Source: Escherichia phage garuso
Length of the DNA: 64,000 nucleotides
Reading direction: 5' to 3' (one strand)
Sequence record: MN850566.1
Positions 1-64,000 of this stretch are shown here, piece after piece (within the stretch, counting starts at the first letter, position 1; every line of letters starts with the position of its first letter). The translations under genes and the position numbers were made by a program. The notes below the pieces were generated by a model. The model was not told the origin of the DNA, searched no databases, and saw nothing but the letters and a program-made list of their open reading frames with translations.

Positions 1-132
1 CATAATCACACAGTTGGCATTGGTGCTCACAGTCATACAGTTAGTGGTAACACTGGTGGTACAGGTTCTGGTTCAGCATTTAGTGTAACTAACCAGTTCT
101 ATAAGCTGATGGCTTGGGTAAGAACTGCTTAA
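1..132 (+). CDS. 3' end of a tail-fibre-like protein (partial CDS, C-terminal 43 codons)
   Basis: Frame 1 reads ...HNHTVGIGAHSHTVSGNTGGTGSGSAFSVTNQFYKLMAWVRTA then TAA at 130-132; HxH motifs resemble fibre tip domains. Confidence 0.4.
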   Translation, partial: HNHTVGIGAHSHTVSGNTGGTGSGSAFSVTNQFYKLMAWVRTA

Positions 133-211
133 TCCCTTATTGACTGATTGTTAAGATGGTGTTAATATTCTTTATGGGTATTCTCACCATCTTGGCTGAT
201 GAGGTGATTAA

Positions 212-406
212 ATGCCTACAATCCTAGCAATTCTCCTAAAAAATCTAGGTAGTTTCTTCTGGAAACTCATTTTATCCCTTCTAAGTGAATACATGATTGA
301 GAAAGTGTTCTTTAAGCTTGCAAGATACCTTGCGAGTAAAACAGACACACCTATTGATGATGAGTTCGTAGATAACTTAGAAAAAGCTTTTAAGGGGGAG
401 AAATAA
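212..406 (+). CDS. hypothetical small hydrophobic protein
   Basis: ORF track 64 aa, hydrophobic N-terminal half. Confidence 0.35.
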   Translation: MPTILAILLKNLGSFFWKLILSLLSEYMIEKVFFKLARYLASKTDTPIDDEFVDNLEKAFKGEK

Positions 407-772
407 ATGAAGTGGCTAGAGGAAGCTTTTAAAAATAATATTGGTGCAATTGTAGTTGGTATTTTTAGTGTTATTGGGATGTATACCACTATGCAAGTTT
501 CAAGTGGTAAGCAAGAAGTGTCTGTCACAACAAAGTTACAGCAGCTAGATAATTATTCCAAAAGTAACTATTCAGCTATTCGTGATTTACAGTCTGACAT
601 GAGACTGATTCAGCTAGGGATGGAGAACCAGAAAGTTCAGTTAGAGAATGTTAAGGGTGAAAACGCAAAACTTACTAAAACCCTTGATAAATTCTCTGAC
701 AGTGTGAATAATCTGGCTCAATCGGTATCAGCCCTCCAAGCTATTACTGAGAAGAATACAAAAGAACACTGA
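407..772 (+). CDS. hypothetical membrane-anchored coiled-coil protein
   Basis: 121 aa; N-terminal hydrophobic segment (IGAIVVGIFSVIGMY) then heptad-rich region; followed by terminator. Confidence 0.45.
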   Translation: MKWLEEAFKNNIGAIVVGIFSVIGMYTTMQVSSGKQEVSVTTKLQQLDNYSKSNYSAIRDLQSDMRLIQLGMENQKVQLENVKGENAKLTKTLDKFSDSVNNLAQSVSALQAITEKNTKEH

Positions 773-785
773 AAATAAAATTTTA

Positions 786-813
786 AGGCTCCTTTTTACG
801 GGAGCCTTTTTTG
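786..813 (+). terminator. rho-independent terminator
   Basis: AGGCTCC-8 nt loop-GGAGCCT followed by TTTTTT; sits between convergent genes. Confidence 0.6.
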
Positions 814-815
814 TT

Positions 816-1715
816 TTATTTACCTACTGATAAAGGTGCTTCAATCTTTCCTGCATGTTGGTAGTTACTAATTCCACCAATAAAGTCACTTGCAGTAAGA
901 TGTTTCAGGTCACTTAAAGTATTAAGTTGTAGACCAATCTCAAAAGTTGGTGCATGGAACTCTTCATTGTTCATCAGTTCATAAACCTGCTTCATATGAT
1001 TCTGATAAATCTGAGTATCTCCAAAGACACCTATCAAGTATCGTGGAGTATACCCAGTCATCTTGCAAAGAACTTCCAGAATAAAGCCATAGGATGCAAT
1101 GTTAAACGGAAGTCCTAAAAAGGTGTCTACAGAACGTTGATACCATTGTAAGTCAACTTCACCTTCGTTAGTGATATAAATCTGAAACAGGACATGACAA
1201 GGTGCTAAAGCCATTGAGTTTGCTGCAATATCTGCTGCATTCCAAGCATTAACAAGCATGTAGCGGTCTGTGATATCACCCTTCATCTTCGTTACTAAGG
1301 TATCTAATTGGTCTACAACACAACCATTATGACCTTCAAAGTTTCTCCACTGAACCCCGTAGATTCTCCCACCTGCATCTTCTAACCAATCCTGTTCAGA
1401 GGAATAGTTAGAGCTTAACCAACGTTTAAAATCATCTGACCAGATAGTCCAGCGTTCCCCATCATTTTCACCCCAAGTACGGTAACGGAGTTCGCCAAGT
1501 TTATTCTCACCATTCAGGAACCATAAAGCTTCCCCAATAACTTGCCGTGTAAACACCTGTTTAGATGTTAAGAGTGGGAAACCAGTACGCATATCAAAAC
1601 GAAACTGTGGTGGAGCAAATGCAGAGATAACATCCCCAGTTCGTGTAGTACGCAGTTCACCAACAGATAGAACATGGTTCAGGATATTTTTGTAACTCAA
1701 ATCAGCTTGTGACAT
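816..1715 (-). CDS. thyA: thymidylate synthase
   Basis: 299 aa; motifs ALAPCH and RSVDTFLGLPFNIASY typical of ThyA. Confidence 0.9.
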   Translation of the reverse strand: MSQADLSYKNILNHVLSVGELRTTRTGDVISAFAPPQFRFDMRTGFPLLTSKQVFTRQVIGEALWFLNGENKLGELRYRTWGENDGERWTIWSDDFKRWLSSNYSSEQDWLEDAGGRIYGVQWRNFEGHNGCVVDQLDTLVTKMKGDITDRYMLVNAWNAADIAANSMALAPCHVLFQIYITNEGEVDLQWYQRSVDTFLGLPFNIASYGFILEVLCKMTGYTPRYLIGVFGDTQIYQNHMKQVYELMNNEEFHAPTFEIGLQLNTLSDLKHLTASDFIGGISNYQHAGKIEAPLSVGK

Positions 1716-1716
1716 A

Positions 1717-2262
1717 TCAAAAGTGTCCTTTTACTTGTGGAACATAAATCTCAAAGGTTGCTTTACCATCATCTGAGGGTCTTGACTGCACCTTTGCAAA
1801 TACACGGTTATCATACAGTTTATCGAAGAAGTTTTCAAAAGGTAAATACACAGTGGCCTCTTCAGTGACTTTATGGAAAACTGTATGGAAAACTACACCA
1901 GCATACGGCAAAGCATCGACAAGAACACCTGCACCACCAATTACAAAGACATCTTCATCAATAGAGCTATCAAGATACTTCAAAAATGCTCCAAATGACT
2001 CTTTACTGGCTTTAGCATACATTACATCATCTTTGCCAAAGTCTATGCCTAAGTATGGTACAGAATTTGTTAAGATGAGGTTTGCACGTTCTGGTAAAGG
2101 TTTACTACCCAGAGTCTTAAAAGTCTCATTACCCATGACTACTAAGTTATTTTTAGTGAGTCTCTTAAACTCTTGCATGTCCTGTTTATGTCGAGGCCAC
2201 GGCATACCAGTTGGAGTACCAAATTCACCGTTTTCACCACTTGCAAATATTAGTTTAATCAT
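1717..2262 (-). CDS. folA: dihydrofolate reductase
   Basis: 181 aa; N-terminal MIKLIFA...GMPW and VVMGNETFKTLG motifs; adjacent to thyA. Confidence 0.8.
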   Translation of the reverse strand: MIKLIFASGENGEFGTPTGMPWPRHKQDMQEFKRLTKNNLVVMGNETFKTLGSKPLPERANLILTNSVPYLGIDFGKDDVMYAKASKESFGAFLKYLDSSIDEDVFVIGGAGVLVDALPYAGVVFHTVFHKVTEEATVYLPFENFFDKLYDNRVFAKVQSRPSDDGKATFEIYVPQVKGHF

Positions 2263-2519
2263 TTTGTAAACCCTTTCTTAATGAACCAGTTGATGACACT
2301 CTTCACAACTTTACTACGATGGTAGATAAAATGTGGAGAGGGTTGGTATGAACCATAAGCCCAGAAAGCGATAATTTCATTACACACTGTGCATCGGGTA
2401 CTTTCTTCAGCAATATGACCGTTGACTATTTCACTTACCTCACCTTGTAAGTCTGTACGCCCACAATGTGGACAACGGATAGGTGTTCCATCAGACTCAT
2501 AGCAGTGTTCAATTTTCAT
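2259..2519 (-). CDS. hypothetical zinc-ribbon protein
   Basis: 86 aa with CPHCG...CTVCN Cys pairs. Confidence 0.45.
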   Translation of the reverse strand: MKIEHCYESDGTPIRCPHCGRTDLQGEVSEIVNGHIAEESTRCTVCNEIIAFWAYGSYQPSPHFIYHRSKVVKSVINWFIKKGFTK

Positions 2520-3035
2520 CTATTTAACCTCAAAAACTGGTTCAAGAACCAATATAAAGTCTACACAGTCATCTTCTTCATCCAGAATACCATCAAAGTT
2601 CTTAGGTACAAAGTCGAAGAGACTCATAGAATATTGGTCAGAAGTAACCCTGATAGTGTTCCCTAGATTCTCTACAGTTAATATTGTACGGCTTTCTGTT
2701 ACCTCACTTAGAAGATTACTCACAAAGTCATCTAAGAAGTGTTTCATCAGTGACTTGAAGCCTTTAGGGTAATCTGTACCAGAGTATGTTTCAATCTGAG
2801 GAACAAGCTTAACATTTATACTAGTCTTTGTTAAGAACGTTTTAGAGAACATGCTATCAGGTAGCTTACAAACAGTCTTTCCAGTACCTTCATGTTCAAT
2901 CTCAACAAAACCAGCTTCGTCGCCACATGTAACTATTTTAAAAGATGCTTCATTCTCATACTGTGAAGCCATAAACTTTTTAAGCATCTCTTTAAGGAAG
3001 TCTGCATGAGCATCTTGTAAGAAGATATCAATCAT
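2520..3035 (-). CDS. hypothetical protein
   Basis: 171 aa ORF, tightly packed with neighbours. Confidence 0.5.
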   Translation of the reverse strand: MIDIFLQDAHADFLKEMLKKFMASQYENEASFKIVTCGDEAGFVEIEHEGTGKTVCKLPDSMFSKTFLTKTSINVKLVPQIETYSGTDYPKGFKSLMKHFLDDFVSNLLSEVTESRTILTVENLGNTIRVTSDQYSMSLFDFVPKNFDGILDEEDDCVDFILVLEPVFEVK

Positions 3036-3048
3036 AGTTAATCACCTA

Positions 3049-3408
3049 TTATGGGAACAAACACTTAATGTCATCGTTTTTGAAAACAAAACTTGTGTAA
3101 TTATGACCATCAACATCCAGCCAAACAGCCTGAACATCTACACCATCAAGATTCTGGTAAAGCTCTTTGATGAAGTGGTCTTTCACAATCTGACTGCTAG
3201 TTGTTTCCAGCTTAATGTTCGAGATTGCTGAACCTACAGCCATATAGCCCATGACACGTTTCTTCTCAGTATGCTTAATCTTACCATCTTTGTAAGCCAT
3301 AATGAGATTGGAAAGAATCTTTACACCATAATACTTTTCAAGGTGAGTAGGTACACCATAAAAGCCTAATGCGAAGTTTTCAGAGTGGATAATGTTTTCA
3401 CGTTTCAT
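3049..3408 (-). CDS. hypothetical protein
   Basis: 119 aa ORF. Confidence 0.5.
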   Translation of the reverse strand: MKRENIIHSENFALGFYGVPTHLEKYYGVKILSNLIMAYKDGKIKHTEKKRVMGYMAVGSAISNIKLETTSSQIVKDHFIKELYQNLDGVDVQAVWLDVDGHNYTSFVFKNDDIKCLFP

Positions 3409-3409
3409 A

Positions 3410-3739
3410 TTAGTCTGCCAACCTTAAATTGAAATTAACACCAAATTTTTCACATACTTCCAACATATACTCAAGTGAAACATTCCCAGTGAGGTGGATT
3501 ATGTTGGATACACGAGCTTGAGAGATACCACAAATTTTAGCAACTTGCTCTTGAGAAAGACCTCTGGATTTAATCTCTCTCTTAAAACGATGTGCAACGA
3601 AGTCTCTCATTTCGTCTACATCCATTGGACAAATATAACTCTCCATTTCAGCCTCTCTATCAGCCTCCCAATCATCTTGTGGGGCATAAGGGTCAAAAAC
3701 CTCATTCATCTTTCTTCTTCCGTTTGCGTGAAGTGTCAA
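3410..3739 (-). CDS. putative HTH DNA-binding protein
   Basis: 109 aa; C-terminal LSQEQVAKICGISQARVSNI resembles XRE/Cro-type helix-turn-helix. Confidence 0.5.
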   Translation of the reverse strand: MTLHANGRRKMNEVFDPYAPQDDWEADREAEMESYICPMDVDEMRDFVAHRFKREIKSRGLSQEQVAKICGISQARVSNIIHLTGNVSLEYMLEVCEKFGVNFNLRLAD

Positions 3740-3914
3740 TCAATGAATCTATGTTTGTAGCCCTAACCTTTTCACGTTCATCATTAAGATAATCGTCAAG
3801 AGCCTTTTCAATCTGTGAATCATCTTGACAGATGACTGTAAAGACTGTAAAGCCGTCTGTATCGTCAATTATCTTACCATAACCGCTTCTGGGATGTAAC
3901 TTTTTAAGAGCCAT
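3702..3914 (-). CDS. hypothetical protein
   Basis: 70 aa ORF. Confidence 0.35.
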   Translation of the reverse strand: MALKKLHPRSGYGKIIDDTDGFTVFTVICQDDSQIEKALDDYLNDEREKVRATNIDSLIDTSRKRKKKDE

Positions 3915-3915
3915 A

Positions 3916-4299
3916 TTAGATACCTGTGCAGCTTCTGTTTTCTAAGAAATACTCAACACCATACATAGCTTTTTGCATCAAATCTTCTTTAAACTGGATA
4001 CGATGGTTGAGCATAGCCTGTACATCAATATCATCATGGTGCTTCTCTTTAATATTTGCAGATTGCAGGAAATACTCTGCAAGAACGCGATACTGGTAGT
4101 CAGTTACCTTATCAGTCATCTCTGTCAAAGACTCTTCAGAGATTGGTTTAAGTAGCTCACCATTAGCTAGAGCAACACCTTTTACAATCTGGCAAGTATC
4201 CTCTGGAACACCTGATAAGTCCACATTTGGAAGTTCTGTTGCATTGACTGGTAAATTCATTGCCATAACCATTGCAGCAGCTAATAAAATCTTTTTCAT
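3916..4299 (-). CDS. hypothetical secreted protein
   Basis: 127 aa; signal-peptide-like N-terminus MKKILLAAAMVMAMNLPVNA. Confidence 0.5.
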   Translation of the reverse strand: MKKILLAAAMVMAMNLPVNATELPNVDLSGVPEDTCQIVKGVALANGELLKPISEESLTEMTDKVTDYQYRVLAEYFLQSANIKEKHHDDIDVQAMLNHRIQFKEDLMQKAMYGVEYFLENRSCTGI

Positions 4300-4543
4300 A
4301 ATGACCTCAAAGTTATATTAAATTTTGTATTACATTGAGTATAAAAATAAGCTATAACACCTGACTTGTCAACAGATTTTATAGCTTATTTGGCAGATTT
4401 TTTATAAGGCTACTGCCATCCTTCCATACCTTACCTTACCACACCTAACCATACCTAACCAAACTACACCATACAATACCTTGTTAAAAGACCCTCTTAA
4501 AGACCTTTTAAAAAGGAGCCTCCGAAGAGGCTACCTAGTCAAC
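4300..4543 (-). repeat. repeated intergenic module (terminator hairpin + pyrimidine-rich tract + promoter-like site), copy 1
   Basis: Shares GGCTACTGCCATCC...CCATACC and AAAGACCCTCTTAAAGACCTTTTAAAAAGG blocks with 5590-5900. Confidence 0.5.
4506..4532 (-). terminator. rho-independent terminator (minus strand)
   Basis: On minus strand AGCCTC-TTCG-GAGGCT followed by CCTTTTT; downstream of gene 4544-4984. Confidence 0.55.
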
Positions 4544-4984
4544 TTAGAAAGGTTTTCTACGTTGCTTATTAATGTTAGCTTTCATAGCAGCTAAATGGTT
4601 TTGCTGTTCAATCAGTCGTGAACGTTCTTGATGACTAAGTGCCATAGTATTCACATTCTCAATCGCTTGAGTAGCTTGCTTTAAAGCTCGACCAATCTTA
4701 CCAGACATTTTACGTTTTGCAATAGTTGCTTGATGCTTAGGCTCAACCACACGATAACCAACACCCATTGAAGCAACCAGATAAATCTTCTCTTCTTTAA
4801 GAAGCTTCTCAATAAACTTCTCAAGTCGGTTTAGACGTGTAAGCGCATAAGCCTTCATTTCATCTTCGTACTTAACAATGTCACCTTGATAAGTTGGCTT
4901 CACAATACCTAAGAAGGTATCCATCTCAGAGTGTGATACAGTGTCACCGTAACTAAACTTTGCTGCTAATGCTTTTGTATTCAT
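4544..4984 (-). CDS. hypothetical protein
   Basis: 146 aa ORF. Confidence 0.5.
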   Translation of the reverse strand: MNTKALAAKFSYGDTVSHSEMDTFLGIVKPTYQGDIVKYEDEMKAYALTRLNRLEKFIEKLLKEEKIYLVASMGVGYRVVEPKHQATIAKRKMSGKIGRALKQATQAIENVNTMALSHQERSRLIEQQNHLAAMKANINKQRRKPF

Positions 4985-4986
4985 AA

Positions 4987-5900
<914 letters not shown>

Positions 5901-6119
5901 GATGTTGGTGAGTACCCGTTGGTTTATGCTGCTCAGTATACTCACCAAATTTTCTATGTCAACAACTTTTTATAAAAAAGTTCTGATAGCTATATGTGTC
6001 ACGAAACAAAAGATTGTAAACAAGACACCCATTGCAAAAGATGTGTCCAAAAGCTTACTTGCAACGTATGACAATACAAAGACAACCAGTATAAACAGAA
6101 TGACTGTACTGAACATAGT

Positions 6120-7220
6120 TTATTCATAATCCCTAATAACTAGCCCTACAGGGAACTGTAAAGACCCCTTACGAGTCATCTTCTGGAACTGAACCGTTAA
6201 AGGTTTCCCGATAAACTCTTCAGGATGTTCAGCAAGATACTTCTTCTTCTCATGGGTAGTTTTCCATGAAACATCTACAAAGACATTAGGAAGAGTCTCT
6301 ACAACGAACTTGCCATGACCACGCTTATCGGTCTTTACACCAGTCACTTTAAACTCTTCAGTGTGCATCTTCTTGTGCTTAATCAAGAAGTATGAACGGT
6401 GACAACACTCATAGAATGAGTCTTCAGAGATTGAACGGTACATTGCACCTTCAAACTTAGCTTCAACCCACTTATCATGAGCTTCATCAAACTCTTCCCA
6501 AGAATTTACACGGATAGTCTGTACAGGAACAACTCTACAGGCATCCCCAAGCTCAACAATAGGTGAGTTATCAATAACTTCACGACGCTCAGGCCAAGAT
6601 TTTGAATTGTCACAGATATCATACCAGTAGAATTTAAGAAGGTGACGGTCTGGATTGTCAGCATTCTTAATCATAGATACAATATCTTCTAAGTCCCAAC
6701 CATGAGCATAAATCTCGCCATCAAAGTCTTCAACTTGCGGGTGTAATTTAAGCAGCAAAAGCAAATCTGGGATTAGTTCTGCTGGAACGTTGTAAACAGT
6801 ATTCTCACGAGAATAAGCCGTGAAACTAACTGAATCAGCATCTCTTGAAATTCTGCAACGTACACCATCAAGTTTTGGTTGAGCATCAGCAGGGAACTTC
6901 AGATACTTTGCATGACTAACCTTTGCAGCATCATGAGCAAGCTGTACACCTACTTTCTCAGTATTCTTTGCAGACTCTTTTGTGTAAGCGTAGCCTTTAC
7001 GGTCAACTTGCTTTTTATACTTAGCAGCAACTTCAAAGAGAGCTTGCTGTTCAGCGTTACGCTCATTCTTTTTACCGATGTTTTTCGGTTCTGCTGTGTA
7101 CTCTTCAAACATCATCTTGCCATTTTCTTTACCATAGGTTGTAATAACTTTGTCACCTACAGCAACGCATGACCAGACGTTGAAAGAGCCATCTTTATTT
7201 TGTTTGTATAGGATTGTCAT
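6120..7220 (-). CDS. ATP-dependent DNA ligase
   Basis: Nucleotidyltransferase motifs KLDGVR (motif I), DGEIY (III), EGAMYRS (IV), LIKHKK (V); start set at second Met of ORF 6120-7253. Confidence 0.8.
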   Translation of the reverse strand: MTILYKQNKDGSFNVWSCVAVGDKVITTYGKENGKMMFEEYTAEPKNIGKKNERNAEQQALFEVAAKYKKQVDRKGYAYTKESAKNTEKVGVQLAHDAAKVSHAKYLKFPADAQPKLDGVRCRISRDADSVSFTAYSRENTVYNVPAELIPDLLLLLKLHPQVEDFDGEIYAHGWDLEDIVSMIKNADNPDRHLLKFYWYDICDNSKSWPERREVIDNSPIVELGDACRVVPVQTIRVNSWEEFDEAHDKWVEAKFEGAMYRSISEDSFYECCHRSYFLIKHKKMHTEEFKVTGVKTDKRGHGKFVVETLPNVFVDVSWKTTHEKKKYLAEHPEEFIGKPLTVQFQKMTRKGSLQFPVGLVIRDYE

Positions 7221-7222
7221 TT

Positions 7223-7414
7223 TTATTCCTCTGAGTGATACCAAGTATTGCAAGCATTACATGCGTAAAGCTCTAAGTCATTTTTATCTGGTTTATGAAA
7301 ACAGTTTGCTCCGCAGTGGCAACGAAATGGCTTTCCACCAACTGTCAGGACGAAGGACTGAATCTTTCCATCAGGAGTCCGTACAGCATTTTTATGCTTA
7401 TCTTCTTTGTTCAT
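7223..7414 (-). CDS. hypothetical zinc-ribbon protein
   Basis: 63 aa with CHCG...CNACN. Confidence 0.4.
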   Translation of the reverse strand: MNKEDKHKNAVRTPDGKIQSFVLTVGGKPFRCHCGANCFHKPDKNDLELYACNACNTWYHSEE

Positions 7415-7433
7415 TTCCTCTTGCCACCAATTT

Positions 7434-7715
7434 CTACGTCAATAACTTGAACATCACCAGCAACATCAACTTATGAATGATGCTTTCCACAGTGTAAGTC
7501 CAACCATCAATGCGAACCAACTCACCTTCTCGTGGGACGATTGGGTTACGTTGAGCTACCGTTGTAGTAGAGTGAACAACATCATAACAATAGATATAGT
7601 TTACTAGGACTTCCATCGTGAAACCCTCACTCAATAACCGTAGTGTGTGATTGACCATTTTTGCCATAGCTATAAGATGTTGTTGTTTGGGAGTTTGGAC
7701 ATCTGACAACAACAA
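7434..7715 (-). CDS. hypothetical protein
   Basis: 93 aa ORF; 5' end overlaps next ORF so true start may be internal. Confidence 0.3.
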   Translation of the reverse strand: MLLSDVQTPKQQHLIAMAKMVNHTLRLLSEGFTMEVLVNYIYCYDVVHSTTTVAQRNPIVPREGELVRIDGWTYTVESIIHKLMLLVMFKLLT

Positions 7716-7863
7716 TATCTCTGCTTATAGCATCACCATGTAACTTGTATACTCTGCAATCTTGCATCTCTGGTGGGAGGCTGTAAGAAGCATTTTTATC
7801 TTCATAAGAAGGGTTGCAGCCAGATAGAAAAATAACACCAAGCGCAATTACTGATTTCCACAT
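7627..7863 (-). CDS. putative lipoprotein
   Basis: Lipobox VIFLSGC after hydrophobic stretch; start set at internal Met of ORF 7627-7887. Confidence 0.45.
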   Translation of the reverse strand: MWKSVIALGVIFLSGCNPSYEDKNASYSLPPEMQDCRVYKLHGDAISRDIVVVRCPNSQTTTSYSYGKNGQSHTTVIE

Positions 7864-8050
7864 AATACACCCCTGTTTACTGTTCACGATGCTCTACTTC
7901 TCTGTATGTACGTCGATAATGAATGATAAGTGGTGCTAATTCATTGCTTTTAACATTTGAGCGTAACAGTTGCCAGTCAAAACCTTTACCAACTCTTCCA
8001 TATAAATTAAAAAACTTAACTTTGCGTTTCATTTTCGGTATCTCCAATAT

Positions 8051-8278
8051 TCAGAGGTTAATATTAATACGTTCGCCCTTAAGGACTCCAGTACGGTCCC
8101 TTGCAATCTTACCATCAACAATAAGGATATGCGCAGACCTTAAAGAGTCATTATTAAAACCTTTTACGAACTTACTAGGCATCACTACAATAAGCATCTC
8201 CTGAATCAACTCTGGAGTATAGCAGTTATCATGAAGTTGTTGGATAACGTCTGCAAGTGTCATTTTTGATGTCTCCAA
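8051..8278 (-). CDS. hypothetical protein
   Basis: 75 aa ORF. Confidence 0.4.
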   Translation of the reverse strand: METSKMTLADVIQQLHDNCYTPELIQEMLIVVMPSKFVKGFNNDSLRSAHILIVDGKIARDRTGVLKGERININL

Positions 8279-8469
8279 TACTCAATGTCAATAAGTTCTT
8301 GTGCAATGCTTTTCAGATTACCTTTCAAGAAAACCTTCTCAGAACCTGAAAGAGATGAATTGTCAATTAACCTGTTCATTCTCTCAAACAACTTCTGCTT
8401 ACGGTTCTTGATAGTTTCCTTTGAAGCGCCTTTCATCATCGCTGCATGGGTTCTTCCACGATGGCTCAT
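8260..8469 (-). CDS. hypothetical protein
   Basis: 69 aa basic ORF. Confidence 0.4.
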   Translation of the reverse strand: MSHRGRTHAAMMKGASKETIKNRKQKLFERMNRLIDNSSLSGSEKVFLKGNLKSIAQELIDIEYWRHQK

Positions 8470-8520
8470 AAGTCCTCCTATACAAGATATTGTATAAGGT
8501 ACTCTTCCCTGAGCACCTTG

Positions 8521-9072
8521 TCAACTTAGTTTTGCAAACTCTCCGTGGAGTTTAATAGCAGCTTCACAGTAAGCTTTATGGGCTTCTTCAGGGGTGTCAA
8601 ACATACCAAGATGATAGTTTTTACCTTGTAAACGTATCATTGCTCGAAACCTTTTACTTATCTTCTGTACACCTTTTGGCAACCCAGATGGGGACTCTCT
8701 TGACCGATTGCAAGAGTTTTGTGAAGCTGTACAAACCCTTAAATTCAAGTACCTATTGTCCCAACCGTCCCCATTCTTATGGTCAACCTGTAAGGTTTTA
8801 TCAGGTAGATATCCATCCATATACAAGACAACTAAACGATTTGCTTGGTAACCCCTTCCATCAATCAGCAACTGAACTGACTTGTGTCCATCAGTATTTG
8901 TTCTGTAGTTTCCAGCCCTCTTACCTCCAAATCTAGAGTTAGAGTTTGCATTACCTTCTCTAAACTTCCAAGTAAAGACCCCTGTTTCGGGGTCGTAGTC
9001 CAATAGCTCCTTAAGACGAATTTCTGTAATCATTTCAACACCATCAATGTACCTCATACCAGCTCTTACCAA
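8521..9072 (-). CDS. HNH homing-endonuclease-like protein
   Basis: 183 aa; HNH core VDHKNGDGWDNRYLNLRVCTASQN; N-terminal LDYDPETGVFTWK shared with ORF 18923-19447; overlaps 3' end of polymerase exon 2. Confidence 0.7.
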   Translation of the reverse strand: MVRAGMRYIDGVEMITEIRLKELLDYDPETGVFTWKFREGNANSNSRFGGKRAGNYRTNTDGHKSVQLLIDGRGYQANRLVVLYMDGYLPDKTLQVDHKNGDGWDNRYLNLRVCTASQNSCNRSRESPSGLPKGVQKISKRFRAMIRLQGKNYHLGMFDTPEEAHKAYCEAAIKLHGEFAKLS

Positions 9073-9604
9073 CCTTACCTGTGCCAGTTACAAGCGTCTC
9101 ACTCTTCAAACCTAAATTCTTAGATGCCTGACCATACATCCAGTCAGTTATGGCTTTAACTTCTTGAGTCATACTTTCTGGGCATTCCCAACTGTTTTCA
9201 TCGTGGTATGCCAGCAAAAGCCTAGCACCGATTGCTGGTTTTCGTCCATTTAATTTTGTCAATCCTTCTTCACATGCTCTTCTACAAGCAAGGTTAATTG
9301 CCTCGTTCTGAATCTGGCTTTCCGAACCCATGAGCAAATAATTCAATAACTTATGTGGAGATTTACACCACAACCATGCACCTGCTACCTTTACAAAACC
9401 CCCTTTAGAGATTGCAGCAGTCTTACCAAACACCTCTTCAAGTGCCTTTTTAGTTGCTTTGTAGTCAGCTTCCAAGTCATCTAGCAGCTTCTTAATTTTA
9501 GGCAAACGAATAAAGTAAGTCTGTTTAGTCAGCGCACCTTCCTGAGTAGTTGCAGCCTTAATCGTCTTAGCAAACTTCTCATCACCTGCACCGAACAATA
9601 CATC
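9044..9604 (-). CDS. DNA polymerase (family A), 3' exon
   Basis: Begins inside motif B (LFGAGDEKFAK, cf. T7 YGAGDEK) and contains motif C region LLAYHDE; 5' boundary approximate. Confidence 0.75.
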   Translation of the reverse strand, partial: DVLFGAGDEKFAKTIKAATTQEGALTKQTYFIRLPKIKKLLDDLEADYKATKKALEEVFGKTAAISKGGFVKVAGAWLWCKSPHKLLNYLLMGSESQIQNEAINLACRRACEEGLTKLNGRKPAIGARLLLAYHDENSWECPESMTQEVKAITDWMYGQASKNLGLKSETLVTGTGKVGKSWYEVH

Positions 9605-9915
9605 TGGTCAATACACTCGCAAGGTGTACCAGTTCTCTTATGAACTTCTCCGCATTTCTACGGAGTGTCGGACTATATCACGTAGTAATAATACTACCGT
9701 TGCACTTGGGAATGGTCATTAGCTTACCACCCTACTCTACTCAGTTCATACATTAAGTATGCTTTTCGATAGTCTCTGAACGTTTCTCTGTTAGGAATCT
9801 CTATAGTTATGTTATTTGCTTTAGGAGTCCTAACAGAGACTTCGCTGCTGATTACCATATCTTTACAGACTTAGGCTTCCAGCAATTCACAACGTTTTAC
9901 ATGCGCCACTGACGC
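9599..9915 (-). other. group I intron interrupting the DNA polymerase gene (no internal ORF)
   Basis: Minus strand carries R element GTTCAGAGACTA (plus 9770-9781) and S element GATATAGTCC (plus 9670-9679) in correct order; intervening sequence has stops in all frames; exact splice sites not resolved. Confidence 0.65.
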
Positions 9916-12054
9916 ATAGATACCATTCTTAGCCTTCTTACGTCCTTTGCTAATCTCATGAAGAAGATTCTCATCCTGAGTAGCTCGACAAGTCAAGATG
10001 TCCTGCTCATCATTCAAGTTAAAGTAAATACTATTCAGTGTATGTGCATCAGTCCCTGAATAGACAACGTACAGGTCATTCTCAGAGTCATAGTGAAGGT
10101 ACTTATCAATCTCTGGGTTGAGATACTCATCGAAGTGTTTGCAGTAATAGCGTCCATCTTCTTGACGAGTAAACTCAATCTCTTCTTTACCTTGCGTTAC
10201 CGCTTTGGTGAACTCTTTATCACCCATAAAGTTACAAAGGAGAACTAGCTGGGCTGAGTTCATATCAACGGAGACTACGTTGGTTCCCTCTTCGCAAATC
10301 CACACCTCCCTCATAGGCGCTCCATAGACAGCAGCACCAGACGGTACGTTTACAATACCATATTGTGTCATACGTCCAGTTGAAGTGCCAAACACCATTG
10401 CACCAGCACTAAGGCGACCATCAGGACGAATCTGGTTCAACCAACCTTTTTCATCATCCTTTGAGTTCTCAATAGTTCTGCGTCGGTGCATCAAAGTATA
10501 GTACTTAGCAATCTTCTGTCCAAGCTCACCTTCAATCGTATCATAAGATGATTCAGTAAGTTTTGGTGAAGTACGGATTAAGCAAGGTTCAAGCAAATCT
10601 GTGTATTTCTTCACAGACCAGTTATGCTCGATGTACTGTACACCTTCATGTTCAACATAACTCAAACCACACCGCTCAACCATTTCCTGCCACTTAGGAT
10701 GCTTTGTAATCATCTTTTTATTGTCTTTGAAACGACAAACTTTGATAGGGCGACCATCTGAGTCTTTCTTGTAATTCCAGTCATCTGGAATCCAACCAAC
10801 TGATTTCAAGTAGTCTTTAACAACTGCTACCTGAGTCATACGAGAAACTTCAAACTCAATTGGTGTATATGGTGCATCAATCAAACCTGTGTAGCGACTT
10901 GACTCAAGTTCAAAGTGATTGACAACGTGACTGTTATAGTACTTCACAGTCTTGACTGTTTTTACTGGTTTCCAGTCTTTGCATTTTTTGCCAATCTTTG
11001 CATTCAACTCGTTGCAGATTGCACGAGCATCCTTCATCGCTACAAAACCCTCTTTGTACTCTTCACCAGTTACAGAGTTGGTTGGTGTATAGCAATTCCT
11101 TTTTTCAATGTTAAAAATCTTTGTAGTTGGCTTACCAAATGGTTTGATTTCATAAGTCTGCATCTCACCATTACGTACCTGCTGACGATACTTTGTCTTA
11201 GGGTACTTGGTAATTCTCTTCAGTCCATCTGCATGACCAAATGTTTCAACATACTCATTCCAAGCTTTTGCAAACTCTTCTCCAGTCACTTTACCTTTGG
11301 TCTTAATAGTTGGAGGTAGATGTGGTTCAACCTCTGAAGCAAGCTCATTAGTCAACTTGTCAAGTTCCTTTACATGGAACTCCATAAGCTCCTTATCAGC
11401 TTTCCAACCATTGATAGCTTGCTGGCTCATCCAGAAAGATGTCTCTTTAGCTCGCATGTAAGTCTCATAAGTGTCTATACCACACTTCTTAAGCTTGAGA
11501 TACTCGTTATCAAGTGCCCGTTTAGTTTTGGCATTAATACGGATATCTTCTACAACACGAGTGAAGATTTCTGCATTCCACACACCCCAATGTTCAATCT
11601 CTGGTTTACGGACACCGACACGAGCACCCCATGCAGCCAAACCATGAGCACCTTTATAACCCTTTGGGGTTGGCCTATCCATCCACTGAACACGAGACTG
11701 GATAAGAGAATCCTGAAAGAAATTACTCCACGGCTTACATTTTGGATTATCAAAGTTCCATAAATCAGGCGCAATGTGATTGAAAACCCACCAGTCATAG
11801 CCGAGACCATTATGGATGCAAAGACGTTTTGCCTTTAACGCAAATTCAACACCTTCACGTAAGCCGCCCTTGATGTACTTAGTGTACTTGTGACCGAGGA
11901 TAGGTTCATCTGTAAAGACCCATACAGGTGGCTCTTCATCATCAGATTTATAGTCTGCGAAAGCCATTACGTGCACTTTAGTGAACTCAAGGAGTAAACC
12001 ATCAGTTTCTGTATCACCAACCAAATGTAAGTTTTTAAAATCTACGTTTTCCAT
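9916..12054 (-). CDS. DNA polymerase (family A), 5' exon with 3'-5' exonuclease domain
   Basis: Exo I motif DTETDGL; motif A region DMNSAQL; ends in motif B ...RKKAKNGIY; start set at Met with GAGGGAG SD (ORF track 9871-12084). Confidence 0.8.
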
Positions 12055-12109
12055 TTTTACTCCCTCTAAAATCATTAACCTCATACATTACTGCAAAAAA
12101 TTATAAAAA

Positions 12110-12145
12110 GCAAGTTGACAATGCACTTGACAAGGTGTTAATCTT
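12110..12145 (+). promoter_or_regulatory. candidate promoter with tandem TTGACA boxes
   Basis: AGTTGACAATGCACTTGACAAGGTGTTAATC; near-identical block at 57650-57680; divergent intergenic region. Confidence 0.35.
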
Positions 12146-12311
12146 TGCGAAGTGGGTTTTTACTTAAAAGGTTACTTAACAGTTTAACTATACAGATACT
12201 TTAAAACTCTTAAAAGATTATTTAATAGCTTTTAAAAAGCTTTAAAGTATAACGTATAGAATACGTTAAGATAAAAGATTAAAACTTAATAGTTACTTAA
12301 AAGAGGCTTAC

Positions 12312-12734
12312 ATGCAGAAAATGTTTGTTCACCCAGACATAGCTGACTTTGTTAGAGCTTTGCAGAAGTTGGAAGAACTTGACATTGCTGCTCAACGGGA
12401 ATATGCTCACCATCACAGGAGAATGGTTGATATACAACATGAAATAGAGTTATCTGAAAACTATGAAGATGACTTAAAATGCTCTGTGTTTGAGCATATG
12501 AAAGATGTTGCTACAGCGAGACGTAAAGCTAAAGACACAGTTGCTTTACTAGACTCTCTTAAAAAGAGGTTGCAAAGTGGTACAGACCTGTGTAATCTAG
12601 CGTCACTGATTAACGATGTTGAAACTTCTTGGGATAGGCACTATTATCCACGTTCTGAAAAGACACTTGACTTTTCTTCATCCGAAAACTTAAAATGTTC
12701 TAGAAAGAAACTTAACCAACTGAGAGAGAAATAA
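12312..12734 (+). CDS. hypothetical protein
   Basis: 140 aa ORF, first gene of plus block. Confidence 0.5.
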   Translation: MQKMFVHPDIADFVRALQKLEELDIAAQREYAHHHRRMVDIQHEIELSENYEDDLKCSVFEHMKDVATARRKAKDTVALLDSLKKRLQSGTDLCNLASLINDVETSWDRHYYPRSEKTLDFSSSENLKCSRKKLNQLREK

Positions 12735-12735
12735 T

Positions 12736-13536
12736 ATGAATATCGATGTAGAAAAGATGCTTGAAGAAAAAGGTATTGACGAAGCATTTTTAATCAATGC
12801 CGTAGAAAGCATGGCTATGATTCTTCGTGGGAACAACTACACAGAACAGTTTATGCCTTCAAGCTATAACTTGCCTGAAGACAAGTCTGATAATGGTGCT
12901 TTTGCAGAACAGGTTAACATGATGTTGACAGACACTACACTTGCTTTAGCATCTATAGTCGTAGGTGTTGATGCTCTTGCAGAGTTCATTTTTAAGGAGA
13001 TGCAGAAAAATGACTATATCTCCCTTAACTCTGAAGAAAAGGACTTATTACTGTCATTAGGTAATAATGAGTTAATTTCCATGATAATTTCATCAACAAG
13101 TGCTGTTATGGCTGCTCTTGAGAAGCGAATGGGAGAGAAGCTGTCACGATATGAAAAACTTGATTGGGGGGTAGAAGAACTAAACCCACGAATCCAAGAA
13201 ATTATCCAGCAAACCAAAGATTCTTTGGAAGAAGCTGTTGAAAATGACTCTGTAGCTGATATAGAACCACTTCAGGTGAAAGTTGCACTGATGATTCCAG
13301 CTATCTCTACGATGATGAATATCGTTGCACTAATCCAACTTTCACAGATGATGGGTGTAAGTATTGAGTTCATTGAGGAGATGACTGGTGGCGTTAGTAT
13401 GCAAGCCATCAATGATGTTTTGGTGAACATTGGTGCTTCAATCATTGAAGAAAAACTACGCATTAACTTCGGTGATGATTTTGTGAAGCAAATCTCAGCT
13501 ATGGCTGAAAAAGAGTATGCTGACCAACTGCACTAA
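12736..13536 (+). CDS. hypothetical protein
   Basis: 266 aa acidic ORF. Confidence 0.5.
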   Translation: MNIDVEKMLEEKGIDEAFLINAVESMAMILRGNNYTEQFMPSSYNLPEDKSDNGAFAEQVNMMLTDTTLALASIVVGVDALAEFIFKEMQKNDYISLNSEEKDLLLSLGNNELISMIISSTSAVMAALEKRMGEKLSRYEKLDWGVEELNPRIQEIIQQTKDSLEEAVENDSVADIEPLQVKVALMIPAISTMMNIVALIQLSQMMGVSIEFIEEMTGGVSMQAINDVLVNIGASIIEEKLRINFGDDFVKQISAMAEKEYADQLH

Positions 13537-13564
13537 GTCTTTATAAATCTTACAAGCCTCCTTA

Positions 13565-13589
13565 GTTGGGGGCTTTTTAGTAATTAAGG
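13565..13589 (+). terminator. rho-independent terminator
   Basis: AGCCTCC-TTAGTT-GGGGGCT followed by TTTTT. Confidence 0.5.
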
Positions 13590-13597
13590 GAGATAAA

Positions 13598-14341
13598 ATG
13601 AGTAATATTATCGCATTTACTGGAAAGGCACGTTCTGGAAAAGACACCTCGTGTTCTATTGTGAAGAACATCTTAGAGGATGAGTACGGCTACAATGTTG
13701 CAGTAATGGCCTATGCAGACAACCTTAAACTATCTGCATCAAAGATATTTGACCTGACTTGGAATGACCTGTATGGTGAAACTAAAGAGACTCCACAGGT
13801 TTTTGATTTATCATATCCTGAATTGATGTTCAAAGTTACAGAAGCTATGGAGTTTACCTTCAAAGATGAACGTTACCATATGGATTTTAAGCTTATGTCA
13901 GAACTAACCGGACGATTAATCATGGAGCTTAAGAAGATTGCTAAACCGACTCTATTAACACGTCTAGGATTTAGCAACAAGTATAAATTCTCATCAAGAC
14001 AAATTCAACAGATTTGGGGTACTGAAGTCATCCGTAAAGTTATGGGTGACAAATTCTGGGCTAAAGACCTTGAAAAACGAATGGCTCGCTTCTTTGAATC
14101 TTGTTCACTTATGAATCAAGAGGGTGTTGTTTTAATCAGTGACTTAAGGTTTGACTCTGAAGCTGAGTGGCTGAGTAGATTTGCACACCAGACTATTGAA
14201 GTAAAAAGAGACAATGTGGACAAGGTTTCATCACATGTTTCAGAAAATGGAATTTCTACCAAATATGCGCGTGACATTATCCATAATAATGGTACTCTTG
14301 CAGACCTTGAAAGTAAGCTAAGAGCTATCCTGAAGATTTAA
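13598..14341 (+). CDS. deoxynucleoside monophosphate kinase
   Basis: N-terminal IIAFTGKARSGKDT matches T4 gp1 dNMP kinase P-loop FLSGVKRSGKDT. Confidence 0.7.
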   Translation: MSNIIAFTGKARSGKDTSCSIVKNILEDEYGYNVAVMAYADNLKLSASKIFDLTWNDLYGETKETPQVFDLSYPELMFKVTEAMEFTFKDERYHMDFKLMSELTGRLIMELKKIAKPTLLTRLGFSNKYKFSSRQIQQIWGTEVIRKVMGDKFWAKDLEKRMARFFESCSLMNQEGVVLISDLRFDSEAEWLSRFAHQTIEVKRDNVDKVSSHVSENGISTKYARDIIHNNGTLADLESKLRAILKI

Positions 14342-14349
14342 AAGAGAGA

Positions 14350-14550
14350 ATGAAGATGAGAGTAAAAGACAATTTTAAAGTTATTGACCACCGTTTAGTG
14401 GAACTCTCATCTCTTTCCAATGAGGTAATGATTGAACGTCTTAAGAGAGTTGAATCACGAAGGAAAGAGATTGCAGATGAAATTCATGAACTGGACAAGA
14501 TTGAAAATGGATTGAAGGCAGAACTACAACGAAGAGGTGCTAATGTCTAA
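14350..14550 (+). CDS. hypothetical protein
   Basis: 66 aa coiled-coil-like ORF. Confidence 0.4.
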   Translation: MKMRVKDNFKVIDHRLVELSSLSNEVMIERLKRVESRRKEIADEIHELDKIENGLKAELQRRGANV

Positions 14551-16528
14551 AGGTCGTAAATTGAAAGAGGCTGGTCAGTTTATTGGTCATTGTGCATGTC
14601 CACGTTGTGGTTCATCAGATGCTGGTTCAATCTATCATCATGACGATGATTCTTATTCGATGACTTGCTTTAGCTGTAACAAAGGTTTCCCAGAGTGGGA
14701 TTTTGATAAAGGACAAATCGTGAGCACTTATTCTACTGGTTCAGATAACAAAAACCGTACTTTCCGTGGAATGGATTTAGACGATGTAAAAGAAAACCTA
14801 GAAGCAATGGACTTGAAAGACAGGAAGATTCCTGCAAAAGTCCTTGAACGCTTAGGTATCAAGGTTGACATTGACAGTGACGGTGAAATTGATGCGCATT
14901 TCTATCCAACTTACAAACGTAATGAAGATGGTAAGCTAGAGCATGTTGGTTACCGTGTTCGTCACCGTTACCCAGAAGACCATCCAAAAGAGCACCTACG
15001 TGGTAAGCTAAAAGACTTTTCTGGTGGTGTTGGAGACATTAAAGGTGAACTGGCAATGTTCGGTTCATGGATTGCTCCAGAAGGTGGTAACCGTCTATTC
15101 ATCTGGGAAGGTGAGATGGAATGTGCGACAGCAATCTATATGACTTCTCTTGCGATTAAAGATAAGTCTCGTCGTAAGAATTACTGTCACGTATCTGTAC
15201 CATCAGGTGCAAACATTAAGTCTATCAAAGACAACTATCAGTACATCACATCATTTGATGAGATTTACTTGTGCTTTGATAACGATGAAGCAGGTGCTAA
15301 AGCCACTAAAGAGGCTGCTGGCATTCTCCCTATCGAGAAGGTTCGTTTATTCCAGTATCCAGAGGGTGTAAAAGACCTTAACGAATGGTGGACAAAGTTC
15401 TATAAAGAGAAAGATACAGTTCTTGAAGGGTTTAAGCAGCGTATATACAATGCACCCCGTTACTGCCCTGCTGGTATCAAGAACTTCGCAGATGGTTTTG
15501 AGGCAATGAAGAATCGTGGTCAGATTCCATTGATTCCTTTCCCAGAATCATTCGGAGATTTGAACAGACTGACTTATGGCGGTTATGGTTTAGGTGAGAT
15601 TACAACTCTGGCAGCACCCTCTTCAGTGGGTAAATCTGCATACACTCGTGAAATGATTTACACAGCTTGGAAAGAAACCGATTACAATATTGGTGTAATT
15701 CCTGTAGAAGATACCTATGAAGAGTTGATGGAGATGCTTTGTGCAATCCACCTTAGCAAGCAGATTTCTGAGATTCCTTATGACGAACGCGATTGGGATG
15801 AATTGAAGGAAGCACACGCAGAACTGTCTAAAGGTCGTCGTATCCACATCGTAGACCATCAAGGGGCAATTGACCAAGATAACTTGCTGGAGTTTGTTGA
15901 CTATCTTGTTAATAGCTTAGACTGTAAGATTATTATTCTTGACCCTATTACGTTGGCTCTGTCACGTTCAGATACGGATGAAGAGGAAGTTTTGTCTGAG
16001 CTATTGCGTCGTTGCAAACGCTACCAGTATGCACAAGTGAACGTCTGTCACGTTCGTAAGAGTGCAGGTGGTCAGAAGGCTAACTCTGAAGGTGGGGATA
16101 TCTCTGAAGAGGATATTAAAGGCTCTGGTGCGTATTTCCAGATTTCTATGAACAACATTCTGTTAATGCGTAACAAGGTTGACCCAGACCCTGTTAAGAA
16201 AAACTTGACAAAAATCAAGCTAACTAAATGTCGTCGTCACGGTAAGTCAACGGGTATTGCTGGTCATACTTGGTACAATCCAGATACAGGACGCCTCATC
16301 AAAGCATCTGGTTGCGGAGTTGACATTGATGGTGCAGCAGAAAATATTCGCCAACAGTTTGGTATTGGTGAAGCTGAAGACCATTACGATGACTCTTTGC
16401 CACATTATGAGGATGAAGTGTTTGACCGTGAGACTGGTGAAGTCTATACTGAAGAGCAGCGCCAAAGCTCAACGATTCCACCTGTATTAAGTGAGGATGC
16501 AGATGACTGCCCATTCGAAACTGAGTGA
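14537..16528 (+). CDS. bifunctional DNA primase-helicase (T7 gp4-like)
   Basis: N-terminal Cys4 zinc ribbon (CPRCG...CFSCN), TOPRIM-like FDNDEAG, C-terminal Walker A APSSVGKSA. Confidence 0.8.
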   Translation: MLMSKGRKLKEAGQFIGHCACPRCGSSDAGSIYHHDDDSYSMTCFSCNKGFPEWDFDKGQIVSTYSTGSDNKNRTFRGMDLDDVKENLEAMDLKDRKIPAKVLERLGIKVDIDSDGEIDAHFYPTYKRNEDGKLEHVGYRVRHRYPEDHPKEHLRGKLKDFSGGVGDIKGELAMFGSWIAPEGGNRLFIWEGEMECATAIYMTSLAIKDKSRRKNYCHVSVPSGANIKSIKDNYQYITSFDEIYLCFDNDEAGAKATKEAAGILPIEKVRLFQYPEGVKDLNEWWTKFYKEKDTVLEGFKQRIYNAPRYCPAGIKNFADGFEAMKNRGQIPLIPFPESFGDLNRLTYGGYGLGEITTLAAPSSVGKSAYTREMIYTAWKETDYNIGVIPVEDTYEELMEMLCAIHLSKQISEIPYDERDWDELKEAHAELSKGRRIHIVDHQGAIDQDNLLEFVDYLVNSLDCKIIILDPITLALSRSDTDEEEVLSELLRRCKRYQYAQVNVCHVRKSAGGQKANSEGGDISEEDIKGSGAYFQISMNNILLMRNKVDPDPVKKNLTKIKLTKCRRHGKSTGIAGHTWYNPDTGRLIKASGCGVDIDGAAENIRQQFGIGEAEDHYDDSLPHYEDEVFDRETGEVYTEEQRQSSTIPPVLSEDADDCPFETE

Positions 16529-16784
16529 TAGTTATAAAAGAGAGGGGTTCACACCCTTCTTTGAAGAAAAAAGTTTAAATAAATTTCAGGAAGAGTGTTT
16601 GACAAAGATTGATAGATTCTATAGAATGCTCCTCATGAAATGCGATGGAGAGGTTGAGATAAAAGAAGATTTTCACCAGAGCATGATTACAGTCATCATT
16701 GCGCTGCCTCAGCATAATATTAGTTGGCTGTTTATAATTAAAGAAAATGTGTTTGAATATCAAGTATATCGGAGAATATCATGA
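16491..16784 (+). CDS. hypothetical protein
   Basis: 97 aa ORF; start may be internal. Confidence 0.3.
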   Translation: MRMQMTAHSKLSDSYKREGFTPFFEEKSLNKFQEECLTKIDRFYRMLLMKCDGEVEIKEDFHQSMITVIIALPQHNISWLFIIKENVFEYQVYRRIS

Positions 16785-17002
16785 AACACTCTAAAGCATT
16801 TGAAAAAGTTTTTGGGGATTCCTTAAAAGCCACTGCTGGAAAACCAGCAAAATACTATGAAGAAAAACGTGTAAGAACTGGAAAAACTGCACGCAAAGCA
16901 GCTTCTAAAGATAAGCACAATTTCCAGTAATTAGTATTTGACAATAGGGTATCAACAAACTAGAATTGGTACTCTTCATAAATTGAGATAGAGGTTTAAA
17001 TA

Positions 17003-17860
17003 ATGTCTAAAGTTGTTAAAATGAAAGCTCCGGTAGAGAAGTACAACGGTACTGAACGTCAAACTCTGCGTTACCTGCTGAAAGATGTCTGGTTTTATTA
17101 CCTGAACACTTCACCACGTCCGGGGAAAGGTAAGTCTATTGATAAGAAATTCCCAGGCAAAGACTGTAACTACAGCGTATCAATTCTGGCAGAAGACGGT
17201 AACAAACTCTTTAAAGAGTTTACTAAGTCTAAGAAGAACCCAGAAGGTTGGGATAAAGTTACTACTGAAGCAGTTGATGCAGATGACTTCGAAGAGAAGT
17301 TTGGTTGTAAACCACCTTTTGAAGCAGACACTTACTACATCTTGAAAGTAAGTCGTGCAGCAGCTTATAAAGATGGTGCTGTATGGACAGCTAAACAGTC
17401 ATTCCCTGTAATGCTGATTGAAGAAGTAAATGGTAAGCGTGTAGCTGTTAAGCAGCCGATGAAGAAAATCAAAGCTCAAGCATCTGATAAACATGAAGAT
17501 GACAAGAACTATGATGTAATTCATCCAGATATCGCAGTTGGTAATGGTTCTTTTGGTAGTGTGATTCTTTCTACTCACTTCTACACTTTTGAGAACAATG
17601 TTCTGACAAAACCTATTCAGGAACAGTTTATCATTGATACTCTTGTACCTTACACTGGTGGTAACGGTGCTAATGGTGAACCTGAACTTGATGAAGATGA
17701 ACTGGCTATGCTTGGTCTTGATGGTGTTGAAGATAACGGTGAAATCACTGAAGAAGACGCAACAGACCATAAACCTTCGAATGCTTCTGATGATGGTGAT
17801 GATGAAGATTTGCCAGACCCAGATGACGAAGAAGATGAAGACTTCGATACAGAAGACTAA
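17003..17860 (+). CDS. putative single-stranded DNA-binding protein (gp2.5-like)
   Basis: 285 aa with strongly acidic C-terminal tail (DDGDDEDLPDPDDEEDEDFDTED) as in T7 gp2.5; position within replication module. Confidence 0.5.
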   Translation: MSKVVKMKAPVEKYNGTERQTLRYLLKDVWFYYLNTSPRPGKGKSIDKKFPGKDCNYSVSILAEDGNKLFKEFTKSKKNPEGWDKVTTEAVDADDFEEKFGCKPPFEADTYYILKVSRAAAYKDGAVWTAKQSFPVMLIEEVNGKRVAVKQPMKKIKAQASDKHEDDKNYDVIHPDIAVGNGSFGSVILSTHFYTFENNVLTKPIQEQFIIDTLVPYTGGNGANGEPELDEDELAMLGLDGVEDNGEITEEDATDHKPSNASDDGDDEDLPDPDDEEDEDFDTED

Positions 17861-17877
17861 TCTCTAAAAGTTACTTT

Positions 17878-17907
17878 AAAGCCCTGTACTTAGTATGGGG
17901 CTTTTTC
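17878..17907 (+). terminator. rho-independent terminator
   Basis: AAGCCC-loop-GGGCTT followed by TTTTT. Confidence 0.5.
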
Positions 17908-17922
17908 ATATGGAGAGCCATA

Positions 17923-18969
17923 ATGGAGAAGTACACATTAACAAAACTTCCCGATTCAGTTACACATGTTTTTATTGACTCTGATAGTATTGCCTATAAA
18001 GGTGCTTGTGTAGTTGAGAAAGCAAAATATAAATATGTCAATAAACTCACAGCAGAAGAATCTGAGCCATTTGATAATGCTAAAGATGCTGCAAGATGGT
18101 TAGCAGACCAGAGAATCCTTGTGGAAGAACTTGGCCTAGCATTTGATGAAGATGAATGGGAAAGACAGACTTGGAAAGAAGCTAAGAGTGAAAAAGAAGC
18201 TATCATGGCTACTCAACAGGTTCTTCAGGAATGGCTTAAGGTTGTTGGTAAAGAGAGAACTTGGGTAGGTTACTTAACAGAGAAAGGTGTGCATAAACAT
18301 AAAGACATTAAAGGTCTTGAGCACCAATATCAAGGTAACCGTAAAGATGCTGTCACACCAACACACTTAGTTGCTTGTCGTGAATATCTTCTGTCAAGAC
18401 CAGAGTTCAAACTCTTAAGGGGAGGCTTCGAAGCCGATTCAATCGTAATTGCTAAAGCTGAAAAGATGGGTAAGAAAGCTGCTCTTATGAGTATTGACAA
18501 AGACCTTCGACAAGCTGAAGGGACTTATTGTATTGATATGACTTATGAAAAATCACCACTAATCTTTATTGCTGACAATAATGTTGGTGATATCTGGGAT
18601 TGTCCTATCAAATCAAAACCAAAAGCTGCAAAAACAGTTGGTGTAGGTTTTAAATTCTTGTGTTATCAGGCTGTTGCTGGAGATAATGCAGACAACTACT
18701 TCGGCCTAAAAGGTGCTGGTAAAGTGGCTGTGATGAATGCTTTGGATGGTAAAGAGACTTACAAAGAGTGTCTTGATGCTATCTATGAACTCTATGCTAA
18801 AAAAGACTCTTATACCTACGTGTCATGGGATGGACAGACTGTTACAAAGACACCGTTAGAGTTAATGGAACAGCATTTCTTCCTAGCTTATCAAGAGCGA
18901 AATAAATCAGATATTTTTTCATTTGAAAAGTATGGTTGGACTCCAAATGTTGACTCAGCAGATACTTAA
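17923..18969 (+). CDS. 5'-3' exonuclease (T7 gp6 / T4 RNase H family)
   Basis: N-terminal VFIDSDSIA (cf. T4 RNase H LIDFSQIA), central SIDKD (cf. T7 gp6 SCDKD), H3TH-like GDNADNYFGLKGAGK. Confidence 0.6.
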   Translation: MEKYTLTKLPDSVTHVFIDSDSIAYKGACVVEKAKYKYVNKLTAEESEPFDNAKDAARWLADQRILVEELGLAFDEDEWERQTWKEAKSEKEAIMATQQVLQEWLKVVGKERTWVGYLTEKGVHKHKDIKGLEHQYQGNRKDAVTPTHLVACREYLLSRPEFKLLRGGFEADSIVIAKAEKMGKKAALMSIDKDLRQAEGTYCIDMTYEKSPLIFIADNNVGDIWDCPIKSKPKAAKTVGVGFKFLCYQAVAGDNADNYFGLKGAGKVAVMNALDGKETYKECLDAIYELYAKKDSYTYVSWDGQTVTKTPLELMEQHFFLAYQERNKSDIFSFEKYGWTPNVDSADT

Positions 18970-19447
18970 AGAATATCTACACTATGACCCCGAAACAGGG
19001 GTCTTTACGTGGATAAAGAAATCAGCTAAAAGAACAGTTATAGGTTCCATTGCAGGTACACCACATAAGCGAGGTTATATTAGGATAAAAATTAAAAGAA
19101 AACCCTATATGGCTCATGATTTAGCAATCCTGTACACAGACGGTTTCCTACCTAACAGAGTAGACCATCGAAACGGTATTACTAATGATAATCGGAGATT
19201 AAATCTAAGGGTTTGCACACAAGCTGAAAACTCTTGGAATAGAAGAACACACTCCAACAACACATCTGGAGTTAAGGGTGTATCTTTCTATAAGGCTAAC
19301 CAAAAATGGAAGGCCAGAGTTATGACACACGGAGTATCTCACTTTCTGGGGTATTTTGACAGTATTGAAGATGCCAAAGATGCAGTCACAAAGAAAAGAG
19401 AAGAACTACATAAAGAGTTTTCAAATCACGGAGAAGCTTATGAATGA
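18923..19447 (+). CDS. HNH homing-endonuclease-like protein
   Basis: 174 aa; HNH core VDHRNGITNDNRRLNLRVCTQAEN; paralog of 8521-9072. Confidence 0.7.
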   Translation: MKSMVGLQMLTQQILKEYLHYDPETGVFTWIKKSAKRTVIGSIAGTPHKRGYIRIKIKRKPYMAHDLAILYTDGFLPNRVDHRNGITNDNRRLNLRVCTQAENSWNRRTHSNNTSGVKGVSFYKANQKWKARVMTHGVSHFLGYFDSIEDAKDAVTKKREELHKEFSNHGEAYE

Positions 19448-19941
19448 AGATTAAAGGATTTGGCAATTGCCCTACCTACGGTCATTGGGTATCTTTATGT
19501 GGGGAAGTTGACCCCACTAAACATTTTGGCTTTGTCTATTTAGTACACTGTAAGAAGACTGGACAGTATTATATCGGAAAGAAACAGTTTAACAGTGTGA
19601 CCAAAAGAAAAGTTGCTGGGAAGACTCGGAAGAAGATAGTCACTAAGGAAAGTGATTGGATGACTTATGAGACTTCTTCTGAGTATATTAAAAAAGATAT
19701 TGAGAGTTTTGGAAAAGAATTTTTTGACTTTTACATTATTCAGACCTACTACACAAAAGGTGGCCTAGTCTATGGTGAAGCAAACCTTCAACATAAATTC
19801 GATGTAATGACAAAAAGGATTGACTCTAAGCTCAGACTCTTCTACAATGCCAATATTGCAGCAATTAAGTTTATCACTAAAGAAACTTATGAAGATGCTG
19901 AAAAAAGAATCCATAAGGTAATGAAAGCAAATTGTGCTTGA
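19444..19941 (+). CDS. GIY-YIG endonuclease-like protein
   Basis: FGFVYLVHCKKTGQYYIGKK fits GIY-(10 aa)-YIG motif. Confidence 0.55.
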   Translation: MKIKGFGNCPTYGHWVSLCGEVDPTKHFGFVYLVHCKKTGQYYIGKKQFNSVTKRKVAGKTRKKIVTKESDWMTYETSSEYIKKDIESFGKEFFDFYIIQTYYTKGGLVYGEANLQHKFDVMTKRIDSKLRLFYNANIAAIKFITKETYEDAEKRIHKVMKANCA

Positions 19942-19962
19942 TAACTATTGAGAGAGAATAAA

Positions 19963-20211
19963 ATGTTTAACAAAAGTAAAGCTGTGAGTCATGTAGCAAA
20001 AGTTGACAGCAAGATTGAAGAACTTGAGCGCATCCTTGCAAATGCTAGAGAGTCAATAATTAAAGAAGTTGAAGCTGTTGAGTCTCAAATGCAGCACCTA
20101 ATGCTTAAACGTCAAGAGCTACGTGAACATCTAGAATATATTGAAACACGAGAGCTAAAGGTTAACAAATATTTTAAGGAGTCCGAATGTTTAACTCAAG
20201 AGAATCAGTAA
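19963..20211 (+). CDS. hypothetical protein
   Basis: ORF track 19948-20211; ATG at 19963 has better SD. Confidence 0.4.
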   Translation: MFNKSKAVSHVAKVDSKIEELERILANARESIIKEVEAVESQMQHLMLKRQELREHLEYIETRELKVNKYFKESECLTQENQ

Positions 20212-20942
20212 AAAACTGGAACCTTCGTTGTGGAAACACTCAAAAGCAACCTTACAGTGATGAGTATTGGGAATCTTTAAAATCTCAATCTCTGTGTATG
20301 CTTGAAGAAGCAAAAGAGCTTGTAAAAGCAATTGAAGAGAAAGACCCCATTGAGACACTGGATGCTCAGGCAGATTTGCAATATGTTCTTGACGGCTTGA
20401 TTTATCTGTCACAACATGACCATAACGGTGCTATGAAAGCTGTTTGCCGTAATAATGACCTGAAGTACACAGATAACTATGAAGAAGCTTTAAAACGTCT
20501 TGCAGACATTGAAAAGCGTACTGGTCAAGAGTGTATTATCAGAATGTCAGTAGTTGATGGTAAAGAGTGGTATGCTATTGTTCGTGCAGCCGATGGGAAG
20601 ATTATGAAGCAATCAAATCTCCCTAAAGTACAGCTTGGTGAATACATTGTAGAACTTGAAAGCCAAGAACTTTTTGTGGTAGTATCTGAGACATGCGTTA
20701 TCTGCAAAGGTATTGTAGGTAGCTTAAAGGATTTGGGTGTAGATGGTTTTGTAGAAGTTAATCCAATTACCTCTAAAGCAGATAAAGACTTCTGTAAAGA
20801 GAACGGACTATGGATTGCAGATATTGTCTACTATGATGGTGAGCAGTTCCATGTAACCTCATACCCGAAACTGAATTATGATGCTAATAACCTGAAGTGC
20901 TGGTTAAAAGGGGTTGGTTATAATGGATTCACAGAACATTAA
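20187..20942 (+). CDS. hypothetical protein
   Basis: 251 aa ORF. Confidence 0.5.
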   Translation: MFNSRESVKNWNLRCGNTQKQPYSDEYWESLKSQSLCMLEEAKELVKAIEEKDPIETLDAQADLQYVLDGLIYLSQHDHNGAMKAVCRNNDLKYTDNYEEALKRLADIEKRTGQECIIRMSVVDGKEWYAIVRAADGKIMKQSNLPKVQLGEYIVELESQELFVVVSETCVICKGIVGSLKDLGVDGFVEVNPITSKADKDFCKENGLWIADIVYYDGEQFHVTSYPKLNYDANNLKCWLKGVGYNGFTEH

Positions 20943-21246
20943 TAAAGAGGGTGTGGCTCAGAAGAGCCACTTCTCAAACTACAATATTTCTATGACGGTG
21001 TTTATGAATGACCCGTTACTAGAAAAATATGGTGAGACTCCAGATACACTTCTGGACAATGAACAAGTTTTAAAAGCAGTCCTGTACAAATACGGTATTG
21101 ATATTGAGAAAGAGTATTCTTTTGAAATCTGCCAACACAGAAACACTTTTGGTAAAGTTGTGATGGCTCCACTCTTTATGGGCGTAGAAAGGACTGACTA
21201 TGGCTGGTTGTATCTGAAAAGAAACTTGGAGAAATACCGTGTCTAA
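20914..21246 (+). CDS. hypothetical protein
   Basis: 110 aa ORF. Confidence 0.45.
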   Translation: MVIMDSQNINKEGVAQKSHFSNYNISMTVFMNDPLLEKYGETPDTLLDNEQVLKAVLYKYGIDIEKEYSFEICQHRNTFGKVVMAPLFMGVERTDYGWLYLKRNLEKYRV

Positions 21247-21574
21247 AGCAAAAAAGCTATCTTATGATGACATTATCTCAGGTGCTAAGTTAGGTGTTGA
21301 TAGTATCGGACAAGATGTTAAGCACGGAGACACAGTCATGTACTGTGATGACCGAAGAGGTAGAAGTGCAATCTTGTTTGGAAGAATTGTTTGCAAGATG
21401 AGAGGTAATTACGTTGTTGCAGACATGGATGTGAACGTTACACAAAAACTTGAAACAATTATGGATGCTAGCGCACCATCATGGTTCCTAAATTGTATGC
21501 ACACCTCGTCAGTCACAAAAGTAAGTGATAAGTTTTACGATATGTGGCAGAATGAGCAAATTTTCAAGATTTAA
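21239..21574 (+). CDS. hypothetical protein
   Basis: 111 aa ORF. Confidence 0.45.
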   Translation: MSKAKKLSYDDIISGAKLGVDSIGQDVKHGDTVMYCDDRRGRSAILFGRIVCKMRGNYVVADMDVNVTQKLETIMDASAPSWFLNCMHTSSVTKVSDKFYDMWQNEQIFKI

Positions 21575-21579
21575 ACTAT

Positions 21580-21603
21580 GGAGCCTCTTCGGAGGCTCTT
21601 TTC
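21580..21603 (+). terminator. rho-independent terminator
   Basis: GGAGCCTC-TTCG-GAGGCTC followed by TTTT. Confidence 0.6.
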
Positions 21604-21620
21604 ATCTGTAGGATTCAAAA

Positions 21621-23855
21621 ATGATTAAGACAATTAAAAAATCAAACGGTACAGTAGTAAGCTTTGACCCAGAAAGACTGAATAAGTGGGCATCATGGGC
21701 AGATAAACGTGGGATTATCTGGTCAGAAGTCACTATGGAAGCCATGAAACGTGTCTATGAGGGTTGCACTACAAAAGAGATGCACCAAGCCATGATTGAT
21801 GTTTGTGTTGATAAACAAACTCAAGAGTACTCAGATATGGCTGGACGACTGCTTTTGGGTATTATCTACAAAGAAGCCTTTGGAGGCTTTACTAAGGTTC
21901 CTACGCTGGTTACCTTCGTTAAAAATATGGAGAGAGCAGGACTTTGGGAGAAGATGGATTATTCACAGGAAGAGCTTGAATACCTGCAAGGTTACATCGT
22001 ACACTCAAAAGATATCTCTTACGGTTATGCAGTCTTGAAACAGTTCAGAGACAAGTATGGTATCCGTGATATTAAAACAGGAAGACTTTTTGAGTCACCA
22101 CAATTTATGTTTATGGGTATGGCTATGAAAGCCTTTGAGAAGCAACCAAAGCACCGTAGACTGCAAGATGTTATCAAGCTGTACACTTACCTATCTGACC
22201 TGAAGATTAATGCTCCTACGCCTTATTTAAATGGTTTAAGAGCTACTAAATCAGGTTATGCGTCATGCTGTTTGATTAAGGCGAATGATACTGCTGAATC
22301 TCTAGGTATTGCTGCAAAGGTTGCCTATGACATGACCACAAAGCAAGCTGGTATTGGGATGCTGATGGAGACTCGCACTATTGGTGATGGCATCCGTCAA
22401 AATACTATTGAACACATGGGTAAGCTGCCTTATTATAAGCTTGTACGTTCATCTGTAGAGGCAAACAAACAGAAGAGTCGTGGTGGTTCAGCTAATAACT
22501 TCTACACTGCTCTAGACCCGCAGATTGAAGATTTACTGCGTTTGAAGCACCCTACAACGGTTCCTTCTAAACGTATTAATGAGATGGACTACTCATTCGG
22601 CACAAACGATTATTTCTGGCAGTGTGTTCAGTATGATACAGATTGGTTGCTATTCTCTTACAAAGATGCACCAAAACTCTATGACATGTTCTACACAGCA
22701 TCTGCTGATGAGTTTGCTATGGCAGTTGGTCACGCAGTACATTCAGGAGTTAAGCACAGACGAGTAAAGGCTCGTGAAATTGCTAAGCTGTTTATTCAAC
22801 AGCGTTATGCTACAGGTCGTGTGTATCCATTCTTCACTAACAATGCAAACACGCATACACCATTTAAAGAGTCATTGAAGATGTCAAATCTTTGTATGGA
22901 AATTGTGTTGCCAGTGTATGGTTTTGAGAAAGAGACAGACCTTTACAGAGATGATGCTGTGAAAGAGGATGGTGAGGTGGCTCTTTGCTTCCTAGCTAGT
23001 TTGGTTGCAGGGAGAATTTCAGAAGATGAATACGCTGACGTTGCTTATTATGCTCTTGCAATGGTTGACTCCGTTATTGACCTTATGGATTATCCGTATC
23101 CGTCGATGCGTAACCATGTTCAGAAGCGTCGTTCTGTTGGGATTGGCCTTACAAATGTGGCTCATTACCTTGCGAAGAACTACGTGAACTACTCTTCACG
23201 AGCAGGTAAAACGAAGCTTCATGAGCTTGCTGAAATGCACTCTTACTATCTGCATGAAGCCTCTCTGAGACTTGCTAAAGAGCGTGGTGTTCCAGAGTAC
23301 ATGAAGTTCACTAAGTATCCTGAAGGCTGGGTTCCTCCAAAGACAGCTAACAAGAAGATTGATGAAAAGCATGATGCAAAACTAAGATATGATTGGGATG
23401 ACTTAGCACAACGTATCAAAGAGAATGGTGGAATCCGAAACTCTGTATTAGAAGCTTACATGCCTAATGAGAGTTCTTCACTAGCAACTAATACGACAAA
23501 TGGCTTGTACCCAATTCGTGACTTTATTTTAACTAAAAAATCTGCAACTGGTAACGTACTGTTTATTGTTCCAGATTATGAAGAGTTGAAGTATGTTTAT
23601 GAAATTGCTTGGGATATTGACACCTTTGATATGATTGATTGTTATGCAATTGTTCAAAAGTTCACTGGTCAAGCTATTTCTTCAGACTTCTATGTTGACT
23701 ATGCAAAGTCTAAGAAGGTATCATTGGCTCAAGCTTTGAAGTACATGATTTATGCCAACTCAGTTGGTATGAAAACCATGTACTACCTTAACAGTCGCAT
23801 TGGTGTAGGTAAATCTGCACTGCAAGATGCTTATTGCGAGGGTTGTGGTGTTTAG
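21621..23855 (+). CDS. nrdA: ribonucleotide reductase class Ia, alpha subunit
   Basis: 744 aa; N-terminal ATP-cone-like region, size and neighbourhood (followed by nrdB and glutaredoxin). Confidence 0.85.
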   Translation: MIKTIKKSNGTVVSFDPERLNKWASWADKRGIIWSEVTMEAMKRVYEGCTTKEMHQAMIDVCVDKQTQEYSDMAGRLLLGIIYKEAFGGFTKVPTLVTFVKNMERAGLWEKMDYSQEELEYLQGYIVHSKDISYGYAVLKQFRDKYGIRDIKTGRLFESPQFMFMGMAMKAFEKQPKHRRLQDVIKLYTYLSDLKINAPTPYLNGLRATKSGYASCCLIKANDTAESLGIAAKVAYDMTTKQAGIGMLMETRTIGDGIRQNTIEHMGKLPYYKLVRSSVEANKQKSRGGSANNFYTALDPQIEDLLRLKHPTTVPSKRINEMDYSFGTNDYFWQCVQYDTDWLLFSYKDAPKLYDMFYTASADEFAMAVGHAVHSGVKHRRVKAREIAKLFIQQRYATGRVYPFFTNNANTHTPFKESLKMSNLCMEIVLPVYGFEKETDLYRDDAVKEDGEVALCFLASLVAGRISEDEYADVAYYALAMVDSVIDLMDYPYPSMRNHVQKRRSVGIGLTNVAHYLAKNYVNYSSRAGKTKLHELAEMHSYYLHEASLRLAKERGVPEYMKFTKYPEGWVPPKTANKKIDEKHDAKLRYDWDDLAQRIKENGGIRNSVLEAYMPNESSSLATNTTNGLYPIRDFILTKKSATGNVLFIVPDYEELKYVYEIAWDIDTFDMIDCYAIVQKFTGQAISSDFYVDYAKSKKVSLAQALKYMIYANSVGMKTMYYLNSRIGVGKSALQDAYCEGCGV

Positions 23856-23910
23856 TTTTAATAACTATGAGGGTCGTAAAAGACCCTCTAAAAATAACTT
23901 TGGAGAGACC

Positions 23911-24168
23911 ATGAAAGATTTAATAGAAAAACATGAGCGACCTATATACTTGCTCCACAAGCCTCGGAAAACGATGTACTATGTGAGTAGCACAGATATG
24001 ATGATAAAACAAAAGGATGACTCATGGGTTGCTGGTATCTCTTACATCTCCACAGTAGATGGTAAAATCTATGCAAGACCTTATGAGATGTTTAACAAAG
24101 AAAATTGGGAAGTTTTAGACAGAAAACAAGCCTCAGAAATGATAAAGAAAGGAGAAATCACACTATGA
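23911..24168 (+). CDS. hypothetical protein
   Basis: ORF track 23827-24168; start set at Met with GGAGAG SD; stop overlaps nrdB start (ATGA). Confidence 0.35.
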   Translation: MKDLIEKHERPIYLLHKPRKTMYYVSSTDMMIKQKDDSWVAGISYISTVDGKIYARPYEMFNKENWEVLDRKQASEMIKKGEITL

Positions 24169-25238
24169 TTAACCAGCACCCAATCTTTTTAGGTGGTGAG
24201 AGAAAAACTTTTGACTCACTCAATAAGCACTACCCAAAAATCTTTGAACTTTATAAACAACAAAAAGCACAAGATTGGTCAGAAGATGAGTTCCCTTTTG
24301 AACAATCACGTCTTGATTTTGAGAGTGTCCCAGCATCAATGTCAGGTGTAATGCTTGAGATTCTTAAGTGGCAATGGGAAGCAGACACTCAAGTTGCTAA
24401 GAGCTTGGCATTTGCCTTTGCACCTTTTATCTCTGATGACATATATGCAACTGCAATTATGAAGCAGTCTGAGATTGAAAACCTACATGCTCTTACTTAC
24501 TCAGAGATTGTAAGGCAATGTATTAAAAACCCTGAAACAATCTTAGATGAGATTAACCAGAATGTTGCTGTGCAAGACCGATTAAAAACTGTGAATCGTG
24601 TTCTTGAAGAATTATTGGATGAAGGGATAAACTACCGACTGAGTTATGTACGTGATTCACTTCTGGACAAAGACCCTTTACACTTCCATAAAGTGATTCT
24701 AAAAGGTCTGTTTGCAGTGACTGCACTTGAAGGTATATCTTTTATGGCATCCTTTGCATGTACCTTTGCACTTGATGCTCAAGATAAATTTCAGGGTATT
24801 GCTCAAGCTGTCCAGAAGATTATGCTTGACGAAATCCTTCACACTAAAATTGATATTGAAGTTTTAAAAGAAACTTTAAGAGATGATGAGTGGCAGAAAG
24901 CTTTTCAACAGATTCTTCCAGAGATTAAAGTAATCTTAGATGAAGTAGTTGAAAGTGAAGAGAAATGGTCGTATTATATCTTCTCCGAAGGACGTGCTGT
25001 AGTTGGCTTAAATACAAAGCTTCTTCATGAGTGGGTTTACTATAATGCTGCCCCACTGTATGATATGTTTGGCATTCCAAGAGATTTTGTAGCTCCCAAA
25101 GAACCACCTTTGAAGTACATGATTAAGAAGATGGAAATTGATAAAGAGCAGAATGCTAATCAGGAGCAACAGAACGGTGCGTACCTGTTGAATACTGTTG
25201 TAGATGATTTGAATAGTGGATTTTTAGAGGTTCCTTAA
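24165..25238 (+). CDS. nrdB: ribonucleotide reductase class Ia, beta subunit
   Basis: About 357 aa from ATG with AAAGGAG SD (ORF track starts 24105); follows nrdA. Confidence 0.8.
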   Translation: MINQHPIFLGGERKTFDSLNKHYPKIFELYKQQKAQDWSEDEFPFEQSRLDFESVPASMSGVMLEILKWQWEADTQVAKSLAFAFAPFISDDIYATAIMKQSEIENLHALTYSEIVRQCIKNPETILDEINQNVAVQDRLKTVNRVLEELLDEGINYRLSYVRDSLLDKDPLHFHKVILKGLFAVTALEGISFMASFACTFALDAQDKFQGIAQAVQKIMLDEILHTKIDIEVLKETLRDDEWQKAFQQILPEIKVILDEVVESEEKWSYYIFSEGRAVVGLNTKLLHEWVYYNAAPLYDMFGIPRDFVAPKEPPLKYMIKKMEIDKEQNANQEQQNGAYLLNTVVDDLNSGFLEVP

Positions 25239-25480
25239 TGACTTATATAATTTACTCCAAAACTGGATGCCCTCAGTGTGAGACTGCAAAGAATTTTGCA
25301 AAAGCTCGTGGTATTGACCATGTTGTGAGAATGTTAGGGCAGGATTATGAACTGTCAGACCTGATGGATATTGCACAGATGCCAGTTCGTCAGATGCCAT
25401 TCATCATGAAAACCGATGGACAAAACCTAAAACCTGTTGGGACGCTACAGAATTTTATGGCAGAGGTGAATAATGCTTAA
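25238..25480 (+). CDS. glutaredoxin-like protein
   Basis: 80 aa; CPQC active-site motif near N-terminus. Confidence 0.7.
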   Translation: MTYIIYSKTGCPQCETAKNFAKARGIDHVVRMLGQDYELSDLMDIAQMPVRQMPFIMKTDGQNLKPVGTLQNFMAEVNNA

Positions 25481-25679
25481 ACGCATTTGGGAAGGTTTGG
25501 TTGTTGATGCACCAGCTATTGTGATTGGTATGCTTATTGTTAACCTATTTACTGACTTTGAACAAGGTTCATTGTTTGGAGCCATGTTACTATGGGTTAT
25601 CTTCGAAATATTAGAGATACAGCTAGGCATCACTGAAAAACTAAGAGAAATCTTTGCGAAGTTTTCTAAAAAGATTTAA
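25473..25679 (+). CDS. hypothetical small membrane protein
   Basis: 68 aa hydrophobic ORF. Confidence 0.35.
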   Translation: MLKRIWEGLVVDAPAIVIGMLIVNLFTDFEQGSLFGAMLLWVIFEILEIQLGITEKLREIFAKFSKKI

Positions 25680-25686
25680 AATGAAA

Positions 25687-25709
25687 GGGTCTCTTCGGAG
25701 ACCTTTTTA
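25687..25709 (+). terminator. rho-independent terminator
   Basis: GGGTCTC-TTCG-GAGACC followed by TTTTT. Confidence 0.6.
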
Positions 25710-25727
25710 GCATGTAAAGGGGCAATA

Positions 25728-27872
25728 ATGAACAAAGTACAGATTATTAAAAAGAATGGCTCACTTGAAGAACCTGATATCAAAAAAGTTTTAGCAGCAG
25801 TCACAAAGTCAGCTAACAGAGTTGGTTATAAAGAGCTTCCACCAGATGTTACTCAAGCTCTTGAGTCAGCATTTATGAGGATTCTGGTAAAGTCCACTAA
25901 GCAGAATAATTTGCTAATTTCGGTAAATGATATTCACAGTATTGTTGAGGGTGCTTTGGCAGAAGTCAATCACGAGATTTATGAGTCTTACTCAACATAT
26001 AGAAATTACCGTAAAGAGGTTGCTCAAAATTGGGATGAGCTTTACCAAAAGACTAGAGATACACTCTTCTTAGGTGACCGTGAAAATGCTAACTTTGACA
26101 GCAGTTTAATTTCTACAAAAGGCTCAATTATTCGTGGTTACTTGACTAAAGAAATCTTTAAACAGTACCATTTAACACCAGAGGAACTTGAAGCCATTGA
26201 AAAAGGGTTTATCTACATCCATGATTTAAGAGACCTAATTTTTGGTGGTATCAACTGTTGCCTGTTTGACATCGGTAAAGTACTGAAAGGTGGCTTTGAA
26301 ATGTCTGGTATCGAATACTGTGAACCAAAGTCTGTGCTGTCAGCCTTACAGGTTATTGGCGATGTAGTTCTTTCAGCAACTGCACAGCAATTTGGTGGCT
26401 TTACTTTAGCAGAGATTGATAAGGTACTTGTACCGTATGCTAAAAAATCTTTAGTGTACCACTCAGAGAAAGCTGAAGAGTACGGAATACCTAAAGAGCA
26501 ACACTATAATTACGTAATGGAGCAATTACAGAATGAGTTAACACAAGGTTTCCAATCTCTTGAAATGAAACTTAACACTGTTCCTTGCAGTCGCGGTGAT
26601 TTTGCATTTACTACTCTGACATTTGGCCTGTTGGAACCAGATATGCACAATGAAGATAACCGTCTTCAGTTTATGATTACCAATACAATCCTTAATGTAA
26701 GGATGAACGGGCAAGGAAAAAGCAAAAAACCTGTTGTGTTTCCTAAACTTGTGTATATCTATGAAGAGACAAGACATAAACTTGATGTATGCCAAGCAAG
26801 GTTGTTTGAAAAAGCTATTGAGTGTTGCTCTAAAGCGATGTATCCAGATTTCTTAAGTGTATCTGGTCATGGTGCTGTAGCAGATGCTTTTAAGCGTTCT
26901 GGTAAGGTGATTTCACCGATGGGTTGCAGAGCTTTCTTATCTCCATATCTTAACGAGAATGGAGAAGAGTTCTATGTTGGTCGTGCTAACATTGGTGCTG
27001 TATCTTTGAACTTGCCAATGATTTACCAGTATTCTAAAGAGAATGGTTTAGATTTCTGGAAAGAGCTTGATAAGTACCTAGAGATGATTCGCAGCTTCCA
27101 CAAGAAACGCTACGAAATGATTGCTAACATGCCAGCAAGCTCTAACCCTCTTGCATTCACACAGGGTGGTCTGTACAAAGGGAATAAGAAACCTACTGAC
27201 AAGGTTGGCTGGGATATCGTGAAGTCCTTCACAGCTTCTTTTGGGGTTACTGCGCTTGATGAGCTATCTGTTCTTGCTGAAGGTAAACGACTCCATGAAG
27301 TTGGAAGCTGTAGTTTTGCATATGATGTTCTGGCATACATTAACATGAAAACTGAAGAGTTTAAGAACGAAGATGGCTTCTTGTATGCGGTATATGGCAC
27401 TCCAGCAGAATCACTTTGTGGAACTCAGTTAAAACAGTTCAGAGATATGTTTGGCGTTATTAAAGGTGTCTCTGACAAGGAATACTTTACAAACAGTTTC
27501 CATATGAATGTTGCAGCAGACATCTCACCATTTGAGAAGCAGGACTTAGAAGAGCCATTCTTCCATATCTGTAGAGGTGGTAGAATCCAGTATGTAAGGG
27601 TAGCTAACCCAGAAAACTTAACAGCACTTAAAAGTTGTATTACAAGAGGGATGTTGAAAGGTTTCTATCAGGGGCTTAACTTTGACTTAGCAATCTGTGA
27701 ACATTGTGGTAACAGACCAAAGGCTGATGTTGAAGAATGTGAGGTTTGCCATTCACATGATATCTCTGTGATTAACAGGGTGTGCGGGTACTTGTCATTC
27801 ACAAAAATTAAAGGTCAGTCTCGAATGAATGACGCTAAGATGGCAGAAATTAAGGATAGGGTTTCTATGTAA
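25728..27872 (+). CDS. nrdD: anaerobic ribonucleoside-triphosphate reductase
   Basis: 714 aa; C-terminal Cys4 cluster (CEHCGN...CEVCHS) and glycyl-radical motif RVCGYL. Confidence 0.85.
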   Translation: MNKVQIIKKNGSLEEPDIKKVLAAVTKSANRVGYKELPPDVTQALESAFMRILVKSTKQNNLLISVNDIHSIVEGALAEVNHEIYESYSTYRNYRKEVAQNWDELYQKTRDTLFLGDRENANFDSSLISTKGSIIRGYLTKEIFKQYHLTPEELEAIEKGFIYIHDLRDLIFGGINCCLFDIGKVLKGGFEMSGIEYCEPKSVLSALQVIGDVVLSATAQQFGGFTLAEIDKVLVPYAKKSLVYHSEKAEEYGIPKEQHYNYVMEQLQNELTQGFQSLEMKLNTVPCSRGDFAFTTLTFGLLEPDMHNEDNRLQFMITNTILNVRMNGQGKSKKPVVFPKLVYIYEETRHKLDVCQARLFEKAIECCSKAMYPDFLSVSGHGAVADAFKRSGKVISPMGCRAFLSPYLNENGEEFYVGRANIGAVSLNLPMIYQYSKENGLDFWKELDKYLEMIRSFHKKRYEMIANMPASSNPLAFTQGGLYKGNKKPTDKVGWDIVKSFTASFGVTALDELSVLAEGKRLHEVGSCSFAYDVLAYINMKTEEFKNEDGFLYAVYGTPAESLCGTQLKQFRDMFGVIKGVSDKEYFTNSFHMNVAADISPFEKQDLEEPFFHICRGGRIQYVRVANPENLTALKSCITRGMLKGFYQGLNFDLAICEHCGNRPKADVEECEVCHSHDISVINRVCGYLSFTKIKGQSRMNDAKMAEIKDRVSM

Positions 27873-27883
27873 AACTTGACAAG

Positions 27884-28270
27884 GTGGTGTGGGTCTTGAT
27901 AGGCTTACATCACCTTTTTATTTGGAGTTACATTATGGACTTGTGGCTTTATGTAGCAGTTTGTGGGATTGTATGTCTGATAATCTTATTTATTCTTGGA
28001 ATAATGCGATTTAGAGACATCATACAGTCAGATTTTTTGCCTGAGTTTACCATGATAGTTGGAGTTATTACACTTTGTGTCTTGGCTGTGTTCTATTCAT
28101 ACAAAACTGTGATATGGATGGAGGCAAACAATTGTGTAAAAACTCATCAGCATCGTGAGGTTACTCATTTTGTGAGTGTACTTAGTGGTAGCACCACTAT
28201 ACTTGTCCCACAAACTTCTGTAGAGTATCTTTACACATGTGATAATGGTAAAACTATATGGTGGAATTAA
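27884..28270 (+). CDS. hypothetical membrane protein
   Basis: 128 aa, multiple hydrophobic segments. Confidence 0.4.
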   Translation: MVWVLIGLHHLFIWSYIMDLWLYVAVCGIVCLIILFILGIMRFRDIIQSDFLPEFTMIVGVITLCVLAVFYSYKTVIWMEANNCVKTHQHREVTHFVSVLSGSTTILVPQTSVEYLYTCDNGKTIWWN

Positions 28271-28473
28271 CAATGACAACACTCTTAAAAGTATTGATAC
28301 CCATACTACATATAGCAGTCTTCTTTTTTGGTGTTAGTGTTATGGTATGGGGATTTTCAGACCCACAATGGAGTTTCTCATATCATGGTCAGATGGATTT
28401 ATGGTCATGCTTCAAACCATTTTTAGGGTTAGCTATAGCATTCAGTGCATTACCAACTAAGGTGAAATTATGA
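28258..28473 (+). CDS. hypothetical membrane protein
   Basis: 71 aa hydrophobic ORF. Confidence 0.35.
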   Translation: MVELTMTTLLKVLIPILHIAVFFFGVSVMVWGFSDPQWSFSYHGQMDLWSCFKPFLGLAIAFSALPTKVKL

Positions 28474-28865
28474 TTAAGTTGAACCAAAAACAGTTAGAGT
28501 GGATTAAAGATTATGCCTCAGAGTGTGGCTCTTGTGAAAAGAATCACGTAAGGTACTCAACATTCCATACGAACTTCACATTGTATATTGGTGACAATGT
28601 TCTAAGTGATTCTGTAGAAGATGGTGTAGTATTGCCTAATGAATTACTTGATAAACTAGCTGTAGTCTCTGGAACTTGGTCTGAAGAAGATGGTCACGAG
28701 CTGTCTGATGATGTTGTCTTCTACACCCTTGAAAACATCATGAACCCAGAGTACATTATGCTAATGACTTGCGCACAAGATTGTGTACCATTACAAAACT
28801 TCATTAAAGAGCACTGTGAAGAATTTATTACTAAACAGGTTCCTTGTCAGGTGGTATTTGAATGA
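28470..28865 (+). CDS. hypothetical protein
   Basis: 131 aa ORF. Confidence 0.45.
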   Translation: MIKLNQKQLEWIKDYASECGSCEKNHVRYSTFHTNFTLYIGDNVLSDSVEDGVVLPNELLDKLAVVSGTWSEEDGHELSDDVVFYTLENIMNPEYIMLMTCAQDCVPLQNFIKEHCEEFITKQVPCQVVFE

Positions 28866-29161
28866 GTAAAACAATTCGAAGAAAAGGTTTAAAGAACGTT
28901 CATGGACTTTATGAGTGGAGAAATGAGGTACGTAACAGAGAAAATGCTTCAGAGGTCTACTACCACTCTGATATGATGTCTAGAAAAGGTGGCTCTTACG
29001 ACTTCACAAGCCAGCCTTGTAGAGAGATTAAGAAGGCTACTAAACGTCTTACAAGAACACAAATAAGGCAGCTTTCTAAGACATCCTACTTAGATGAAGA
29101 CTTTGACATTGATAGCAAGTCTCCAAAGAAAGCTGCTCAGAGCACTTATATGTATTGGTGA
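28862..29161 (+). CDS. hypothetical protein
   Basis: 99 aa ORF. Confidence 0.45.
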   Translation: MSKTIRRKGLKNVHGLYEWRNEVRNRENASEVYYHSDMMSRKGGSYDFTSQPCREIKKATKRLTRTQIRQLSKTSYLDEDFDIDSKSPKKAAQSTYMYW

Positions 29162-29170
29162 GGTAACTAG

Positions 29171-29656
29171 ATGAATTACATGGAGATTCGACCATTTGAT
29201 ACAGCTAATGGTGAAGGGGTTCGTGTAAGCCTCTTCGTAGCTGGCTGTAAACATCACTGTGAAGGCTGCTTTAACAGGGAGTCTTGGAAGTTTAATGCTG
29301 GTAAAGTGTTCACTTATGCAAACCTCTACGGCATCATTAAGTTAATGGATGATGATGCTGTCAGTGGGCTGTCAATACTTGGTGGAGAACCTCTGGATGA
29401 TAGAAATATTCAAGAGGTTACCAACATATGCAAACGTATTAAAACCGTTTACCCAGAAAAATCTATCTGGCTCTGGACAGGTTTTCAGTTACACGAAAAA
29501 ATTCACCTAGATGTGATGAAATATGTTGACGTGGTGATTGATGGTAAGTATGATTCATCTAAACCAACAGTTAAACCATATCGTGGTTCTGATAACCAAA
29601 ACCTCTGGAGAAAAGAGTATGGATGGCAAGGCGATTGTCAATGGCGAGCAGAGTGA
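29171..29656 (+). CDS. nrdG: anaerobic RNR activating enzyme (radical SAM)
   Basis: 161 aa; CKHHCEGC (CxxxCxxC) radical-SAM cluster motif; downstream of nrdD. Confidence 0.8.
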   Translation: MNYMEIRPFDTANGEGVRVSLFVAGCKHHCEGCFNRESWKFNAGKVFTYANLYGIIKLMDDDAVSGLSILGGEPLDDRNIQEVTNICKRIKTVYPEKSIWLWTGFQLHEKIHLDVMKYVDVVIDGKYDSSKPTVKPYRGSDNQNLWRKEYGWQGDCQWRAE

Positions 29657-29894
29657 TTATTCTGGCAAATGGACTTACGACATCAACAAGTTAGATGCTT
29701 GGATGATTTATACGAGAGAAAAATTTGGTGCAAGTTCATTATGTGCTCTTGCAACGATGGTGAAGAACGTTACCTTTGACATTCATGACTCAGATAAGTT
29801 TGGAGACTTCTACAGGATTCAAAACATCAGAGAAGGCATGACTCCAATTGGTATCACTGAAGAAGAACTTCATAAGTTCTGTATTAAACTTTAA
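29619..29894 (+). CDS. hypothetical protein
   Basis: ORF track 29538-29894 overlaps nrdG; internal Met start assumed. Confidence 0.3.
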   Translation: MDGKAIVNGEQSDYSGKWTYDINKLDAWMIYTREKFGASSLCALATMVKNVTFDIHDSDKFGDFYRIQNIREGMTPIGITEEELHKFCIKL

Positions 29895-29908
29895 TGAGAG
29901 AGACTAAA

Positions 29909-30175
29909 ATGGGAATTTTAGGTAATATGAAAGCTGGCTTCTTGAAGGCACTGGCAAAAGCAGCAGCAATCATTTCTATGACTGGAAAGCAGGTTGGTGT
30001 AGATGCTTCAGCAGTTGCACAAGTTCTTACAAGCCAAATTGAACAGCAACCTTACATCTACGTAGGCCGTGGCAAAGGTGGTAAAAAACAAGCACATCGA
30101 CCAACTGGTGCAGCAGCAATTAAACGTGCAGCTAAAAAAGCTCGTAACCGTAAACGTAATAAGAAGGCTAAATAA
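29909..30175 (+). CDS. hypothetical basic protein
   Basis: Lys/Arg-rich C-terminus; start at ATG 29909. Confidence 0.4.
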   Translation: MGILGNMKAGFLKALAKAAAIISMTGKQVGVDASAVAQVLTSQIEQQPYIYVGRGKGGKKQAHRPTGAAAIKRAAKKARNRKRNKKAK

Positions 30176-30177
30176 TC

Positions 30178-30498
30178 ATGAGCAAAGTTTATAACACTCG
30201 CAAATTACAGATTTTCGTACTGTGCCAGTTTATGGCTAAAGAATACAACTTCTACTATTGCGGCACAGGTTTTATTAGCGACGATGATGGTTCATACCTA
30301 CCATTCAAAGAAGCTGTAAAACTCTTTAATGAAGAGAAAAGCTCTAAGAAAGATATTGAAAAGGTTAAGCTAACTTACAGTAAGAAAGATAAGAAGATTA
30401 TCTGCCTAGATAACTTTGTAAAAGTTACTGGAGAAGCAAAAGAGTTTATGGATGAGAGTGAGATTTCATTCACAAGCATCTTGAAAGTAGCTCAGTAA
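30178..30498 (+). CDS. hypothetical protein
   Basis: 106 aa ORF. Confidence 0.45.
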   Translation: MSKVYNTRKLQIFVLCQFMAKEYNFYYCGTGFISDDDGSYLPFKEAVKLFNEEKSSKKDIEKVKLTYSKKDKKIICLDNFVKVTGEAKEFMDESEISFTSILKVAQ

Positions 30499-30511
30499 AC
30501 AGATACTATAA

Positions 30512-30540
30512 GGGAACTGTAAAGGTTCCCTTTTTATTTT
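30512..30540 (+). terminator. rho-independent terminator
   Basis: GGGAAC-TGTAAAG-GTTCCC followed by TTTTTATTTT. Confidence 0.6.
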
Positions 30541-30549
30541 GGAGATGAT

Positions 30550-31065
30550 ATGTATCTGTCAAACCTAAAACGTTCTGCTGCAATGTCAGTGCTAAGACTC
30601 AGCTTTGAGGAACGTCAAGAGTTCATTGACTCCCACCAATACGACCCTTCTAACTCCAATCACATGATTCTCTGGAATCGTGGCAGTACTCGTGAAAGAG
30701 CACTATTCCGTTACTACCCGCATTACACCATAGATAACCTGTATGAATGTTTTGTTGTGAAGAACACCATTACAGTACTTAATAGACTTTGCAGATACAC
30801 AGGTAGTCAATCCTTCACATTAGGCCACCACAAACCTGTTACAAAGGGTGGTGAGCATCACTGTGCGAACTGGTTTATCCAAACTAAAGCTGATAACCAG
30901 AAGCAAGGAGATAGACTCCTAAGCATCCCTAAGATGACCTATGAAGAGCAAGAGAAATATATCAAAAATAATATGCCAGATGTGCTTGACAACAACTATA
31001 CAGATTTGGCAATATCTCTCCTGTTGAAGTTCGAGACAGTTTATAGGGCAACTTACAATGGCTAA
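30550..31065 (+). CDS. HNH nuclease family protein
   Basis: 171 aa; LGHHKPVTKGGEHHCANWFIQTKADNQKQ fits HNH motif. Confidence 0.5.
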   Translation: MYLSNLKRSAAMSVLRLSFEERQEFIDSHQYDPSNSNHMILWNRGSTRERALFRYYPHYTIDNLYECFVVKNTITVLNRLCRYTGSQSFTLGHHKPVTKGGEHHCANWFIQTKADNQKQGDRLLSIPKMTYEEQEKYIKNNMPDVLDNNYTDLAISLLLKFETVYRATYNG

Positions 31066-31336
31066 AGAGAAGTGGGAGATTTTACCATTAGTCAGTGAAG
31101 GCGGTAATGGTTGTGAAATGTACATGATACGTGGTCATGTTCCAGAACCAATTGCACTTGAGATGGTAAACAACTTTACAGATGGCTCTTACAAAGACTT
31201 AGGGGAGCCAAATATAAAGCAGCAATGGGTAAAGCCTGTACCAGACAGCACAGGTAACTGTAGTGTACTTTATCACGTTGTAGACCCTGCAAAATGCAAA
31301 TCTGCAATGGCAGTAACAAACGTAACTTTTGATTGA
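31058..31336 (+). CDS. hypothetical protein
   Basis: 92 aa ORF. Confidence 0.4.
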   Translation: MAKEKWEILPLVSEGGNGCEMYMIRGHVPEPIALEMVNNFTDGSYKDLGEPNIKQQWVKPVPDSTGNCSVLYHVVDPAKCKSAMAVTNVTFD

Positions 31337-31347
31337 GAGAGAAAACT

Positions 31348-32229
31348 ATGAAAACTGTTATTGAAGCCGTCGTCACCGCACAAGAGAAATTCTTCCACAC
31401 AGAAAAATTTAATATCATTCAATTCCCATCTGGAGAAATTGGTGGAAACTTCTCTGAAGATTTTGTTAAGTTTACTGAGCGTAATGCTGGTAAGATTGAT
31501 AATGTTATAATTACTGTACAGGGATATGACAAAGATACACTGTTTGCATTAGCTTTGGCTAAGGATGCCGTTGACAGTCTTGTTCCCCAGAAATCAGCGA
31601 TGAAAACCGTTGTTTTCGGGTTCTTACCAAATGCTCGATATGACCGCCACATGTTCAAAGGTGATGCAGCAGCACTGAAAGTCTTTGCCAACCTAGTTAA
31701 TGCAATGGGTTTTGATGCAGTATGTGCTCTTGACCCTCACAGTAATGTTGCAGAAAACTTATTTAAGTGCTTTCAAAGCATGAAGCAAAAAGATGTGGCA
31801 GTACACTTTGCAAGTGACCCACGCATTGATTTCTTGGTAGCCCCAGATGCAGGTGCAGCTAAGAAGACTGAAGATACCGCTAAAGAGGTGGATAAACCGT
31901 ATATCACAATGTCTAAGGTGCGCAATCTTAAGACTGGTGAAATTACTGGTATGCGAATCCTTGATGATGTTGATTTGACAGATAAAACTGTCATGATTCT
32001 GGATGATATTTGTGATGGAGGCCGAACCTTCGTAGAGGCAGCTAAACACCTACGTGAAGCAGGTGCAAAACGTGTGGAACTCTATGTAACTCATGGTATT
32101 TTCTCTAAAGGTGTTGAAAACTTACTTGACAACGGTATTGACCATATCTACACTACAAACACTTTAGGTGAAGCTAAAGACCGTGGCTTAACACATTACG
32201 CCCAAGTTACTGTAGCAACCATTGATTGA
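31348..32229 (+). CDS. ribose-phosphate pyrophosphokinase-like protein (PRTase fold)
   Basis: PRPP-binding-type motif ILDDICDGGRT; start at ATG 31348 with SD; adjacent to NAMPT. Confidence 0.6.
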   Translation: MKTVIEAVVTAQEKFFHTEKFNIIQFPSGEIGGNFSEDFVKFTERNAGKIDNVIITVQGYDKDTLFALALAKDAVDSLVPQKSAMKTVVFGFLPNARYDRHMFKGDAAALKVFANLVNAMGFDAVCALDPHSNVAENLFKCFQSMKQKDVAVHFASDPRIDFLVAPDAGAAKKTEDTAKEVDKPYITMSKVRNLKTGEITGMRILDDVDLTDKTVMILDDICDGGRTFVEAAKHLREAGAKRVELYVTHGIFSKGVENLLDNGIDHIYTTNTLGEAKDRGLTHYAQVTVATID

Positions 32230-32274
32230 AACTTTATAGGGGCTTGAAAGCCCCACTTTGAGAGAGATTAAAAG

Positions 32275-34056
32275 ATGACTAAATCACTTTACGCAGTACC
32301 AGCAGGTCTTAATGCAGATGCTTACAAGGCATCACATATATATCAGTATCCAGATGCTACGCAATATCTTATGTTGAACCTGACACCACGTAGTGATAAA
32401 TGGTTTAACAGCCCTTTGGCAATTGACGGTGTAGTGGCTTTTGGTATTCAACGTTTCGTTAAAGATTACTTGATAGACCACTGGAACGCCACTTTCTTTG
32501 AACGTGATAAAAAAGAAGCCATTGATGAAATCTTAGAAATCATGAATGGTGTTCTGGGTAAAGATGCTATCGGTCGAGAGCACTGGGAAGCACTTCACGA
32601 CTTAGGTTATCTACCAGTTGAAGTATACGCTGTAGAAGAAGGTACAGTTGTCCCTATGCGCGTCCCAATGATTGTCTTCCAGAACACTGTTTCAGGCTTC
32701 CATTGGGTAGCGGGGTATCTGGAAGATGCTTTCTCTGCTGAGATTTGGAAGGCTTGTACCATTGCAACTATTGCATTGCACTACAAACGTATCTGTAAGA
32801 AGTGGGCTGACCTTACTTGTGACAACGACTTGCATTTGCCTTATCAGTGCCATGACTTTGCTATGCGTGGTATGTCCGGCTTTACTGATGACGCATTTAA
32901 CGCTGTAGGCCACTTAACCAGCTTTAAAGGAACTGATAGCTTCCCTGCTGTGTATACGGCTAAACGAATCTATGGACAGTCCTACCCAATCTCTGATATT
33001 GGTAGCTCTGTACCAGCCACTGAGCACTCTGTAATGTGTGCAAACATTGCTTGGGAAGGTGGTAATGAGTTGATTGAAGAAGAAAGACGCTTTAAAGGTG
33101 AGTTACAAACCTTCCGTCGTTTCTTAACAGAAACTTACCCAACTGGTATTGCAAGTGTTGTTTCAGACACTTATAACTTCTGGAGAACTGTGTCAGAAAT
33201 TTTACCAGCACTTCGTAAAGAAATTATGGAACGTGATGGCAAACTGGTAATTCGTCCTGACTCTGGAGACCCTGTACATATTGTCACAGGTTATAAAGCA
33301 ATCCACTTAGAATGTGCTAAAAAGGCTTATTACGAGCACCTAAGCAAGCTGGAAGCCAGTGACACAATGTTGAATGCTGTTCTGAACATGAAGCTTGAAA
33401 ATATCAACTATGGTATTGCTGGATGGCTACTGTCAGAAGGCTACGAAATGGTTGTTGACAGAGAAGACTTTGAAGTTGCTGATACAGTGATGTTGAAAAA
33501 TGCTTATATGGTTGGTTCTGCAAACGTTGTAACACGTCCTGTAGCTGAGATTGATGGAGCTATTAAGACACTGTACAACATTTTTGGGGGAACTATTAAC
33601 TCTAAAGGGTTTAAGGTACTGGATGAGCATATCGGACTTATCTATGGTGACTCTATCACGCTGGAACGTGCAAACGAAATCCTGAAGCGTCTGTATGAAA
33701 TGGGGTTTGCAAGCTCTAACGTGGTGTTTGGTGTAGGCTCTTACACTTACCAGTACATGACTCGTGACACCTTTGCATTTGCTGTCAAAGCAACTCTTGC
33801 AAGCATTGGTGGCAAAGAGATTATGCTTGCAAAAGACCCTAAAACAGATAGTGGTGTTAAGAAATCTGCCTTTGGTGGTGTAGCGCCTATGTGGGATGGT
33901 GATAAGTTGAAAGCTGTAGATGGCTATGGAATACAGAGTTTTGCAGATGCACTTGAACACCCAGCTTGTGCTTTACGTTTAGTCTTTAGCGACTCTGAGC
34001 AGTTCGGTTATACAACTCTTGGTGATATTCGAAATAATATTGACAAGCAGCTTTAA
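32275..34056 (+). CDS. nicotinamide phosphoribosyltransferase (NAMPT/NadV-like)
   Basis: 593 aa; size and neighbourhood with PRPP-synthetase-like gene as in phage NAD salvage modules. Confidence 0.65.
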   Translation: MTKSLYAVPAGLNADAYKASHIYQYPDATQYLMLNLTPRSDKWFNSPLAIDGVVAFGIQRFVKDYLIDHWNATFFERDKKEAIDEILEIMNGVLGKDAIGREHWEALHDLGYLPVEVYAVEEGTVVPMRVPMIVFQNTVSGFHWVAGYLEDAFSAEIWKACTIATIALHYKRICKKWADLTCDNDLHLPYQCHDFAMRGMSGFTDDAFNAVGHLTSFKGTDSFPAVYTAKRIYGQSYPISDIGSSVPATEHSVMCANIAWEGGNELIEEERRFKGELQTFRRFLTETYPTGIASVVSDTYNFWRTVSEILPALRKEIMERDGKLVIRPDSGDPVHIVTGYKAIHLECAKKAYYEHLSKLEASDTMLNAVLNMKLENINYGIAGWLLSEGYEMVVDREDFEVADTVMLKNAYMVGSANVVTRPVAEIDGAIKTLYNIFGGTINSKGFKVLDEHIGLIYGDSITLERANEILKRLYEMGFASSNVVFGVGSYTYQYMTRDTFAFAVKATLASIGGKEIMLAKDPKTDSGVKKSAFGGVAPMWDGDKLKAVDGYGIQSFADALEHPACALRLVFSDSEQFGYTTLGDIRNNIDKQL

Positions 34057-34061
34057 AAGTA

Positions 34062-34083
34062 TATGATAAGAGGCTCCTACGGG
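34062..34083 (+). terminator. rho-independent terminator
   Basis: GGCTCC-TAC-GGGAGCC followed by TTTTT. Confidence 0.6.
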
Positions 34084-34109
34084 AGCCTTTTTAATTTCTG
34101 GAGAAAACT

Positions 34110-34445
34110 ATGAAAATCAAAGAGATGAACATCAACATTGTCTTAGAAGAACGTTGGGAGAACATTAAGAAACCTGAAGATGGTAAAAAGTTCCTTAACA
34201 AAATTTTAGTAGCAGCTAAAGAAGAACTGACTGGCAAGATTGCAGCAGCAATCACAATAAAAATCTGTGTAAAAGGTCTTCCACAACATCACCAATTTGC
34301 ACTTGACGAGTTTAAAGAAAGCTTCTACAATCCAAACAAACAGATGCTTGAAAGTAACTTTGCAGTGTCTACAAGTATCGTCCATGACAGAAGCTTTATC
34401 CTTTACAAGAATATGAGAGGTGAGTCATGCAAGCATATTGGATAG
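34110..34445 (+). CDS. hypothetical protein
   Basis: 111 aa ORF. Confidence 0.45.
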   Translation: MKIKEMNINIVLEERWENIKKPEDGKKFLNKILVAAKEELTGKIAAAITIKICVKGLPQHHQFALDEFKESFYNPNKQMLESNFAVSTSIVHDRSFILYKNMRGESCKHIG

Positions 34446-34604
34446 AAATTTTACTGTCACTTGGTAGTGTAGCAGTATTTGTTTACCTTCTTTGCAAGTA
34501 CTATGCAGAGCACAAGAAGTGTGATTACTGCAACGGGGAAGGGTACACAAGAGCAGGTTGTTGCCCTATTTGTGGTGGTTCTGGTAAAATGTTTAATAAG
34601 TAAT
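34428..34604 (+). CDS. hypothetical small membrane zinc-ribbon protein
   Basis: 58-codon ORF not in track (below cutoff): hydrophobic N-terminus then CDYCNG...CPICGG. Confidence 0.3.
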
Positions 34605-34631
34605 TTAACAGTAAACTAAGAGGAAAGTATT

Positions 34632-36998
34632 ATGCGCATGGTAAACGACCACGCAGAAGTGATTAAGAGTTCAACTTCTTTGGAGACATCTCAAGCACAG
34701 ATTACAATGACACCTGAAATGTTCAGCCTTTTGAGTTCAGGTGTATACACATTCAAAGAAAGGGCAGTGATTCGTGAACTGTCATGTAACGCAGTAGATG
34801 CTCAAAAAGAAGCTGGAAAAGAGAACATCCCATTCCATGTGCATTTACCTACTCGATTTGAGCCTTACTTTGAAGTCCGTGACTTTGGAACTGGTTTAAC
34901 CCATGACAAAGTAATGAGTTTGTATCTGAACTATGGGGCTTCTACGAAGAATGACTCCAATGATTACATTGGTGCAATGGGTATCGGCTCAAAATCCCCA
35001 TTTGCAATTGCTCAGTCATTCACAGTATCTAGCTATGTTGATGGTGTTGTTAATAAGTACTCTGTTTACCTTGAGAATGGTATCCCTCAAGTAACTAAGC
35101 TTACTACCAACCCAACAAATGAACCCAATGGTTTAGCTGTACGTGTGGCAGTTGCTGACCATCGTATTTCAAAGTTCTTTGAAGAGGCTGGTCACGTATA
35201 CTCATACTTTGCTGTAAAACCAGAAAGTAACATTGTGTATGATGATGTATTAGCAGATATGAATGTCATTGCCCGTGAAGAGGGTGTTTATGATGCTATG
35301 ATTCATAAGCAAAGCTGGCGTTCTAGTGGCAACAGGACAGAGTTTAATGTGGTGATGGGTAATATTGCCTACCCAGTGAACATGGAAGCATTACTTGGTG
35401 ATGATTTCTTCAAAGTCTTGCCAGAGTTTTTCCGTAGGAGCGTAGACCTTGTAAACATCTACATGCCTATTGGTTCAGTGGCTATTGCAGCTTCTCGTGA
35501 AGCATTGCAGATGAATGACACGACAAAAAATGTTATCATTGAGGCTACTAAAAAGATAACTGAAGCCATTACAAAGGATGTTATCAAGAAAGTTAACAAC
35601 CAACCTACACTCATGGATGCTGCACAGGCTTATGCTGAGTTACGTTTGAACTCACGAGAGATGTTTAATGCTGTGTGTCCAAAGCTAGAGTGGGGAGGCA
35701 TTAAGCTTGATTCTCTGGAAGAAGAATTACTAAACATTCGTCGTGGGATTATCTACGCAGAAGACGGCTCAGTCATTTATGAACGTGACGGTAAAGGTAA
35801 TATCAAGGTTGATAGGAACGGGAACAATATCCCTAAAGTGGATTATCTTTATAATCCAGTTGCTTATGTCAAGTTCAACTCTTTAGAGAGTAAGATTCGT
35901 GCAGCAGCACTTTCCTACACTCAAGAGGCAAGTATGTTCAATATCTTTGGTGCAATGCGTAAAAGCCAAATTGAACAGTTTTTGTTCGTGATTAATGACC
36001 GTCGTAATAAAAATGGCACTGAGAAGACTGTAGGCCGCAATCAGATTCTGCGTGGTGCATGTCGAGACTACGCTAGCGAGTCAAGCCTGTTCCACAGATA
36101 CAATGGTATTGTGTTTGTATTCTCGACTGAAAAAGAGTTAGATGATTTAATCAATCTACACAAGCTTGATAAAAGTTTGTTAAAGATTGTGAAGATGTCT
36201 GATAAGGAACACCATTATCAGCGTAAAGAAGCTGTGAGGGGTGTTGTAAAACTCTGGAAAGCTGTTCCATCAGAAACTAAAGCTTCATACACAGAGGTGT
36301 CAGAAGACCTAGATACAATTGAAGAACCCCAGCTTTATATCAAGGCAGTAGGCGACACAGTTGATGGTGAATGTTTTTGCTCATCCCCAGAAGATGTAGC
36401 TAAAACAATTGCTAATGTTATAGGAAAAACAGTCTATGTTTTCCGAAAAGCAAATTGGAAAAAGATACCAGAAGACTGGATTGAAGTAGATGAGAAGCTA
36501 TTGAATGACAGCTTAACTGATGTTCACTGGATTAATCATAACAGGTATATGACACGTATCTATATGAATGGTGTCCTTGACCTTACAAGTAGTTGGATTA
36601 TTGCCAGAAACTTTACGTTTAATAACAAGAAGATTTCTCGCGGGTATTGCTATTCACGAGATACAAACAAAACCATCTTCTTAGAAGGTAATGAGAATGC
36701 TGTTGAGGCAATGTTTGGTAAGATTCAGTATGTGGCTGCACCGTTTGCATACACTTACACTATCAGTGTTCTTCAGGATTTGAAGTCATGCCTTGACAAT
36801 GATACAAAACTGTACAAAAAGATTAAGAAAGCGGGTGACCGCATGGTTATCAAACTGACAAACTATCTTTCAAAAAGAAAACAAGAAAACTTCTTGCTTT
36901 CTCATTTAGATTGGAATAAAGTGTCACCCATCGAAGTGAGTAAGTTCTTAGGTTTTGATGTGAAGTGTGTTCCAGAAGGAACTACAATTTACGATTAA
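34632..36998 (+). CDS. GHKL-type (Hsp90/MutL-like) ATPase-domain protein
   Basis: N-terminal Bergerat-fold motifs RELSCNAVDA, DFGTGLT, GAMGIGSKSPF; 788 aa; remainder unassigned. Confidence 0.55.
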   Translation: MRMVNDHAEVIKSSTSLETSQAQITMTPEMFSLLSSGVYTFKERAVIRELSCNAVDAQKEAGKENIPFHVHLPTRFEPYFEVRDFGTGLTHDKVMSLYLNYGASTKNDSNDYIGAMGIGSKSPFAIAQSFTVSSYVDGVVNKYSVYLENGIPQVTKLTTNPTNEPNGLAVRVAVADHRISKFFEEAGHVYSYFAVKPESNIVYDDVLADMNVIAREEGVYDAMIHKQSWRSSGNRTEFNVVMGNIAYPVNMEALLGDDFFKVLPEFFRRSVDLVNIYMPIGSVAIAASREALQMNDTTKNVIIEATKKITEAITKDVIKKVNNQPTLMDAAQAYAELRLNSREMFNAVCPKLEWGGIKLDSLEEELLNIRRGIIYAEDGSVIYERDGKGNIKVDRNGNNIPKVDYLYNPVAYVKFNSLESKIRAAALSYTQEASMFNIFGAMRKSQIEQFLFVINDRRNKNGTEKTVGRNQILRGACRDYASESSLFHRYNGIVFVFSTEKELDDLINLHKLDKSLLKIVKMSDKEHHYQRKEAVRGVVKLWKAVPSETKASYTEVSEDLDTIEEPQLYIKAVGDTVDGECFCSSPEDVAKTIANVIGKTVYVFRKANWKKIPEDWIEVDEKLLNDSLTDVHWINHNRYMTRIYMNGVLDLTSSWIIARNFTFNNKKISRGYCYSRDTNKTIFLEGNENAVEAMFGKIQYVAAPFAYTYTISVLQDLKSCLDNDTKLYKKIKKAGDRMVIKLTNYLSKRKQENFLLSHLDWNKVSPIEVSKFLGFDVKCVPEGTTIYD

Positions 36999-37077
36999 AG
37001 TGTTTGACAAGGGGCTTCGAAGCCCCTTAGAATAGCCTTACAAAATGATTTATTAACTAACAAGAGAGAGTAATAAG

Positions 37078-38187
37078 ATGACTACTAAAACTAAAGCACA
37101 GATTGACGCAGAAATTTACGAACTGGTTAAAGAAGGTAAGCTGACTAAAACAGCTATTGCACAGAAGTTCAATACTTCAACCCGTTCAGTTGGTCGTGCT
37201 GTAGAGCGTCATGAAGCAACCTTAAAAGGTAAGAAAAAGGTAGCTTCTAAACCAGCTACGAAGACTTTGAAGCAAGTTGCTAAATCAGTTAAAAAGAAAG
37301 CTGACAAACCAGTTGAAAAGGTTGTTAAAGAGCCTGTACAGAAAGCTCCGGTAAATAAACTGCATGAAGCTATGCAGAATGGCAACCAGATTGAGTACAT
37401 GATTACTGGCGACTCTGTTATCATGACTTTCGGTGCAGATTCTGAAATCGTTGAATCTACCCATCCGAACTACAAAGAAATCGTGATGGCTGTTGTATCC
37501 GGTGAGTATAAGAAAGCTTTCGAACTGATGAACATTCGTAAGTCTATCGAAAACTTCACTCAGGGTGCTATCACCATCAAAGGTGACAAGTTATTCTACG
37601 GTGCTGTTGAGATGCGTTCTACTCTGGTTGACCGTATTCTTCACATGATGAAGACTGGAGATAAGGGTTTTGAACGCCTTGTGATGTTCTTCGAAAAACT
37701 GATGGAAAACCCATCTAAAGACTCTGTAGAACAACTTTGGGGATTCGTATCTCACCTTGATGTTGAAATTGATGAAGAAGGCTACATCATTGGTTGGAAG
37801 AAAGTCTCTACTCATGAAGGCAAGCTGGTTGACTCCCACACCTACAGAGTACCTAATGATTTGGGTAACATTGTAGAAATGCCACGTTGGATGGTTGATA
37901 ATAACCGTAACGTGACTTGCTCTCAGGGTCTTCACGTTGGTGCTTGGGATTATGTTCGTTGCTTCTCAGGTGATACAATCCTGAAGGTTCGTGTCCATCC
38001 ACGAGATGTTGTATCTGTTCCAACTGATTACAACGATATGAAGATGCGTTCGTCTCGTTATGAAGTTGCAGCAATCGTTGATAATCAACGTAAAGTGCTG
38101 AAAGAATGGGATGGCAAGACTGAAGCTTTGCATGTCATCGTTGGCACTGCTGGTGAACTAATCTCCCAACGTAAACGTGAAATCTAA
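37078..38187 (+). CDS. hypothetical protein with N-terminal HTH-like segment
   Basis: 369 aa; N-terminal LTKTAIAQKFNTSTRSVGRAVERH then Lys-rich linker. Confidence 0.45.
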   Translation: MTTKTKAQIDAEIYELVKEGKLTKTAIAQKFNTSTRSVGRAVERHEATLKGKKKVASKPATKTLKQVAKSVKKKADKPVEKVVKEPVQKAPVNKLHEAMQNGNQIEYMITGDSVIMTFGADSEIVESTHPNYKEIVMAVVSGEYKKAFELMNIRKSIENFTQGAITIKGDKLFYGAVEMRSTLVDRILHMMKTGDKGFERLVMFFEKLMENPSKDSVEQLWGFVSHLDVEIDEEGYIIGWKKVSTHEGKLVDSHTYRVPNDLGNIVEMPRWMVDNNRNVTCSQGLHVGAWDYVRCFSGDTILKVRVHPRDVVSVPTDYNDMKMRSSRYEVAAIVDNQRKVLKEWDGKTEALHVIVGTAGELISQRKREI

Positions 38188-38203
38188 TAAGTAATTTCTT
38201 AAA

Positions 38204-38228
38204 AGGCTGCTTCGGCGGCCTTTTTTAT
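38204..38228 (+). terminator. rho-independent terminator
   Basis: GGCTGC-TTCG-GCGGCC followed by TTTTTT. Confidence 0.55.
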
Positions 38229-38287
38229 TTGTATTTTGTGCAGAGTGCTGTATAATTGTTGTCACGATAAACTAAACAGGAGAACCA

Positions 38288-38836
38288 ATGAAGAAATTGA
38301 TTCTAGGTTTGTGCTTAATGTTTACAGCACACTTATCTTATGCAGTTGACTGCCCAGAGCTATCAATTAGCCAAAAAGTAAACATGTTAAAAGCTTACCA
38401 GTATGGTGAGAATAACATGGGTAAAGGTTGGGGTATCACTCTAGCTGCTATAGCCTTACAAGAGTCAGAGTTAGGTCTGAAGGTAGAGAATAAAAAGACA
38501 CATGATTATGGTATCTTCCAGAATCACTTGAAGACTGTTGTAAAGCGTAACAAAATTAGTCCTAATGTGGCTAAAAAGAAACTCTTAAAAGACTTTGACT
38601 ATGCTGCGAAGGAAACTCACAAAGAGCTTGAGTTTTGGACAAAGGTGCATGGTCAGCCAAAGTCAAAGAAGACTTTACAAAAAGTTTTAGCATCATATAA
38701 TGCTGGGTATTCGTACAAAATCCCTAAAGCTAAGAAATATTCTCAAGATGTCTATAACAACATGAAAGTCATTGCTCAATGTGAATTTGCAATAAACATT
38801 TCTAAGGTAAACCATGAAAAAATTAAAAAAGTCTGA
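38288..38836 (+). CDS. putative secreted lytic transglycosylase (SLT-like)
   Basis: Signal peptide MKKLILGLCLMFTAHLSYA; SLT-like motifs ALQESELG, YGIFQ, YNAGYSY. Confidence 0.5.
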   Translation: MKKLILGLCLMFTAHLSYAVDCPELSISQKVNMLKAYQYGENNMGKGWGITLAAIALQESELGLKVENKKTHDYGIFQNHLKTVVKRNKISPNVAKKKLLKDFDYAAKETHKELEFWTKVHGQPKSKKTLQKVLASYNAGYSYKIPKAKKYSQDVYNNMKVIAQCEFAINISKVNHEKIKKV

Positions 38837-39509
38837 TGAAGTACTGTGTCATGCTTACGACTTACATCCTCATGAGTTAGGTCTTGATTCCTGTGTATGG
38901 ACTCCAGAACAGTGTAGGGATTTTGAAGACACTGCAAGAGAAGTTGTATGTTCACTCGAAGAGTTCCACACATCAGAGCCAATTGTGAATGTTGTAGATA
39001 AAGAGACTGGACAAACTATAGGTGTAAGTCGTGATAGCTTAGTCATAGTCAATAAAGACCTTGTAGAAAAAGGTAACCTCATCTTAGCAGATATTGATGG
39101 TGTTCTTACAAATTTTAATCACGAAGATTGCTCAACGGAATTGACTGATGGGTCATTCTCACAGTACACTAATCTTCTTGACTCTGTAAGAGCAAAACCA
39201 ACGTATGTCTTTAGTATTATTGATGCAATTGCTAATCATGCTGCCGTTGGACTCTTGACAGCGAGAGGCGAATCTCAGAGAATACCTACTGAGATGTTTT
39301 TAAGGCATAACACAGAGCATGATTATATGCTTTTTATGCGTGGTTTTGGAACTAACTCTATAAGTGCAGAAAGTTTGAAAGTGAGGATGATTCAGTCTTG
39401 CATTCTGCCTTACTTTAATATAGTATGTTTTATAGAAGATACAGAGAAGAATGTGCAGAAGGTGAATAGAATCCTTCCACACATCAAAACCATGTTAGTT
39501 AAACATTGA
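38814..39509 (+). CDS. HAD-family phosphatase (possible 5'-deoxynucleotidase)
   Basis: HAD motif I LADIDGVL and downstream LLTARGE. Confidence 0.5.
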   Translation: MKKLKKSDEVLCHAYDLHPHELGLDSCVWTPEQCRDFEDTAREVVCSLEEFHTSEPIVNVVDKETGQTIGVSRDSLVIVNKDLVEKGNLILADIDGVLTNFNHEDCSTELTDGSFSQYTNLLDSVRAKPTYVFSIIDAIANHAAVGLLTARGESQRIPTEMFLRHNTEHDYMLFMRGFGTNSISAESLKVRMIQSCILPYFNIVCFIEDTEKNVQKVNRILPHIKTMLVKH

Positions 39510-39519
39510 GAGAAAACTT

Positions 39520-39984
39520 ATGAACAATATCATTACGGTAGCACTGGACGTTACGGCAAACAAATCTGAAGTAGTTCGTAACATTATCAAGAACAACTTT
39601 GAGGGTAAAATCTTTCGTGCTGTCAACGTAAAAGCAGACGGTAACATCAGAGAGTATCGTGCTCTTTTGAATGTTAAGAAACACGTCAAAGGTGCTGGTT
39701 CAACGACTGCACACAAAGAAAACCTGATGACTATCTATGATATGGGTATGGCTTCAGAGTTAGGTGCTGAAGGTATCGTTAAAGAAGGTGCTCCGTATCG
39801 CTCTTTCAATCTGGAAACTGCTCTCATGCTTTCCTTTACAAGTGGTTCTAAAACAACTACTTATCTCTTTACTGATGCTGCAACGGTATCTGCTATCAAG
39901 GATAACGCTATCAAAGCTGGGGTAGCTGCTGCTGCAAAAGCTTCTTCGATGGCTGCAAATGTCCTTGCTAAAGTCCTCGGTTAA
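39520..39984 (+). CDS. hypothetical protein
   Basis: 154 aa ORF. Confidence 0.5.
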   Translation: MNNIITVALDVTANKSEVVRNIIKNNFEGKIFRAVNVKADGNIREYRALLNVKKHVKGAGSTTAHKENLMTIYDMGMASELGAEGIVKEGAPYRSFNLETALMLSFTSGSKTTTYLFTDAATVSAIKDNAIKAGVAAAAKASSMAANVLAKVLG

Positions 39985-39996
39985 GGTTAAGATACA

Positions 39997-40019
39997 GGCT
40001 CCTTCGGGAGCCTTTTTCA
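39997..40019 (+). terminator. rho-independent terminator
   Basis: GGCTCC-TTCG-GGAGCC followed by TTTTT. Confidence 0.6.
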
Positions 40020-40036
40020 TTTCAGGAGATTGTTAA

Positions 40037-40384
40037 ATGACATTTAAAGAGTTCTGTCAAGCTACTTTCATAATTGTTTTCTTAGTTGGGGCAGGTGTCT
40101 GGGGAGGATACTCTTACAGAGACTATCAAGTTGCTGAAACTGAGCTAAACAATCAAAAGCTCATAAGTGTTGCTAAAGATGCTTATCAGGAAGGATTAGT
40201 AACATTGAGCACCAATTACAAAAATGATTTGAAGGATGTGCTTGCTAAGAATAAGCATACAAAAGAGGTACTAACATATGAAAAAACTAAGCCAGAGTTT
40301 TATAATGTTTGTGTTACTGATAACTATGTCAGGGTGTTCAACGAACAAAGTGAGCAGTACATTCAAAAACTCCCAAGTAAGTGA
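40037..40384 (+). CDS. putative i-spanin-like protein (N-terminal TM)
   Basis: 115 aa; N-terminal TM FIIVFLVGAGVWGG then helical periplasmic part; overlaps lipoprotein ORF in another frame. Confidence 0.35.
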   Translation: MTFKEFCQATFIIVFLVGAGVWGGYSYRDYQVAETELNNQKLISVAKDAYQEGLVTLSTNYKNDLKDVLAKNKHTKEVLTYEKTKPEFYNVCVTDNYVRVFNEQSEQYIQKLPSK

Positions 40385-40547
40385 GAGTGATAAGTACACT
40401 CAAGAAGAATCACGGTATATCATCAAAGGCAACACAGGCAGTGATGTAGCAGCAGCCCTTGAGTTCTATCGTGACGGCTTTTACCAGTGCACAATCAAAG
40501 CTAACAACCTTATTGACATGATTTTATTAGGGAATAAGCAGCAATGA
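40278..40547 (+). CDS. putative o-spanin-like lipoprotein
   Basis: Lipobox LITMSGC; embedded/overlapping arrangement typical of Rz/Rz1. Confidence 0.35.
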   Translation: MKKLSQSFIMFVLLITMSGCSTNKVSSTFKNSQVSESDKYTQEESRYIIKGNTGSDVAAALEFYRDGFYQCTIKANNLIDMILLGNKQQ

Positions 40548-40813
40548 CAGAGAATGAAGATACTTTCTATGTAGAAGGTTACTTACTGTTACCACGACCA
40601 AAAGAAACTTATATGCGAATTGACTTCATACCAACCATTATGGATAATGTGATGTGTCATATCTTTATGCAAGGTGTCACAGCACAGCTTAAGCATGTCG
40701 GTAAAGACTGCAAAATAAAGGTTGACACTCATCCAGAAATCAAAGAGAATCACTACACATGGTTCTTACCAGACTCTAAAGAAATCTTAGCAGTTCTCAA
40801 AACGAGGAAGTAA
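40544..40813 (+). CDS. hypothetical protein
   Basis: 89 aa ORF. Confidence 0.45.
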   Translation: MTENEDTFYVEGYLLLPRPKETYMRIDFIPTIMDNVMCHIFMQGVTAQLKHVGKDCKIKVDTHPEIKENHYTWFLPDSKEILAVLKTRK

Positions 40814-40815
40814 CT

Positions 40816-41142
40816 ATGCAGATTAATGGAAGAGACTTTGTAGCCGTTTACTACGAGAAAGGTAAAGAGGTTGGTGTAGCACAAGTAACTTATGGCAATG
40901 GTAAGTGGCTGTATGGAACAATCGCAGTAGTAGGAACAAGAAGTGATACAAAAACTTTTAAAGATTGTGTTGACCTTCTTGAAGAATCCATCCACAATCA
41001 TTGGTGTCTGATATGGATGACTGACAATGAAGTGATGGAACGTTTCAAAAAGATTGATATCAACATAGACAGCATTGAGCATGTTGACTTGTATGAACTG
41101 ACTGAGAAGGTAAATTATGAAAGTAATTCTAGCCAGAGATAA
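40816..41142 (+). CDS. hypothetical protein
   Basis: 108 aa ORF. Confidence 0.45.
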   Translation: MQINGRDFVAVYYEKGKEVGVAQVTYGNGKWLYGTIAVVGTRSDTKTFKDCVDLLEESIHNHWCLIWMTDNEVMERFKKIDINIDSIEHVDLYELTEKVNYESNSSQR

Positions 41143-41344
41143 AAAGACACGGAAAATTATCCGGTCAGCAGTATTTATTGGAAGAAATGAAGTGATTCCT
41201 TTTACAGCAAATGATGTGATAGTCTACAGGAAAAAATTAGCATTCAGTTATTGCTTACGTGGCTTTATCTCCCAGCCATTAGAAGATTTTAAAAATCGTT
41301 GTGGTAAAGGCATCATCATTCAAGAGGCAATTATTCATGGCTGA
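41117..41344 (+). CDS. hypothetical protein
   Basis: 75 aa ORF. Confidence 0.4.
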   Translation: MKVILARDKKTRKIIRSAVFIGRNEVIPFTANDVIVYRKKLAFSYCLRGFISQPLEDFKNRCGKGIIIQEAIIHG

Positions 41345-41537
41345 CTTCTGCAAAGACTGTGCTATCGAGATGTTTGGACGTGATACAGGTGATTTAAAAG
41401 GTCTTATCACTGAAGATGACTTTAAAGCTGGCTATGCAATGCCAGTAATCTGTGAAGGTTGTGGGTGCATCTGGGTAGACCATGAGGGGCAACGTGTAAA
41501 ACCTTCAGAAGATAAAGAATCTTGGGAGAGATGTTAA
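41337..41537 (+). CDS. hypothetical Cys-rich protein
   Basis: CKDC...CEGCGC; start at internal Met of ORF 41301-41537. Confidence 0.4.
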   Translation: MADFCKDCAIEMFGRDTGDLKGLITEDDFKAGYAMPVICEGCGCIWVDHEGQRVKPSEDKESWERC

Positions 41538-42323
41538 ATGGGTATTGTAAAAATCATCAATGGTGATATCTTTGCTGCATTTGATAAAGGTAAGTTTGAC
41601 ATCATTGGTCATGGTTGTAACTGTATGAACCTAATGGGTGCAGGTATCGCTGATAAGATTTCTAAACTTTACCCAAAAGCATATGAGACCGATACAGAAG
41701 TTTATCTATATGCAGGCGGTATAGGCCACAAACCCTGTGAAAATTTACTAGGTAACTTCTCTGTAGCACGTTTAAAACAAGGCCGTATAGCTAACCTTTA
41801 CACTCAGCTTAAGACTGGTAAAGATGCCCGATACAGTGCTTTAGAGTCATCTTTGAAACAGCTTAACAGATACTGTGAAGTCAATCAGTTGAAGAAAGTC
41901 GGGTTACCTATGATTGGTGCAGGTATCGGTGGGCTAGACGCTCAAGCCGTCACAGTTATCATTAATCAGGTGATGAAGAGTGTAGATGTGTATCTGTATG
42001 TCTATGAAGGAGAGATGTACCACAAGTTACGCTCAGGTTGGAAGAACTACTGTGAACCAGAATACTTTGCAGGTGTAGTAACGTTCACAGACAATACAGT
42101 TACCCTCTTCAGACGAAGAAAAGGTAAGATACATCAAAGTAACCCTCCGGTTGAAAAGATGTCTCTAAGTAACGCTCTAGTTACCCACCTGTCGAAGAGC
42201 AATCACAGGATTGCAGTAACATTTGGTAGTGATGCAGACACTTATATCTATGCAAGAACTGATGAGGGTATCGAGACAGTTTTCTCTTCGCCAGAAGTTA
42301 CCTTCTTAGACGCAAAGAACTAA
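41538..42323 (+). CDS. macro-domain protein (putative ADP-ribose binding/hydrolase)
   Basis: N-terminal IVKIINGDIFAAFDKGKFDIIGHGCNCMNLMGAGIADKI and PMIGAGIGGLD fit macro-domain glycine-rich motifs. Confidence 0.55.
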   Translation: MGIVKIINGDIFAAFDKGKFDIIGHGCNCMNLMGAGIADKISKLYPKAYETDTEVYLYAGGIGHKPCENLLGNFSVARLKQGRIANLYTQLKTGKDARYSALESSLKQLNRYCEVNQLKKVGLPMIGAGIGGLDAQAVTVIINQVMKSVDVYLYVYEGEMYHKLRSGWKNYCEPEYFAGVVTFTDNTVTLFRRRKGKIHQSNPPVEKMSLSNALVTHLSKSNHRIAVTFGSDADTYIYARTDEGIETVFSSPEVTFLDAKN

Positions 42324-42389
42324 GAAACTCTGTAGAGTATTCACAATAAACTAAGCCTTTCTTATCTGGTAAATTTTTCAGGTAAGGAG

Positions 42390-42600
42390 GGCTTTTTCAT
42401 TTCAGAATTGTGCAGGTATATTTCTATAGAGAAATCTGTAGAGGAAATTTTGAACTCCAAAGAGAAAATTCATTTTCAAACTGTGCAGGTAATCTCCAAA
42501 GGGTTTTTTCATTTTCAAAACGTGCAGAGAAAAATCAGGTCGGGCAAGAAAAATCATTTTAGAATTGTGCAGGTAGGTGGGTGCAGGTGGGGATGTCGCC
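42390..42600 (+). repeat. array of four or five direct repeats TTTCATTTTCA(A/G)AA(C/T)TGTGCAGGTA (iteron-like)
   Basis: Copies near 42395, 42466, 42504, 42553 (last followed by GGTGGGTGCAGGTGG) in a 490 bp ORF-free region. Confidence 0.55.
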
Positions 42601-42752
42601 ATTTCTCACAAGGCTACCACATCTGGAAATAAAAGTCAACAGAAAAATTTGTAGCGGATTGAAAAATAATTCTTGATTGTAGTTCTGTTTTGTGGTAGTC
42701 GCGCGCACCCGTTTCATTACAATCTTTGCAAAAAATATTTTTAAAATTCCTA

Positions 42753-42781
42753 TTGACTCTTTGAGTATGGTTATCTAATAT
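42753..42781 (+). promoter_or_regulatory. sigma70-like promoter TTGACT-17-TAATAT
   Basis: Consensus-like -35/-10 upstream of first cassette gene. Confidence 0.5.
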
Positions 42782-42831
42782 TTGCATCAGACGGGCAATC
42801 AAGCCCACTTCCTAAACTGGAGATTCAAAAA

Positions 42832-43020
42832 ATGGCATCAAGAAAGATTAAAGTTGGCGATGAGATTAACATCAAGCACGAACACTCTTACAAAATGCTA
42901 ACTATACGCTCTTATAAGGTTTATCAGGTGGAAGCTATCCACAAAGATAACACTTTTTCCTTAAAAGGTTATAGCGAACGTTTCCCTGCTGAACTCTTTG
43001 AGAAATGGAGCGCGAAATAA
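42832..43020 (+). CDS. small early protein (cassette gene 1)
   Basis: Preceded by conserved CCTAAACTGGAGATTCAAAAAATG leader. Confidence 0.5.
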   Translation: MASRKIKVGDEINIKHEHSYKMLTIRSYKVYQVEAIHKDNTFSLKGYSERFPAELFEKWSAK

Positions 43021-43226
43021 TGCTTTACAGTCGTAAATTGATGGTTACAACTAACGTTAACACAAAGGTAAAACGTTTTTACATGCAAATTTGTGGCGTA
43101 TGGTCTAGAATATCAGAGGCTGACTATTGCAACTATGTAGAAACAGCTATAAACTCTAATTGCTACCTTACAAGAAATACTAAGAATTTTACAAGGCAAA
43201 CAGTGATTTACTATTACGATAAATAA
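43020..43226 (+). CDS. small early protein (cassette gene 2)
   Basis: ORF track 43005-43226; ATG 43020 has GGAG upstream. Confidence 0.4.
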   Translation: MLYSRKLMVTTNVNTKVKRFYMQICGVWSRISEADYCNYVETAINSNCYLTRNTKNFTRQTVIYYYDK

Positions 43227-43228
43227 AA

Positions 43229-43313
43229 AGTACTTTACATGGGGCTTAAAAGTCTGTAGAGTAAGCCCCAGATAAAGAGCTTTACCAACAACCTTAAACT
43301 AGGAGATTCAAAA
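43229..43313 (+). repeat. promoter/stem-loop cassette type A, copy 1
   Basis: TTTACA-17-TAGAGT around hairpin GGGGCTTA/TAAGCCCC, then AGATAAAGAGCTTTACC...TAAACTAGGAGATTCAAAAATG. Confidence 0.6.
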
Positions 43314-43697
43314 ATGGCTTATCGTGCACCGAAATTCATCAACAAAGACAACTTTCGCAAAGTACTGGAGAAGTCACTTGATGAGAATTTTAAAGGCAAC
43401 ATTATTGTTGTTCACTCGTTTAATTTCAAGTATGATATCAACGGGAATAAAATCAACCATTACACGGCGACAATGCTAGATGGTACTCTTTCAAGTGAAA
43501 AAGCCATTTTACATGCACTTGCTGGACGTGGTAAAAACCTGATAAAATGCGATAAGAGACGTTATCAGGGTGGCGCATATGGTTATGATGATGCTGTTTA
43601 TCATCTTGAAAATATGGGCTATAAAGTAGAAAAAGCTGGGGTATCGCAAATCATCGGGAGCGATGGTTATGTAACAATCTTCAAAATTAACGAATAA
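43314..43697 (+). CDS. small early protein (cassette gene 3)
   Basis: 127 aa ORF directly after cassette A1. Confidence 0.5.
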   Translation: MAYRAPKFINKDNFRKVLEKSLDENFKGNIIVVHSFNFKYDINGNKINHYTATMLDGTLSSEKAILHALAGRGKNLIKCDKRRYQGGAYGYDDAVYHLENMGYKVEKAGVSQIIGSDGYVTIFKINE

Positions 43698-43698
43698 A

Positions 43699-43783
43699 GT
43701 ACTTTACAAGGGGCTTATAGTTCGATAAAGTAAGCCCCAGATAAAGAGCTTTACCACTAAATCCTAAATTGGAGAACTTAAAA
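43699..43783 (+). repeat. promoter/stem-loop cassette type A, copy 2
   Basis: TTTACA-17-TAAAGT with hairpin GGGGCTTA/TAAGCCCC; conserved leader. Confidence 0.6.
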
Positions 43784-44041
43784 ATGGCTATTATCAAAAA
43801 CGTTGTAATTACCGCAAAGACTCGTGATGACGCTCGTATCATGGCTAAAAAGTTATGCGGAAAAGTGGTTGACAACGGAAAACAATCTGCTGTAAGGTGG
43901 GGCGTGAAGGTTGATAAACAGTTAACTTTAAAACGCAGTTCAAACAACCTTTTTAAAGGTGTAAAAACACTCGGTAAAGTGAACGTGTTCACTAAACAAG
44001 GTTACAAAATGCACTTATCTTTAACTGGCAATTTAATCTGA
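43784..44041 (+). CDS. small early protein (cassette gene 4)
   Basis: ATG 43784 after conserved SD GGAGA (ORF track 43769 starts at TTG). Confidence 0.5.
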   Translation: MAIIKNVVITAKTRDDARIMAKKLCGKVVDNGKQSAVRWGVKVDKQLTLKRSSNNLFKGVKTLGKVNVFTKQGYKMHLSLTGNLI

Positions 44042-44045
44042 TAAA

Positions 44046-44129
44046 GTACTTTACATGGGGTTTAAAAGTTGATATCTTAAGCCCCAGATAAAGAGCTTTA
44101 CCACTAAATCCTAAACTGGAGATTCAAAA
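44046..44129 (+). repeat. promoter/stem-loop cassette type A, copy 3
   Basis: TTTACA-17-TATCTT, hairpin GGGGTTTA/TTAAGCCCC, conserved leader. Confidence 0.6.
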
Positions 44130-44642
44130 ATGAAAACTGTAGACGCTACTTTTGAAGTTGTAAAAGAAAAATTCACCATTATCTATGAAGCGGTAAATTG
44201 CTACGAAGCAAGCCATAACCTTGATAATTGGAAGTTTACAGATGACCATCAAGGCGGCGTGACTGTTAAAAATCCTAACTATCAGCATAATGCATTTAAA
44301 TATGCAATCCCTTTGCATTACAGCCTTAAACAGCTTTCAAGTGACTATGCAAAACAAGGCCGGGAAAATCCATCAAAAGAGGCTTACATCAGCTTACAAA
44401 AAGAACTAGAAAGAGATTTAGAAGCTTCAGAGTATAACATTGCCGCGAAAGTTGTAGATGCAAACGGTAAAACGGTTTTAGACAGCTTTTATATTGGTTA
44501 CGCTTTCGATTGGTGCTATAGTGACGGTGAGGATTTAGAAGATAGACTAAAAGAAGAGGTGAACAATTCAGACGCAGAAACTGAAGTATTAGAACGTTTG
44601 GAATCGTTGAAAGACTCAGTGATGAATATCTTTAAGAACTAA
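44130..44642 (+). CDS. small early protein (cassette gene 5)
   Basis: 170 aa ORF after cassette A3. Confidence 0.5.
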   Translation: MKTVDATFEVVKEKFTIIYEAVNCYEASHNLDNWKFTDDHQGGVTVKNPNYQHNAFKYAIPLHYSLKQLSSDYAKQGRENPSKEAYISLQKELERDLEASEYNIAAKVVDANGKTVLDSFYIGYAFDWCYSDGEDLEDRLKEEVNNSDAETEVLERLESLKDSVMNIFKN

Positions 44643-44648
44643 ATAGAT

Positions 44649-44734
44649 TTCTTTACACGGGGTTATCAAGCTGGTAAGATAGCCCCAGATAAAGAGATTT
44701 ATCAAATAAAGCCCTTAAACTAGGAGATTCTAAA
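44649..44734 (+). repeat. promoter/stem-loop cassette type A, copy 4 (divergent)
   Basis: TTTACA-17-TAAGAT, hairpin GGGGTTAT/ATAGCCCC (compensatory change vs other copies). Confidence 0.55.
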
Positions 44735-45031
44735 ATGAAATTATCAAATCAAGTGCGTGAAAATCTGAGCAAATTACTCAACAAAATTGATTTTATCGAG
44801 ACATCAAGAAATAATCATGATGTTATGGAATGGTTGCACGGCAAAATAAAAGGCCGTCGCGTAGTGATTTGCTTATGGAATAGTTGCAGGGAGTATAAAA
44901 AACCTGTATTGCAAGTAAATATTTATGATGATACTTTTAAAAGTCCAGTAAAGTCTAAAAGTGACTTATTAGAATCTTATGAGATAACTGTAAGTGGCAA
45001 AGTATCACGTAAAGAGGAAACACCATGTTAA
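44735..45031 (+). CDS. small early protein (cassette gene 6)
   Basis: 98 aa ORF. Confidence 0.5.
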   Translation: MKLSNQVRENLSKLLNKIDFIETSRNNHDVMEWLHGKIKGRRVVICLWNSCREYKKPVLQVNIYDDTFKSPVKSKSDLLESYEITVSGKVSRKEETPC

Positions 45032-45357
45032 TGACTGGTATCACTGCAATCATTGCCATTTTCGCGCTATATAAGGCATATAAAGCCTATAATCTAGCAA
45101 ATAAGGCAATCACGCAACAGGTTAGCAATAACCTTGTAGAAAGCTTTCTAGGACGTCTCAGTGATGAGCAAATAAAGCGGCTAGAGATGAGCTTCAGATA
45201 TAAAGCCAAAACCTATCAGATAAGTGACATCTTCAAAGATGATTTTCAGTTAGTTGATGATTATAATTCTCTGATAAATGCTTTAAACATCAGTGACTTG
45301 AAAGACTATCATGCTGTAATTGTTCAAGAGTTGAGCAAACGAAAACAAAATTCTTGA
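45025..45357 (+). CDS. small early membrane protein (cassette gene 7)
   Basis: 110 aa, N-terminal hydrophobic segment; start overlaps previous stop. Confidence 0.45.
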   Translation: MLMTGITAIIAIFALYKAYKAYNLANKAITQQVSNNLVESFLGRLSDEQIKRLEMSFRYKAKTYQISDIFKDDFQLVDDYNSLINALNISDLKDYHAVIVQELSKRKQNS

Positions 45358-45445
45358 CACTGGTTTTTAGATAGATTAAATTACACATCAACGGGGAGGG
45401 AATGACCTTCCCCACTAAATAAAGTCCTAAACTGGAGATTCTAAA
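45354..45445 (+). repeat. promoter/stem-loop cassette type B, copy 1
   Basis: TTGACA-17-TAAATT, then hairpin GGGGAGGG-AATGA-CCTTCCCC, then ACTAAATAAAGTCCTAAACTGGAGATTCTAAAATG. Confidence 0.6.
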
Positions 45446-45718
45446 ATGTATACTACTAACAACGGTCGCACTTTAAATGTCACACTACGTCACTATGTAG
45501 ATGGTGTCATGCACTTTGAAGACTTACAAGCTGAACAACATATCTTAGATTGGCAAGTCGCAGGACTCCAAAAAACTGCTACCGGATACGGTAAAAAGAT
45601 TCCAACCAGTTGGAAAGTACACTATGAAGGCCGTTTGCGCAGAATTTATCAGGATGTGCAAAGCAATAGTGCATCGAGTTACATTATAGTAAAAGGTAAA
45701 AAACTGCATTTAGTGTAA
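45446..45718 (+). CDS. small early protein (cassette gene 8)
   Basis: 90 aa ORF. Confidence 0.5.
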   Translation: MYTTNNGRTLNVTLRHYVDGVMHFEDLQAEQHILDWQVAGLQKTATGYGKKIPTSWKVHYEGRLRRIYQDVQSNSASSYIIVKGKKLHLV

Positions 45719-45719
45719 A

Positions 45720-45803
45720 GTACTTTACAGGGGGCTTATAGTTCGATAAAGTAAGCCCCAGATAAAGAGCTTTACCACTCAATCCTAAATTGGAGATTCT
45801 AAA
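45720..45803 (+). repeat. promoter/stem-loop cassette type A, copy 5
   Basis: Near-identical to copy 2. Confidence 0.6.
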
Positions 45804-46208
45804 ATGGCTATTAATAACCGTGAATTATCAATCTTAAAAGCACGCTTGACCGTTAATCGAATCAATATCATGACGTCATCAGCGCCTGATGAAACATTGC
45901 ACAACATTATCGGAAAGATTCAAAGCGTTATCTTAGACGTTGAAAACGTAAAAAGTTCATTGGCTGACGTTGCAGCAGGTATCACGCTAGACGGTGCGCA
46001 ATATGAAATGGCTGACATGTTAGGCAAATCGAAGGTAATGAATAAAGAGCTTGATTTAAAAATGTTTCGATTTGCCGTGAAAGTATGGTTATCTGTCGAG
46101 TATGACGCTAATTTTGCAATCGCTGATTTCTTTGCCACTTGGTTACAACGTAATTTGACAAATCATGATTTTCGTGATGTCTGTGATGCAATTTATGCAG
46201 AACTCTAA
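45804..46208 (+). CDS. small early protein (cassette gene 9)
   Basis: 134 aa ORF. Confidence 0.5.
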   Translation: MAINNRELSILKARLTVNRINIMTSSAPDETLHNIIGKIQSVILDVENVKSSLADVAAGITLDGAQYEMADMLGKSKVMNKELDLKMFRFAVKVWLSVEYDANFAIADFFATWLQRNLTNHDFRDVCDAIYAEL

Positions 46209-46216
46209 AAATTTTG

Positions 46217-46309
46217 TTGACACTGGTTTTTAGATAGATTAAATTACACATCAACGGGGAGGGAATGACCTTCCCCACTAAATAAAGTCCTAAACTGGAG
46301 ATTCTAAAA
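46217..46309 (+). repeat. promoter/stem-loop cassette type B, copy 2
   Basis: Near-identical to 45354-45445 over about 90 nt. Confidence 0.6.
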
Positions 46310-46513
46310 ATGGCTATTATTAACGGCTTAACCATTGAAACTACACACATCAAAGATATTAAAGTTGGTGATATAGTCCTTTCCCACGGCGTAGAAAAAA
46401 CTGTCACTGCAAAGGATATCAAAGAGGATTCTTTCATGGGTAGGACTCTCTTCGGTGATTCTTATTGCTTAGGTTATCTTGCAGTTTTAAAAGTTGTCAA
46501 AAATAACAAATAA
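46310..46513 (+). CDS. small early protein (cassette gene 10)
   Basis: 67 aa ORF. Confidence 0.45.
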   Translation: MAIINGLTIETTHIKDIKVGDIVLSHGVEKTVTAKDIKEDSFMGRTLFGDSYCLGYLAVLKVVKNNK

Positions 46514-46514
46514 A

Positions 46515-46599
46515 GTACTTTACAGGGGGCTTGGAAGTTGATATCTTAAGCCCCAGATAAAGAGCTTTACCACTAAATCCTAAACTGGAGATTCAAAAA
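46515..46599 (+). repeat. promoter/stem-loop cassette type A, copy 6
   Basis: TTTACA-17-TATCTT with hairpin GGGGCTT.../...AAGCCCC. Confidence 0.6.
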
Positions 46600-47142
46600 A
46601 TGAAATGCTTTCACGGTACTACTCAAGAAAACTTTATCAACCTGATTAATAATGGTGATAAGCCATCAGGTGCATGGAATTGTTCGGATATGGATGGCAA
46701 TTTTTACGTATACCCAGAAAATAAAATCTATGGTGACGATGAGGAAGAGATAGTATCCGAAGGTATTCAACAGGCGTTAGGAAATGCCACTATCACGGCA
46801 GCTTTCCAGATGAAAACCCAAAACATTGTTATCTTGGAACTTGATATTCCAGAGGACGAATTAAATGATGATTATTCTTGTGATAATATGTCTGGCGTAG
46901 CAAGTTTTACAGAATACTTCGATTTAAATTGGATTAAAAAGGTTTACGTAACCGAGTTTAATGCGATGTTTTCGCCTTTTTGTCTTCCTTCATTGGATAA
47001 CCCAAATTTAAACTATCTTGATGAGTCTCTGGAGCTTCTTGCTAAAAGCGTTCAACAGTCGGACAGTATTCAGGTTTTTTGTGACATCATGGATACACTG
47101 GCAGGAAACATCGCAGAAGAGGATTTAAAGAGCTTTTTTTAA
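46600..47142 (+). CDS. small early protein (cassette gene 11)
   Basis: 180 aa acidic ORF. Confidence 0.5.
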   Translation: MKCFHGTTQENFINLINNGDKPSGAWNCSDMDGNFYVYPENKIYGDDEEEIVSEGIQQALGNATITAAFQMKTQNIVILELDIPEDELNDDYSCDNMSGVASFTEYFDLNWIKKVYVTEFNAMFSPFCLPSLDNPNLNYLDESLELLAKSVQQSDSIQVFCDIMDTLAGNIAEEDLKSFF

Positions 47143-47173
47143 AAACCTATGCAATCACCTTATAAACACTAAT

Positions 47174-47196
47174 CAGCCCCTTGTAGGGGCTTTTAG
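47174..47196 (+). terminator. rho-independent terminator
   Basis: CAGCCCC-TTGTA-GGGGCT followed by TTTT. Confidence 0.5.
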
Positions 47197-47208
47197 GGGG
47201 CTTAAATC

Positions 47209-47442
47209 ATGCTTACAACCGTTTACCTCATCCTTTCCATCTGTAATGGTCATTCATGCGATTTTAAAGGGCTTGAAGAGTTTACAGGAAGTAAAGAAAA
47301 TGCTATTCAAGTTTGCCAGATAGCACGGCAAGACTATCCCGCAAGTGATGATATACAATGCTACTTTAAGACAGAAGATAAAGACGGCATCTATTTTGAC
47401 AGCGTTGACGGTCAATATGAAATTATCATTGAAAAAGACTAG
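47209..47442 (+). CDS. small early protein (cassette gene 12)
   Basis: 77 aa ORF. Confidence 0.45.
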   Translation: MLTTVYLILSICNGHSCDFKGLEEFTGSKENAIQVCQIARQDYPASDDIQCYFKTEDKDGIYFDSVDGQYEIIIEKD

Positions 47443-47457
47443 ACAAGCCTGATAAAA

Positions 47458-47532
47458 GTCTGTAAATTGTCAATCAACGGGGAGGGAATGACCTTCCCCA
47501 CTAAATGAAGTCCTAAACTGGAGATTCTAAAA
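47458..47532 (+). repeat. promoter/stem-loop cassette type B, copy 3
   Basis: GTCTGTAAATTGTCAATCAACGGGGAGGGAATGACCTTCCCCACTAAAT... conserved leader. Confidence 0.55.
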
Positions 47533-47874
47533 ATGGCTTATGTAACCGTAATTACCGATAAAGCTGGCGCATCTTGGTCAACTCAGGTTAGTGATAAGAT
47601 GTCGCCTATGCAGTGCCTAAAATACTTTGAACAGTGGAACAAAGGCGAGGACACAAGCCCCTTTCACGTAATGCAGATTATTCATGTAGACAATGAAGGG
47701 AAGAAAACAACTCTGAATAGTGAGTACTACGCAAGCCGTTTTGAAACGAGAAGTAAAGCAATGAAGCTCTTACGTGAGGCCGGATATGGTCACATTGCCG
47801 CGATAATCTGGGATGACCTTCTAAAAAGTCAACGTATCAGCTATGTAAAGCCTGAAAAAATATTCATCAGTTAA
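47533..47874 (+). CDS. small early protein (cassette gene 13)
   Basis: 113 aa ORF. Confidence 0.5.
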   Translation: MAYVTVITDKAGASWSTQVSDKMSPMQCLKYFEQWNKGEDTSPFHVMQIIHVDNEGKKTTLNSEYYASRFETRSKAMKLLREAGYGHIAAIIWDDLLKSQRISYVKPEKIFIS

Positions 47875-48035
47875 TCAATAACTTACAAAAAACTTTTAAA
47901 AAAGTGTTGACAATACCCCTTGACATTGGTAACTTTGTTCGAGGGGGTTTATCTAAAAGGGATTCACTTAAAAGATTCTTTATAGATAAGCTTAAAAATT
48001 GCTTGCAATCAGCTATCAAAACAAGTAAATTACTA

Positions 48036-48093
48036 ATCAACGGGAGGGATGACCTTCCCCACTAAATAAAATCCTTAAACTAGGAGAGTCAAA
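48036..48093 (+). repeat. promoter/stem-loop cassette type B, copy 4 (degenerate)
   Basis: TCAACGGGAGGGATGACCTTCCCCACTAAATAAAATCC...GGAGAGTCAAAATG. Confidence 0.5.
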
Positions 48094-48624
48094 ATGAACA
48101 AGTTTAAAGCTATCAACTTCATTCGTTCAAATGCTGTAATGTCAAAACCTGTAAAAGACACATACGAATTTCGCTGCAATGGGGTACACTTTGCAACCAT
48201 CACTAAGTCAGAAAACGGGGCTTATTACATTCATCGCCGTAATGTTTCTACTGTTGTAGTCTCTCACTTTATGCAAGCTGTAGCGGAATTATTACCGTTA
48301 TTCTTAGAGATTTACTTAGATGAGTGCAAAAACGTTCGTAACCACGTTAAAAACCTTTTAAACGGTTATAAAATGGCTTATGAACGTTCTATCAAGTCCT
48401 TAAACAAGTTTTATAAAGCCCCTGTAAATACTGTTTCAATGGCTTACAGTGTAAGCGGTGAGTTGGTTAGTCTCTTCGAAGTGGAAGAAATCGAACTATA
48501 TAACTCACGTCCTAGCGGTTACTCTAAGACACTAGGAGAGGGCTTATCTTTCAATATCAAGAACTTAGAAAAAACTTTAAAAGATATTGAAAAAGATATT
48601 GACGAGACAATCAAAAGTCTGTAA
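48094..48624 (+). CDS. small early protein (cassette gene 14)
   Basis: 176 aa ORF. Confidence 0.5.
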   Translation: MNKFKAINFIRSNAVMSKPVKDTYEFRCNGVHFATITKSENGAYYIHRRNVSTVVVSHFMQAVAELLPLFLEIYLDECKNVRNHVKNLLNGYKMAYERSIKSLNKFYKAPVNTVSMAYSVSGELVSLFEVEEIELYNSRPSGYSKTLGEGLSFNIKNLEKTLKDIEKDIDETIKSL

Positions 48625-48703
48625 ATTGTCAATCAACGGGGAGGGAATGACCTTCCCCACTAAATAAAACCCTTAATCAACTTCCTAAACTGGAGATTCT
48701 AAA
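48617..48703 (+). repeat. promoter/stem-loop cassette type B, copy 5
   Basis: Same GTCTGTAAATTGTCAATCAACGGGGAGGGAATGACCTTCCCC block as copy 3. Confidence 0.55.
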
Positions 48704-48952
48704 ATGGCTACTATCCGCGCAACTGTTAACGAATTCGGCTTCTACTCTCTGGACGTTAAATTTGACCTTGTAGGTACTGATAACACCTTTGAAATGGTGA
48801 AAGGCCTTATCAGCCAGACCATCAGTGACTACAACCCCTCTGATGAATTCTGGAAAGAAACAAAACAGGAAGTTCTCAAAGAGGGTTATACATACCACTA
48901 CTGGGGTGAAAAAATTGTCTCCCTGTACTACGACAAAAAAGGCACTAACTAA
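48704..48952 (+). CDS. small early protein (cassette gene 15)
   Basis: 82 aa ORF; last gene of plus block. Confidence 0.5.
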   Translation: MATIRATVNEFGFYSLDVKFDLVGTDNTFEMVKGLISQTISDYNPSDEFWKETKQEVLKEGYTYHYWGEKIVSLYYDKKGTN

Positions 48953-48990
48953 ACGCCGCAACGGGGCTAAATAGCCCCAGATACCTTTAC

Positions 48991-49017
48991 AGCCCCTTTC
49001 CCATAGGGGCTTTTTTA
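48991..49017 (+). terminator. rho-independent terminator ending the plus-strand block
   Basis: AGCCCCT-TTCCCAT-AGGGGCT followed by TTTTTT. Confidence 0.6.
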
Positions 49018-49019
49018 CG

Positions 49020-50550
49020 TCTTATCAAATCCCTTATACAACCCTTTCCCTTTCCTTTCCAGAATCTTATCAGACCTTAAAAAGCAATAACTCTATAGTC
49101 TACTCTATAGCCTTTTATCAAATCAACTTAAATATAAGCCCATAACCCGAAAGGGAAGGGCAACCGTTTAAACGCTCTATAAAGCTCTATAACAGCCTTA
49201 TCAACCTAACTTAAGGGATTGCATTAACTCACCCTAAAAAGCCCTTTATAAAGCTTCCCAGAGACTTAAAAGAATCTTATAAGGGTGTAAGCTTTATCAT
49301 CTCGTTAGCTATCTTGTGAACTACTAAACAAGCCCCTTGATAGTAACTGAAAAGTATGTTATAGGGGCTTTAAAGTTACTTTGAAGTAGCTTAAAAGTTA
49401 CGTAAATGCTAGCCCCCTTAACATTTTCTTAACAATTTCTTAACAATCCCTACATAGTTATGCTTTTAAGACACTTGTTAGCAACTTGTTAGCCCCTTGT
49501 TAAATCTCTGTTAAGACCACGTAAAAGCCTTGTAAGAACCTTTGACATAGCCTTAAAAGCTCCTGTAAAGCCCTATAAAGAGCTATCTGTACAGTTGGGG
49601 GGTAAATACTAGGAAGAGACTTAAAAGGGGTTATACAGAGCTATACAGAGCTTTTAAGAGGTATGTTTAAAGAATCACTAAGAAAGGAAAGGGAACGATA
49701 AGAAAAGAGTAGTGACCATGTTAATAGCTTGTTAAAAAGATTAAACACTTGTTAGAGACTTGTTAATTATCTTAACAAAATAACTCTTAACATTTAACTA
49801 CTTAGCTCTTGTTAGTCATCTGTTAAGATTCTGTAAAGCCTATTCAGCACTTGTTAAGAAACTGTTACACCCTTGTTAGTTCTGTTAAGAAACTGTTAAG
49901 ACCTTTGAAGAGTTGTTAAGAAGATGTGAGAACTGTTAAGAGATTGTTAAGGATATTTTAAAATTTTGCAAAGTACTTGTAAGGGAGCTGTTAAGGGCTA
50001 CCAAGCAGATATACATCCTAGACAGATATTTTTCAGTTCCTTCAAAGACCCTAAAAAATGACTTGATAGTCCTATTTTATAAAAATTTTAAAATTCTGAA
50101 TAATTACCTATACAGTCTTTTAAAAATACAGGTAGAAACAGGCTTATAAGATACCTTGTTAGTACCGTGTTAGACCTTGTGAGATAAGGTCTGTAAAGAT
50201 ATTCCTGTTAAGTTTGTTAAAACAGTCTATATAGAGGCTTAGTAATACCTAGTGAACACCTATAGAGGGTATCATAGCTAACCTAGAGATTAAGAGGTGT
50301 ATAGGAGCTTCTAAGAGGGTATAGAGAGATGGTTAAGGTGATTGTATAGGTTGTTTAGAAGGCTTGTTAGAAGAGTGTTTAGAAGGGCTATACAGAGGGG
50401 CTATTAAGACCACTAGATAGTTACTAAGATACTATATAGTACTATATAACTATATAGAGAGTAAGATTAAGAAGGTTGTTAAGAAGGATGTTAAGAAGGA
50501 TAGATATTTTATTCACATATGATGGTGACCCAGAGGTTGGGACAACCGAT
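49020..50550. repeat. ORF-free region with more than 20 TGTTA(A/G) repeats phased at about 11 bp
   Basis: e.g. CTTGTTAGCAA-CTTGTTAGCCC-CTTGTTAAATC-TCTGTTAAGAC near 49470-49515 and TGTTAAGAAACTGTTACACCCTTGTTAGTTCTGTTAAGAAACTGTTAAGA near 49850-49900; no ORF of 60 aa or more on either strand. Confidence 0.7.
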
Positions 50551-50551
50551 G

Positions 50552-50584
50552 AAATTTTATAAAAATTAAAAAGCCCCCAACTAA
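50552..50584 (-). terminator. rho-independent terminator ending the minus-strand block
   Basis: Minus strand AGCCTCC-TTAGTT-GGGGGCT followed by TTTTTAATTTTT. Confidence 0.5.
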
Positions 50585-50602
50585 GGAGGCTCTTAAGATA
50601 TT

Positions 50603-51196
50603 TTAAATCAGTGTTTCCAGAACTGTCTTCAGTGATGACTTGGTTGTCTGATAAAAATGAGTAAATCCATTGTTGTTATCAAACACCTGCATCATGATAT
50701 CATCTCCCTTGATTGGGTATACTCGGATATCATAGTGGAACCCATTAAAGACAGCAGAACCATTACAGAATGCACTAAAGTCATCCACTGAGATATACTC
50801 TTCATGACCTGTGATTTTTATGCAAACACCTTTACTCGGTCTCTTAGGGTTGATATCCTCCATCACAGACATACTCTGTCCACCAAGAGATATCATAGTG
50901 ACCACTTTACGGTTCTTCTGTCTAAAGTACATCTTAACTTTCTGTAAAGTGTCTTCATAGAACGGATAAGACTTCTCTACAAAGATGCCTTCTAATGGCT
51001 CTTTGCCGTTTACAATACCTCTGGTATGACGTACTGAGAAGATAAGTTGCTCTAGTATGTCAAGGCTTTCTTCGGAGAGTGCTTCCCGAATATCATTCCA
51101 GTCAAGGACTAGGTAGTTGCCTTCAACTTCTTTTAAGTTATCTTTTTTCATATCTATCACACCATTATCGTAAAACTTGGTAATCTGGGGCTGCAA
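50603..51196 (-). CDS. hypothetical protein
   Basis: 197 aa ORF. Confidence 0.5.
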   Translation of the reverse strand: MQPQITKFYDNGVIDMKKDNLKEVEGNYLVLDWNDIREALSEESLDILEQLIFSVRHTRGIVNGKEPLEGIFVEKSYPFYEDTLQKVKMYFRQKNRKVVTMISLGGQSMSVMEDINPKRPSKGVCIKITGHEEYISVDDFSAFCNGSAVFNGFHYDIRVYPIKGDDIMMQVFDNNNGFTHFYQTTKSSLKTVLETLI

Positions 51197-51629
51197 ACTT
51201 GTTGTCTTTGTTTTTAATGAGGTCTTCTTTTGTTACAAAGAATGTAAGCCCACATAAGTGTGTATAGTGGCTACCATACTCAAATACTTTAAGTAAGTAT
51301 TCGCCATCATCATAAACATGCTCTACTACACCTTTTGCAACAATCTTCCCAGTCTTGAAGTCTTTAAGAGGGTATACGTTACCAACTTTAGGGACTGTTT
51401 TCATCTCAGGTTCTTTTAGTTTCTCACCAACTTCTACATCACCTAGTAAGTGAGAACTTTCAAAAGCTACATATTGCATATAAGCTTCTGAGCATTCCCA
51501 GATAAAGCAATGTACAAGAGCCTTAGCAGCATGTCTTGAACAATTCAACTTATCACAAATCTCTTTGTACATTTCATCTTTAGTTGAGTTGTCAAGCATT
51601 GCTTTTTGAACAACTTCTTTAATTTTCAT
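51165..51629 (-). CDS. hypothetical protein
   Basis: 154 aa ORF. Confidence 0.5.
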   Translation of the reverse strand: MKIKEVVQKAMLDNSTKDEMYKEICDKLNCSRHAAKALVHCFIWECSEAYMQYVAFESSHLLGDVEVGEKLKEPEMKTVPKVGNVYPLKDFKTGKIVAKGVVEHVYDDGEYLLKVFEYGSHYTHLCGLTFFVTKEDLIKNKDNKFAAPDYQVLR

Positions 51630-51682
51630 TTCGCTACCTTCTAAGTTTCTACAAAGGGGCTATCAAGTAGCCCCTCAAGTTA

Positions 51683-51907
51683 CTACTCAGACTTTTCAGT
51701 CTTCTTATCGGATTTCTTACTAGTCTTCTTCTCAGCTTTCTGTTCAGGTTCCTTCTCAGAAGTTGCCTTGATAACCATATCAAGAAGCTCTGATAAATCA
51801 CTCTTCAGCAAAGTAACAGGCTGCTCGTTGTAGAAGTTTTTGTCAAGATAAATTTTGAACTCTTCAATAGATGGAAATCCAAAAATTGGTACAGGTGTCT
51901 TAATCAT
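51683..51907 (-). CDS. hypothetical protein
   Basis: 74 aa, Lys/Glu-rich C-terminus. Confidence 0.4.
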   Translation of the reverse strand: MIKTPVPIFGFPSIEEFKIYLDKNFYNEQPVTLLKSDLSELLDMVIKATSEKEPEQKAEKKTSKKSDKKTEKSE

Positions 51908-51983
51908 TACTTAGTCTCTCCATAGGCATCTTTTAAGATTGCCTTGTTAATCATTTCAGCGATTGCAAAACGAACACATACAG

Positions 51984-52517
51984 CTATAATTGTAGGTTGC
52001 ATTCTTTACTTACCTCTTCAAGTTTAACCTCAGAGTCCTTAAGTCGTTTCTTATGAACTCTGAACCTTATTAGTGAGACGATAATACCAGCTAAAGGAAC
52101 AGCATACAAGTACCAGATATCATGTATCTTTGTAGTAATCTGTGTAATGGTCAAATCTTGAGCTATGCAGCTAATTGCTGATACTGCCAGTAGCATTGCT
52201 AAGAAGAACGCCAGTACCATAACAATACTTAGGCAACCTCTGGCATGGTGTTCATGCTTAATACACTTATTCTTTTCGTCAACAACTCTGTTGTAGTCAT
52301 TTGCAAAGTCTCTGTAGAAAGCTTTCAGGTATTCTTGAGTGTAGCCTTCAAAGCAACCTGTACCATACCAATAATCACCACCAAAATGTGCTATGATACC
52401 AACCTCTCCATTTGGTTTCGTCACTCTTAAAGAAGTATGATGGCAAGTATCCTGAAAATCTATCTTGTATCTTTCTTCGTAAATCATTTTCCAACCCCTC
52501 TCAATCGTTTGTTCCAC
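51984..52517 (-). CDS. hypothetical membrane protein
   Basis: 177 aa with two hydrophobic segments. Confidence 0.45.
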   Translation of the reverse strand: MEQTIERGWKMIYEERYKIDFQDTCHHTSLRVTKPNGEVGIIAHFGGDYWYGTGCFEGYTQEYLKAFYRDFANDYNRVVDEKNKCIKHEHHARGCLSIVMVLAFFLAMLLAVSAISCIAQDLTITQITTKIHDIWYLYAVPLAGIIVSLIRFRVHKKRLKDSEVKLEEVSKECNLQL

Positions 52518-52702
52518 TCAAGGTCAACAAGTCTTTGCAGGACTTTCCCTCTAGGTGTTACGCCTTTTAAATCTGCATCATAGCAACGGTAAAAGTCACC
52601 TTCAGCGTGCTTACCATAGCATTTTCTGATATTCTGGCTTCTACGATACTGTTCTAACAGGGAAAGTTTGTAGTAATCTTCAACTGTAGTTAACTTTTTC
52701 AT
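52484..52702 (-). CDS. hypothetical protein
   Basis: 72 aa ORF. Confidence 0.4.
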   Translation of the reverse strand: MKKLTTVEDYYKLSLLEQYRRSQNIRKCYGKHAEGDFYRCYDADLKGVTPRGKVLQRLVDLEWNKRLRGVGK

Positions 52703-52785
52703 TCTTTTACCATGTCTCTTATCTAGAAACTAAAAAGGGAACTACCTCTCGATAGCTCCCATCATAATCAGTTTTGTATACTCGG

Positions 52786-53367
52786 TCAAGAGTATTTTTT
52801 AGGCAGTAATGCACTGCGCTTGTTACTCTCTTCACTCAATAGTGCGATAAAATCATCACTTTTACCTTTCCACGGGCTGAATGAAGGGATATGTTCACGG
52901 ATAGCCTCGATAACCGTCTTAAGTGCTGTGTTCTTCATCCACCAATCAGAATCTGCTGATGCTATCACGTAGTATCCACCGTCATCAGTTAAAATTGGCT
53001 CTGAAATACATGGTGAAATCAAAGTGGTGATGATTGAACCATTGTTCATGTAATATGTGCGCTTAATAACCTTTTCAAGAAGCTTGTGAAGGTCACCAAA
53101 CAGTGTTACAAGTTCTTTGTGGTCGATGTCTTTTTCTAGGTTTGCTCGGTACTTCAATAGTGCAGCGTCAACCTCTCTGTCATTAAACTTGAAATATTGA
53201 ACTTCATCAACAAGGCAAACACTGATGTTGTTAACATTCATAGTCAGCTTGCAAACTTTTGCAGGAGAGTTGATGCTTGGTTGAAAAAGTGCAACACACC
53301 CTTCAATATTTCCAAAGTGTTGTACAAGTGTTACTTGTGGAATGATATCCTGTTGCTCTTCGGACAT
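52786..53367 (-). CDS. hypothetical protein
   Basis: 193 aa ORF. Confidence 0.5.
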   Translation of the reverse strand: MSEEQQDIIPQVTLVQHFGNIEGCVALFQPSINSPAKVCKLTMNVNNISVCLVDEVQYFKFNDREVDAALLKYRANLEKDIDHKELVTLFGDLHKLLEKVIKRTYYMNNGSIITTLISPCISEPILTDDGGYYVIASADSDWWMKNTALKTVIEAIREHIPSFSPWKGKSDDFIALLSEESNKRSALLPKKYS

Positions 53368-53711
53368 TACAGTTTCCTCATTAAATACTTTTTAAGTTGT
53401 GTGTTAGGTTTCTCAAAAACTTCTATAGAAGATATCTTGACAGCTTCACCACGCATACCTGTATGTTTGAATATATAATACTCTAACATCCCTATGTACT
53501 TTGCTGGTAAGTCATGTTTGACATACACCGTCACAGAATCTTCAAATTCAACGACCTTTGTACCATCTTTGTAGTTAAACTCTTTAGGATGGTTGTAGTT
53601 GTCTATGTCATACATTAAAAAGAGTCTTTTACGTTGTAAGTCAAGCTTATTTGTTAAAGACTCTTTGATATCTGAGAAGTTTTTGTACACTGTGACATGG
53701 AGCTTACTCAT
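53367..53711 (-). CDS. hypothetical protein
   Basis: 114 aa ORF. Confidence 0.45.
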   Translation of the reverse strand: MSKLHVTVYKNFSDIKESLTNKLDLQRKRLFLMYDIDNYNHPKEFNYKDGTKVVEFEDSVTVYVKHDLPAKYIGMLEYYIFKHTGMRGEAVKISSIEVFEKPNTQLKKYLMRKL

Positions 53712-53997
53712 CGTTAAACTCTCTGACGAAGAAATAGTTGACTTTGTTATTACCTACCATAAGGTCAAAGCAGGTATTCTCAAAAGGTTTGTTGTAGGCA
53801 TCATATGAAACATATGGGTCAGCTACTTGCTTAGTGCTTAACTTCTTACTTGATGGGTTTAAGAGGCCACCATACAGCTTCTTGATAGACTCTTCTACAA
53901 CAGACCAGATGATTTCGTCAGTAATTTCTTCGTACAGGTCAAGTTCACGCTCTAGTGAGAAGTCACAAATAGGGAAAATAACCTGTACTTTACTCAT
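53704..53997 (-). CDS. hypothetical protein
   Basis: 97 aa ORF. Confidence 0.45.
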   Translation of the reverse strand: MSKVQVIFPICDFSLERELDLYEEITDEIIWSVVEESIKKLYGGLLNPSSKKLSTKQVADPYVSYDAYNKPFENTCFDLMVGNNKVNYFFVREFNDE

Positions 53998-54392
53998 TAG
54001 CGAATGACCTGTGTTACCTGAATAGCTTCAGTTACTGACAAATCACCAACCGTTTCTTCTTTGACGAAGGTGAAGGTAAGTTCAACAGGCTCTTGTTCTT
54101 CCTGCTCAACCGGAATACCGTTAAGCTCATCAAAGATTGATTGAGTTGTCCAGTCTTCTCCACCATCTGGGTAGTGGATTGCGTAAAGTGGAAACTCTAA
54201 ATTATACCAAGCAAAAACAGGGCAACCATCTGCATCATCTCGACATCTGTGGAGACATGTGTTTGTACCTTCAAAATGCAAATGGAGATTACCATTCTTC
54301 TCAAATAGAAGAGCATCTTGCAGGTCTAGTTCCTCATTTTCGCTGTAACGGCTGACATCAACCTTAACATGGATATGACTGTTATTATTCAT
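53997..54392 (-). CDS. hypothetical protein
   Basis: 131 aa ORF. Confidence 0.45.
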   Translation of the reverse strand: MNNNSHIHVKVDVSRYSENEELDLQDALLFEKNGNLHLHFEGTNTCLHRCRDDADGCPVFAWYNLEFPLYAIHYPDGGEDWTTQSIFDELNGIPVEQEEQEPVELTFTFVKEETVGDLSVTEAIQVTQVIR

Positions 54393-54783
54393 AAAAACCT
54401 CTCTCTGCTTGTTCGATTTTTGCTCTTAAAATTTCGCAATGTTGTAAATGGTAGTTAGCTTCTTGTTCATGTGTTGCTAACTGCCTTTCAAGAACAGTTT
54501 TATAATAACCTGCAAGTTGCTCTTTTGTCAACGGGTGTTCTGAAATAATATCGAGTCCACTTTCGCCAAGAGGGTTGAATTGTCCATGCTCATTGACATT
54601 GTAAGTCTCAAACTTGAACAGGCCATTGTTCACAGACTCAATAGGTGACAGTTCAACAAGCTCTACAGTAAACCGTGTATATACCTTGTCACCTCTTGAA
54701 ACCACATTGTTCCCGACAATGCGTACAAGCGAGCCATTACGAGTGTACTTAAAAGTTCCAAAGTCGCTAGCCCAAAGCTTCAT
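54385..54783 (-). CDS. hypothetical protein
   Basis: 132 aa ORF. Confidence 0.45.
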   Translation of the reverse strand: MKLWASDFGTFKYTRNGSLVRIVGNNVVSRGDKVYTRFTVELVELSPIESVNNGLFKFETYNVNEHGQFNPLGESGLDIISEHPLTKEQLAGYYKTVLERQLATHEQEANYHLQHCEILRAKIEQAERGFYE

Positions 54784-54801
54784 AGTTTTCTCCTTAGAAA
54801 A

Positions 54802-54826
54802 TAAAAAAGGCTCCCGAAGGAGCCTA
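54802..54826 (-). terminator. rho-independent terminator
   Basis: Minus strand AGGCTCC-TTCG-GGAGCCT followed by TTTTTTATTTT. Confidence 0.6.
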
Positions 54827-54834
54827 TGAAGATA

Positions 54835-55299
54835 TTACTTTGGATATACACTGTCAAGATAAATGTCAGCTTCCATTCTACGTCTGTTTTTCAGGCCGTT
54901 TGAAGTGACCTTCTTACCTTTCACTGTAACCTTGTTCCACCACTGCATAGCTTCTGCACAACCTACCTTATTACCAGCATTGTGGCGCTTGATAAATGTA
55001 GAATCCTGCATAGCTGTGATGCCGATGTTGTATGTTTCACTTACAAGTGCATCAAACTCGTTCTGAGAAGTTGGAACCTTGATGGCTTTGTTCACTGCTG
55101 CAACGAACTTTTCAACATCTGCAAGAAGATACTGTTCAGCTTGTTCAGCGGTAATCTTCATACCCATCTTAACAGGCTTCCCACCAATACGAATTGTCCC
55201 ATACCCGATTGTAGGGATTCCGGCAGAGTCTTCGTAAGCCTCTAACTTCAGACCTTCGAAGAACTTAATAGCATCTAAACCTTTTCTTGAGAGTTGCAT
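54835..55299 (-). CDS. endolysin, GH24 lysozyme
   Basis: 154 aa; GLKLEAYEDSAGIPTIGYGT matches catalytic region of phage lysozymes (T4 E / lambdoid family). Confidence 0.8.
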   Translation of the reverse strand: MQLSRKGLDAIKFFEGLKLEAYEDSAGIPTIGYGTIRIGGKPVKMGMKITAEQAEQYLLADVEKFVAAVNKAIKVPTSQNEFDALVSETYNIGITAMQDSTFIKRHNAGNKVGCAEAMQWWNKVTVKGKKVTSNGLKNRRRMEADIYLDSVYPK

Positions 55300-56183
55300 T
55301 ATGCCTCCCCTGCTGGATTAACTGTAACTGTTGCTGCATTAGATGTTACAGAGCCACCTGCGCCAGTAACTACACAGGTGTAGCTTCCTGAATCAGCAGC
55401 GGTTGCACCTTCTTTGGTGTAGGTTGCAGTAGTTGCATCGAGGATGTCTTCCTCATCTTTCTTCCACTGATAACCTGTTGCACCTGTTGCCACAACATTC
55501 AACGTTAAGGTCTCACCTTCATTGATTTCTTGATTGGTTGGCTGTTGAGTGATGACAGGAAGTGCATTCACAGTCACTGTTGCTGCATCTGAGGTAACAC
55601 TTGTTCCACCCTCTCCAGATACAACACAAGTGTATGAACCAGCATCAGAAGGTGCTACTGACTGTTTTGTGTAAGTTGCAGAATTGGCACTAGGGATGTC
55701 CTCACCATCCTTCTTCCACTGATATCCAGTGGCGTTAGTTGCTAGAATGCTTAGAGTAAGTGTGCCACCCTCATTGACTGTTTGACCTGTCGGTTGCTGA
55801 GTAATTGCTGGTGGCTTAATAGCATCCTTCAACTTAGCATTCAACATTGAGAACGGCTTAACTCTTGCCAACCATTCACAGTAAATTGTGTCAACATCTT
55901 TACCATTGATGATTGCATACTGCAAATCCATGAAGAAATCAGCAGTTCTCATCTGTGCACCAACACTGTAAAGCAATTCATCACTAAATGGAACTTTGTA
56001 GTCTGGTTTGTAGTCAAACTTCTCAACTTCTGCAATATCAGCTTCAGGCCAATATGAACTATAGGTAAGTGGTAAAATAGCCTCTTGATATGTTCTAAAA
56101 TCATACCTCTTACCAGCCTTTACATTTGCAATGAAACCCTTCACAAACTCTTTGAAGTCTGGGTAAGTCTTTGCTTTAATCAT
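55299..56183 (-). CDS. protein with two tandem Ig-like domains fused to a conserved N-terminal domain
   Basis: C-terminal duplicated about 90 aa units (QQPTGQTVNEGGTLTL...GSYTCVV / QQPTNQEINEGETLTL...GSYTCVV); N-terminal 125 aa paralogous to 56180-56551. Confidence 0.55.
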   Translation of the reverse strand: MIKAKTYPDFKEFVKGFIANVKAGKRYDFRTYQEAILPLTYSSYWPEADIAEVEKFDYKPDYKVPFSDELLYSVGAQMRTADFFMDLQYAIINGKDVDTIYCEWLARVKPFSMLNAKLKDAIKPPAITQQPTGQTVNEGGTLTLSILATNATGYQWKKDGEDIPSANSATYTKQSVAPSDAGSYTCVVSGEGGTSVTSDAATVTVNALPVITQQPTNQEINEGETLTLNVVATGATGYQWKKDEEDILDATTATYTKEGATAADSGSYTCVVTGAGGSVTSNAATVTVNPAGEA

Positions 56184-56551
56184 TTCTTTTTAGCCTCTAA
56201 ATGTGCGTTTAGTCTAAAATAACCTTTGTGATGCGGAGATACATCACCAACAACAATACCTTTAACCTTATAGCCTTTACCAATTACATACTGGATATCC
56301 ATAAGGAATCTTCCAAGTCCAACAATATGGAACATTGGATATAATAGGTTCTCAGAATCTGGAATATTGATTTCAGGTTTGTAGGTACGCTGTTCGATTG
56401 TTGGTGTAATATCTTCTTCAGGCCATTTGCTGAGTCTCCATGTCAAAGGTGTTGGGATAACATCATTAAGGTTGTACCTTTCACCATTTTGCACGGAATT
56501 GATATAGGATTGTAGGAAGCAATAAAAGTCTTTTGCACTCTTAGCTTTCAT
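56180..56551 (-). CDS. hypothetical protein, paralog of N-terminal domain of 55299-56183
   Basis: MKAKSAKDFYCFLQSYINSVQNGERYNL vs MIKAKTYPDFKEFVKGFIANVKAGKRYDF and later FLMDIQYVI vs FFMDLQYAI. Confidence 0.5.
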   Translation of the reverse strand: MKAKSAKDFYCFLQSYINSVQNGERYNLNDVIPTPLTWRLSKWPEEDITPTIEQRTYKPEINIPDSENLLYPMFHIVGLGRFLMDIQYVIGKGYKVKGIVVGDVSPHHKGYFRLNAHLEAKKK

Positions 56552-56598
56552 TAAATATCCTTATAAATAGTTAAAGGGGCATCAGCCCCTATTCACAC

Positions 56599-57189
56599 TT
56601 AAGCTTTGGTCTTAAGTAGGTTCTTAAGTTTTTTAAGATTCATACTCTCATCAAACTTAAAACCAAATCCATTGACATAATCAATGAACTCGGATTTCTT
56701 ACTGAGTGACAATGCGTAGCTCATATCAAAGTTCTTACTTGTTTCTGCGTCTGGGCTAGAGTTTACATCAAATGAAATTTCTGTAGGCTCTTGCTTACTT
56801 TTTCTCATATTATCAATCAACAAACATGTATAGTTTGCTGGATAGAAGTTTACACTACCATCAACGTAGCTGTACTTATTATTATGGATAAGGTTGGAAA
56901 ATACCTTAAGGAATGTTTCTGAGTCGTGGCAAACAAGTTTGAATTGGCTGCTCTCTCCAAGCGCAACTAATGAGTACGGACTTTCACTATCAAAGTCATA
57001 ATTTAGATTCGATGCCGTCACTGTTACACGCATCAAGTTATTAGCAATAGTCTTCTGTTTAAAAGAATTTTGAACATAGTGAAGACCTCTATCACACTGA
57101 TTGACTAGCTCTTTAAGCAGGTCATTTGCATATGGCGAATTAATTGATACAGAGCCATCACTATTGTAATTAAAACTTACTGTTAACAT
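56599..57189 (-). CDS. hypothetical protein
   Basis: 196 aa ORF. Confidence 0.5.
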   Translation of the reverse strand: MLTVSFNYNSDGSVSINSPYANDLLKELVNQCDRGLHYVQNSFKQKTIANNLMRVTVTASNLNYDFDSESPYSLVALGESSQFKLVCHDSETFLKVFSNLIHNNKYSYVDGSVNFYPANYTCLLIDNMRKSKQEPTEISFDVNSSPDAETSKNFDMSYALSLSKKSEFIDYVNGFGFKFDESMNLKKLKNLLKTKA

Positions 57190-57416
57190 TTTTCAGTTCT
57201 CCTGCGATTTATAATTTTGCTGCAATAGAGAAACGAAGTAAACTCACTGGAAGAAACCACTAAGTGTTGTTCACTAGATTGAGCCATTGCCCTGAAATAC
57301 ATTCCAGTCAAAGCATCATAGTGACTATTCTTTCCAATTGAGGTTATATAGCCATGACTCTTTGCAGTTTGATATAAATCTATAATATCTGCGATTTCTA
57401 ATTGGGAACTACACAT
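57183..57416 (-). CDS. hypothetical protein
   Basis: 77 aa ORF. Confidence 0.4.
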   Translation of the reverse strand: MCSSQLEIADIIDLYQTAKSHGYITSIGKNSHYDALTGMYFRAMAQSSEQHLVVSSSEFTSFLYCSKIINRRRTEKC

Positions 57417-57580
57417 AGATAATCCTCTTGTCTTCTGTAATTTTGAAAGAACAGGTACAGACCAATTTCAGAGGATGAATAGTAGATTAATTCTACCCTT
57501 TTTGATTCCTTACAGTGATTGGTATTCTTACCTTTCTTCGGTTTATTTGATTTTCTCATTAAGTCTCCTTTGTAGAACAA
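57398..57580 (-). CDS. hypothetical basic protein
   Basis: 60 aa ORF, first gene of minus block. Confidence 0.3.
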   Translation of the reverse strand: MFYKGDLMRKSNKPKKGKNTNHCKESKRVELIYYSSSEIGLYLFFQNYRRQEDYLCVVPN

Positions 57581-57649
57581 GGCAGACCTACAGCTTTAAG
57601 TAAGATGGTACAGTAATCCATACAACAAGTCAAGAACTATTGCAAGTTA

Positions 57650-57690
57650 AAAAAGTTGTTGACAAAGTACTTGACAAGGTGTAGGCTTAT
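57650..57690 (+). promoter_or_regulatory. candidate promoter with tandem TTGACA boxes
   Basis: GTTGACAAAGTACTTGACAAGGTGTAGGCTTATAAATAC; shares TTGACA-N-ACTTGACAAGGTG with 12110-12145. Confidence 0.35.
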
Positions 57691-57808
57691 AAATACTTAG
57701 AAGATAACTTAAAAGGTTCCTCTAAAAAGGCTATTTAAACAGATATCTTTCTGGATATCTATCTTTTATCTTAAAAGCCTTTTAAGAGGTCTTATAAGAG
57801 GCATACCA

Positions 57809-58180
57809 ATGAAAAACAGAACAAACAAAGGCCAGTTTAAAAAAGGCCAATCTGGAAACCCATCTGGAAGACCAAAAGGCTCTCGTAACAAAAGCTCACT
57901 TGTAAAAGCTCAACTGACCATTGATAATTCTGCTGAGTTTGCTGCAAAACTGTTTGAGGCGATTGTTACAAGGGACGCTGCTAAGCTTGCAGAGTTCGGG
58001 TTAAACACAGACGACGTAACCATCAAGAGTATGATTGAGGTCGGTAAAACCATCTTTACTCACTCAGCAGGTGAGATGAAAGCACTTGCAGCAGATACTA
58101 AGAAAACCCCTGATAATGGTGGTCAGCCACAGACAGATAACAAACCAACGTTCTCTGCTGTAGCGACTCTCAAAAAATAA
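57809..58180 (+). CDS. hypothetical protein with GNPSGRPKG motif
   Basis: 123 aa; N-terminal KKGQSGNPSGRPKGSRNK basic motif. Confidence 0.45.
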   Translation: MKNRTNKGQFKKGQSGNPSGRPKGSRNKSSLVKAQLTIDNSAEFAAKLFEAIVTRDAAKLAEFGLNTDDVTIKSMIEVGKTIFTHSAGEMKALAADTKKTPDNGGQPQTDNKPTFSAVATLKK

Positions 58181-58192
58181 TTTTAAAAGGTG

Positions 58193-58222
58193 TTGACAGA
58201 CTCTACAAAGTTGCTCTAAAGT
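58193..58222 (+). promoter_or_regulatory. sigma70-like promoter TTGACA-18-TAAAGT
   Basis: Upstream of 58262 gene. Confidence 0.45.
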
Positions 58223-58261
58223 CTGTCACATCAAACAACAAATGAGAGAAGAGAGTAAAAT

Positions 58262-64000: not shown

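Follow-up and report, generated by a model that had tools for sequence, protein, structure and literature searches.

A pair of overlapping genes at positions 40,037 to 40,547 of the window, the 64,000-nt stretch of Escherichia phage garuso DNA that was analysed (record MN850566.1), very probably encodes a two-component spanin of 'overlapped' architecture, the spanin of a Felix O1-like phage; we put the probability of this reading at about 0.86. This region of the window shares 97% identity with Escherichia phages humlepung and adrianh and 95% with Salmonella phage Felix O1, and it matched 257 phage records, nearly all of them from Felixounavirus and its relatives. By these sequence matches the source phage is placed in Felixounavirus, as a Felix O1-like myophage. 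The two genes are annotated as i-spanin and o-spanin in many GenBank relatives, and the Felix O1 RefSeq record labels ORF6 'Rz-like spanin'. Moreover, Felix01, FO1a and UAB_phi87, together with phiEa104 and PhiEa21-4, are catalogued as carrying overlapped two-component spanins (Kongari et al., 2018; PMC6139136). Given this listing, the GenBank annotation and the Whichard, Moogle and Mushroom papers taken up below, the spanin pair and the scattered lysis genes of Felix O1-like phages are already described, as is the 'puzzle' posed by the location of the pair.

The preliminary description of this DNA had proposed two ORFs overlapping in different frames, and both are present exactly as it gave them. 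The i-spanin gene (40037-40384, plus strand) starts with ATG, encodes 115 residues and belongs to family phrog_1152; the o-spanin gene (40278-40547, plus strand) encodes an 89-residue prolipoprotein with a lipobox and belongs to phrog_4180. We examined the pair by the membership criteria for two-component spanins (Summer 2007; Kongari 2018), under which the genes are adjacent with the i-spanin first and are embedded, overlapped or separated. Here they are overlapped: the o-spanin frame is +1 relative to the i-spanin frame, 107 nt (40278-40384) are common to both ORFs, and the o-spanin gene extends 163 nt beyond the end of the i-spanin gene. The final, conserved third of the i-spanin is encoded in the shared segment, as are the o-spanin signal peptide and its lipobox. 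An AGGAG lies 8 nt 5' of the i-spanin ATG, and the o-spanin has its own Shine-Dalgarno sequence, a GAGG 9 nt 5' of its ATG. The genomic setting of the pair is the rIIA-rIIB-Vs.1-like-PNK arm, where a single gene separates it from the upstream gene for polynucleotide kinase (order PNK-ORF5-i-spanin-o-spanin). On the 3' side, the stop codon of the o-spanin gene shares an ATGA (40544-40547) with the start codon of the ORF that follows. From 40037 to 42323 the ORFs are closely packed, with terminator-like hairpins at 39996-40013 and 42353-42394 on either side. This overlap and the close packing between hairpins suggest that everything from the spanins to a macro-domain gene described below is transcribed as a single unit.

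The i-spanin has the features predicted for a type II inner-membrane protein. It contains a single hydrophobic segment, at residues 6-24 (Kyte-Doolittle 19-residue mean of 1.75), which provides the one N-terminal transmembrane domain (TMD). The charges flanking this segment (N-flank net 0, or +1 counting the free amino terminus; C-flank net -2) favour a predicted N-in/C-out topology, which would leave a periplasmic part of 91 residues that includes the conserved Cys92. Over its entire length the protein matches the 'Rz-like spanin' profile phrog_1152 (E=1.1e-41, residues 1-115 on profile positions 2-124 of 127). An AlphaFold2 model built from a shallow alignment is all-helical (helices 39-59, 65-80 and 84-111), at low confidence (mean pLDDT 51.9). 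Thus the N-terminal transmembrane segment that had been claimed for the first ORF holds, while the helical periplasmic domain claimed with it stands only as this low-confidence prediction.

The second ORF had been described as a lipoprotein with the lipobox LITMSGC, and a PROSITE PS51257-style rule recognises it as such, with the lipid-bearing cysteine at Cys20. Its N-terminus reads MKKLSQSFIMFVLLITMSG-C20-S21, with the lipobox TMSG|C: lysines at positions 2 and 3 are followed by a hydrophobic core and then by MFVLLITMSG-C20, with Ser at +2. When the rule was applied to all ATG-started candidate ORFs of at least 40 residues in the six frames of the window, it was satisfied by 2 of 641, the o-spanin among them, so that its signal is not the chance product of an alternative frame. 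Under the E. coli Lol '+2 rule', Ser at +2 specifies sorting to the outer membrane, and the o-spanin is therefore predicted to be an outer-membrane lipoprotein; an SPII signal with a lipobox cysteine and a +2 residue other than Asp is what is expected of an o-spanin. The mature part comprises 70 residues, contains no proline and carries the conserved Cys71. The mature Rz1 of lambda has 40 residues and is proline-rich, a difference that counts against the spanin reading. Also on that side of the ledger, the family that the o-spanin matches best here, phrog_4180 (E=2e-50), bears no function label; a weak match to the 'Rz-like spanin' family phrog_456 (3e-4) was seen in addition. The AlphaFold2 model of the o-spanin contains some helix, again from a shallow alignment and at low confidence (pLDDT 46). 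The C-terminal end of the protein (...LLGNKQQ) is polar and offers no C-terminal TMD of the kind found in a unimolecular spanin (T1 gp11 type).

Another way to read this locus would be to take only the first ORF as real, its product being a holin, an antiholin or another membrane protein, and to regard the lipoprotein ORF as a chance open frame. The handling of the second gene in the records and in the literature fits such a view, as the Felix O1 RefSeq calls it (ORF7) a 'hypothetical protein', some relatives leave the o-spanin unannotated or start it past the signal peptide, and the published RT-PCR left ORF7 out. We collected the 511-nt unit from the window and from IMG/VR relatives, 27 distinct sequences in all, and determined nucleotide diversity by codon position. 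In the part coding for the i-spanin only, diversity in the first frame was 0.082, 0.057 and 0.230 at positions 1, 2 and 3, and in the part coding for the o-spanin only, diversity in the second frame was 0.085, 0.054 and 0.326. Within the 107-nt overlap it was low and flat across the three positions, at 0.045-0.062 in either frame. Furthermore, 3' of the overlap the changes in the second frame were predominantly synonymous (303 versus 99 non-synonymous). Purifying selection acts on both frames, and the overlap is doubly constrained. The relaxation of third positions in each frame together with the low, flat diversity of the overlap shows that the lipoprotein ORF is not a chance frame; added to its own ribosome-binding site, to the rarity of the lipobox signal in the window and to its retention in all of the relatives described next, down to 27% identity, this leaves the one-gene reading with practically no credence in our view.

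The relatives were assembled by a pattern search of viral contigs that yielded 39 loci. In every one of these the lipoprotein ORF overlaps the 3' end of an ORF of 114-131 residues by 107-149 nt, the upstream ORF has an N-terminal hydrophobic segment, the o-spanin lipobox and Cys71 are kept, and the residue at +2 after the lipobox cysteine is Ser. The strict form of the lipobox rule recognised 38 of the 39; the remaining locus (L045) has a canonical LSAC. Among the conserved loci are those of Kolesnikvirus (Erwinia and Salmonella phages) and Kuravirus (phiEco32-like podophages), whose proteins have only 27-33% (i-spanin) and 27-36% (o-spanin) identity to those of the window. Invariant across Felixounavirus, Kolesnikvirus and Kuravirus are Cys92 of the i-spanin, Cys20 and Cys71 of the o-spanin and the C-terminal i-spanin motif EK..F.N.C...Y...FN, and a C-terminal o-spanin motif, LE[FYW][YW][RQ]D.[FY]..C...N.L, is conserved across the lineages as well. 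Each protein thus has one periplasmic cysteine (Cys92 and Cys71) available for predicted intermolecular disulfides, in keeping with conserved periplasmic cysteines being a general feature of spanins (Kongari et al., 2018; PMC6139136).

Comparison with known spanins places the pair closest to its own phage group. The genes are the same as ORF6 and ORF7 of Felix O1 and their counterparts in FO1a, UAB_Phi87, Mushroom, Moogle and humlepung, the i-spanin protein being 95-100% identical. Positions, the 107-nt overlap, the lipobox and the upstream neighbours (rIIA, rIIB, Vs.1-like, PNK and ORF5) are shared with Felix O1, and the differences consist of strain-level substitutions and of a downstream ORF9, which is missing from the window and likewise from humlepung. 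The preliminary description had assigned the pair the Rz/Rz1 architecture. This stands as far as a TMD protein and a lipoprotein encoded by overlapping genes are concerned; the arrangement, however, is 'overlapped' as in lysB/lysC of P2, and not 'embedded' as in lambda. The lysB and lysC genes of P2 belong to a lysis cassette. As in the window, the P2 o-spanin gene begins inside the 3' portion of its i-spanin partner, in the +1 frame, and continues past it; one product is a type II inner-membrane protein, the other an outer-membrane lipoprotein (PMC6139136). The likeness is one of architecture; LysB and LysC fall into other PHROG families than the window pair, which moreover lies outside a lysis cassette. 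With Rz/Rz1 of lambda the pair shares, by prediction, topology and mechanism: an inner-membrane-anchored protein (helical here in the low-confidence model), an outer-membrane lipoprotein in the +1 frame and periplasmic cysteines for disulfides, whereas Rz1 is wholly embedded in Rz within a contiguous S-R-Rz/Rz1 cassette and the window genes are overlapped and dispersed. Searches of Pfam, including its Rz (Phage_lysis) and Rz1 models, returned no family at E<=0.01 for either protein, and the pair should therefore be regarded as an analogue of Rz/Rz1 rather than as a member of those sequence families. Neither protein matched any family in NCBIfam or PADLOC at cut-off, and sequence searches of the PDB found no relative of either.

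In its dispersed location the pair resembles PseT.3/PseT.2 of T4, whose spanin genes are also far from the endolysin and holin genes. Each pair lies within one gene of PNK (alc-pseT.3-pseT.2-pseT.1-pseT in T4, PNK-ORF5-i-spanin-o-spanin in the window), and the o-spanin of the window is closer in style to PseT.2, which is larger and has predicted structure, than to Rz1 with its short proline-rich peptide. The T4 genes differ in having the 'separated' architecture with a 4-nt junction in place of a 107-nt overlap, and their products in having no periplasmic cysteine (PseT.3) or two (PseT.2), as against one each in the window pair (PMC6139136). BLASTP gave no alignment between the i-spanin and its T4 counterpart and, for the o-spanin, aligned the signal peptide only (E=0.04), so homology to PseT.3/PseT.2 was rejected. 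Since there is no sequence similarity to the T4 spanins, the shared PNK neighbourhood is a positional parallel and not one shown to be ancestral.

The other lysis genes of the window are far from the pair. A GH24 (T4-lysozyme-type) endolysin is encoded at 54835-55299 (PF00959, E=7e-41; phrog_7 endolysin, E=2e-57). It had been described as about 15 kb away on the opposite strand, which agrees with what we find: it lies on the minus strand, 14,288 nt (14.3 kb) from the end of the pair. A putative holin gene (407-772, plus strand) is located 39 kb from the pair on the side opposite the endolysin. It encodes 121 residues with one N-terminal TMD followed by a long helical, probably coiled-coil C-terminal part, its family (phrog_4038) carries no function label, and an ORF at the equivalent place in phage adrianh is annotated 'holin'; the assignment in this phage group is putative, drawing on the annotation of relatives and on the single-TMD topology.

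The distance to the endolysin had left two possibilities, dispersed lysis genes or another envelope-related role for the pair. Dispersal is supported by the annotation of GenBank relatives and by published accounts of Felix O1-like phages. Holin-lysin cassettes are absent from Felix O1, which has been likened to T4 in this respect (Whichard et al., 2010; PMC3185647); the Moogle genome announcement describes Felix O1-like lysis genes as scattered, as in T4, with no cassette (PMC4319497); and the Mushroom announcement uses the term 'T4-like lysis system' (PMC4392139). Expression timing, which had been named as a check on the spanin assignment, points the same way, with the published Felix O1 RT-PCR placing ORF6 (the i-spanin) and ORF35 (the lysin) in one class, both maximal at 25 min (PMC3185647, Table 3); this timing is coarse, and it covers ORF6 and leaves out ORF7, the o-spanin. 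No useful Felixounavirus RNA-seq data turned up in a search of the literature.

Two further proteins with predicted export signals are encoded in the window. A second predicted lipoprotein of 78 residues (7627-7863, minus strand; MWKSVIALGVIFLSG-C16-N) belongs to phrog_902, a family of unlabelled function, and was rejected as a spanin, since its C-terminus lacks a TMD and no TMD-bearing ORF accompanies it; it may instead be an envelope lipoprotein or one of the exclusion type. This is the only other ORF of the window with a lipobox, and no second spanin was found in the window or beside the Kuravirus endolysin. The ORF at 38288-38836 (plus strand) encodes a protein with a Sec signal (MKKLILGLCLMFTAHLSYA|VD) and an SLT-like lytic transglycosylase motif, LQESELG. 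Its match to PF01464 (E=0.0012) is below the cut-off, its homolog in humlepung is annotated 'putative lysin', and its closest homolog is reported to be Vs.1 of Aeromonas phage Aeh1 (Whichard et al., 2010). Given its position 1.2 kb upstream of the spanins and in the same orientation, its product may be a second, exported muralytic enzyme.

The setting of the pair has recurrent features in other lineages. In Felixounavirus, Kolesnikvirus and Kuravirus alike the pair lies outside a lysis cassette, among genes of early or middle type, which counts against the spanin reading. The Kuravirus EcoN5 has adjacent holin and endolysin genes (10929-11668) and carries the pair on the opposite strand, at a distance of about 19 kb, in the replication arm. 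Directly 5' of the pair in the window, a terminator scan detected a GC-rich tetraloop hairpin with a T-run (39996-40013, plus strand), ending 23 nt before the i-spanin start; this, too, counts against a spanin. Hairpins recur at a like position, about 20-24 nt 5' of the start, in Kolesnikvirus, Kuravirus and contig L038 (approximately 2245-2262 in L039, 2230-2247 in L041 and 2199-2217 in L038), with stem sequences and upstream genes that differ between the lineages. Comparison of upstream regions showed that the hairpin is absent from L031, L035, L044 and L046. A weak sigma70-like promoter (39965-39993, TTGCTA-17-TAAGAT) extends to the hairpin's 5' foot, and Moogle- and SUSP1-like loci have TAATAT or TATTAT as variants of it. 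This arrangement of promoter and hairpin suggests that expression of the spanin genes is insulated or attenuated.

On the 3' side, a gene for a macro-domain (ADP-ribose-binding, PF01661) protein is found in the three lineages, immediately next to the pair in Kuravirus (L006 2858-3379) and Kolesnikvirus (L007 2995-3777) and past four small ORFs in the window (41538-42323, plus strand). This suggests that the spanins and the macro-domain gene form a conserved module, the functional link between them not being obvious. Read together, hairpin, i-spanin, overlapping o-spanin and macro-domain gene would make up a separate module outside the cassette, in the early/middle arm of all three lineages. 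That such a placement reflects a second, pre-lytic role of the spanins (for example in superinfection exclusion), or their early loading into the envelope with the hairpin limiting expression, is a proposal that we consider highly improbable.

The same observations could be taken to mean that the pair is an envelope-spanning complex with no role in lysis, acting instead in superinfection exclusion, in a block to DNA entry or in pre-lytic remodelling of the envelope, in which case disruption of the outer membrane would fall to something else. What speaks for this is the location of the pair among early/middle-type genes outside any cassette in three lineages, even in EcoN5 with its distant holin and endolysin on the other strand, as well as the macro-domain protein that accompanies it and the unlabelled PHROG of the o-spanin. 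In addition, our literature search found no experimental report on this spanin family, neither a knockout nor a complementation test in lambda Rz/Rz1 amber mutants having turned up for the Felix O1-type proteins. Yet distance from the lysis genes is no obstacle to spanin function, since pseT.3 and pseT.2 of T4 are not near t and e and nonetheless complement lambda Rz/Rz1 (PMC6139136). A TMD protein and an outer-membrane lipoprotein encoded by overlapping genes, with periplasmic cysteines, are moreover the diagnostic signature of spanins (PMC6139136), and the i-spanin transcript peaks in the class of the lysin. PADLOC gave no matches. As no other spanin candidate was found in the window or beside the Kuravirus endolysin, a phage of Gram-negative bacteria with this GH24 endolysin would otherwise be left with no function for disrupting the outer membrane. 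We consider a role outside lysis highly improbable on these grounds.

If the pair is a two-component spanin, its action can be outlined by analogy with lambda and T4. The 115-residue i-spanin would reside in the inner membrane with its N-terminus in and its C-terminus out, exposing a mostly helical periplasmic domain of 91 residues. The 89-residue o-spanin would be exported, lipidated at Cys20 and cleaved by signal peptidase II, and the Lol system would then sort it to the inner leaflet of the outer membrane. The periplasmic domains of the two proteins would bind each other across the peptidoglycan meshwork, and disulfide-linked dimers may form via Cys92 and Cys71. Once the candidate holin had allowed the GH24 endolysin to degrade the murein, the spanin complexes would be freed and would fuse the inner and outer membranes, completing lysis.

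Felix O1-type phages are used in Salmonella typing and in biocontrol, and the spanin assignment in them is bioinformatic. As a catalogued spanin of a well-studied phage genus, the pair has little discovery value. Its o-spanin gene, however, is misannotated in public records. In humlepung (L001 5327-5548) the annotated start is too far downstream, so that the signal peptide is lost wholly or mostly; in the RefSeq record of the Kuravirus EcoN5 (L006 2766-2939) a downstream start removes both signal peptide and lipobox; in Erwinia phage Rouille (L007 2712-2987) the gene is unannotated; and in the Felix O1 RefSeq (L002 5279-5548) it is labelled 'hypothetical protein'. The practical value of the analysis lies in annotation, since the correct o-spanin gene model follows from its conserved lipobox and from the signature of dual coding.

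What the first reader, a model, noticed from the sequence alone, without database searches (positions are those of the whole stretch)
41538..42323. Macro-domain protein in the early region
N-terminal 180 aa have macro-domain hallmarks (GDIFAA...HGCNCMNLMGAGIADKI...PMIGAGIGGLD), followed by an 80 aa extension. Phage macro domains can reverse ADP-ribosylation, including modifications made by bacterial defence or toxin systems, so this is a candidate counter-defence factor.
Basis: partly seen in the sequence, partly recalled or inferred. Interest (0 to 1): 0.5.

Follow-up and report, generated by a model that had tools for sequence, protein, structure and literature searches.

The report
Phage macrodomain with extra tail domain
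This FelixO1-like phage gene encodes an ADP-ribose-removing macrodomain related to proteins that protect phages T4 and PhiKZ from the bacterial DarTG2 defence, fused to a small extra domain of unknown function; it is an expected family member, not a surprise.

Summary
The ORF is real (41538-42323, + strand, 261 aa) and its N-terminal ~156 residues are a genuine macro domain. Pfam Macro scores 31.8 bits against a cut-off of 22, and the AlphaFold model matches TARG1 (TM 0.80-0.83) and DarG (TM 0.73-0.76). The window is a Felixounavirus. The gene is the conserved Ounavirinae "putative phosphatase" (PHROG 335). It is 34% identical (E 2e-24) to T4 Tk.4, recently named AdfM, which T4 needs to resist DarTG2; PhiKZ AdfM is in the same PHROG. 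The active site is not the Lys type of DarG, TARG1 and PhiKZ AdfM. Gln90 is invariant at that position, with His25 and Asn28, as in T4 Tk.4 and in Streptomyces SCO6735, a Gln-dependent thymidine-ADP-ribose DNA hydrolase. Residues ~157-261 are a lineage-restricted beta-rich domain with no fold or sequence match. It is under purifying selection but evolves 2-3 times faster than the macro domain. Most likely function (inferred, not shown): removing ADP-ribose from DarT2-modified phage DNA. Corrections: the macro domain is ~156 aa, the extension ~105 aa, and "early region" is unverified. Verdict: new member of a known kind, moderate-low interest.

The parts
41538..42323 (+). Complete CDS, 261 aa plus stop: two-domain macro protein. 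It is the ortholog of FelixO1 'phosphatase', warpig_55 and bas63_0095.
   Evidence: ORF list; 99.6% identical to warpig_55; annotated 'putative phosphatase' or 'macro domain protein' in relatives.
41524..41530 (+). Shine-Dalgarno-like GGGAGAG, 7 nt before the ATG. The stop codon of the upstream 78-aa ORF (41535-41537) abuts the start codon.
   Evidence: Read directly from the sequence.
41538..42005 (+). Macro domain, residues 1-156 (alpha/beta/alpha fold; TARG1/DarG/SCO6735 class).
   Evidence: Pfam Macro 31.8 bits; AF2 model pLDDT 84, pTM 0.85; Foldseek TARG1 TM 0.80-0.83, DarG 0.73-0.76, Poa1p 0.73; DarG models match the macro part only.
41610..41651 (+). Active-site loop 1, H25-G-C-N28-C-x-N-x-M-G34-A-G36-I-A38. 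H25 and N28 correspond to SCO6735 H24 and N27. N28 also corresponds to DarG N22 and PhiKZ AdfM N23.
   Evidence: Invariant in 19 homologs; joint alignment A4; residue roles from PMC9411070 and PMC13309987.
41793..41807 (+). Motif N86-L-Y-T-Q90. Q90 occupies the position of the catalytic Lys of TARG1 (K84), DarG (K80) and PhiKZ AdfM (K78), and of the essential Gln85 of SCO6735.
   Evidence: HMMER alignments to TARG1; BLASTP to PhiKZ gp104; alignment A4 with SCO6735 and DarG sequences recovered; invariant in the family.
41907..41939 (+). Phosphate-binding loop 2, P124-M-I-G127-A-G129-I-G-G-L-D134. G131 lies at the position of TARG1 D125.
42006..42320 (+). Linker helix (res 158-167) plus a C-terminal beta-rich domain (~175-255). 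It has no known fold and is found only fused to this macro domain in Ounavirinae-like phages.
42353..42394 (+). Terminator-like hairpin (17 pairs) followed by a T-run, 30 nt after the stop codon. It marks the end of the transcription unit.
   Evidence: 'terminator' is annotated at the equivalent place in phages KhF2, KhF3, XTG1 and ASO1A.

Best explanation
The gene encodes an active ADP-ribosyl glycohydrolase of the TARG1/DarG/SCO6735 macrodomain class. It is the Ounavirinae counterpart of T4 Tk.4 (AdfM). The most likely role is as an orphan-antitoxin-like counter-defence enzyme. When a host DarT2 toxin ADP-ribosylates thymines in single-stranded phage DNA, the macro domain binds the ADP-ribose in its Gly-rich cleft and hydrolyses the N3-thymine-ribose bond, which restores replicable DNA. 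Catalysis would follow the Gln-type (SCO6735-like) route. In that route Gln90, held in place by Asn28, positions the distal ribose and the transition state, and a backbone-held water next to His25/Gly26 starts hydrolysis. This differs from the Lys route of DarG and TARG1. The C-terminal ~100-aa domain is an accessory module whose role is unknown. What is shown: the fold, the homology, the motif conservation, purifying selection and the conserved genomic position. What is inferred: the substrate, the catalytic route, and the defence system that is countered.
For: Macro fold and family membership are established. The query is 34% identical to T4 Tk.4 over the whole macro domain, E 2e-24, and shares HGCNC and NLYTQ. 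Query, Tk.4 and PhiKZ gp104 all fall in PHROG 335. A clean tk.4 knockout sensitises T4 to DarTG2. PhiKZ AdfM removes DarT2-made ADP-ribose from DNA in vitro and protects the phage. The only PADLOC hit, and the only significant NCBIfam hit, is DarG (47.7 and 48.4 bits), and both scores are higher than for Tk.4 itself. Gln at the Lys position is catalytically competent: SCO6735 Q85A and Q85E are dead, the wild type cleaves thymidine-ADP-ribose on DNA and protects against DarT, and His24 and Asn27 matter. These residues align with H25, N28 and Q90 and are invariant in 19 homologs down to 40% macro identity. Macro dN/dS is 0.01-0.2. The hosts, E. coli and Salmonella, are the species from which the DarTG systems used in the phage work came.
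Against: There is no experiment on any Ounavirinae protein, and no paper in the held library mentions it. Identity to Tk.4 is only 34%, and substrate specificity in macrodomains is not predictable from sequence (PMC9503650). Tk.4's role rests on genetics in a preprint, without biochemistry. DarG's Trp83, said to stack on thymine, has no aromatic counterpart here, and SCO6735's 5-residue Lys-bearing loop insertion is absent. The extra C-terminal domain is absent from all validated AdfMs. I could not find whether Felixounaviruses resist DarTG2.
Confidence: 0.55

Rival explanations
1. The enzyme works on small soluble ADP-ribose derivatives rather than on DNA. Candidates are ADP-ribose-1''-phosphate (Poa1p-like 'phosphatase', an RNA-repair by-product), O-acetyl-ADP-ribose, or NAD-derived immune signals and toxins.
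For: The historical annotations are 'phosphatase', 'A1pp' and 'O-acetyl-ADP-ribose deacetylase'. The N-terminal 60 residues resemble yeast Poa1p (E 5.5e-5, HxCN motif) and the fold TM to Poa1p is 0.73. A HAD/PNKP-like 'polynucleotide kinase' lies 2 kb upstream in conserved synteny. PRPP synthetase and NAMPT genes are in the same block. Iyer et al. argue that phage Macro domains mainly counter low-molecular-weight ADP-ribose derivatives.
Against: The closest characterised homolog, T4 Tk.4, has a DarTG2-specific phenotype. The best sequence and structure matches are TARG1 and DarG, the nucleic-acid base de-ADP-ribosylases, and not MacroD or YmdB. Poa1p similarity by sequence covers only the first 60 residues. 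No Tpt1/KptA, RNA ligase or sirtuin is annotated in a complete relative. The 'phosphatase' label comes from the domain's old name, not from an assay.
Confidence: 0.2
2. The enzyme reverses ADP-ribosylation of a macromolecule other than DarT2-modified DNA. Candidates are uracil-N3 ADP-ribose on RNA, or Asp/Glu-linked ADP-ribose on proteins, made by other host toxins or defence ADP-ribosyltransferases.
For: TARG1, DarG and SCO6735 also remove uracil-linked ADP-ribose from RNA. TARG1 and SCO6735 also act on protein substrates. Anti-phage ARTs that target RNA exist, such as CmdTAC.
Against: SCO6735 is inactive on guanosine and 2'-OH RNA linkages. CmdT modifies adenine N6, a linkage for which none of the papers read here reports a macrodomain eraser. 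No bacterial anti-phage system that makes U-ADP-ribose came up in the papers read here. Tk.4 was the single significant hit specifically under DarTG2.
Confidence: 0.15
3. The protein regulates a phage-encoded ADP-ribosyltransferase, acting as an eraser for the phage's own writer, as in Alt/Mod-type systems or phage toxin-antitoxin pairs.
For: Macro and ART or sirtuin genes are paired in some phages. One weak homolog in a Microbacterium phage is annotated 'ADP-ribosyltransferase' (H60).
Against: No ART, sirtuin or DarT is annotated in a complete curated Felixounavirus. No neighbouring ORF hits any PADLOC model. The neighbours in distant relatives are rIIB, methyltransferase, lysin, PNKP and spanins.
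Confidence: 0.04
4. The protein is a catalytically inactive ADP-ribose reader or binder, because the canonical catalytic Lys (and TARG1's Asp125) are missing.
For: Q90 replaces the Lys and G131 replaces the Asp. DarG K80A and TARG1 K84A are inactive. Inactive mutants can still inhibit DarT by interaction.
Against: SCO6735 with Gln at this position is highly active, and the Gln is essential. T4 Tk.4 has the same Gln and is functional genetically. The invariance of H25, N28, N86 and Q90 points to a catalytic constraint.
Confidence: 0.05

Closest known systems
T4 Tk.4 = AdfM (anti-DarT factor, macrodomain); HIDEN-SEQ preprint 10.1101/2025.11.20.689424
   Same: Same PHROG (335). The two are 34% identical across the whole macro domain (E 2e-24). 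The active-site signature is identical (HGCNC, NLYTQ, IGAGIG). Both are orphan genes with no adjacent toxin in a lytic enterobacterial myovirus.
   Different: Tk.4 is a single 155-aa domain, whereas the query has an extra ~105-aa C-terminal region. The genomic neighbourhood differs: tk-vs in T4, spanin/PNKP/rII in Ounavirinae. No functional data exist for the query.
Streptomyces coelicolor SCO6735 (PDB 5E3B), a Gln-type thymidine-ADP-ribose DNA hydrolase
   Same: It is a stand-alone DarG/TARG1-class macrodomain. It has Gln at the catalytic Lys position and a His-x-x-Asn loop, and it is not encoded next to DarT.
   Different: Identity is only about 25%. SCO6735 has a 5-residue longer mobile loop carrying Lys89 and Lys94, which the query lacks. 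It is a bacterial DNA-damage-inducible gene and has no C-terminal domain.
PhiKZ gp104 = AdfM (Cell Rep 2026, PMC13309987)
   Same: It is in PHROG 335, has a macro fold, conserves the Asn (N23, equivalent to N28), and is a phage-encoded orphan eraser.
   Different: It is Lys-type (K78), like DarG. Identity is only 23% (E 6e-5 pairwise). It is imported into the phage nucleus, is a single domain, and is biochemically validated.
Bacterial DarG2 antitoxin (TaqDarG 5M31/5M3E, MtbDarG 5M3I; NCBIfam NF048014)
   Same: The macro domain is homologous (profile E 4e-9 and 6e-7; TM 0.73-0.76). Both have a two-module architecture of macro domain plus C-terminal domain.
   Different: The score is far below the equivalog cut-off (48 bits against 250). 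DarG has a catalytic Lys80 and Trp83. The query's C-terminal domain shows no detectable similarity to DarG's DarT-binding domain. There is no adjacent DarT.
Human TARG1/OARD1 (4J5R/4J5S)
   Same: It is the best sequence and structural match in PDB (E 1e-11 with the family profile; TM 0.80-0.83), and it also cleaves thymine- and uracil-linked ADP-ribose.
   Different: TARG1 uses Lys84 and Asp125, through a covalent lysyl intermediate. The query has Gln90 and Gly131 at those positions.

Membership tests
Macro domain superfamily (Pfam PF01661) | Profile score at or above the curated gathering threshold | tested here: met
   31.8 bits against a cut-off of 22, covering residues 25-141 and profile positions 2-117 of 118.
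Macro domain superfamily (Pfam PF01661) | Three-layer alpha/beta/alpha fold with a central mixed sheet, superposable on solved macrodomains | tested here: met
   AF2 model pLDDT 84. Foldseek gives 208 PDB hits at E<=1e-3. All 50 hits listed are macrodomains or designed proteins built on macro-type scaffolds. TM is 0.80-0.83 to TARG1.
Macro domain superfamily (Pfam PF01661) | Gly-rich ADP-ribose/phosphate-binding loops (GxG after strand 2, and a second G-rich loop) | tested here: met
   M33-G-A-G36 and G127-A-G-I-G-G132 are invariant or nearly so in 19 homologs.
TARG1/DarG Lys-type hydrolases (ALC1-like class) | Closest sequence and structure neighbours are TARG1 and DarG | tested here: met
TARG1/DarG Lys-type hydrolases (ALC1-like class) | Catalytic lysine (TARG1 K84, DarG K80) | tested here: not met
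   Gln90 is at this column in three independent alignments, and it is invariant in the family.
TARG1/DarG Lys-type hydrolases (ALC1-like class) | TARG1 resolving aspartate D125 | tested here: not met
   Gly131 aligns with D125. An invariant Asp134 lies three residues later, and its role is unknown.
SCO6735-type (Gln-type) thymidine-ADP-ribose hydrolases | Gln at the catalytic Lys position | tested here: met
   Q90 aligns with SCO6735 Q85. The role of Q85 comes from PMC9411070.
SCO6735-type (Gln-type) thymidine-ADP-ribose hydrolases | His24-Val25-x-Asn27 loop | tested here: met
   H25-G26-C27-N28 aligns with H24-V25-C26-N27. Val25 acts through its backbone, so Gly at that position is not excluded.
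SCO6735-type (Gln-type) thymidine-ADP-ribose hydrolases | Extended mobile loop (5 residues longer) carrying Lys89 and Lys94 | tested here: not met
   The insertion is present only in SCO6735 in alignment A4. The query has K92 and K95 but no insertion, and these lysines are not conserved in T4 Tk.4.
SCO6735-type (Gln-type) thymidine-ADP-ribose hydrolases | Hydrolysis of N3-thymine-linked ADP-ribose on ssDNA | not testable with these tools
   This needs a biochemical assay.
AdfM (phage anti-DarT factor, macrodomain) | Homology to a validated AdfM (T4 Tk.4 or PhiKZ gp104) | tested here: met
   Tk.4 is 34% identical, E 2e-24. gp104 is 23% identical, E 6e-5. All are in PHROG 335.
AdfM (phage anti-DarT factor, macrodomain) | Protects the phage against DarTG2 | not testable with these tools
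   No data on Felixounavirus and DarTG2 were found.
AdfM (phage anti-DarT factor, macrodomain) | Single-domain protein of about 155-162 aa | tested here: not met
   The query is 261 aa and has an additional folded C-terminal domain.
DarG antitoxin (NCBIfam NF048014 equivalog; PADLOC DarG) | Full-length model score above the curated cut-off, including the C-terminal DarT-binding domain | tested here: not met
   48.4 bits against a cut-off of 250. Only profile positions 4-153 of 338 (NCBIfam) and 18-146 of 329 (PADLOC) are matched.
DarG antitoxin (NCBIfam NF048014 equivalog; PADLOC DarG) | Encoded next to a DarT toxin | tested here: not met
   Flanking ORFs have no PADLOC hit. Annotated neighbours in relatives are spanins and hypothetical proteins.
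Poa1p-like ADP-ribose-1''-phosphate phosphatase (source of the 'phosphatase' annotation) | Sequence similarity across the whole domain | tested here: inconclusive
   Only residues 1-60 align by sequence (E 5.5e-5). The fold TM of 0.73 is similar to that for other macrodomains.
Poa1p-like ADP-ribose-1''-phosphate phosphatase (source of the 'phosphatase' annotation) | Phosphatase activity on Appr-1''-p | not testable with these tools
   This needs a biochemical assay.

The most novel reading that the evidence does not exclude
The fast-evolving, fold-orphan C-terminal domain may be a second functional module that makes this protein a convergent two-module 'DarG mimic'. It might bind and inhibit DarT-like toxins directly, as DarG's own C-terminal domain does, or it might tether the eraser to the phage replisome or ssDNA. 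Its rapid divergence and domain-wise mosaic exchange would then reflect an arms race with diverse host toxins.
Probability: 0.15. Interest if true: 0.6.

Novelty: new member of a known kind. Interest (0 to 1): 0.35.

Why it matters
If the inference holds, Felixounaviruses carry a built-in eraser of DarT2 DNA ADP-ribosylation. These phages are widely used for Salmonella typing and are candidates for therapy and biocontrol, and the eraser would help explain their host range on E. coli and Salmonella strains carrying DarTG2. The analysis also shows that the proteins now called AdfM fall into two mechanistic classes. PhiKZ AdfM is Lys-type, like DarG. T4 Tk.4 and the Ounavirinae proteins are Gln-type, like SCO6735. 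This matters for choosing catalytic-dead mutants (Q90A or N28A, not a Lys mutant) and for inhibitor design. The widespread database label 'phosphatase' for PHROG 335 is probably misleading. The orphan C-terminal domain is a defined, testable unknown.

Tried and rejected
1. A word-index homolog search with the C-terminal 105 aa alone found nothing. The exhaustive profile search found only the same two-domain family, plus two apparent stand-alone hits (P0033, P0041) that are truncated ORF calls; P0033 begins with the end of the macro domain.

3. I rejected the idea that the C-terminal domain is a basic nucleic-acid-binding module. Its pI ranges from 4.6 to 9.5 across homologs.

4. I found no support for the idea that the C-terminal domain is homologous to DarG's DarT-binding domain. 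Both DarG profiles match only their macro part.

5. I rejected the idea that the clade descends from DarG genes sitting next to DarT in bacteria. Only 7 bacterial loci share the family motifs. The two inspected are stand-alone Gln-type macro genes beside unrelated genes: FabI-like reductase, FAD oxidase and Nudix.

6. The AFDB Foldseek library was unavailable, so BFVD was used instead.

7. The sigma-70 promoter scan was no better than shuffled sequence (17 sites against 14.2 +/- 3.5), so expression timing could not be judged.

8. The first genome scan, with alignment A3, failed for lack of conserved stretches. The LeRoux 2022 DarTG paper is not held.

Full report
**Observation.** A GGGAGAG Shine-Dalgarno sequence lies 7 nt upstream. 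The stop codon of the preceding 78-aa ORF abuts the ATG, which suggests translational coupling. A strong terminator-like hairpin (17 pairs followed by a T-run) lies at 42353-42394, 30 nt after the stop codon. Relatives carry an annotated terminator at the same place.

**Genome identity.** The window is a Felixounavirus (FelixO1-like myovirus, subfamily Ounavirinae). The 2-kb stretch around the gene is 91-95% identical to more than 150 phage records from E. coli, Salmonella and Shigella. The protein is 99.6% identical to warpig_55, annotated 'putative phosphatase'. Other records call it 'phosphatase', 'macro domain protein' or 'O-acetyl-ADP-ribose deacetylase'. The gene is therefore already annotated in databases. 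No paper in the held library discusses it.

**Macro domain.**
- Pfam Macro (PF01661) scores 31.8 bits against a cut-off of 22.
- PHROG 335 scores 375 bits.
- A profile of 19 homologs hits TARG1 (E 1e-11), MtbDarG (4e-9), TaqDarG (6e-7) and Poa1p (5.5e-5, N-terminal 60 residues only).
- An AlphaFold2 model (pLDDT 84, pTM 0.85) shows the macro fold in residues 1-156.
- Foldseek ranks TARG1 first (TM 0.80-0.83), then DarG (0.73-0.76). Poa1p scores 0.73.
- DarG is the only PADLOC hit (47.7 bits) and the only significant NCBIfam hit (48.4 bits, far below the 250-bit equivalog cut-off). Only the macro part of those models is matched.

**Relation to validated phage proteins.** The macro domain is 34% identical over its whole length to T4 Tk.4 (E 2e-24). 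A 2025 preprint showed tk.4 to be the single significant T4 gene required on DarTG2 hosts. A clean knockout became DarTG2-sensitive, and the authors named the gene adfM. Independently, PhiKZ gp104, also named AdfM, removes DarT2-made ADP-ribose from DNA in vitro and protects the phage. Query, Tk.4, PhiKZ gp104 and the Kolesnikvirus ortholog all belong to PHROG 335. The macro core has homologs in about 2,300-2,800 phage records.

**Active site.** DarG, TARG1 and PhiKZ AdfM rely on a catalytic Lys (K80, K84 and K78) and a conserved Asn (N22 in DarG, N23 in PhiKZ AdfM). In the query the Asn is present (N28), but the Lys position holds Gln90. This comes out of the HMMER alignments to TARG1, BLASTP to PhiKZ gp104, and a joint alignment with DarG and SCO6735 sequences recovered from PDB alignments. 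TARG1 D125 aligns with Gly131.

The motifs H25-G-C-N28, N86-L-Y-T-Q90 and G127-A-G-I-x-G-L-D134 are invariant in all 19 two-domain homologs, down to 40% macro identity. T4 Tk.4 has the same HGCNC and NLYTQ. This is not a dead enzyme. S. coelicolor SCO6735 has Gln85 at this position, preceded by His24-Val25-x-Asn27. It cleaves thymidine-linked ADP-ribose from DNA and protects against DarT, and Q85A or Q85E abolishes activity. Its proposed mechanism uses a backbone-positioned water, with Gln orienting the distal ribose.

The query and T4 Tk.4 thus carry the SCO6735-type signature, while PhiKZ AdfM is Lys-type. SCO6735's 5-residue loop insertion with Lys89 and Lys94, and DarG's Trp83, have no counterpart in the query. 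The few bacterial relatives that share the family motifs (7 loci among 185,579 species genomes) are stand-alone. The two inspected are Gln-type (NLATQ, NLASQ) and have no DarT neighbour.

**C-terminal domain.** Residues ~157-261 form a linker helix and a six-stranded beta-rich domain. pLDDT is 75 when this region is modelled alone, and the whole-protein pTM of 0.85 suggests a fixed orientation between the two domains.
- BFVD returns only the domain's own ortholog from phage SUSP2.
- An exhaustive HMM search of 1.84 billion representative proteins finds it only fused to this macro domain. The apparent stand-alone hits are truncated ORF calls, and the weak hits to PQQ-type propellers are additive noise.
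- The domain is present across Ounavirinae: Felixounavirus, Mooglevirus, SUSP2, Kolesnikvirus (260 aa), and metagenomic relatives at 33-35% overall identity. Synteny is conserved throughout: rIIA-rIIB, SLT lysin, HAD/PNKP, (spanins), macro.
- It diverges 2-3 times faster than the macro domain (79% against 48%, and 43% against 15% identity).
- It is still under purifying selection. dN/dS is 0.05-0.3 within the genus and about 0.5 against Mooglevirus, compared with 0.01-0.2 for the macro domain.
- Window against warpig shows 15 substitutions in the macro half and none in the C-terminal 315 nt, which indicates mosaic exchange within the gene.
- It is not consistently basic (pI 4.6-9.5), and it does not match DarG's DarT-binding domain.

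The function of this domain is unknown.

**Genomic context.** The gene is the last in a terminator-bounded unit (39996-40013 to 42353-42394). That unit starts with an overlapping i-spanin/o-spanin pair and four small ORFs. Upstream in the same-strand block lie NrdD/NrdG, PRPP synthetase (31333-32229), NAMPT (32275-34056), rIIA, rIIB, an SLT-type lysin and a HAD-type 'polynucleotide kinase'. No ADP-ribosyltransferase, NADAR, Tpt1 or RNA ligase is annotated in the complete curated relative Bas63, and the flanking small ORFs have no PADLOC hits. 'Early region' is therefore plausible but unverified. The spanins in the same unit argue for caution, and the promoter scan was uninformative.

**Interpretation.** The best-supported explanation (confidence about 0.55) is an AdfM-type orphan eraser. 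It would remove ADP-ribose from thymines in phage ssDNA modified by host DarT2, using a Gln-type (SCO6735-like) mechanism. The fold, homology, motif conservation and selection are shown. The substrate, the mechanism and the defence countered are inferred from homologs.

Rival explanations:
- Processing of small ADP-ribose derivatives: Poa1p-like phosphatase, OAADPr, or immune signals. The PNKP and NAD-salvage context and Iyer et al.'s argument support this, about 0.2.
- Erasing RNA- or protein-linked ADP-ribose made by other toxins, about 0.15.
- Partnering a phage ART, about 0.04.
- An inactive reader, about 0.05.

**Novelty and verdict.** This is a new, untested member of a known kind: phage macrodomain anti-DarT factors in PHROG 335. 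Two points go beyond the published descriptions read here. First, 'AdfM' proteins split into Lys-type (PhiKZ) and Gln-type (T4, Ounavirinae) active sites. Second, Ounavirinae carry a lineage-specific, faster-evolving, fold-orphan C-terminal domain. Interest is moderate-low (0.35). It would rise if the C-terminal domain proved to be a toxin-binding or targeting module.

Noticed in passing
window 42398-42572 (within the ~500-nt ORF-poor gap 42324-42831): There are four direct copies of an 18-nt motif, CATTT(5-6 nt)GTGCAG, each within a longer ~28-nt repeat. They are spaced 39-73 nt apart and lie immediately after the macro gene's terminator. The motif occurs nowhere else in the 64 kb (0.37 expected by chance; no shuffle out of 100 reached 4). 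It could be a set of regulator-binding sites or part of a non-coding RNA locus. Relatives either leave this gap unannotated or call tiny minus-strand ORFs there.
   Followed up: partly
window 31333-34056: Adjacent genes for a PRPP synthetase-like protein (Pribosyltran/Pribosyl_synth) and a nicotinamide phosphoribosyltransferase (NAPRTase/NAMPT_N) lie 7.5 kb upstream on the same strand. This is a phage NAD+ salvage module. Together with the macro gene, it may form an NAD/ADP-ribose-centred counter-defence repertoire.
   Followed up: partly
window 41538-42323 compared with L001 9001-9786 (phage warpig): The gene is mosaic. The macro half has 15 substitutions (dS 0.15), while the C-terminal 315 nt are identical. 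This implies a recent recombination breakpoint near the domain boundary.
   Followed up: partly
window 40037-40547: An overlapping i-spanin/o-spanin pair opens the same terminator-bounded unit that ends with the macro gene. The first ORF has an N-terminal transmembrane segment, and the second has a lipobox (LITMSGC). In Kolesnikvirus the macro gene directly follows the spanins (L019). This conflicts with a simple 'early region' label.
   Followed up: partly
window 38814-39509: A 231-aa ORF is annotated 'polynucleotide kinase' in relatives and contains a DxDGT HAD motif (ADIDGVL). It has no Pfam hit at E<=0.01 here, and only weak HAD_PNKP hits are on record for distant homologs (L004, L005). 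Its synteny with the macro gene is conserved across Ounavirinae-like phages.
   Followed up: no
window 59843-63383: An array of 18 tRNA genes lies on the + strand, as is typical of FelixO1-like phages.
   Followed up: no
[not shown]
   Followed up: yes

Follow-up and report, generated by a model that had tools for sequence, protein, structure and literature searches.

A conserved array of bipartite direct repeats at the border of the early cassette region in Felixounavirus and related phages

The iteron origins of R6K (gamma), F (oriS), P1 (oriR) and lambda (ori) are built of asymmetric sites of about 20 bp that lie in the same orientation at a unique non-coding locus, next to A+T-rich DNA and a promoter. 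A site made of two boxes one helical turn apart is the target of two-domain winged-helix Rep monomers, and bipartite sites arranged head to tail suit monomeric or two-domain DNA-binding proteins, such as iteron-binding Rep. The repeat array described here, found in the 64,000-nt stretch of Escherichia phage garuso (MN850566.1) that was analysed as a whole (the window), shares the site length, asymmetry, common orientation and non-coding location with these origins, and has A+T-rich DNA and a promoter in its vicinity. It differs from them in that a search of the window revealed no gene like Rep, O or RepA, no DnaA boxes accompany it, its sites are spaced by 37-75 bp instead of about 22 bp, and the replisome encoded by the phage is of the T7 type. 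Protein sites with phased A tracts also occur upstream of strong promoters with UP elements or bent DNA, as in the region of the p4/p6 early-late switch of phi29 and at the Fis sites of the rRNA P1 promoters. In those cases, the bound sites and the start of transcription are no more than about 150 bp apart, whereas our array begins more than 200 bp upstream and does not match the Fis consensus.

In lytic myoviruses, the closest described case is oriE of phage T4, whose conserved direct repeats are syntenic and reminiscent of plasmid origins and whose role is still unproven (PMC3016281). Like the array, oriE is a cluster of direct repeats that keeps its place in related phages; unlike it, oriE is made of evenly spaced 12-nt repeats, without sequence similarity to ours, and lies near a switch of transcription direction, which the Felixounavirus array does not. 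The satellite PLE has an iteron-RepA origin that is driven by the replisome of phage ICP1, with a polymerase and a helicase-primase of T7 families (PMC7145576). The PLE repeats likewise lie in a long non-coding region. However, the initiator gene of PLE has been identified (RepA_N) and its iterons are semi-palindromic around a poly-A tract, in contrast to the asymmetric site found here.

Felix O1 belongs, with its relatives, to the classical typing phages, and biocontrol and therapy make wide use of this group. The papers on Ounavirinae that we searched describe neither iterons nor an origin. The direct repeats reported in the Felix O1 genome paper are others, namely promoter-hairpin cassettes, and do not include this array, and the main text of the Bas63 knockout study does not cover this intergenic region. 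The array thus appears to be a previously undescribed, well-conserved example of a familiar type of element, and offers a concrete and unique cis element with which both origin and regulation can be tested in a classical phage.

The repeat array and its genomic setting

The window matched 252 phage records at 80-99% identity over the region and its flanks, nearly all of them Felixounavirus, and by these matches belongs to that genus (Felix O1-like myoviruses, subfamily Ounavirinae). Across the intergenic region, the closest relative was Escherichia phage warpig (98.8%), and the gene map was taken from the annotation of its complete genome of 86,106 bp. A block on the minus strand encodes thymidylate synthase, DHFR, an HTH regulator, a ligase and a split DNA polymerase. 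The plus strand carries a block of 30 kb (12.7-42.3 kb) that encodes a primase-helicase, an SSB-like ORF, an exonuclease, ribonucleotide reductases, NAD-salvage enzymes, rIIA and rIIB, lysis genes and a macro-domain protein. The primase-helicase is gp4-like, with Toprim and DnaB_C domains, and the 285-aa ORF that adjoins it has an acidic C-terminal tail and looks like an SSB of the gp2.5 type, not like a Rep protein. The macro-domain gene is the final gene of this replication, nucleotide-metabolism, rII and lysis block. The array was invariably found 3' of it, here in the 508-bp gap (42324-42831) that separates it from the first small early cassette gene, and is the point at which the conserved replication block gives way to the plastic cassette region.

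The first-pass annotation of this DNA had reported four to five iteron-like repeats at 40-70 bp spacing. The repeats are real: the motif W5-TCATTTT-N6-GTGCA-GGTA occurs in four plus-strand copies starting at 42397, 42470, 42509 and 42554, and the 22-nt core TCATTTTCAAANTGTGCAGGTA is matched there with 3, 0, 3 and 2 mismatches, respectively. These four matches, all on the plus strand, compare with 0.00 expected from 100 dinucleotide shuffles, and there was no further match in the 64 kb. A pattern-free repeat search also found the family, as five 28-nt members at 42388, 42414, 42461, 42500 and 42545, and yielded in addition a three-member family of 34 nt. Four copies are full ones, spaced by 73, 39 and 45 bp from start to start, whereas the fifth is only a weak match (64% identical). 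The longer form described for the last copy, GTGCAGGTAGGTGGGTGCAGGTGG, is present (42567-42591) and holds just the GTGCAGGT half of the motif. As for the 490 bp said to be free of ORFs, the region measures 508 bp and contains mechanical ORFs of 50-74 aa, none of which is consistent between relatives.

Over 79 distinct copies, the motif reads G-W5-TCATTTT-MRAWTY-GTGCA-GG/TA. Because the pattern by which these copies were selected included the TCATTTT and GTGCA boxes, the invariance of the boxes is in part circular; the flanks lay outside the pattern. At positions -4 to -1 before TCATTTT, the 79 distinct copies have A or T about equally and never G or C. Since an A tract and a T tract are equivalent on duplex DNA and not on RNA, this tract is probably read by the shape of the duplex. 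The site as a whole is asymmetric, with its two boxes about 12 bp (about one helical turn) apart, has no dyad symmetry, and is repeated head to tail.

The elements that surround the copies are collected in Table 1. The T run of the operon terminator directly abuts the array and runs into copy 1, and a rho-independent terminator is annotated at this place in ASO1A, XTG1 and wV8. Copy 1 and the TATATT that follows it form a weak sigma-70-like pattern (TTTTCA-17-TATATT). The block after copy 4, which contains the half copy only in its G-rich allele, is a C/T-rich tract (CCAACCCCTCTCCCCCTCTTACTCCCCCTCTCCCC) in most relatives. An inversion switch was ruled out for this block, as the two alleles are diverged and not inverted. 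The conserved block that comes next holds a -35-like TTGATT (42673-78) with an A-rich tract upstream and a poor -10 (TAGTCG), which is consistent with a promoter. A short alternating purine-pyrimidine tract lies between this block and the promoter with the UP element.

The promoter TTGACT-17-TAATAT of the first-pass annotation was found again, at 42753-42781 and downstream of AAAAAATATTTTTAAAA. It is annotated at the matching place in ASO1A and is conserved in the alignment of relatives, and no other stretch of 40-60 bp in the intergenic region is as unstable as the segment 42730-42781. From the end of copy 4, the distance is 178 bp to the -35 of this strong promoter and 98 bp to the -35-like element. 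The leader of the cassette genes (CCTAAACTGGAGATTCAAAAA; CCTAAACTGGAGATTCWAAAATG) recurs 8 times, before eight cassette genes between 42.8 and 48.7 kb.

Table 1. Features of the intergenic region and of the gene that precedes it (window coordinates).
Feature	Position	Strand	Description and basis
Macro-domain gene ('putative phosphatase')	41538..42323	+	Pfam Macro, E=1.5e-7; phosphatase/macro-domain annotation in relatives
Intrinsic terminator of the macro-gene operon	42353..42394	+	17-pair stem with G-U pairs, then T run; terminator scan
Repeat copy 1	42393..42420	+	Core 42397-42418, TCATTTCAGAATTGTGCAGGTA; T5 tract before it
Possible decayed copy (uncertain) between copies 1 and 2	42414..42441	+	64% identical to copy 1
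Repeat copy 2	42466..42493	+	Core 42470-42491, perfect consensus; AAAAT before it
Repeat copy 3	42505..42532	+	Core 42509-42530; T6 before it
Repeat copy 4	42550..42577	+	Core 42554-42575; A5 before it
Half copy GTGCAGGTGGG	42581..42591	+	Lacks TCATTTT box; repeat family and allele comparison
Variable block, G-rich/mixed here	42576..42639	.	Alignment
Highly conserved non-coding block AAAAGTCAAcAGAAAAATTTGTAGCGGATTGAAAAATAATTCTTGATT...TGGTAGTCG	42640..42701	+	Alignment
Early promoter	42730..42781	+	UP-element-like AAAAAATATTTTTAAAA (42730-46), -35 TTGACT (42753-58), 17-bp spacer, -10 TAATAT (42776-81); promoter scan, alignment
5' leader of the first cassette gene	42782..42834	+	Hairpin GGGC..GCCC (42793-42806), Shine-Dalgarno leader CCTAAACTGGAGATTCAAAAA, ATG at 42832

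Conservation and uniqueness of the array

Comparison with related phages, which had been set as a check on the repeats, found the array conserved on the same strand and in the same syntenic place across at least four phage genera. Felixounavirus, Suspvirus and Mooglevirus have four copies, spaced by 73-75, 39-41 and 45 bp. BPS17L1, Si3 and similar contigs have exactly one unit fewer (three copies); in BPS17L1 and Si3 it is copy 2 that is cleanly absent. Kolesnikvirus phages of Erwinia and Cronobacter have four copies and a decayed one, spaced by 37, 37 and 39 bp and with the variant GTGCATAG. A divergent viral contig of 88 kb (L032) carries 4-5 copies, separated from a promoter by about 150 bp of very A+T-rich DNA that has a second repeat family (TTAACA type); here too, an ORF for a macro-domain protein lies 5' of the array. 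Copy number among relatives thus ranges from 3 to 5, and de novo repeat finding recovered the family separately in each lineage. To the Erwinia phages, BLAST still aligns the array and nothing else of the 508-bp region.

Between Felixounavirus and Mooglevirus, the four cores are 87, 87, 77 and 86% identical, compared with 69, 64 and 43% for the spacers and with 65, 73 and 49% for codon positions 1, 2 and 3 of the macro-domain gene, respectively. The cores exceed the gene at every codon position and are therefore more constrained than the neighbouring protein. Of the non-coding DNA at this locus, the array is conserved best; the block 42640-42701, with 80% identity between the two genera, is about as conserved as the repeat cores.

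A weight-matrix scan of the complete warpig genome (86,106 bp) found four sites at 30-33 bits, the next best scoring 15.8, which indicates one cis-locus per genome and no dispersed motif. A dispersed promoter or operator motif was ruled out accordingly, with no extra copies in the window or in the whole warpig genome. In locus L047, weak extra matches fell on a terminator tail and on coding sequence.

When a two-copy pattern was scanned over 2.9 million viral contigs, 31 matches were obtained. All except one (30/31) lie in contigs with a length of about 50-94 kb, in most cases 84-94 kb, which belong to this phage group and carry the same array; the 31st (L024) is an unrelated two-copy duplication. 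The scan of bacterial genomes returned 23 unrelated matches in MAGs, 0 of them from Enterobacterales, and the plasmid search returned nothing. In metagenomes, a looser pattern gave mostly noise, and the genuine matches were again Felixounavirus-like.

Candidate functions of the array

The most likely role of the four repeats is to dock a putative sequence-specific DNA-binding protein. A single locus, one orientation, a bipartite motif of about 22 bp, purifying selection at the DNA level, and adjoining A+T-rich DNA with a strong promoter are the features that fit such an array. The generic proposal of the first-pass annotation, in which the repeats are bound by a replication initiator or by a transcription regulator, agrees with all findings and with both functions; for the first of these, the region at 12.1-12.3 kb is at least as good a candidate. 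Among the specific functions, the core of a replication origin is the most probable one, and we propose it tentatively and as a speculation. That it is the primary origin of the Ounavirinae, at which an initiator without detectable similarity to Rep, O or DnaA recruits a T7-type replisome, is somewhat less probable; if true, lytic enterobacterial myoviruses would have a type of origin so far undescribed in them.

In an origin of this kind, a protein would read the TCATTTT and GTGCA boxes and probably sense the flanking A/T tract by its shape. The head-to-tail sites would let several molecules of this protein assemble at one unique locus. The duplex could be opened by the bound array together with the nearby meltable A+T-rich DNA and with transcription that starts at the strong early promoter, about 180 bp further downstream, and the phage's T7-type replisome (gp4-like primase-helicase, gp2.5-like SSB, PolA-type polymerase) would then load at the array.

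The anatomy of the locus is consistent with an origin core in several respects. An iteron origin calls for at least three like-oriented direct repeats, each of 17-22 bp, at a single locus, and the array has four copies at one place, all on the plus strand. The segment 42716-42760, 140 bp from copy 4, is among the top 0.5% of least stable 40-bp windows; it doubles as the UP element, and still less stable DNA is found at 12.2 kb and 50 kb. The long A+T-rich tract that adjoins the array in contig L032 fits this anatomy as well.

In the search for an initiator gene, Pfam and PHROGs revealed nothing Rep-like among 30 neighbouring or replication-module ORFs, and only one HTH_3 regulator. The genes that flank the array encode the macro-domain protein and small ORFs without Pfam matches; an initiator may be encoded among the proteins that lack annotation. 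The 266-aa ORF at 12736 has a shallow family of homologues and looks all-helical. The HTH_3 regulator (3410-3739, minus strand) occurs in 260 phage records, whereas tblastn detected it in 0 of 28 Erwinia phages that bear the array.

Several observations speak against an origin at the array. Its spacing is irregular (37-75 bp) and wider than that of classical iteron origins, DnaA boxes and IHF sites are lacking, and one copy has been naturally lost in BPS17L1 and Si3. Furthermore, T7-type replisomes classically start from transcripts, without iterons, and a fork moving leftward from the array would meet 30 kb of plus-strand genes head-on. Cumulative GC skew has its minimum at about 12 kb and its maximum at about 47-48 kb, and the array, at 42.4 kb, lies inside a block of co-oriented genes. 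The region at 12.1-12.3 kb combines the GC-skew minimum with divergent transcription and promoters and with the least stable 100 bp of the window, and the Felix O1 paper places the start of early transcription there (PMC3185647). This A+T-rich divergent region is a serious rival and at least as good an origin candidate. If the array does prove to be an origin, it would identify a new initiator, aid the construction of replicating vectors derived from these phages, and show which sites have to be kept in genome engineering.

Alternative readings and rejected identities

A regulatory array is possible and nearly as likely as an origin core. Here, the repeats would be bound by an early or middle protein of the phage or by a nucleoid protein conserved in enterobacteria, and the complex would switch the adjacent promoter region on or off in the transition from early to middle transcription, much like the p4/p6 complex of phi29 or Fis at rRNA promoters. 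The array lies 110-180 bp upstream of the conserved promoter elements (42640-42701 and 42753-81), at a distance that is similar in Mooglevirus and Kolesnikvirus, and a spacing of about 40 bp suits cooperative wrapping; however, this is too far for direct occlusion, and a block of variable sequence intervenes. The motif is near-invariant across genera whose proteins have strongly diverged, as would suit a conserved host partner, yet it matches no consensus of Fis, CRP, IHF or DnaA, and the array is absent from the genomes of host bacteria and from plasmids. A candidate regulator with an HTH_3 domain is encoded in Felixounavirus, Suspvirus and Mooglevirus, whereas it was not found in the 28 array-bearing Erwinia phages. 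Each genome has a single array, while at least eight similar cassette leaders and promoters downstream have none, which rules it out as a general early switch. The temporal control of Felix O1 transcription is stated as not known (PMC3185647), and this explicit gap leaves room for a regulatory array, which would open up the early-to-middle switch.

It is improbable that the array is an architectural or barrier element that insulates the early cassettes from read-through or from forks, or that anchors the DNA. The array always abuts the operon terminator, all sites share one polarity, and their position is the border of the replication block and the plastic cassette region, as a barrier would have it. 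However, a strong intrinsic terminator is already present at that border, the sites bear no likeness to Ter sites (compared by eye), and such a barrier has no known precedent in lytic phages of this kind.

A function at the RNA level, in which the transcribed repeats are sites of RNA binding or processing, for instance as a protein sponge, has a low probability. The transcript would arise either by read-through of the terminator or at copy 1, where the weak pattern TTTTCA-17-TAnnnT lies. This promoter-like pattern overlaps copy 1, and hexamers of the TAnnnT type follow copy 1 in several relatives; yet the pattern is missing in Kolesnikvirus, and the array sits behind a strong terminator. Some spacers have (ARN)n-like and U-rich runs, and most relatives have a C-rich, G-poor tract 3' of the array. 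Against this, the region shows no structure beyond that of shuffles on either strand and no Rfam family, and A and T tracts swap freely at one position of the motif.

Neutral tandem duplication of terminator-proximal sequence is disfavoured and very unlikely: a copy number of 3-5, variable spacing and the clean deletion of one unit in BPS17L1 and Si3 could be expected of it, but conservation of the cores surpasses that of second codon positions in the macro-domain gene while the spacers decay, and the array has been kept in at least four genera.

The termini of T7-like phages are flanked by non-coding repeat arrays, and two database records (KhF1 and TH10) end within the region. A genome terminus or packaging (pac) site is nevertheless the least probable reading, as the number of record ends here, three inside or close to the region out of about 288 records, is that expected by chance, and as the direct terminal repeats of UAB_Phi87, mapped experimentally by Bal31 digestion and run-off sequencing (PMC4837284), place the genome end elsewhere: the exact 542-bp repeat at both ends of that record maps to 63,628-64,000+ of the window, 21 kb downstream of the array.

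Several further identities were rejected. As a CRISPR array, the repeats would be expected to measure 28-37 nt, with unique spacers of about 32 nt and a match to a host CRISPR repeat; a CRISPR array or solitary unit was excluded by spacers of 11-23 nt (one of 51 nt) that are partly conserved, and by the negative Rfam result. A structured RNA was excluded, since folding was no better than that of shuffles (z of -0.69 on the plus strand and -0.07 on the minus strand), and the Rfam search of the region gave no match above chance. The repeats are not sigma-70 promoters or terminators in themselves: the weak promoter pattern occurs at copy 1 only, and the terminator score at the upstream hairpin only. 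By eye, the consensus sequences of sigma-E, sigma-54 and sigma-32 did not fit. Sites for DnaA, IHF, Fis, CRP and Chi were not found in the region, TTWTNCACA and WATCAANNNNTTR being absent from 42324-42831.

A small gene over the repeats was also rejected. From one relative to another, the open segments change strand, frame and length, and sequence similarity extends to all frames of both strands. Nor are the repeat spacings (37, 39, 41, 45 and 73-75 bp) divisible by three throughout. In GenBank records, the array is either unannotated or overlaid with inconsistent small ORFs that have been placed on it on either strand.

DNA following the repeat array

Among the window and its relatives, we observed that the block directly after the fourth copy of the iteron-like repeat (42576-42639) occurs as two alleles. 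Most relatives carry a C/T-rich allele (CCCCTCTCCCCC...), while a G-rich or mixed allele, which brings an extra half repeat, is found in the window, in its closest relative over this intergenic region, warpig, and in several viral contigs. An inversion between the two alleles was ruled out, as they are diverged and not inverted. The next block is also non-coding (42640-42709) and is conserved to about the same degree as the repeat cores. It contains a -35-like TTGAYT accompanied only by a poor -10 (TAGTCG, TATTCG or TAGTTG, depending on the relative). Beyond this block lies an alternating purine-pyrimidine tract in which the alternation is kept and the sequence varies among relatives. In the divergent 88-kb viral contig L032, what comes after the array is an A+T-rich stretch of about 150 bp (600-760, read on the - strand). 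This stretch holds a second repeat family, with four TTTTAACAACTCATTAAC-like copies that each span about 18 nt.

Leaders and promoters of the early gene cassettes

The leader CCTAAACTGGAGATTC(A/T)AAAATG was found eight times within 42811-48706, each time before a small cassette gene. Furthermore, a cassette promoter is overlapped by a hairpin, and the short element AAnTCTGTAGAG(T) occurs three times, once ahead of the array, once within it and once in the cassette promoter. The phage wV8 counterpart of its first occurrence, CTGTATAAT, is a perfect -10. The hairpin-overlapped promoter is reminiscent of the promoter-stem-loop cassettes of T4-type phages. Its counterpart in Felix O1 is the set of 57-bp direct repeats described in that phage (PMC3185647).

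Features of the replication region, the array and the cassettes, in window coordinates
Feature	Position	Strand	Remarks
Group I intron	9648-9923	-	Rfam RF00028, 63 bits
Divergent intergenic region	12085-12312		Separates the DNA polymerase gene (-) from the replication operon (+)
gp4-like primase-helicase	14537-16528		
285-aa ORF	17003-17860	+	No Pfam family
AAnTCTGTAGAG(T), occurrence 1	42326-42338		Directly past the stop codon of the macro-domain protein gene
AAnTCTGTAGAG(T), occurrence 2	42432-42443		Between repeat copies 1 and 2
Hairpin-overlapped promoter	43234-43269		TTTACA-17-TAGAGT within GGGGCTTA...TAAGCCCC
AAnTCTGTAGAG(T), occurrence 3	43250-43262		-10 region of the cassette promoter

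A second candidate origin and the replication genes

The divergent intergenic region next to the DNA polymerase gene is a candidate rival site for the replication origin. The window's least stable 100 bp fall within this extremely A+T-rich region, which coincides with the minimum of the cumulative GC skew. An imperfect palindrome of 27 nt is also present there, as are TTGACA elements in tandem. The group I intron separates two DNA polymerase reading frames and is adjoined by an HNH endonuclease ORF. The product of the 285-aa ORF has a long acidic tail at its C-terminus (...DDEEDEDFDTED), the hallmark of T7 gp2.5-type single-strand DNA-binding proteins. Along with the gp4-like primase-helicase, this protein suggests a T7-type replisome.

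Genome terminus and GATC avoidance

ARAGORN identified 18 tRNA genes in the window, between 59.8 and 63.4 kb. Rfam also returned a tRNA-like match at 61979-62057 (+) that barely exceeded the threshold (31.7 bits), at a position without an ARAGORN call. Directly 3' of the tRNA cluster, positions 63628-64000 match an exact 542-bp direct terminal repeat present at both ends of the record of the related phage UAB_Phi87, and the match runs on past the window end. Because of this correspondence, the window reaches the region of the physical genome terminus.

Avoidance of GATC, the site of Dam, MboI, DpnII and Sau3AI, is complete in the 64-kb window, with 0 occurrences vs 189 ± 13 expected from dinucleotide-preserving shuffles. 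This absence presumably reflects counter-selection via restriction or via processes related to Dam, MutH or SeqA.

Follow-up and report, generated by a model that had tools for sequence, protein, structure and literature searches.

The 64-kb window (the whole stretch of DNA analysed, 64,000 nucleotides) is Felixounavirus genome sequence, to which phage allfine is 96% identical, and its array at 42753-48960 raises the question of why 15 small genes, all on the + strand within about 6 kb, should for the most part be placed directly 3' of one of two repeated modules. The Felix O1 paper and the wV8 record had already noted the repeats but gave no explanation for them. An earlier note on this DNA had described two families, type A in six copies and type B in five, and a scan of the window recovered both, with their features where the note had placed them. 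The array contains 12 intergenic cassettes: the six of type A, the five of type B, and a third kind, a B-like first promoter at 42753, behind which g1 lies. The statement that a cassette precedes each gene held for most of them; the exceptions were g2 and g7, which overlap the preceding gene, and g12, which follows an intrinsic terminator. The ORFs, called unrelated small proteins, indeed belong to a different PHROG family each, none of the 15 families having a known function, and no Pfam or NCBIfam domains were found in the 15 array ORFs. The genes are as follows.

42832-43020, + strand: g1, 62 aa, phrog_15633
43005-43226, + strand: g2, 73 aa, phrog_5293, overlapping g1
43314-43697, + strand: g3, 127 aa, phrog_4495, absent from Felix O1
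43784-44041, + strand: g4, 85 aa, phrog_5089, absent from Felix O1
44130-44642, + strand: g5, 170 aa, phrog_4190, absent from wV8; Felix O1 homologue ORF16
44735-45031, + strand: g6, 98 aa, phrog_4401
45025-45357, + strand: g7, 110 aa, phrog_4375, overlapping g6
45446-45718, + strand: g8, 90 aa, phrog_3436
45804-46208, + strand: g9, 134 aa, phrog_4327; Felix O1 homologue ORF20
46310-46513, + strand: g10, 67 aa, phrog_3623
46600-47142, + strand: g11, 180 aa, putative ADP-ribosyltransferase-fold protein
47209-47442, + strand: g12, 77 aa, phrog_4640, without its own promoter cassette
47533-47874, + strand: g13, 113 aa, phrog_4318
48094-48624, + strand: g14, 176 aa, phrog_4725; Felix O1 homologue ORF22
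48704-48952, + strand: g15, 82 aa, phrog_4559

The cassettes share a sigma70-like -35 hexamer and a TAnnnT -10 hexamer separated by exactly 17 nt, together with a G-rich/C-rich hairpin and a leader of standard form with GGAG. There were 5 exact copies of the type A core (TAAGCCCCAGATAAAGAGCTTTACC) versus 0 expected, 4 of the type B core versus 0, and 8 occurrences of the leader (CCTAAACTGGAGATTC) versus 0.48, in every case on the + strand only and within 42811-48699. No cassette was found in the rest of the window or elsewhere in the complete allfine genome, and that genome likewise contained no leader outside the array. The 20 nt 5' of the -35 were 79% A+T, compared with a background of 61-63%, and the -35 and -10 hexamers matched only 9-10 of 12 consensus positions. 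Architecture, conservation, maintained pairing, and recombination junctions within cassettes are read directly from the sequences; that the promoters are active, where transcription starts, and what each hairpin does at the molecular level we infer. The type A cassettes were located as follows.

43227-43313, + strand: A1; hairpin 43227-43283, -35 TTTACA 43234-39, -10 TAGAGT 43257-62, SD 43302; MFE -22.4, z -4.7
43695-43783, + strand: A2; hairpin 43695-43753, -35 43703-08, -10 TAAAGT 43726-31, SD 43771; z -4.7
44040-44129, + strand: A3; hairpin 44040-44102 with U.G at stem position 5, -35 44050-55, -10 TATCTT 44073-78, SD 44118; z -5.0
44643-44734, + strand: A4, a divergent allele; hairpin 44643-44702, -35 44652-57, -10 TAAGAT 44675-80, SD 44723; MFE -25.2, z -6.1
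45715-45803, + strand: A5; hairpin 45715-45775 with 24-nt arms, -35 45724-29, -10 TAAAGT 45747-52, SD 45792; MFE -25.3, z -4.7
46511-46599, + strand: A6; hairpin 46511-46569, -35 46519-24, -10 TATCTT 46542-47, SD 46587; z -3.6

In type A, TTTACA is followed after 17 nt by TAGAGT, TAAAGT, TATCTT, or TAAGAT. The 8-bp hairpin ascribed to this family is present where it was described, but it is only the tip of an inverted repeat of about 60 nt, which has three helices and arms of 22-24 nt and encloses the whole promoter. The -35 block pairs with a conserved AGATAAAGAGCTTTAC block; the -35 itself falls within the middle stem and the internal loop, the -10 within the apical loop, and the predicted start at the 3' base of the upper stem, so that the hairpin would form only on RNA coming from upstream.

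This hairpin is conserved in four Ounavirinae genera. The same three-helix fold was obtained for 59 of 59 unique type A copies (-18 to -28 kcal/mol), and z-scores for the copies in the window ranged from -3.6 to -6.1. In the type A alignment (alignment A1), 96.5% of pair positions were paired, compared with 53-57% when the partners were slid by one column, and 0 of 500 shuffles gave the observed value, a control that overstates significance because the cassettes are related by descent and gene conversion. Three pairs had changed on both sides: one from G-C to U-A in each of the four Erwinia copies, and two in the lower stem, from G-C to U-A and from U-A to A-U. A structure-aware alignment added two further pairs in A4-type copies; pairing is kept, with two-sided changes at 3-5 pairs only. 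The compensatory stem change reported for A4 is real (GGGGTTAT/ATAGCCCC), and such changes occur in both its upper and its lower stem. Read on the + strand, the non-Watson-Crick departures comprised about 70 G.U versus 2 A.C positions, counts that stem from few independent events. Folding energies of the two strands were near-equal (mean difference, sense minus antisense, -0.25 kcal/mol; 33 versus 26 copies), and the assignment to the RNA strand therefore rests on the wobble counts. Among 43 distinct copies from four genera, the CTTTACA block was invariant but for one base, including the unpaired CA of the internal loop. In the -10, the T and A were invariant and the last T almost invariant, in contrast to the three intervening bases and the remainder of the loop, which varied. 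The spacer was 17 nt in most of these copies and 18 nt in two from Erwinia.

The type B cassettes and the first cassette were located as follows.

42753-42831, + strand: first cassette (type C, B-like); -35 TTGACT 42753-58, -10 TAATAT 42776-81, hairpin GGGCAATCAAGCCC 42793-42806, SD GGAG 42819
45354-45445, + strand: B1; -35 TTGACA 45354-59, overlapping the g7 stop codon, -10 TAAATT 45377-82, hairpin GGGGAGGGAATGACCTTCCCC 45393-45413, SD 45434
46217-46309, + strand: B2; -35 TTGACA 46217-22, -10 TAAATT 46240-45, hairpin 46256-46276, SD 46297; counterpart annotated 'promoter' in the AYO145A record
47440-47532, + strand: B3; -35 TAGACA 47440-45, containing the g12 stop codon, -10 TAAATT 47463-68, hairpin 47479-47499, SD 47520
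48003-48093, + strand: B4; -35 TTGCAA 48003-08, -10 TAAATT 48026-31, hairpin GGGAGGGATGACCTTCCC 48042-48059 with a stem one pair shorter, SD 48083; z -1.7
48599-48703, + strand: B5; -35 TTGACG 48599-604, inside g14 together with the spacer, -10 TAAATT 48622-27, with the g14 stop codon within it, hairpin 48638-48658, SD 48692

The pattern TTGACA-17-TAAATT given for type B was correct for TAAATT in all five copies, but TTGACA is found only in B1 and B2 (TAGACA in B3, TTGCAA in B4, TTGACG in B5); TAnnnT is kept at 17-nt spacing, and the -35 and spacer sequences differ. The first cassette has the same layout, with CA(G)AC, hairpin, and CCTAAACTGGAG. In both, the hairpin starts 10-11 nt 3' of the -10, about 3 nt after the predicted start in the conserved CAAC, and this distance would put the type B hairpin at the mRNA 5' end. 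The 72 type B copies (36-37 sequence variants) included the stems GGGGAGGG/CCTTCCCC, GGGAGG/CCTCCC, GGGGC/GCCCC, GGGGG/CCCCC, and GGGA/TCCC, among others, and in all variants the hairpin occupied one fixed place directly 3' of CA(A/GA)C. The mean z was -4.3, and in 26 of 36 variants the sense strand gave a more stable fold than the antisense.

Terminators and other promoter-like elements were located as follows.

42353-42394, + strand: intrinsic terminator of the upstream operon, 17-pair stem, then T run; annotated in the AYO145A and wV8 records
47175-47195, + strand: internal intrinsic terminator AGCCCCTTGTAGGGGCTTTT between g11 and g12; annotated terminator in wV8
47907-47935, + strand: extra promoter-like site, TTGACA-17-TAACTT, spanned by a CCCCT...AGGGG inverted repeat; 'promoter' in the AYO145A record
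48961-49017, + strand: degenerate type A remnant (GGGGCTAAATAGCCCCAGATACCTTTACA), then intrinsic terminator 48991-49011 and T run

The gene 5' of the 42353 terminator (41538-42323) has a Macro domain match, and the terminator at 48991-49011, annotated in the AYO145A and Mordin records, ends the array. The stem between g11 and g12 covaries among relatives (e.g., GGCCCATACAGGGCC); the terminator scan reported this hairpin on the - strand only. No U run is present 3' of the type A or type B hairpins, and classical intrinsic termination is therefore not predicted for either.

The PeSL (promoter-early stem-loop) of T4-type phages is described as a sigma70-like promoter, AT-rich upstream, with a stem-loop (GGGG...CCCC) lying between the hexamers or over them and a 3' SD and ATG, clustered among small ORFans (PMC2839356); the model is also given in PMC4122927. 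The resemblance to these elements that the earlier note had proposed was matched point by point, every sequence-level feature of the description being present in the Felix O1-like cassettes as well. We consider it likely that the locus serves a Felix O1-like phage as an accessory array of early genes, with standardised expression cassettes working like T4-type PeSLs. Each cassette would combine a promoter for host sigma70 RNA polymerase (AT-rich stretch, -35, 17-nt spacer, and TAnnnT -10), a G-rich/C-rich RNA hairpin, and a uniform A-rich leader with a GGAG ribosome-binding site. The hairpin of type B and of the first cassette would be the 5'-terminal stem-loop of its own mRNA and most likely guards against 5'-end-dependent decay; that of type A, on the upstream RNA, would most likely act between cistrons, as an attenuator, a processing site, or a stabiliser of 3' ends, insulating neighbouring units.

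No phage-encoded RNA polymerase is present (PMC3185647). In Felix O1, four array homologues, including ORF16, ORF20, and ORF22, peak at 5 min after infection by RT-PCR, a crude assay in which neighbouring array genes differ in time class, irrespective of cassette type (PMC3185647). This 5-min peak and the modelled, putative ADP-ribosyltransferase fold of g11 make up the support for a tentative host-takeover or anti-defence label. In the literature searched, no transcript 5'-end or 3'-end data were found for any Ounavirinae phage.

It is rather unlikely that the array is instead expressed as one read-through early transcript from the 42753 promoter, with type A serving primarily as RNase III-type processing sites and the -35 and -10 minor or incidental. 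The model here is the T7 early region with its intercistronic RNase III sites: a cut in the internal loop would keep the hairpin attached to the upstream mRNA and place the downstream 5' end near the start of the promoter model. The type A hairpin, with 19-21 pairs in three helices and a symmetric internal loop, is compatible in size and shape with RNase III substrates; given the predicted start at its 3' foot, it is possible only on read-through RNA, and only two intrinsic terminators interrupt the array, so that read-through is expected. Processing leaves unexplained, however, the unpaired invariant CA of TTTACA and the invariant -10 T, A, and T in a variable loop, and type B cassettes lack the long helix. 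Processing and promoter functions of type A are not mutually exclusive.

Comparison of the array in 13 genomes directly supported the proposed modular shuffling: the differences were indels of whole gene-plus-cassette units, with units gained, lost, and reordered. In one case of a gene with different cassette types, g13, behind B3 here, lies behind type A in wV8, Mordin, and SUSP1; g1 is at another array position in Mordin; in Mordin and SUSP1 an unrelated gene encoding 82 aa takes the place of g10, with the same two cassettes on either side; and gene order is rearranged in the Erwinia array. Cassette alleles at one locus differ among phages that are 90-96% identical, and one rare stem variant recurs at several positions within a single genome (warpig, Bas63). 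The SUSP1 cassette 5' of g14 has promoter and leader without a hairpin, which is therefore not indispensable. Two Felix O1 junctions were aligned, and each has a chimeric cassette, made up of parts of the two that border, in the window, the block missing there, with the recombination junctions lying inside cassettes. Judged from these alignments, such junctions are the signature of PeSL-type modular shuffling. The comparisons support the view that array genes in related phages were gained, lost, and reordered by recombination at cassettes. Sequences of 50-100 nt repeated a dozen times in direct orientation are, for that reason, substrates for homologous recombination, which would delete, insert, swap, and re-order gene-plus-cassette units while the expression signals stay intact.

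That the hairpins are DNA-level recombination signals, with a recombination or structure-specific nuclease acting at extruded or single-stranded GGGG...CCCC in site-directed exchange, was an idea raised by the PeSL authors for these motifs (PMC2839356) and appears improbable here. Junctions do lie inside cassettes and the G-rich/C-rich orientation is constant, but the junction intervals are the longest shared stretches, as plain homologous recombination predicts, no integrase or dedicated recombinase is annotated beside the array, and the bias toward G.U favours the transcribed sense strand, although + strand single-stranded DNA is also compatible with it. If the inverted repeats were DNA operators, a dimeric phage or host regulator at the palindromes over the type A -35, -10, and +1 would shut off or time the early promoters. 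A palindrome overlapping the core promoter is the arrangement classically seen with repressors; in A5, the upstream block (T)GTAAAGTACTTTAC(A) is a perfect palindrome; and the allfine record lists, at another place in that genome, a small 'transcriptional regulatory protein'. This remains very doubtful, however, as stem sequences differ within one genome (A4 versus the others) and between genera with pairing kept, asymmetric G.U positions are common and conserved for whole genera, the A4-type upstream block is non-palindromic and unlike the downstream block in direct orientation, yet complementary, and type B stems are free to vary in sequence and length. Hardly credible is a selfish miniature palindromic repeat (MITE- or Correia element-like) spread into gaps, with promoter-like hexamers arising by chance: the type A core is about 60 nt with long terminal inverted repeats, many copies, and a strictly intergenic location, and Mordin has two tandem cores with no gene between, but all copies share a single orientation and a single register relative to stop codon and ATG, none lies outside the array in the 87-kb genome, no gap was seen polymorphic for the core alone, what varies is whole gene-plus-cassette units, the crossovers lying inside cassettes, and neither transposase nor target-site duplication was seen.

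Two features are new: the type A hairpin as a three-helix structure of about 60 nt around the whole promoter, and the placement of the type B hairpin 10 nt past the -10, at the predicted 5' end of the mRNA. On the preferred reading, that of standardised early-gene expression cassettes, the cassettes would be PeSL-like elements outside the T4-type phages.

The row of 15 small + strand genes (g1-g15) and the two cassette families proposed in the earlier note were recovered by sequence reading, ORF listing, and a repeat finder, each cassette being an intergenic promoter, a hairpin, and a leader with an SD. The repeat finder returned six type A copies (A1-A6, with A4 a divergent allele) and five type B copies (B1-B5). 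A cassette had been claimed before every gene; this holds except for four genes that have neither a type A nor a type B cassette, namely g2 and g7, which overlap their upstream genes, g12, which follows an intrinsic terminator, and g1, which has a B-like promoter at 42753 (the first cassette). The array and its landmarks are located as follows.

41538-42323: Macro-domain 'phosphatase' gene, upstream landmark of the array
42353-42394: intrinsic terminator after the Macro-domain gene, upstream of the array
42753-48960, + strand: array, g1-g15
~47175-47195: intrinsic terminator in the g11-g12 gap
48991-49011: intrinsic terminator, downstream landmark, followed by ~1.6 kb that is gene-free

A sequence search with 42700-49000 matched 255 phage records, among which the informative matches were all Felix O1-like myoviruses of the subfamily Ounavirinae and the best was allfine (96% identity over 100% of the query). 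Two other records, 'Staphylococcus phage SA1' (GU169904, 147 kb) and a Campylobacter phage record, contain a Felix O1-type array at 92% identity and are probably chimeric or mislabelled. The 12 cassettes lie within 6.2 kb, and profile and covariance-model searches of the window and of the complete allfine genome found none outside the array. Elsewhere in the 64-kb window the type A and type B cores had 0 copies (0 expected by chance), and the common leader CCTAAACTGGAGATTC occurred in 8 copies, all within the array, versus 0.48 expected. An Rfam scan of 42000-51000 assigned no family, the sole match being a chance Phe_leader (E 0.82) outside the array.

The encoded proteins (62-180 aa by ORF listing and sequence reading) fall into 15 different PHROG families, every one of unknown function, in agreement with the claim that the ORFs between cassettes are unrelated. 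Searches of the 15 proteins against Pfam gave no domain (a single sub-threshold DUF3139 match) and against NCBIfam gave zero matches, and a PDB sequence search with six of them found zero relatives. The only functional lead among the 15 came from a fold search with g11 (180 aa), for which a structure model was obtained with a pLDDT of 77.8 and a pTM of 0.78. Its Foldseek neighbours were almost all ADP-ribosyltransferases, including TreX/TreTu and pertussis toxin (E 6e-3 to 3e-2), and the conserved residues comprise a nearly invariant His5, Tyr36/38, and an invariant Glu80. From this model g11 appears to be an ADP-ribosyltransferase, and its predicted fold together with the upstream Macro-domain gene would fit a host-modification role.

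Several other sequence features were noted in and around the array. The segment from the upstream terminator to the first array promoter holds, at 42388-42572, 4-5 copies of a ~28-nt repeat, TTTTTCATTTTCAAAACTGTGCAG, placed 39-47 nt apart. In the g11-g12 gap (47143-47208), the terminator stem covaries among relatives, being AGCCCCTTGTAGGGGCT in the window and GGCCCATACAGGGCC in mio and AYO145A, and g12 is without its own promoter and has an SD of the AGGGGG type. A degenerate type A remnant, GGGGCTAAATAGCCCCAGATACCTTTACA, is located at 48961-48985 between g15 and the final terminator and may be the scar of a lost unit. The gene-free ~1.6 kb after the array (49000-50650) contains many CTTGTTA(A/G) and CTGTTAAG motifs with 11-nt spacing (49461-49518, 49735-49781, and 49806-49960, the last with a 31-nt super-period), as well as the inverse motif TTAACAA at 49415-49455. 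This pattern looks iteron-like, as in a replication origin or a protein-binding array; in relatives the segment is annotated as 'repeat_region', and several GenBank records begin or end there.

Conservation of the type A promoter was assessed by aligning 43 distinct copies with MAFFT, the sources being Felixounavirus, Mooglevirus, Suspvirus, and Kolesnikvirus (Erwinia phages). Across these four genera the CTTTACA block was invariant except for one base in one copy. The first two bases of the -10 hexamer were invariant and its last T was present in 42 of the 43 copies, while the middle three bases and the remaining loop were variable (TAGAGT, TAAAGT, TATCTT, TAAGAT, TATGAT, TAGGAT, TACAGT, TAGTAT, and TACCAT). 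The spacer was 17 nt, or 18 nt in two Erwinia copies. As a sequence pattern, this is what is expected of a sigma70 -10 element, and pairing does not explain the conservation of the two hexamers, as neither the CA of TTTACA nor the TA of the -10 is paired. In type B the TAnnnT hexamer is kept at 17-nt spacing and the -35 hexamers and spacers differ; TTGACA, which had been reported as the -35 of this family, was confirmed in two of the five copies only. The hexamers match the sigma70 consensus at 9-10 of 12 positions with 17-nt spacing, and A+T makes up 79% of the 20 nt before the -35, versus a background of 61-63%. On these sequence grounds the cassette promoters are considered likely to be real. 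Felix O1 is described as a phage without its own RNA polymerase, and by RT-PCR its ORFs 16, 20, 21, and 22, which are the homologues of g5, g9, g13, and g14, peak at 5 min, with other array genes peaking at 25 min (PMC3185647). An additional promoter-like site, TTGACA-17-TAACTT with a CCCCT...AGGGG inverted repeat across it, was found at 47907-47935, ~90 nt upstream of B4, so that g14 may have tandem promoters.

An SD of sequence GGAG is positioned 8-10 nt before the ATG in all 12 cassettes. It is always preceded by its own complement (e.g., in the leaders at 45425-45437 and 44715-44728), giving UCC-UAAACU-GGA(G) or a variant, UCCU-UAAACU-AGGA(G), that differs by a paired insertion. The complement is kept with other sequences in the Erwinia phage leaders (CCUU-AUA-AAGG and CCUC-AAA-GAGG). 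The leader thus appears to form a weak hairpin of 3-4 bp, conserved across the subfamily, in which the SD would be sequestered.

The earlier note had described an 8-bp type A hairpin; a hairpin is present, but it is much larger, with arms of 22-24 nt according to an inverted-repeat scan. A conserved block downstream of the small hairpin, AGATAAAGAGCTTTAC, is complementary to an upstream block, (G)TAAAGTACTTTACA, in which the -35 and the preceding gene's stop codon lie. The 59 unique type A copies from 13 genomes all fold to one shape with energies of -18 to -28 kcal/mol. Its base is a lower stem of 5-7 pairs; above a 1x1 mismatch comes a 5-pair middle stem, and above a 2x2 or 3x3 internal loop an upper stem of 8-10 pairs, closed by an 11-13-nt loop that contains the -10. 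The six window copies had z-scores of -3.6 to -6.1 relative to dinucleotide shuffles. In the 43-copy alignment, standard pairs occupied 96.5% of pair positions, falling to 53-57% when the 3' partners were slid by one column, and none of 500 shuffles reached the observed pairing or covariation score.

Pairing is kept through two-sided changes at upper-stem position 3 (U-A in place of G-C in each of the four Erwinia copies), at lower-stem column 10-61 (G-C in 32 copies and U-A in 7), and at column 6-65, and a structure-aware alignment gave two further two-sided swaps in the A4-type upper stem. From alignment A5 only per-pair counts were used, since + and - strand matches are mixed in it and its whole-structure statistics are not usable as they stand. 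In Mordin, copies that share one upper-stem allele have either G-C or U-A in the lower stem, and the lower-stem covariation is therefore not mere linkage to the cassette allele. Read on the + strand, the non-Watson-Crick positions comprise ~70 G.U versus 2 A.C, one U.G being kept in 38 of the 43 copies and another fixed in three genera; the excess of G.U over A.C favours a structure on the sense strand, that is, in RNA. Strand-specific stability was not supported by the folding energies, which are nearly equal for sense and antisense (mean difference -0.25 kcal/mol), so the sense strand is favoured by the wobble counts alone. Folding as RNA is accordingly held with moderate confidence, the events being few. 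More divergent type A copies were sought with the pattern CTTTACA-N33-40-WGATAAAGARCTTT in IMG/VR, and the 7 contigs retrieved were chance matches throughout, none having a GC hairpin or an nhmmer match.

The distance from the -10 to the transcription start is usually 7-8 nt. The A of AGATAAAG, at the upper stem's 3' foot, would be the first nucleotide of type A transcripts, and the cassette's own mRNA would therefore be without the 5' arms. The type A 5' UTRs are predicted to be unstructured, and a local 5' hairpin was rejected as a general feature of them because only the A4 allele forms one. The long hairpin could then form only on read-through RNA from upstream, where its shape, an imperfect helix of ~20 bp with an internal loop, would fit a candidate RNase III processing site; the type B stem, of 6-8 bp, does not fit. 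One speculative extension is that type A is dual-coded, acting on DNA as a sigma70 promoter and on read-through RNA as a processing or insulation hairpin cleaved at the promoter's own start, and that with type B it makes up an exchange system. We regard this as unlikely. If it were true, each downstream gene would receive the same 5' UTR whether its mRNA was locally initiated or cut from a longer transcript, and the two types would amount to a subfamily-wide, integron-like 'plug-and-play' exchange of host-takeover and anti-defence genes for which no integrase is needed.

In each of the 72 copies covered, the hairpin of type B and of the first cassette begins 10-11 nt after the -10 and directly follows a conserved CA(A/GA)C. 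These copies represent 36-37 sequence variants whose stems, of 3-8 pairs, differ in sequence, the 5' side always being G-rich. The mean z-score was -4.3, and in 26 of 36 variants the sense strand folded more stably than the antisense. The hairpin would sit ~3 unpaired nt from the predicted 5' end of the cassette's own mRNA, which is the geometry of a protective 5'-terminal stem-loop (about 2-4 unpaired nt). A cassette hairpin is dispensable in at least one unit, given that the SUSP1 cassette upstream of the g14 homologue (~11630-11708) has TTGCAA-17-TATAGT and the standard leader but no hairpin. A mini-ORF in the type B hairpin (ATGACCTTCCCCACTAAATAA) was rejected because its ATG is missing from many variants.

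Two other functions were considered for the cassettes. As Rho-independent (intrinsic) terminators, the hairpins fail on the U run: what comes next is AGATAAAG in type A and ACTAAATA in type B, neither with a U run, and they are therefore not classical terminators; a terminator scanner did not report them. The likeness to integron attC sites lies in the small, unrelated, dispensable genes with imperfect inverted repeats between them, but R''/L''-L'/R' boxes (RYYYAAC...GTTRRRY), with their R'/R'' core sites, are absent at the cassette ends, no integrase is annotated in the allfine genome, and the cassettes, unlike those of integrons, bring their own promoters.

Recombination between cassettes was examined using gene and cassette maps of 13 genomes, in which the differences are whole units. 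At least g1, g3, g4, g5, g10, g11, and g12 are each missing from some viable relative. Felix O1 is without {g3-A-g4-A} and {g10-A-g11-g12-B}; wV8 is without {g5-A} and has {x48-A} and {x23-B} as extra units; and in Mordin and SUSP1 an 82-aa gene unrelated to g10 takes its place, flanked by the same B and A cassettes. The gene at the head of the array in the window, g1, is between a B and an A cassette in Mordin, and the homologues in the Erwinia phage occur in a different order (g5, g8, g11, g6, g12, g14). Cassette type can also change at a locus, g13 being preceded by B in the window and by A in wV8, Mordin, and SUSP1, and g3 by A or by a B-like cassette depending on the phage.

Cassette junctions were noted in Felix O1 and Mordin. 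The Felix O1 g2-g5 cassette equals window A1 in its 5' part, loop allele included, and window A3 in its leader, the switch lying inside the common core TAAGCCCCAGATAAAGAGCTTTACCA, and the g9-g13 cassette combines the promoter half of B2 with the g13 side. Mordin (2100-2215 of its sequence) carries a tandem pair of type A cores, spaced 56 nt apart and gene-free between, whose junction, CTTTACCAACTTTACA, looks like a fusion of one cassette's downstream block to the -35 block of the following cassette. Different loop alleles occur at the same locus in phages that are 90-96% identical, and rare stem variants recur at several positions of one genome (e.g., GGGGCGGG in warpig and Bas63), which indicates gene conversion. 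The modular shuffling suggested in the earlier note is supported by the whole-unit differences and the chimeric Felix O1 junctions.

The closest known system is the promoter-early stem-loop (PeSL) of T4-type phages, a repeated intergenic motif of hyperplastic regions in which indels end within motifs and mini-circles arise by exchange between motifs (PMC2839356; PMC4122927). The cassettes were compared with the PeSLs of RB49/phi1, T4/PST, and KVP40/nt-1 (Arbiol 2010, PMC2839356; Comeau 2014, PMC4122927), and the likeness that had been proposed extends to every sequence-level criterion. Both are repeated intergenic modules beside small ORFans in an accessory region; both have an AT-rich stretch, sigma70-like -35 and -10 hexamers, an SD and ATG, and a GGGG...CCCC stem-loop between or over the hexamers or just downstream; and in both, indels and replacements among close relatives end inside modules. 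The cassettes differ in belonging to Ounavirinae rather than T4-like phages, in forming two tight sequence families only instead of many loose ones, in the extension of the type A stem-loop to a three-helix hairpin in which the beginning of the 5' UTR pairs with the -35 block, and in a type B hairpin predicted inside the transcript. For PeSLs, promoter, terminator, and mini-circle activities have been demonstrated, whereas the cassettes are compared at the level of sequence. A blastn search with the cassettes returned essentially only Ounavirinae-type records and no T4-type phage. With no detectable shared sequence and a different subfamily, the cassettes are, at the level of sequence comparison, a PeSL analogue and not a homologue.

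Partial likenesses to other systems were also noted. The host-takeover module of Bacillus phage SPO1, as reportedly described by Stewart et al. in 1998, comprises about a dozen operons with 24 small early genes in total, each operon said to have a strong early promoter and a strong RBS. It resembles the array as a dense row of small early genes, mostly of unknown function, beside a genome landmark, each unit having a separate promoter of host type and a strong, standardised ribosome site; the SPO1 promoters, however, are not described in conserved hairpins or as recombination modules, and host and lineage are unrelated. The RNase III processing hairpins between T7 early genes, reportedly from the work of Dunn & Studier, resemble type A only, as ~20-bp imperfect intercistronic hairpins with an internal loop on read-through RNA among small early genes; the T7 sites are promoter-free, the T7 early region being driven from left-end promoters, and type A cleavage is only a candidate. 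The ompA 5' UTR hairpin, which Emory, Bouvet & Belasco are said to have shown in 1992 to stabilise mRNA, is comparable to the type B hairpin as predicted, with ~3 nt ahead of it on the mRNA, the geometry needed against 5'-end-dependent RNase E. Lambdoid 'morons' are likewise self-contained promoter-gene units, but they are not bounded by a common repeated sequence.

The repeats themselves have been observed previously. In the Felix O1 paper (PMC3185647), direct repeats of 57 bp (type A) and 39 bp (type B) appear uncommented and are left off the promoter list, and the wV8 record annotates DR_1 to DR_9, on which the text of the wV8 paper is silent; in the AYO145A record one type B -35/-10 is labelled 'promoter'. 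A literature search found no paper linking the Felix O1 repeats to PeSLs, describing the extended hairpin, or mapping Ounavirinae transcripts, and neither a transcript map nor a promoter study for Felix O1-like phages. New here are the subfamily-wide three-helix hairpin around a promoter, the predicted 5'-terminal hairpin of type B, and the explicit chimeric junctions.

Overall, the interpretation in the earlier note was essentially right, and the array is probably a PeSL-like set of self-contained early expression units and at the same time a scaffold for recombination; the role assigned to each hairpin is held with less confidence. Felix O1-type phages are used in Salmonella typing, food biocontrol, and therapy, and about 250 public genomes annotate this block only as 'hypothetical proteins' and the repeats only as unexplained direct repeats. 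The array is where to seek the accessory genes that separate near-identical phages, such as the apparent ADP-ribosyltransferase beside the Macro-domain gene, and the cassettes are natural insertion points with expression signals included. The predicted three-helix hairpin, kept across the subfamily, offers a concrete and directly testable RNA structure. PeSL-style shuffling, so far known only from T4-type phages, is extended to an unrelated myovirus subfamily, which suggests that the mechanism is general and convergent.
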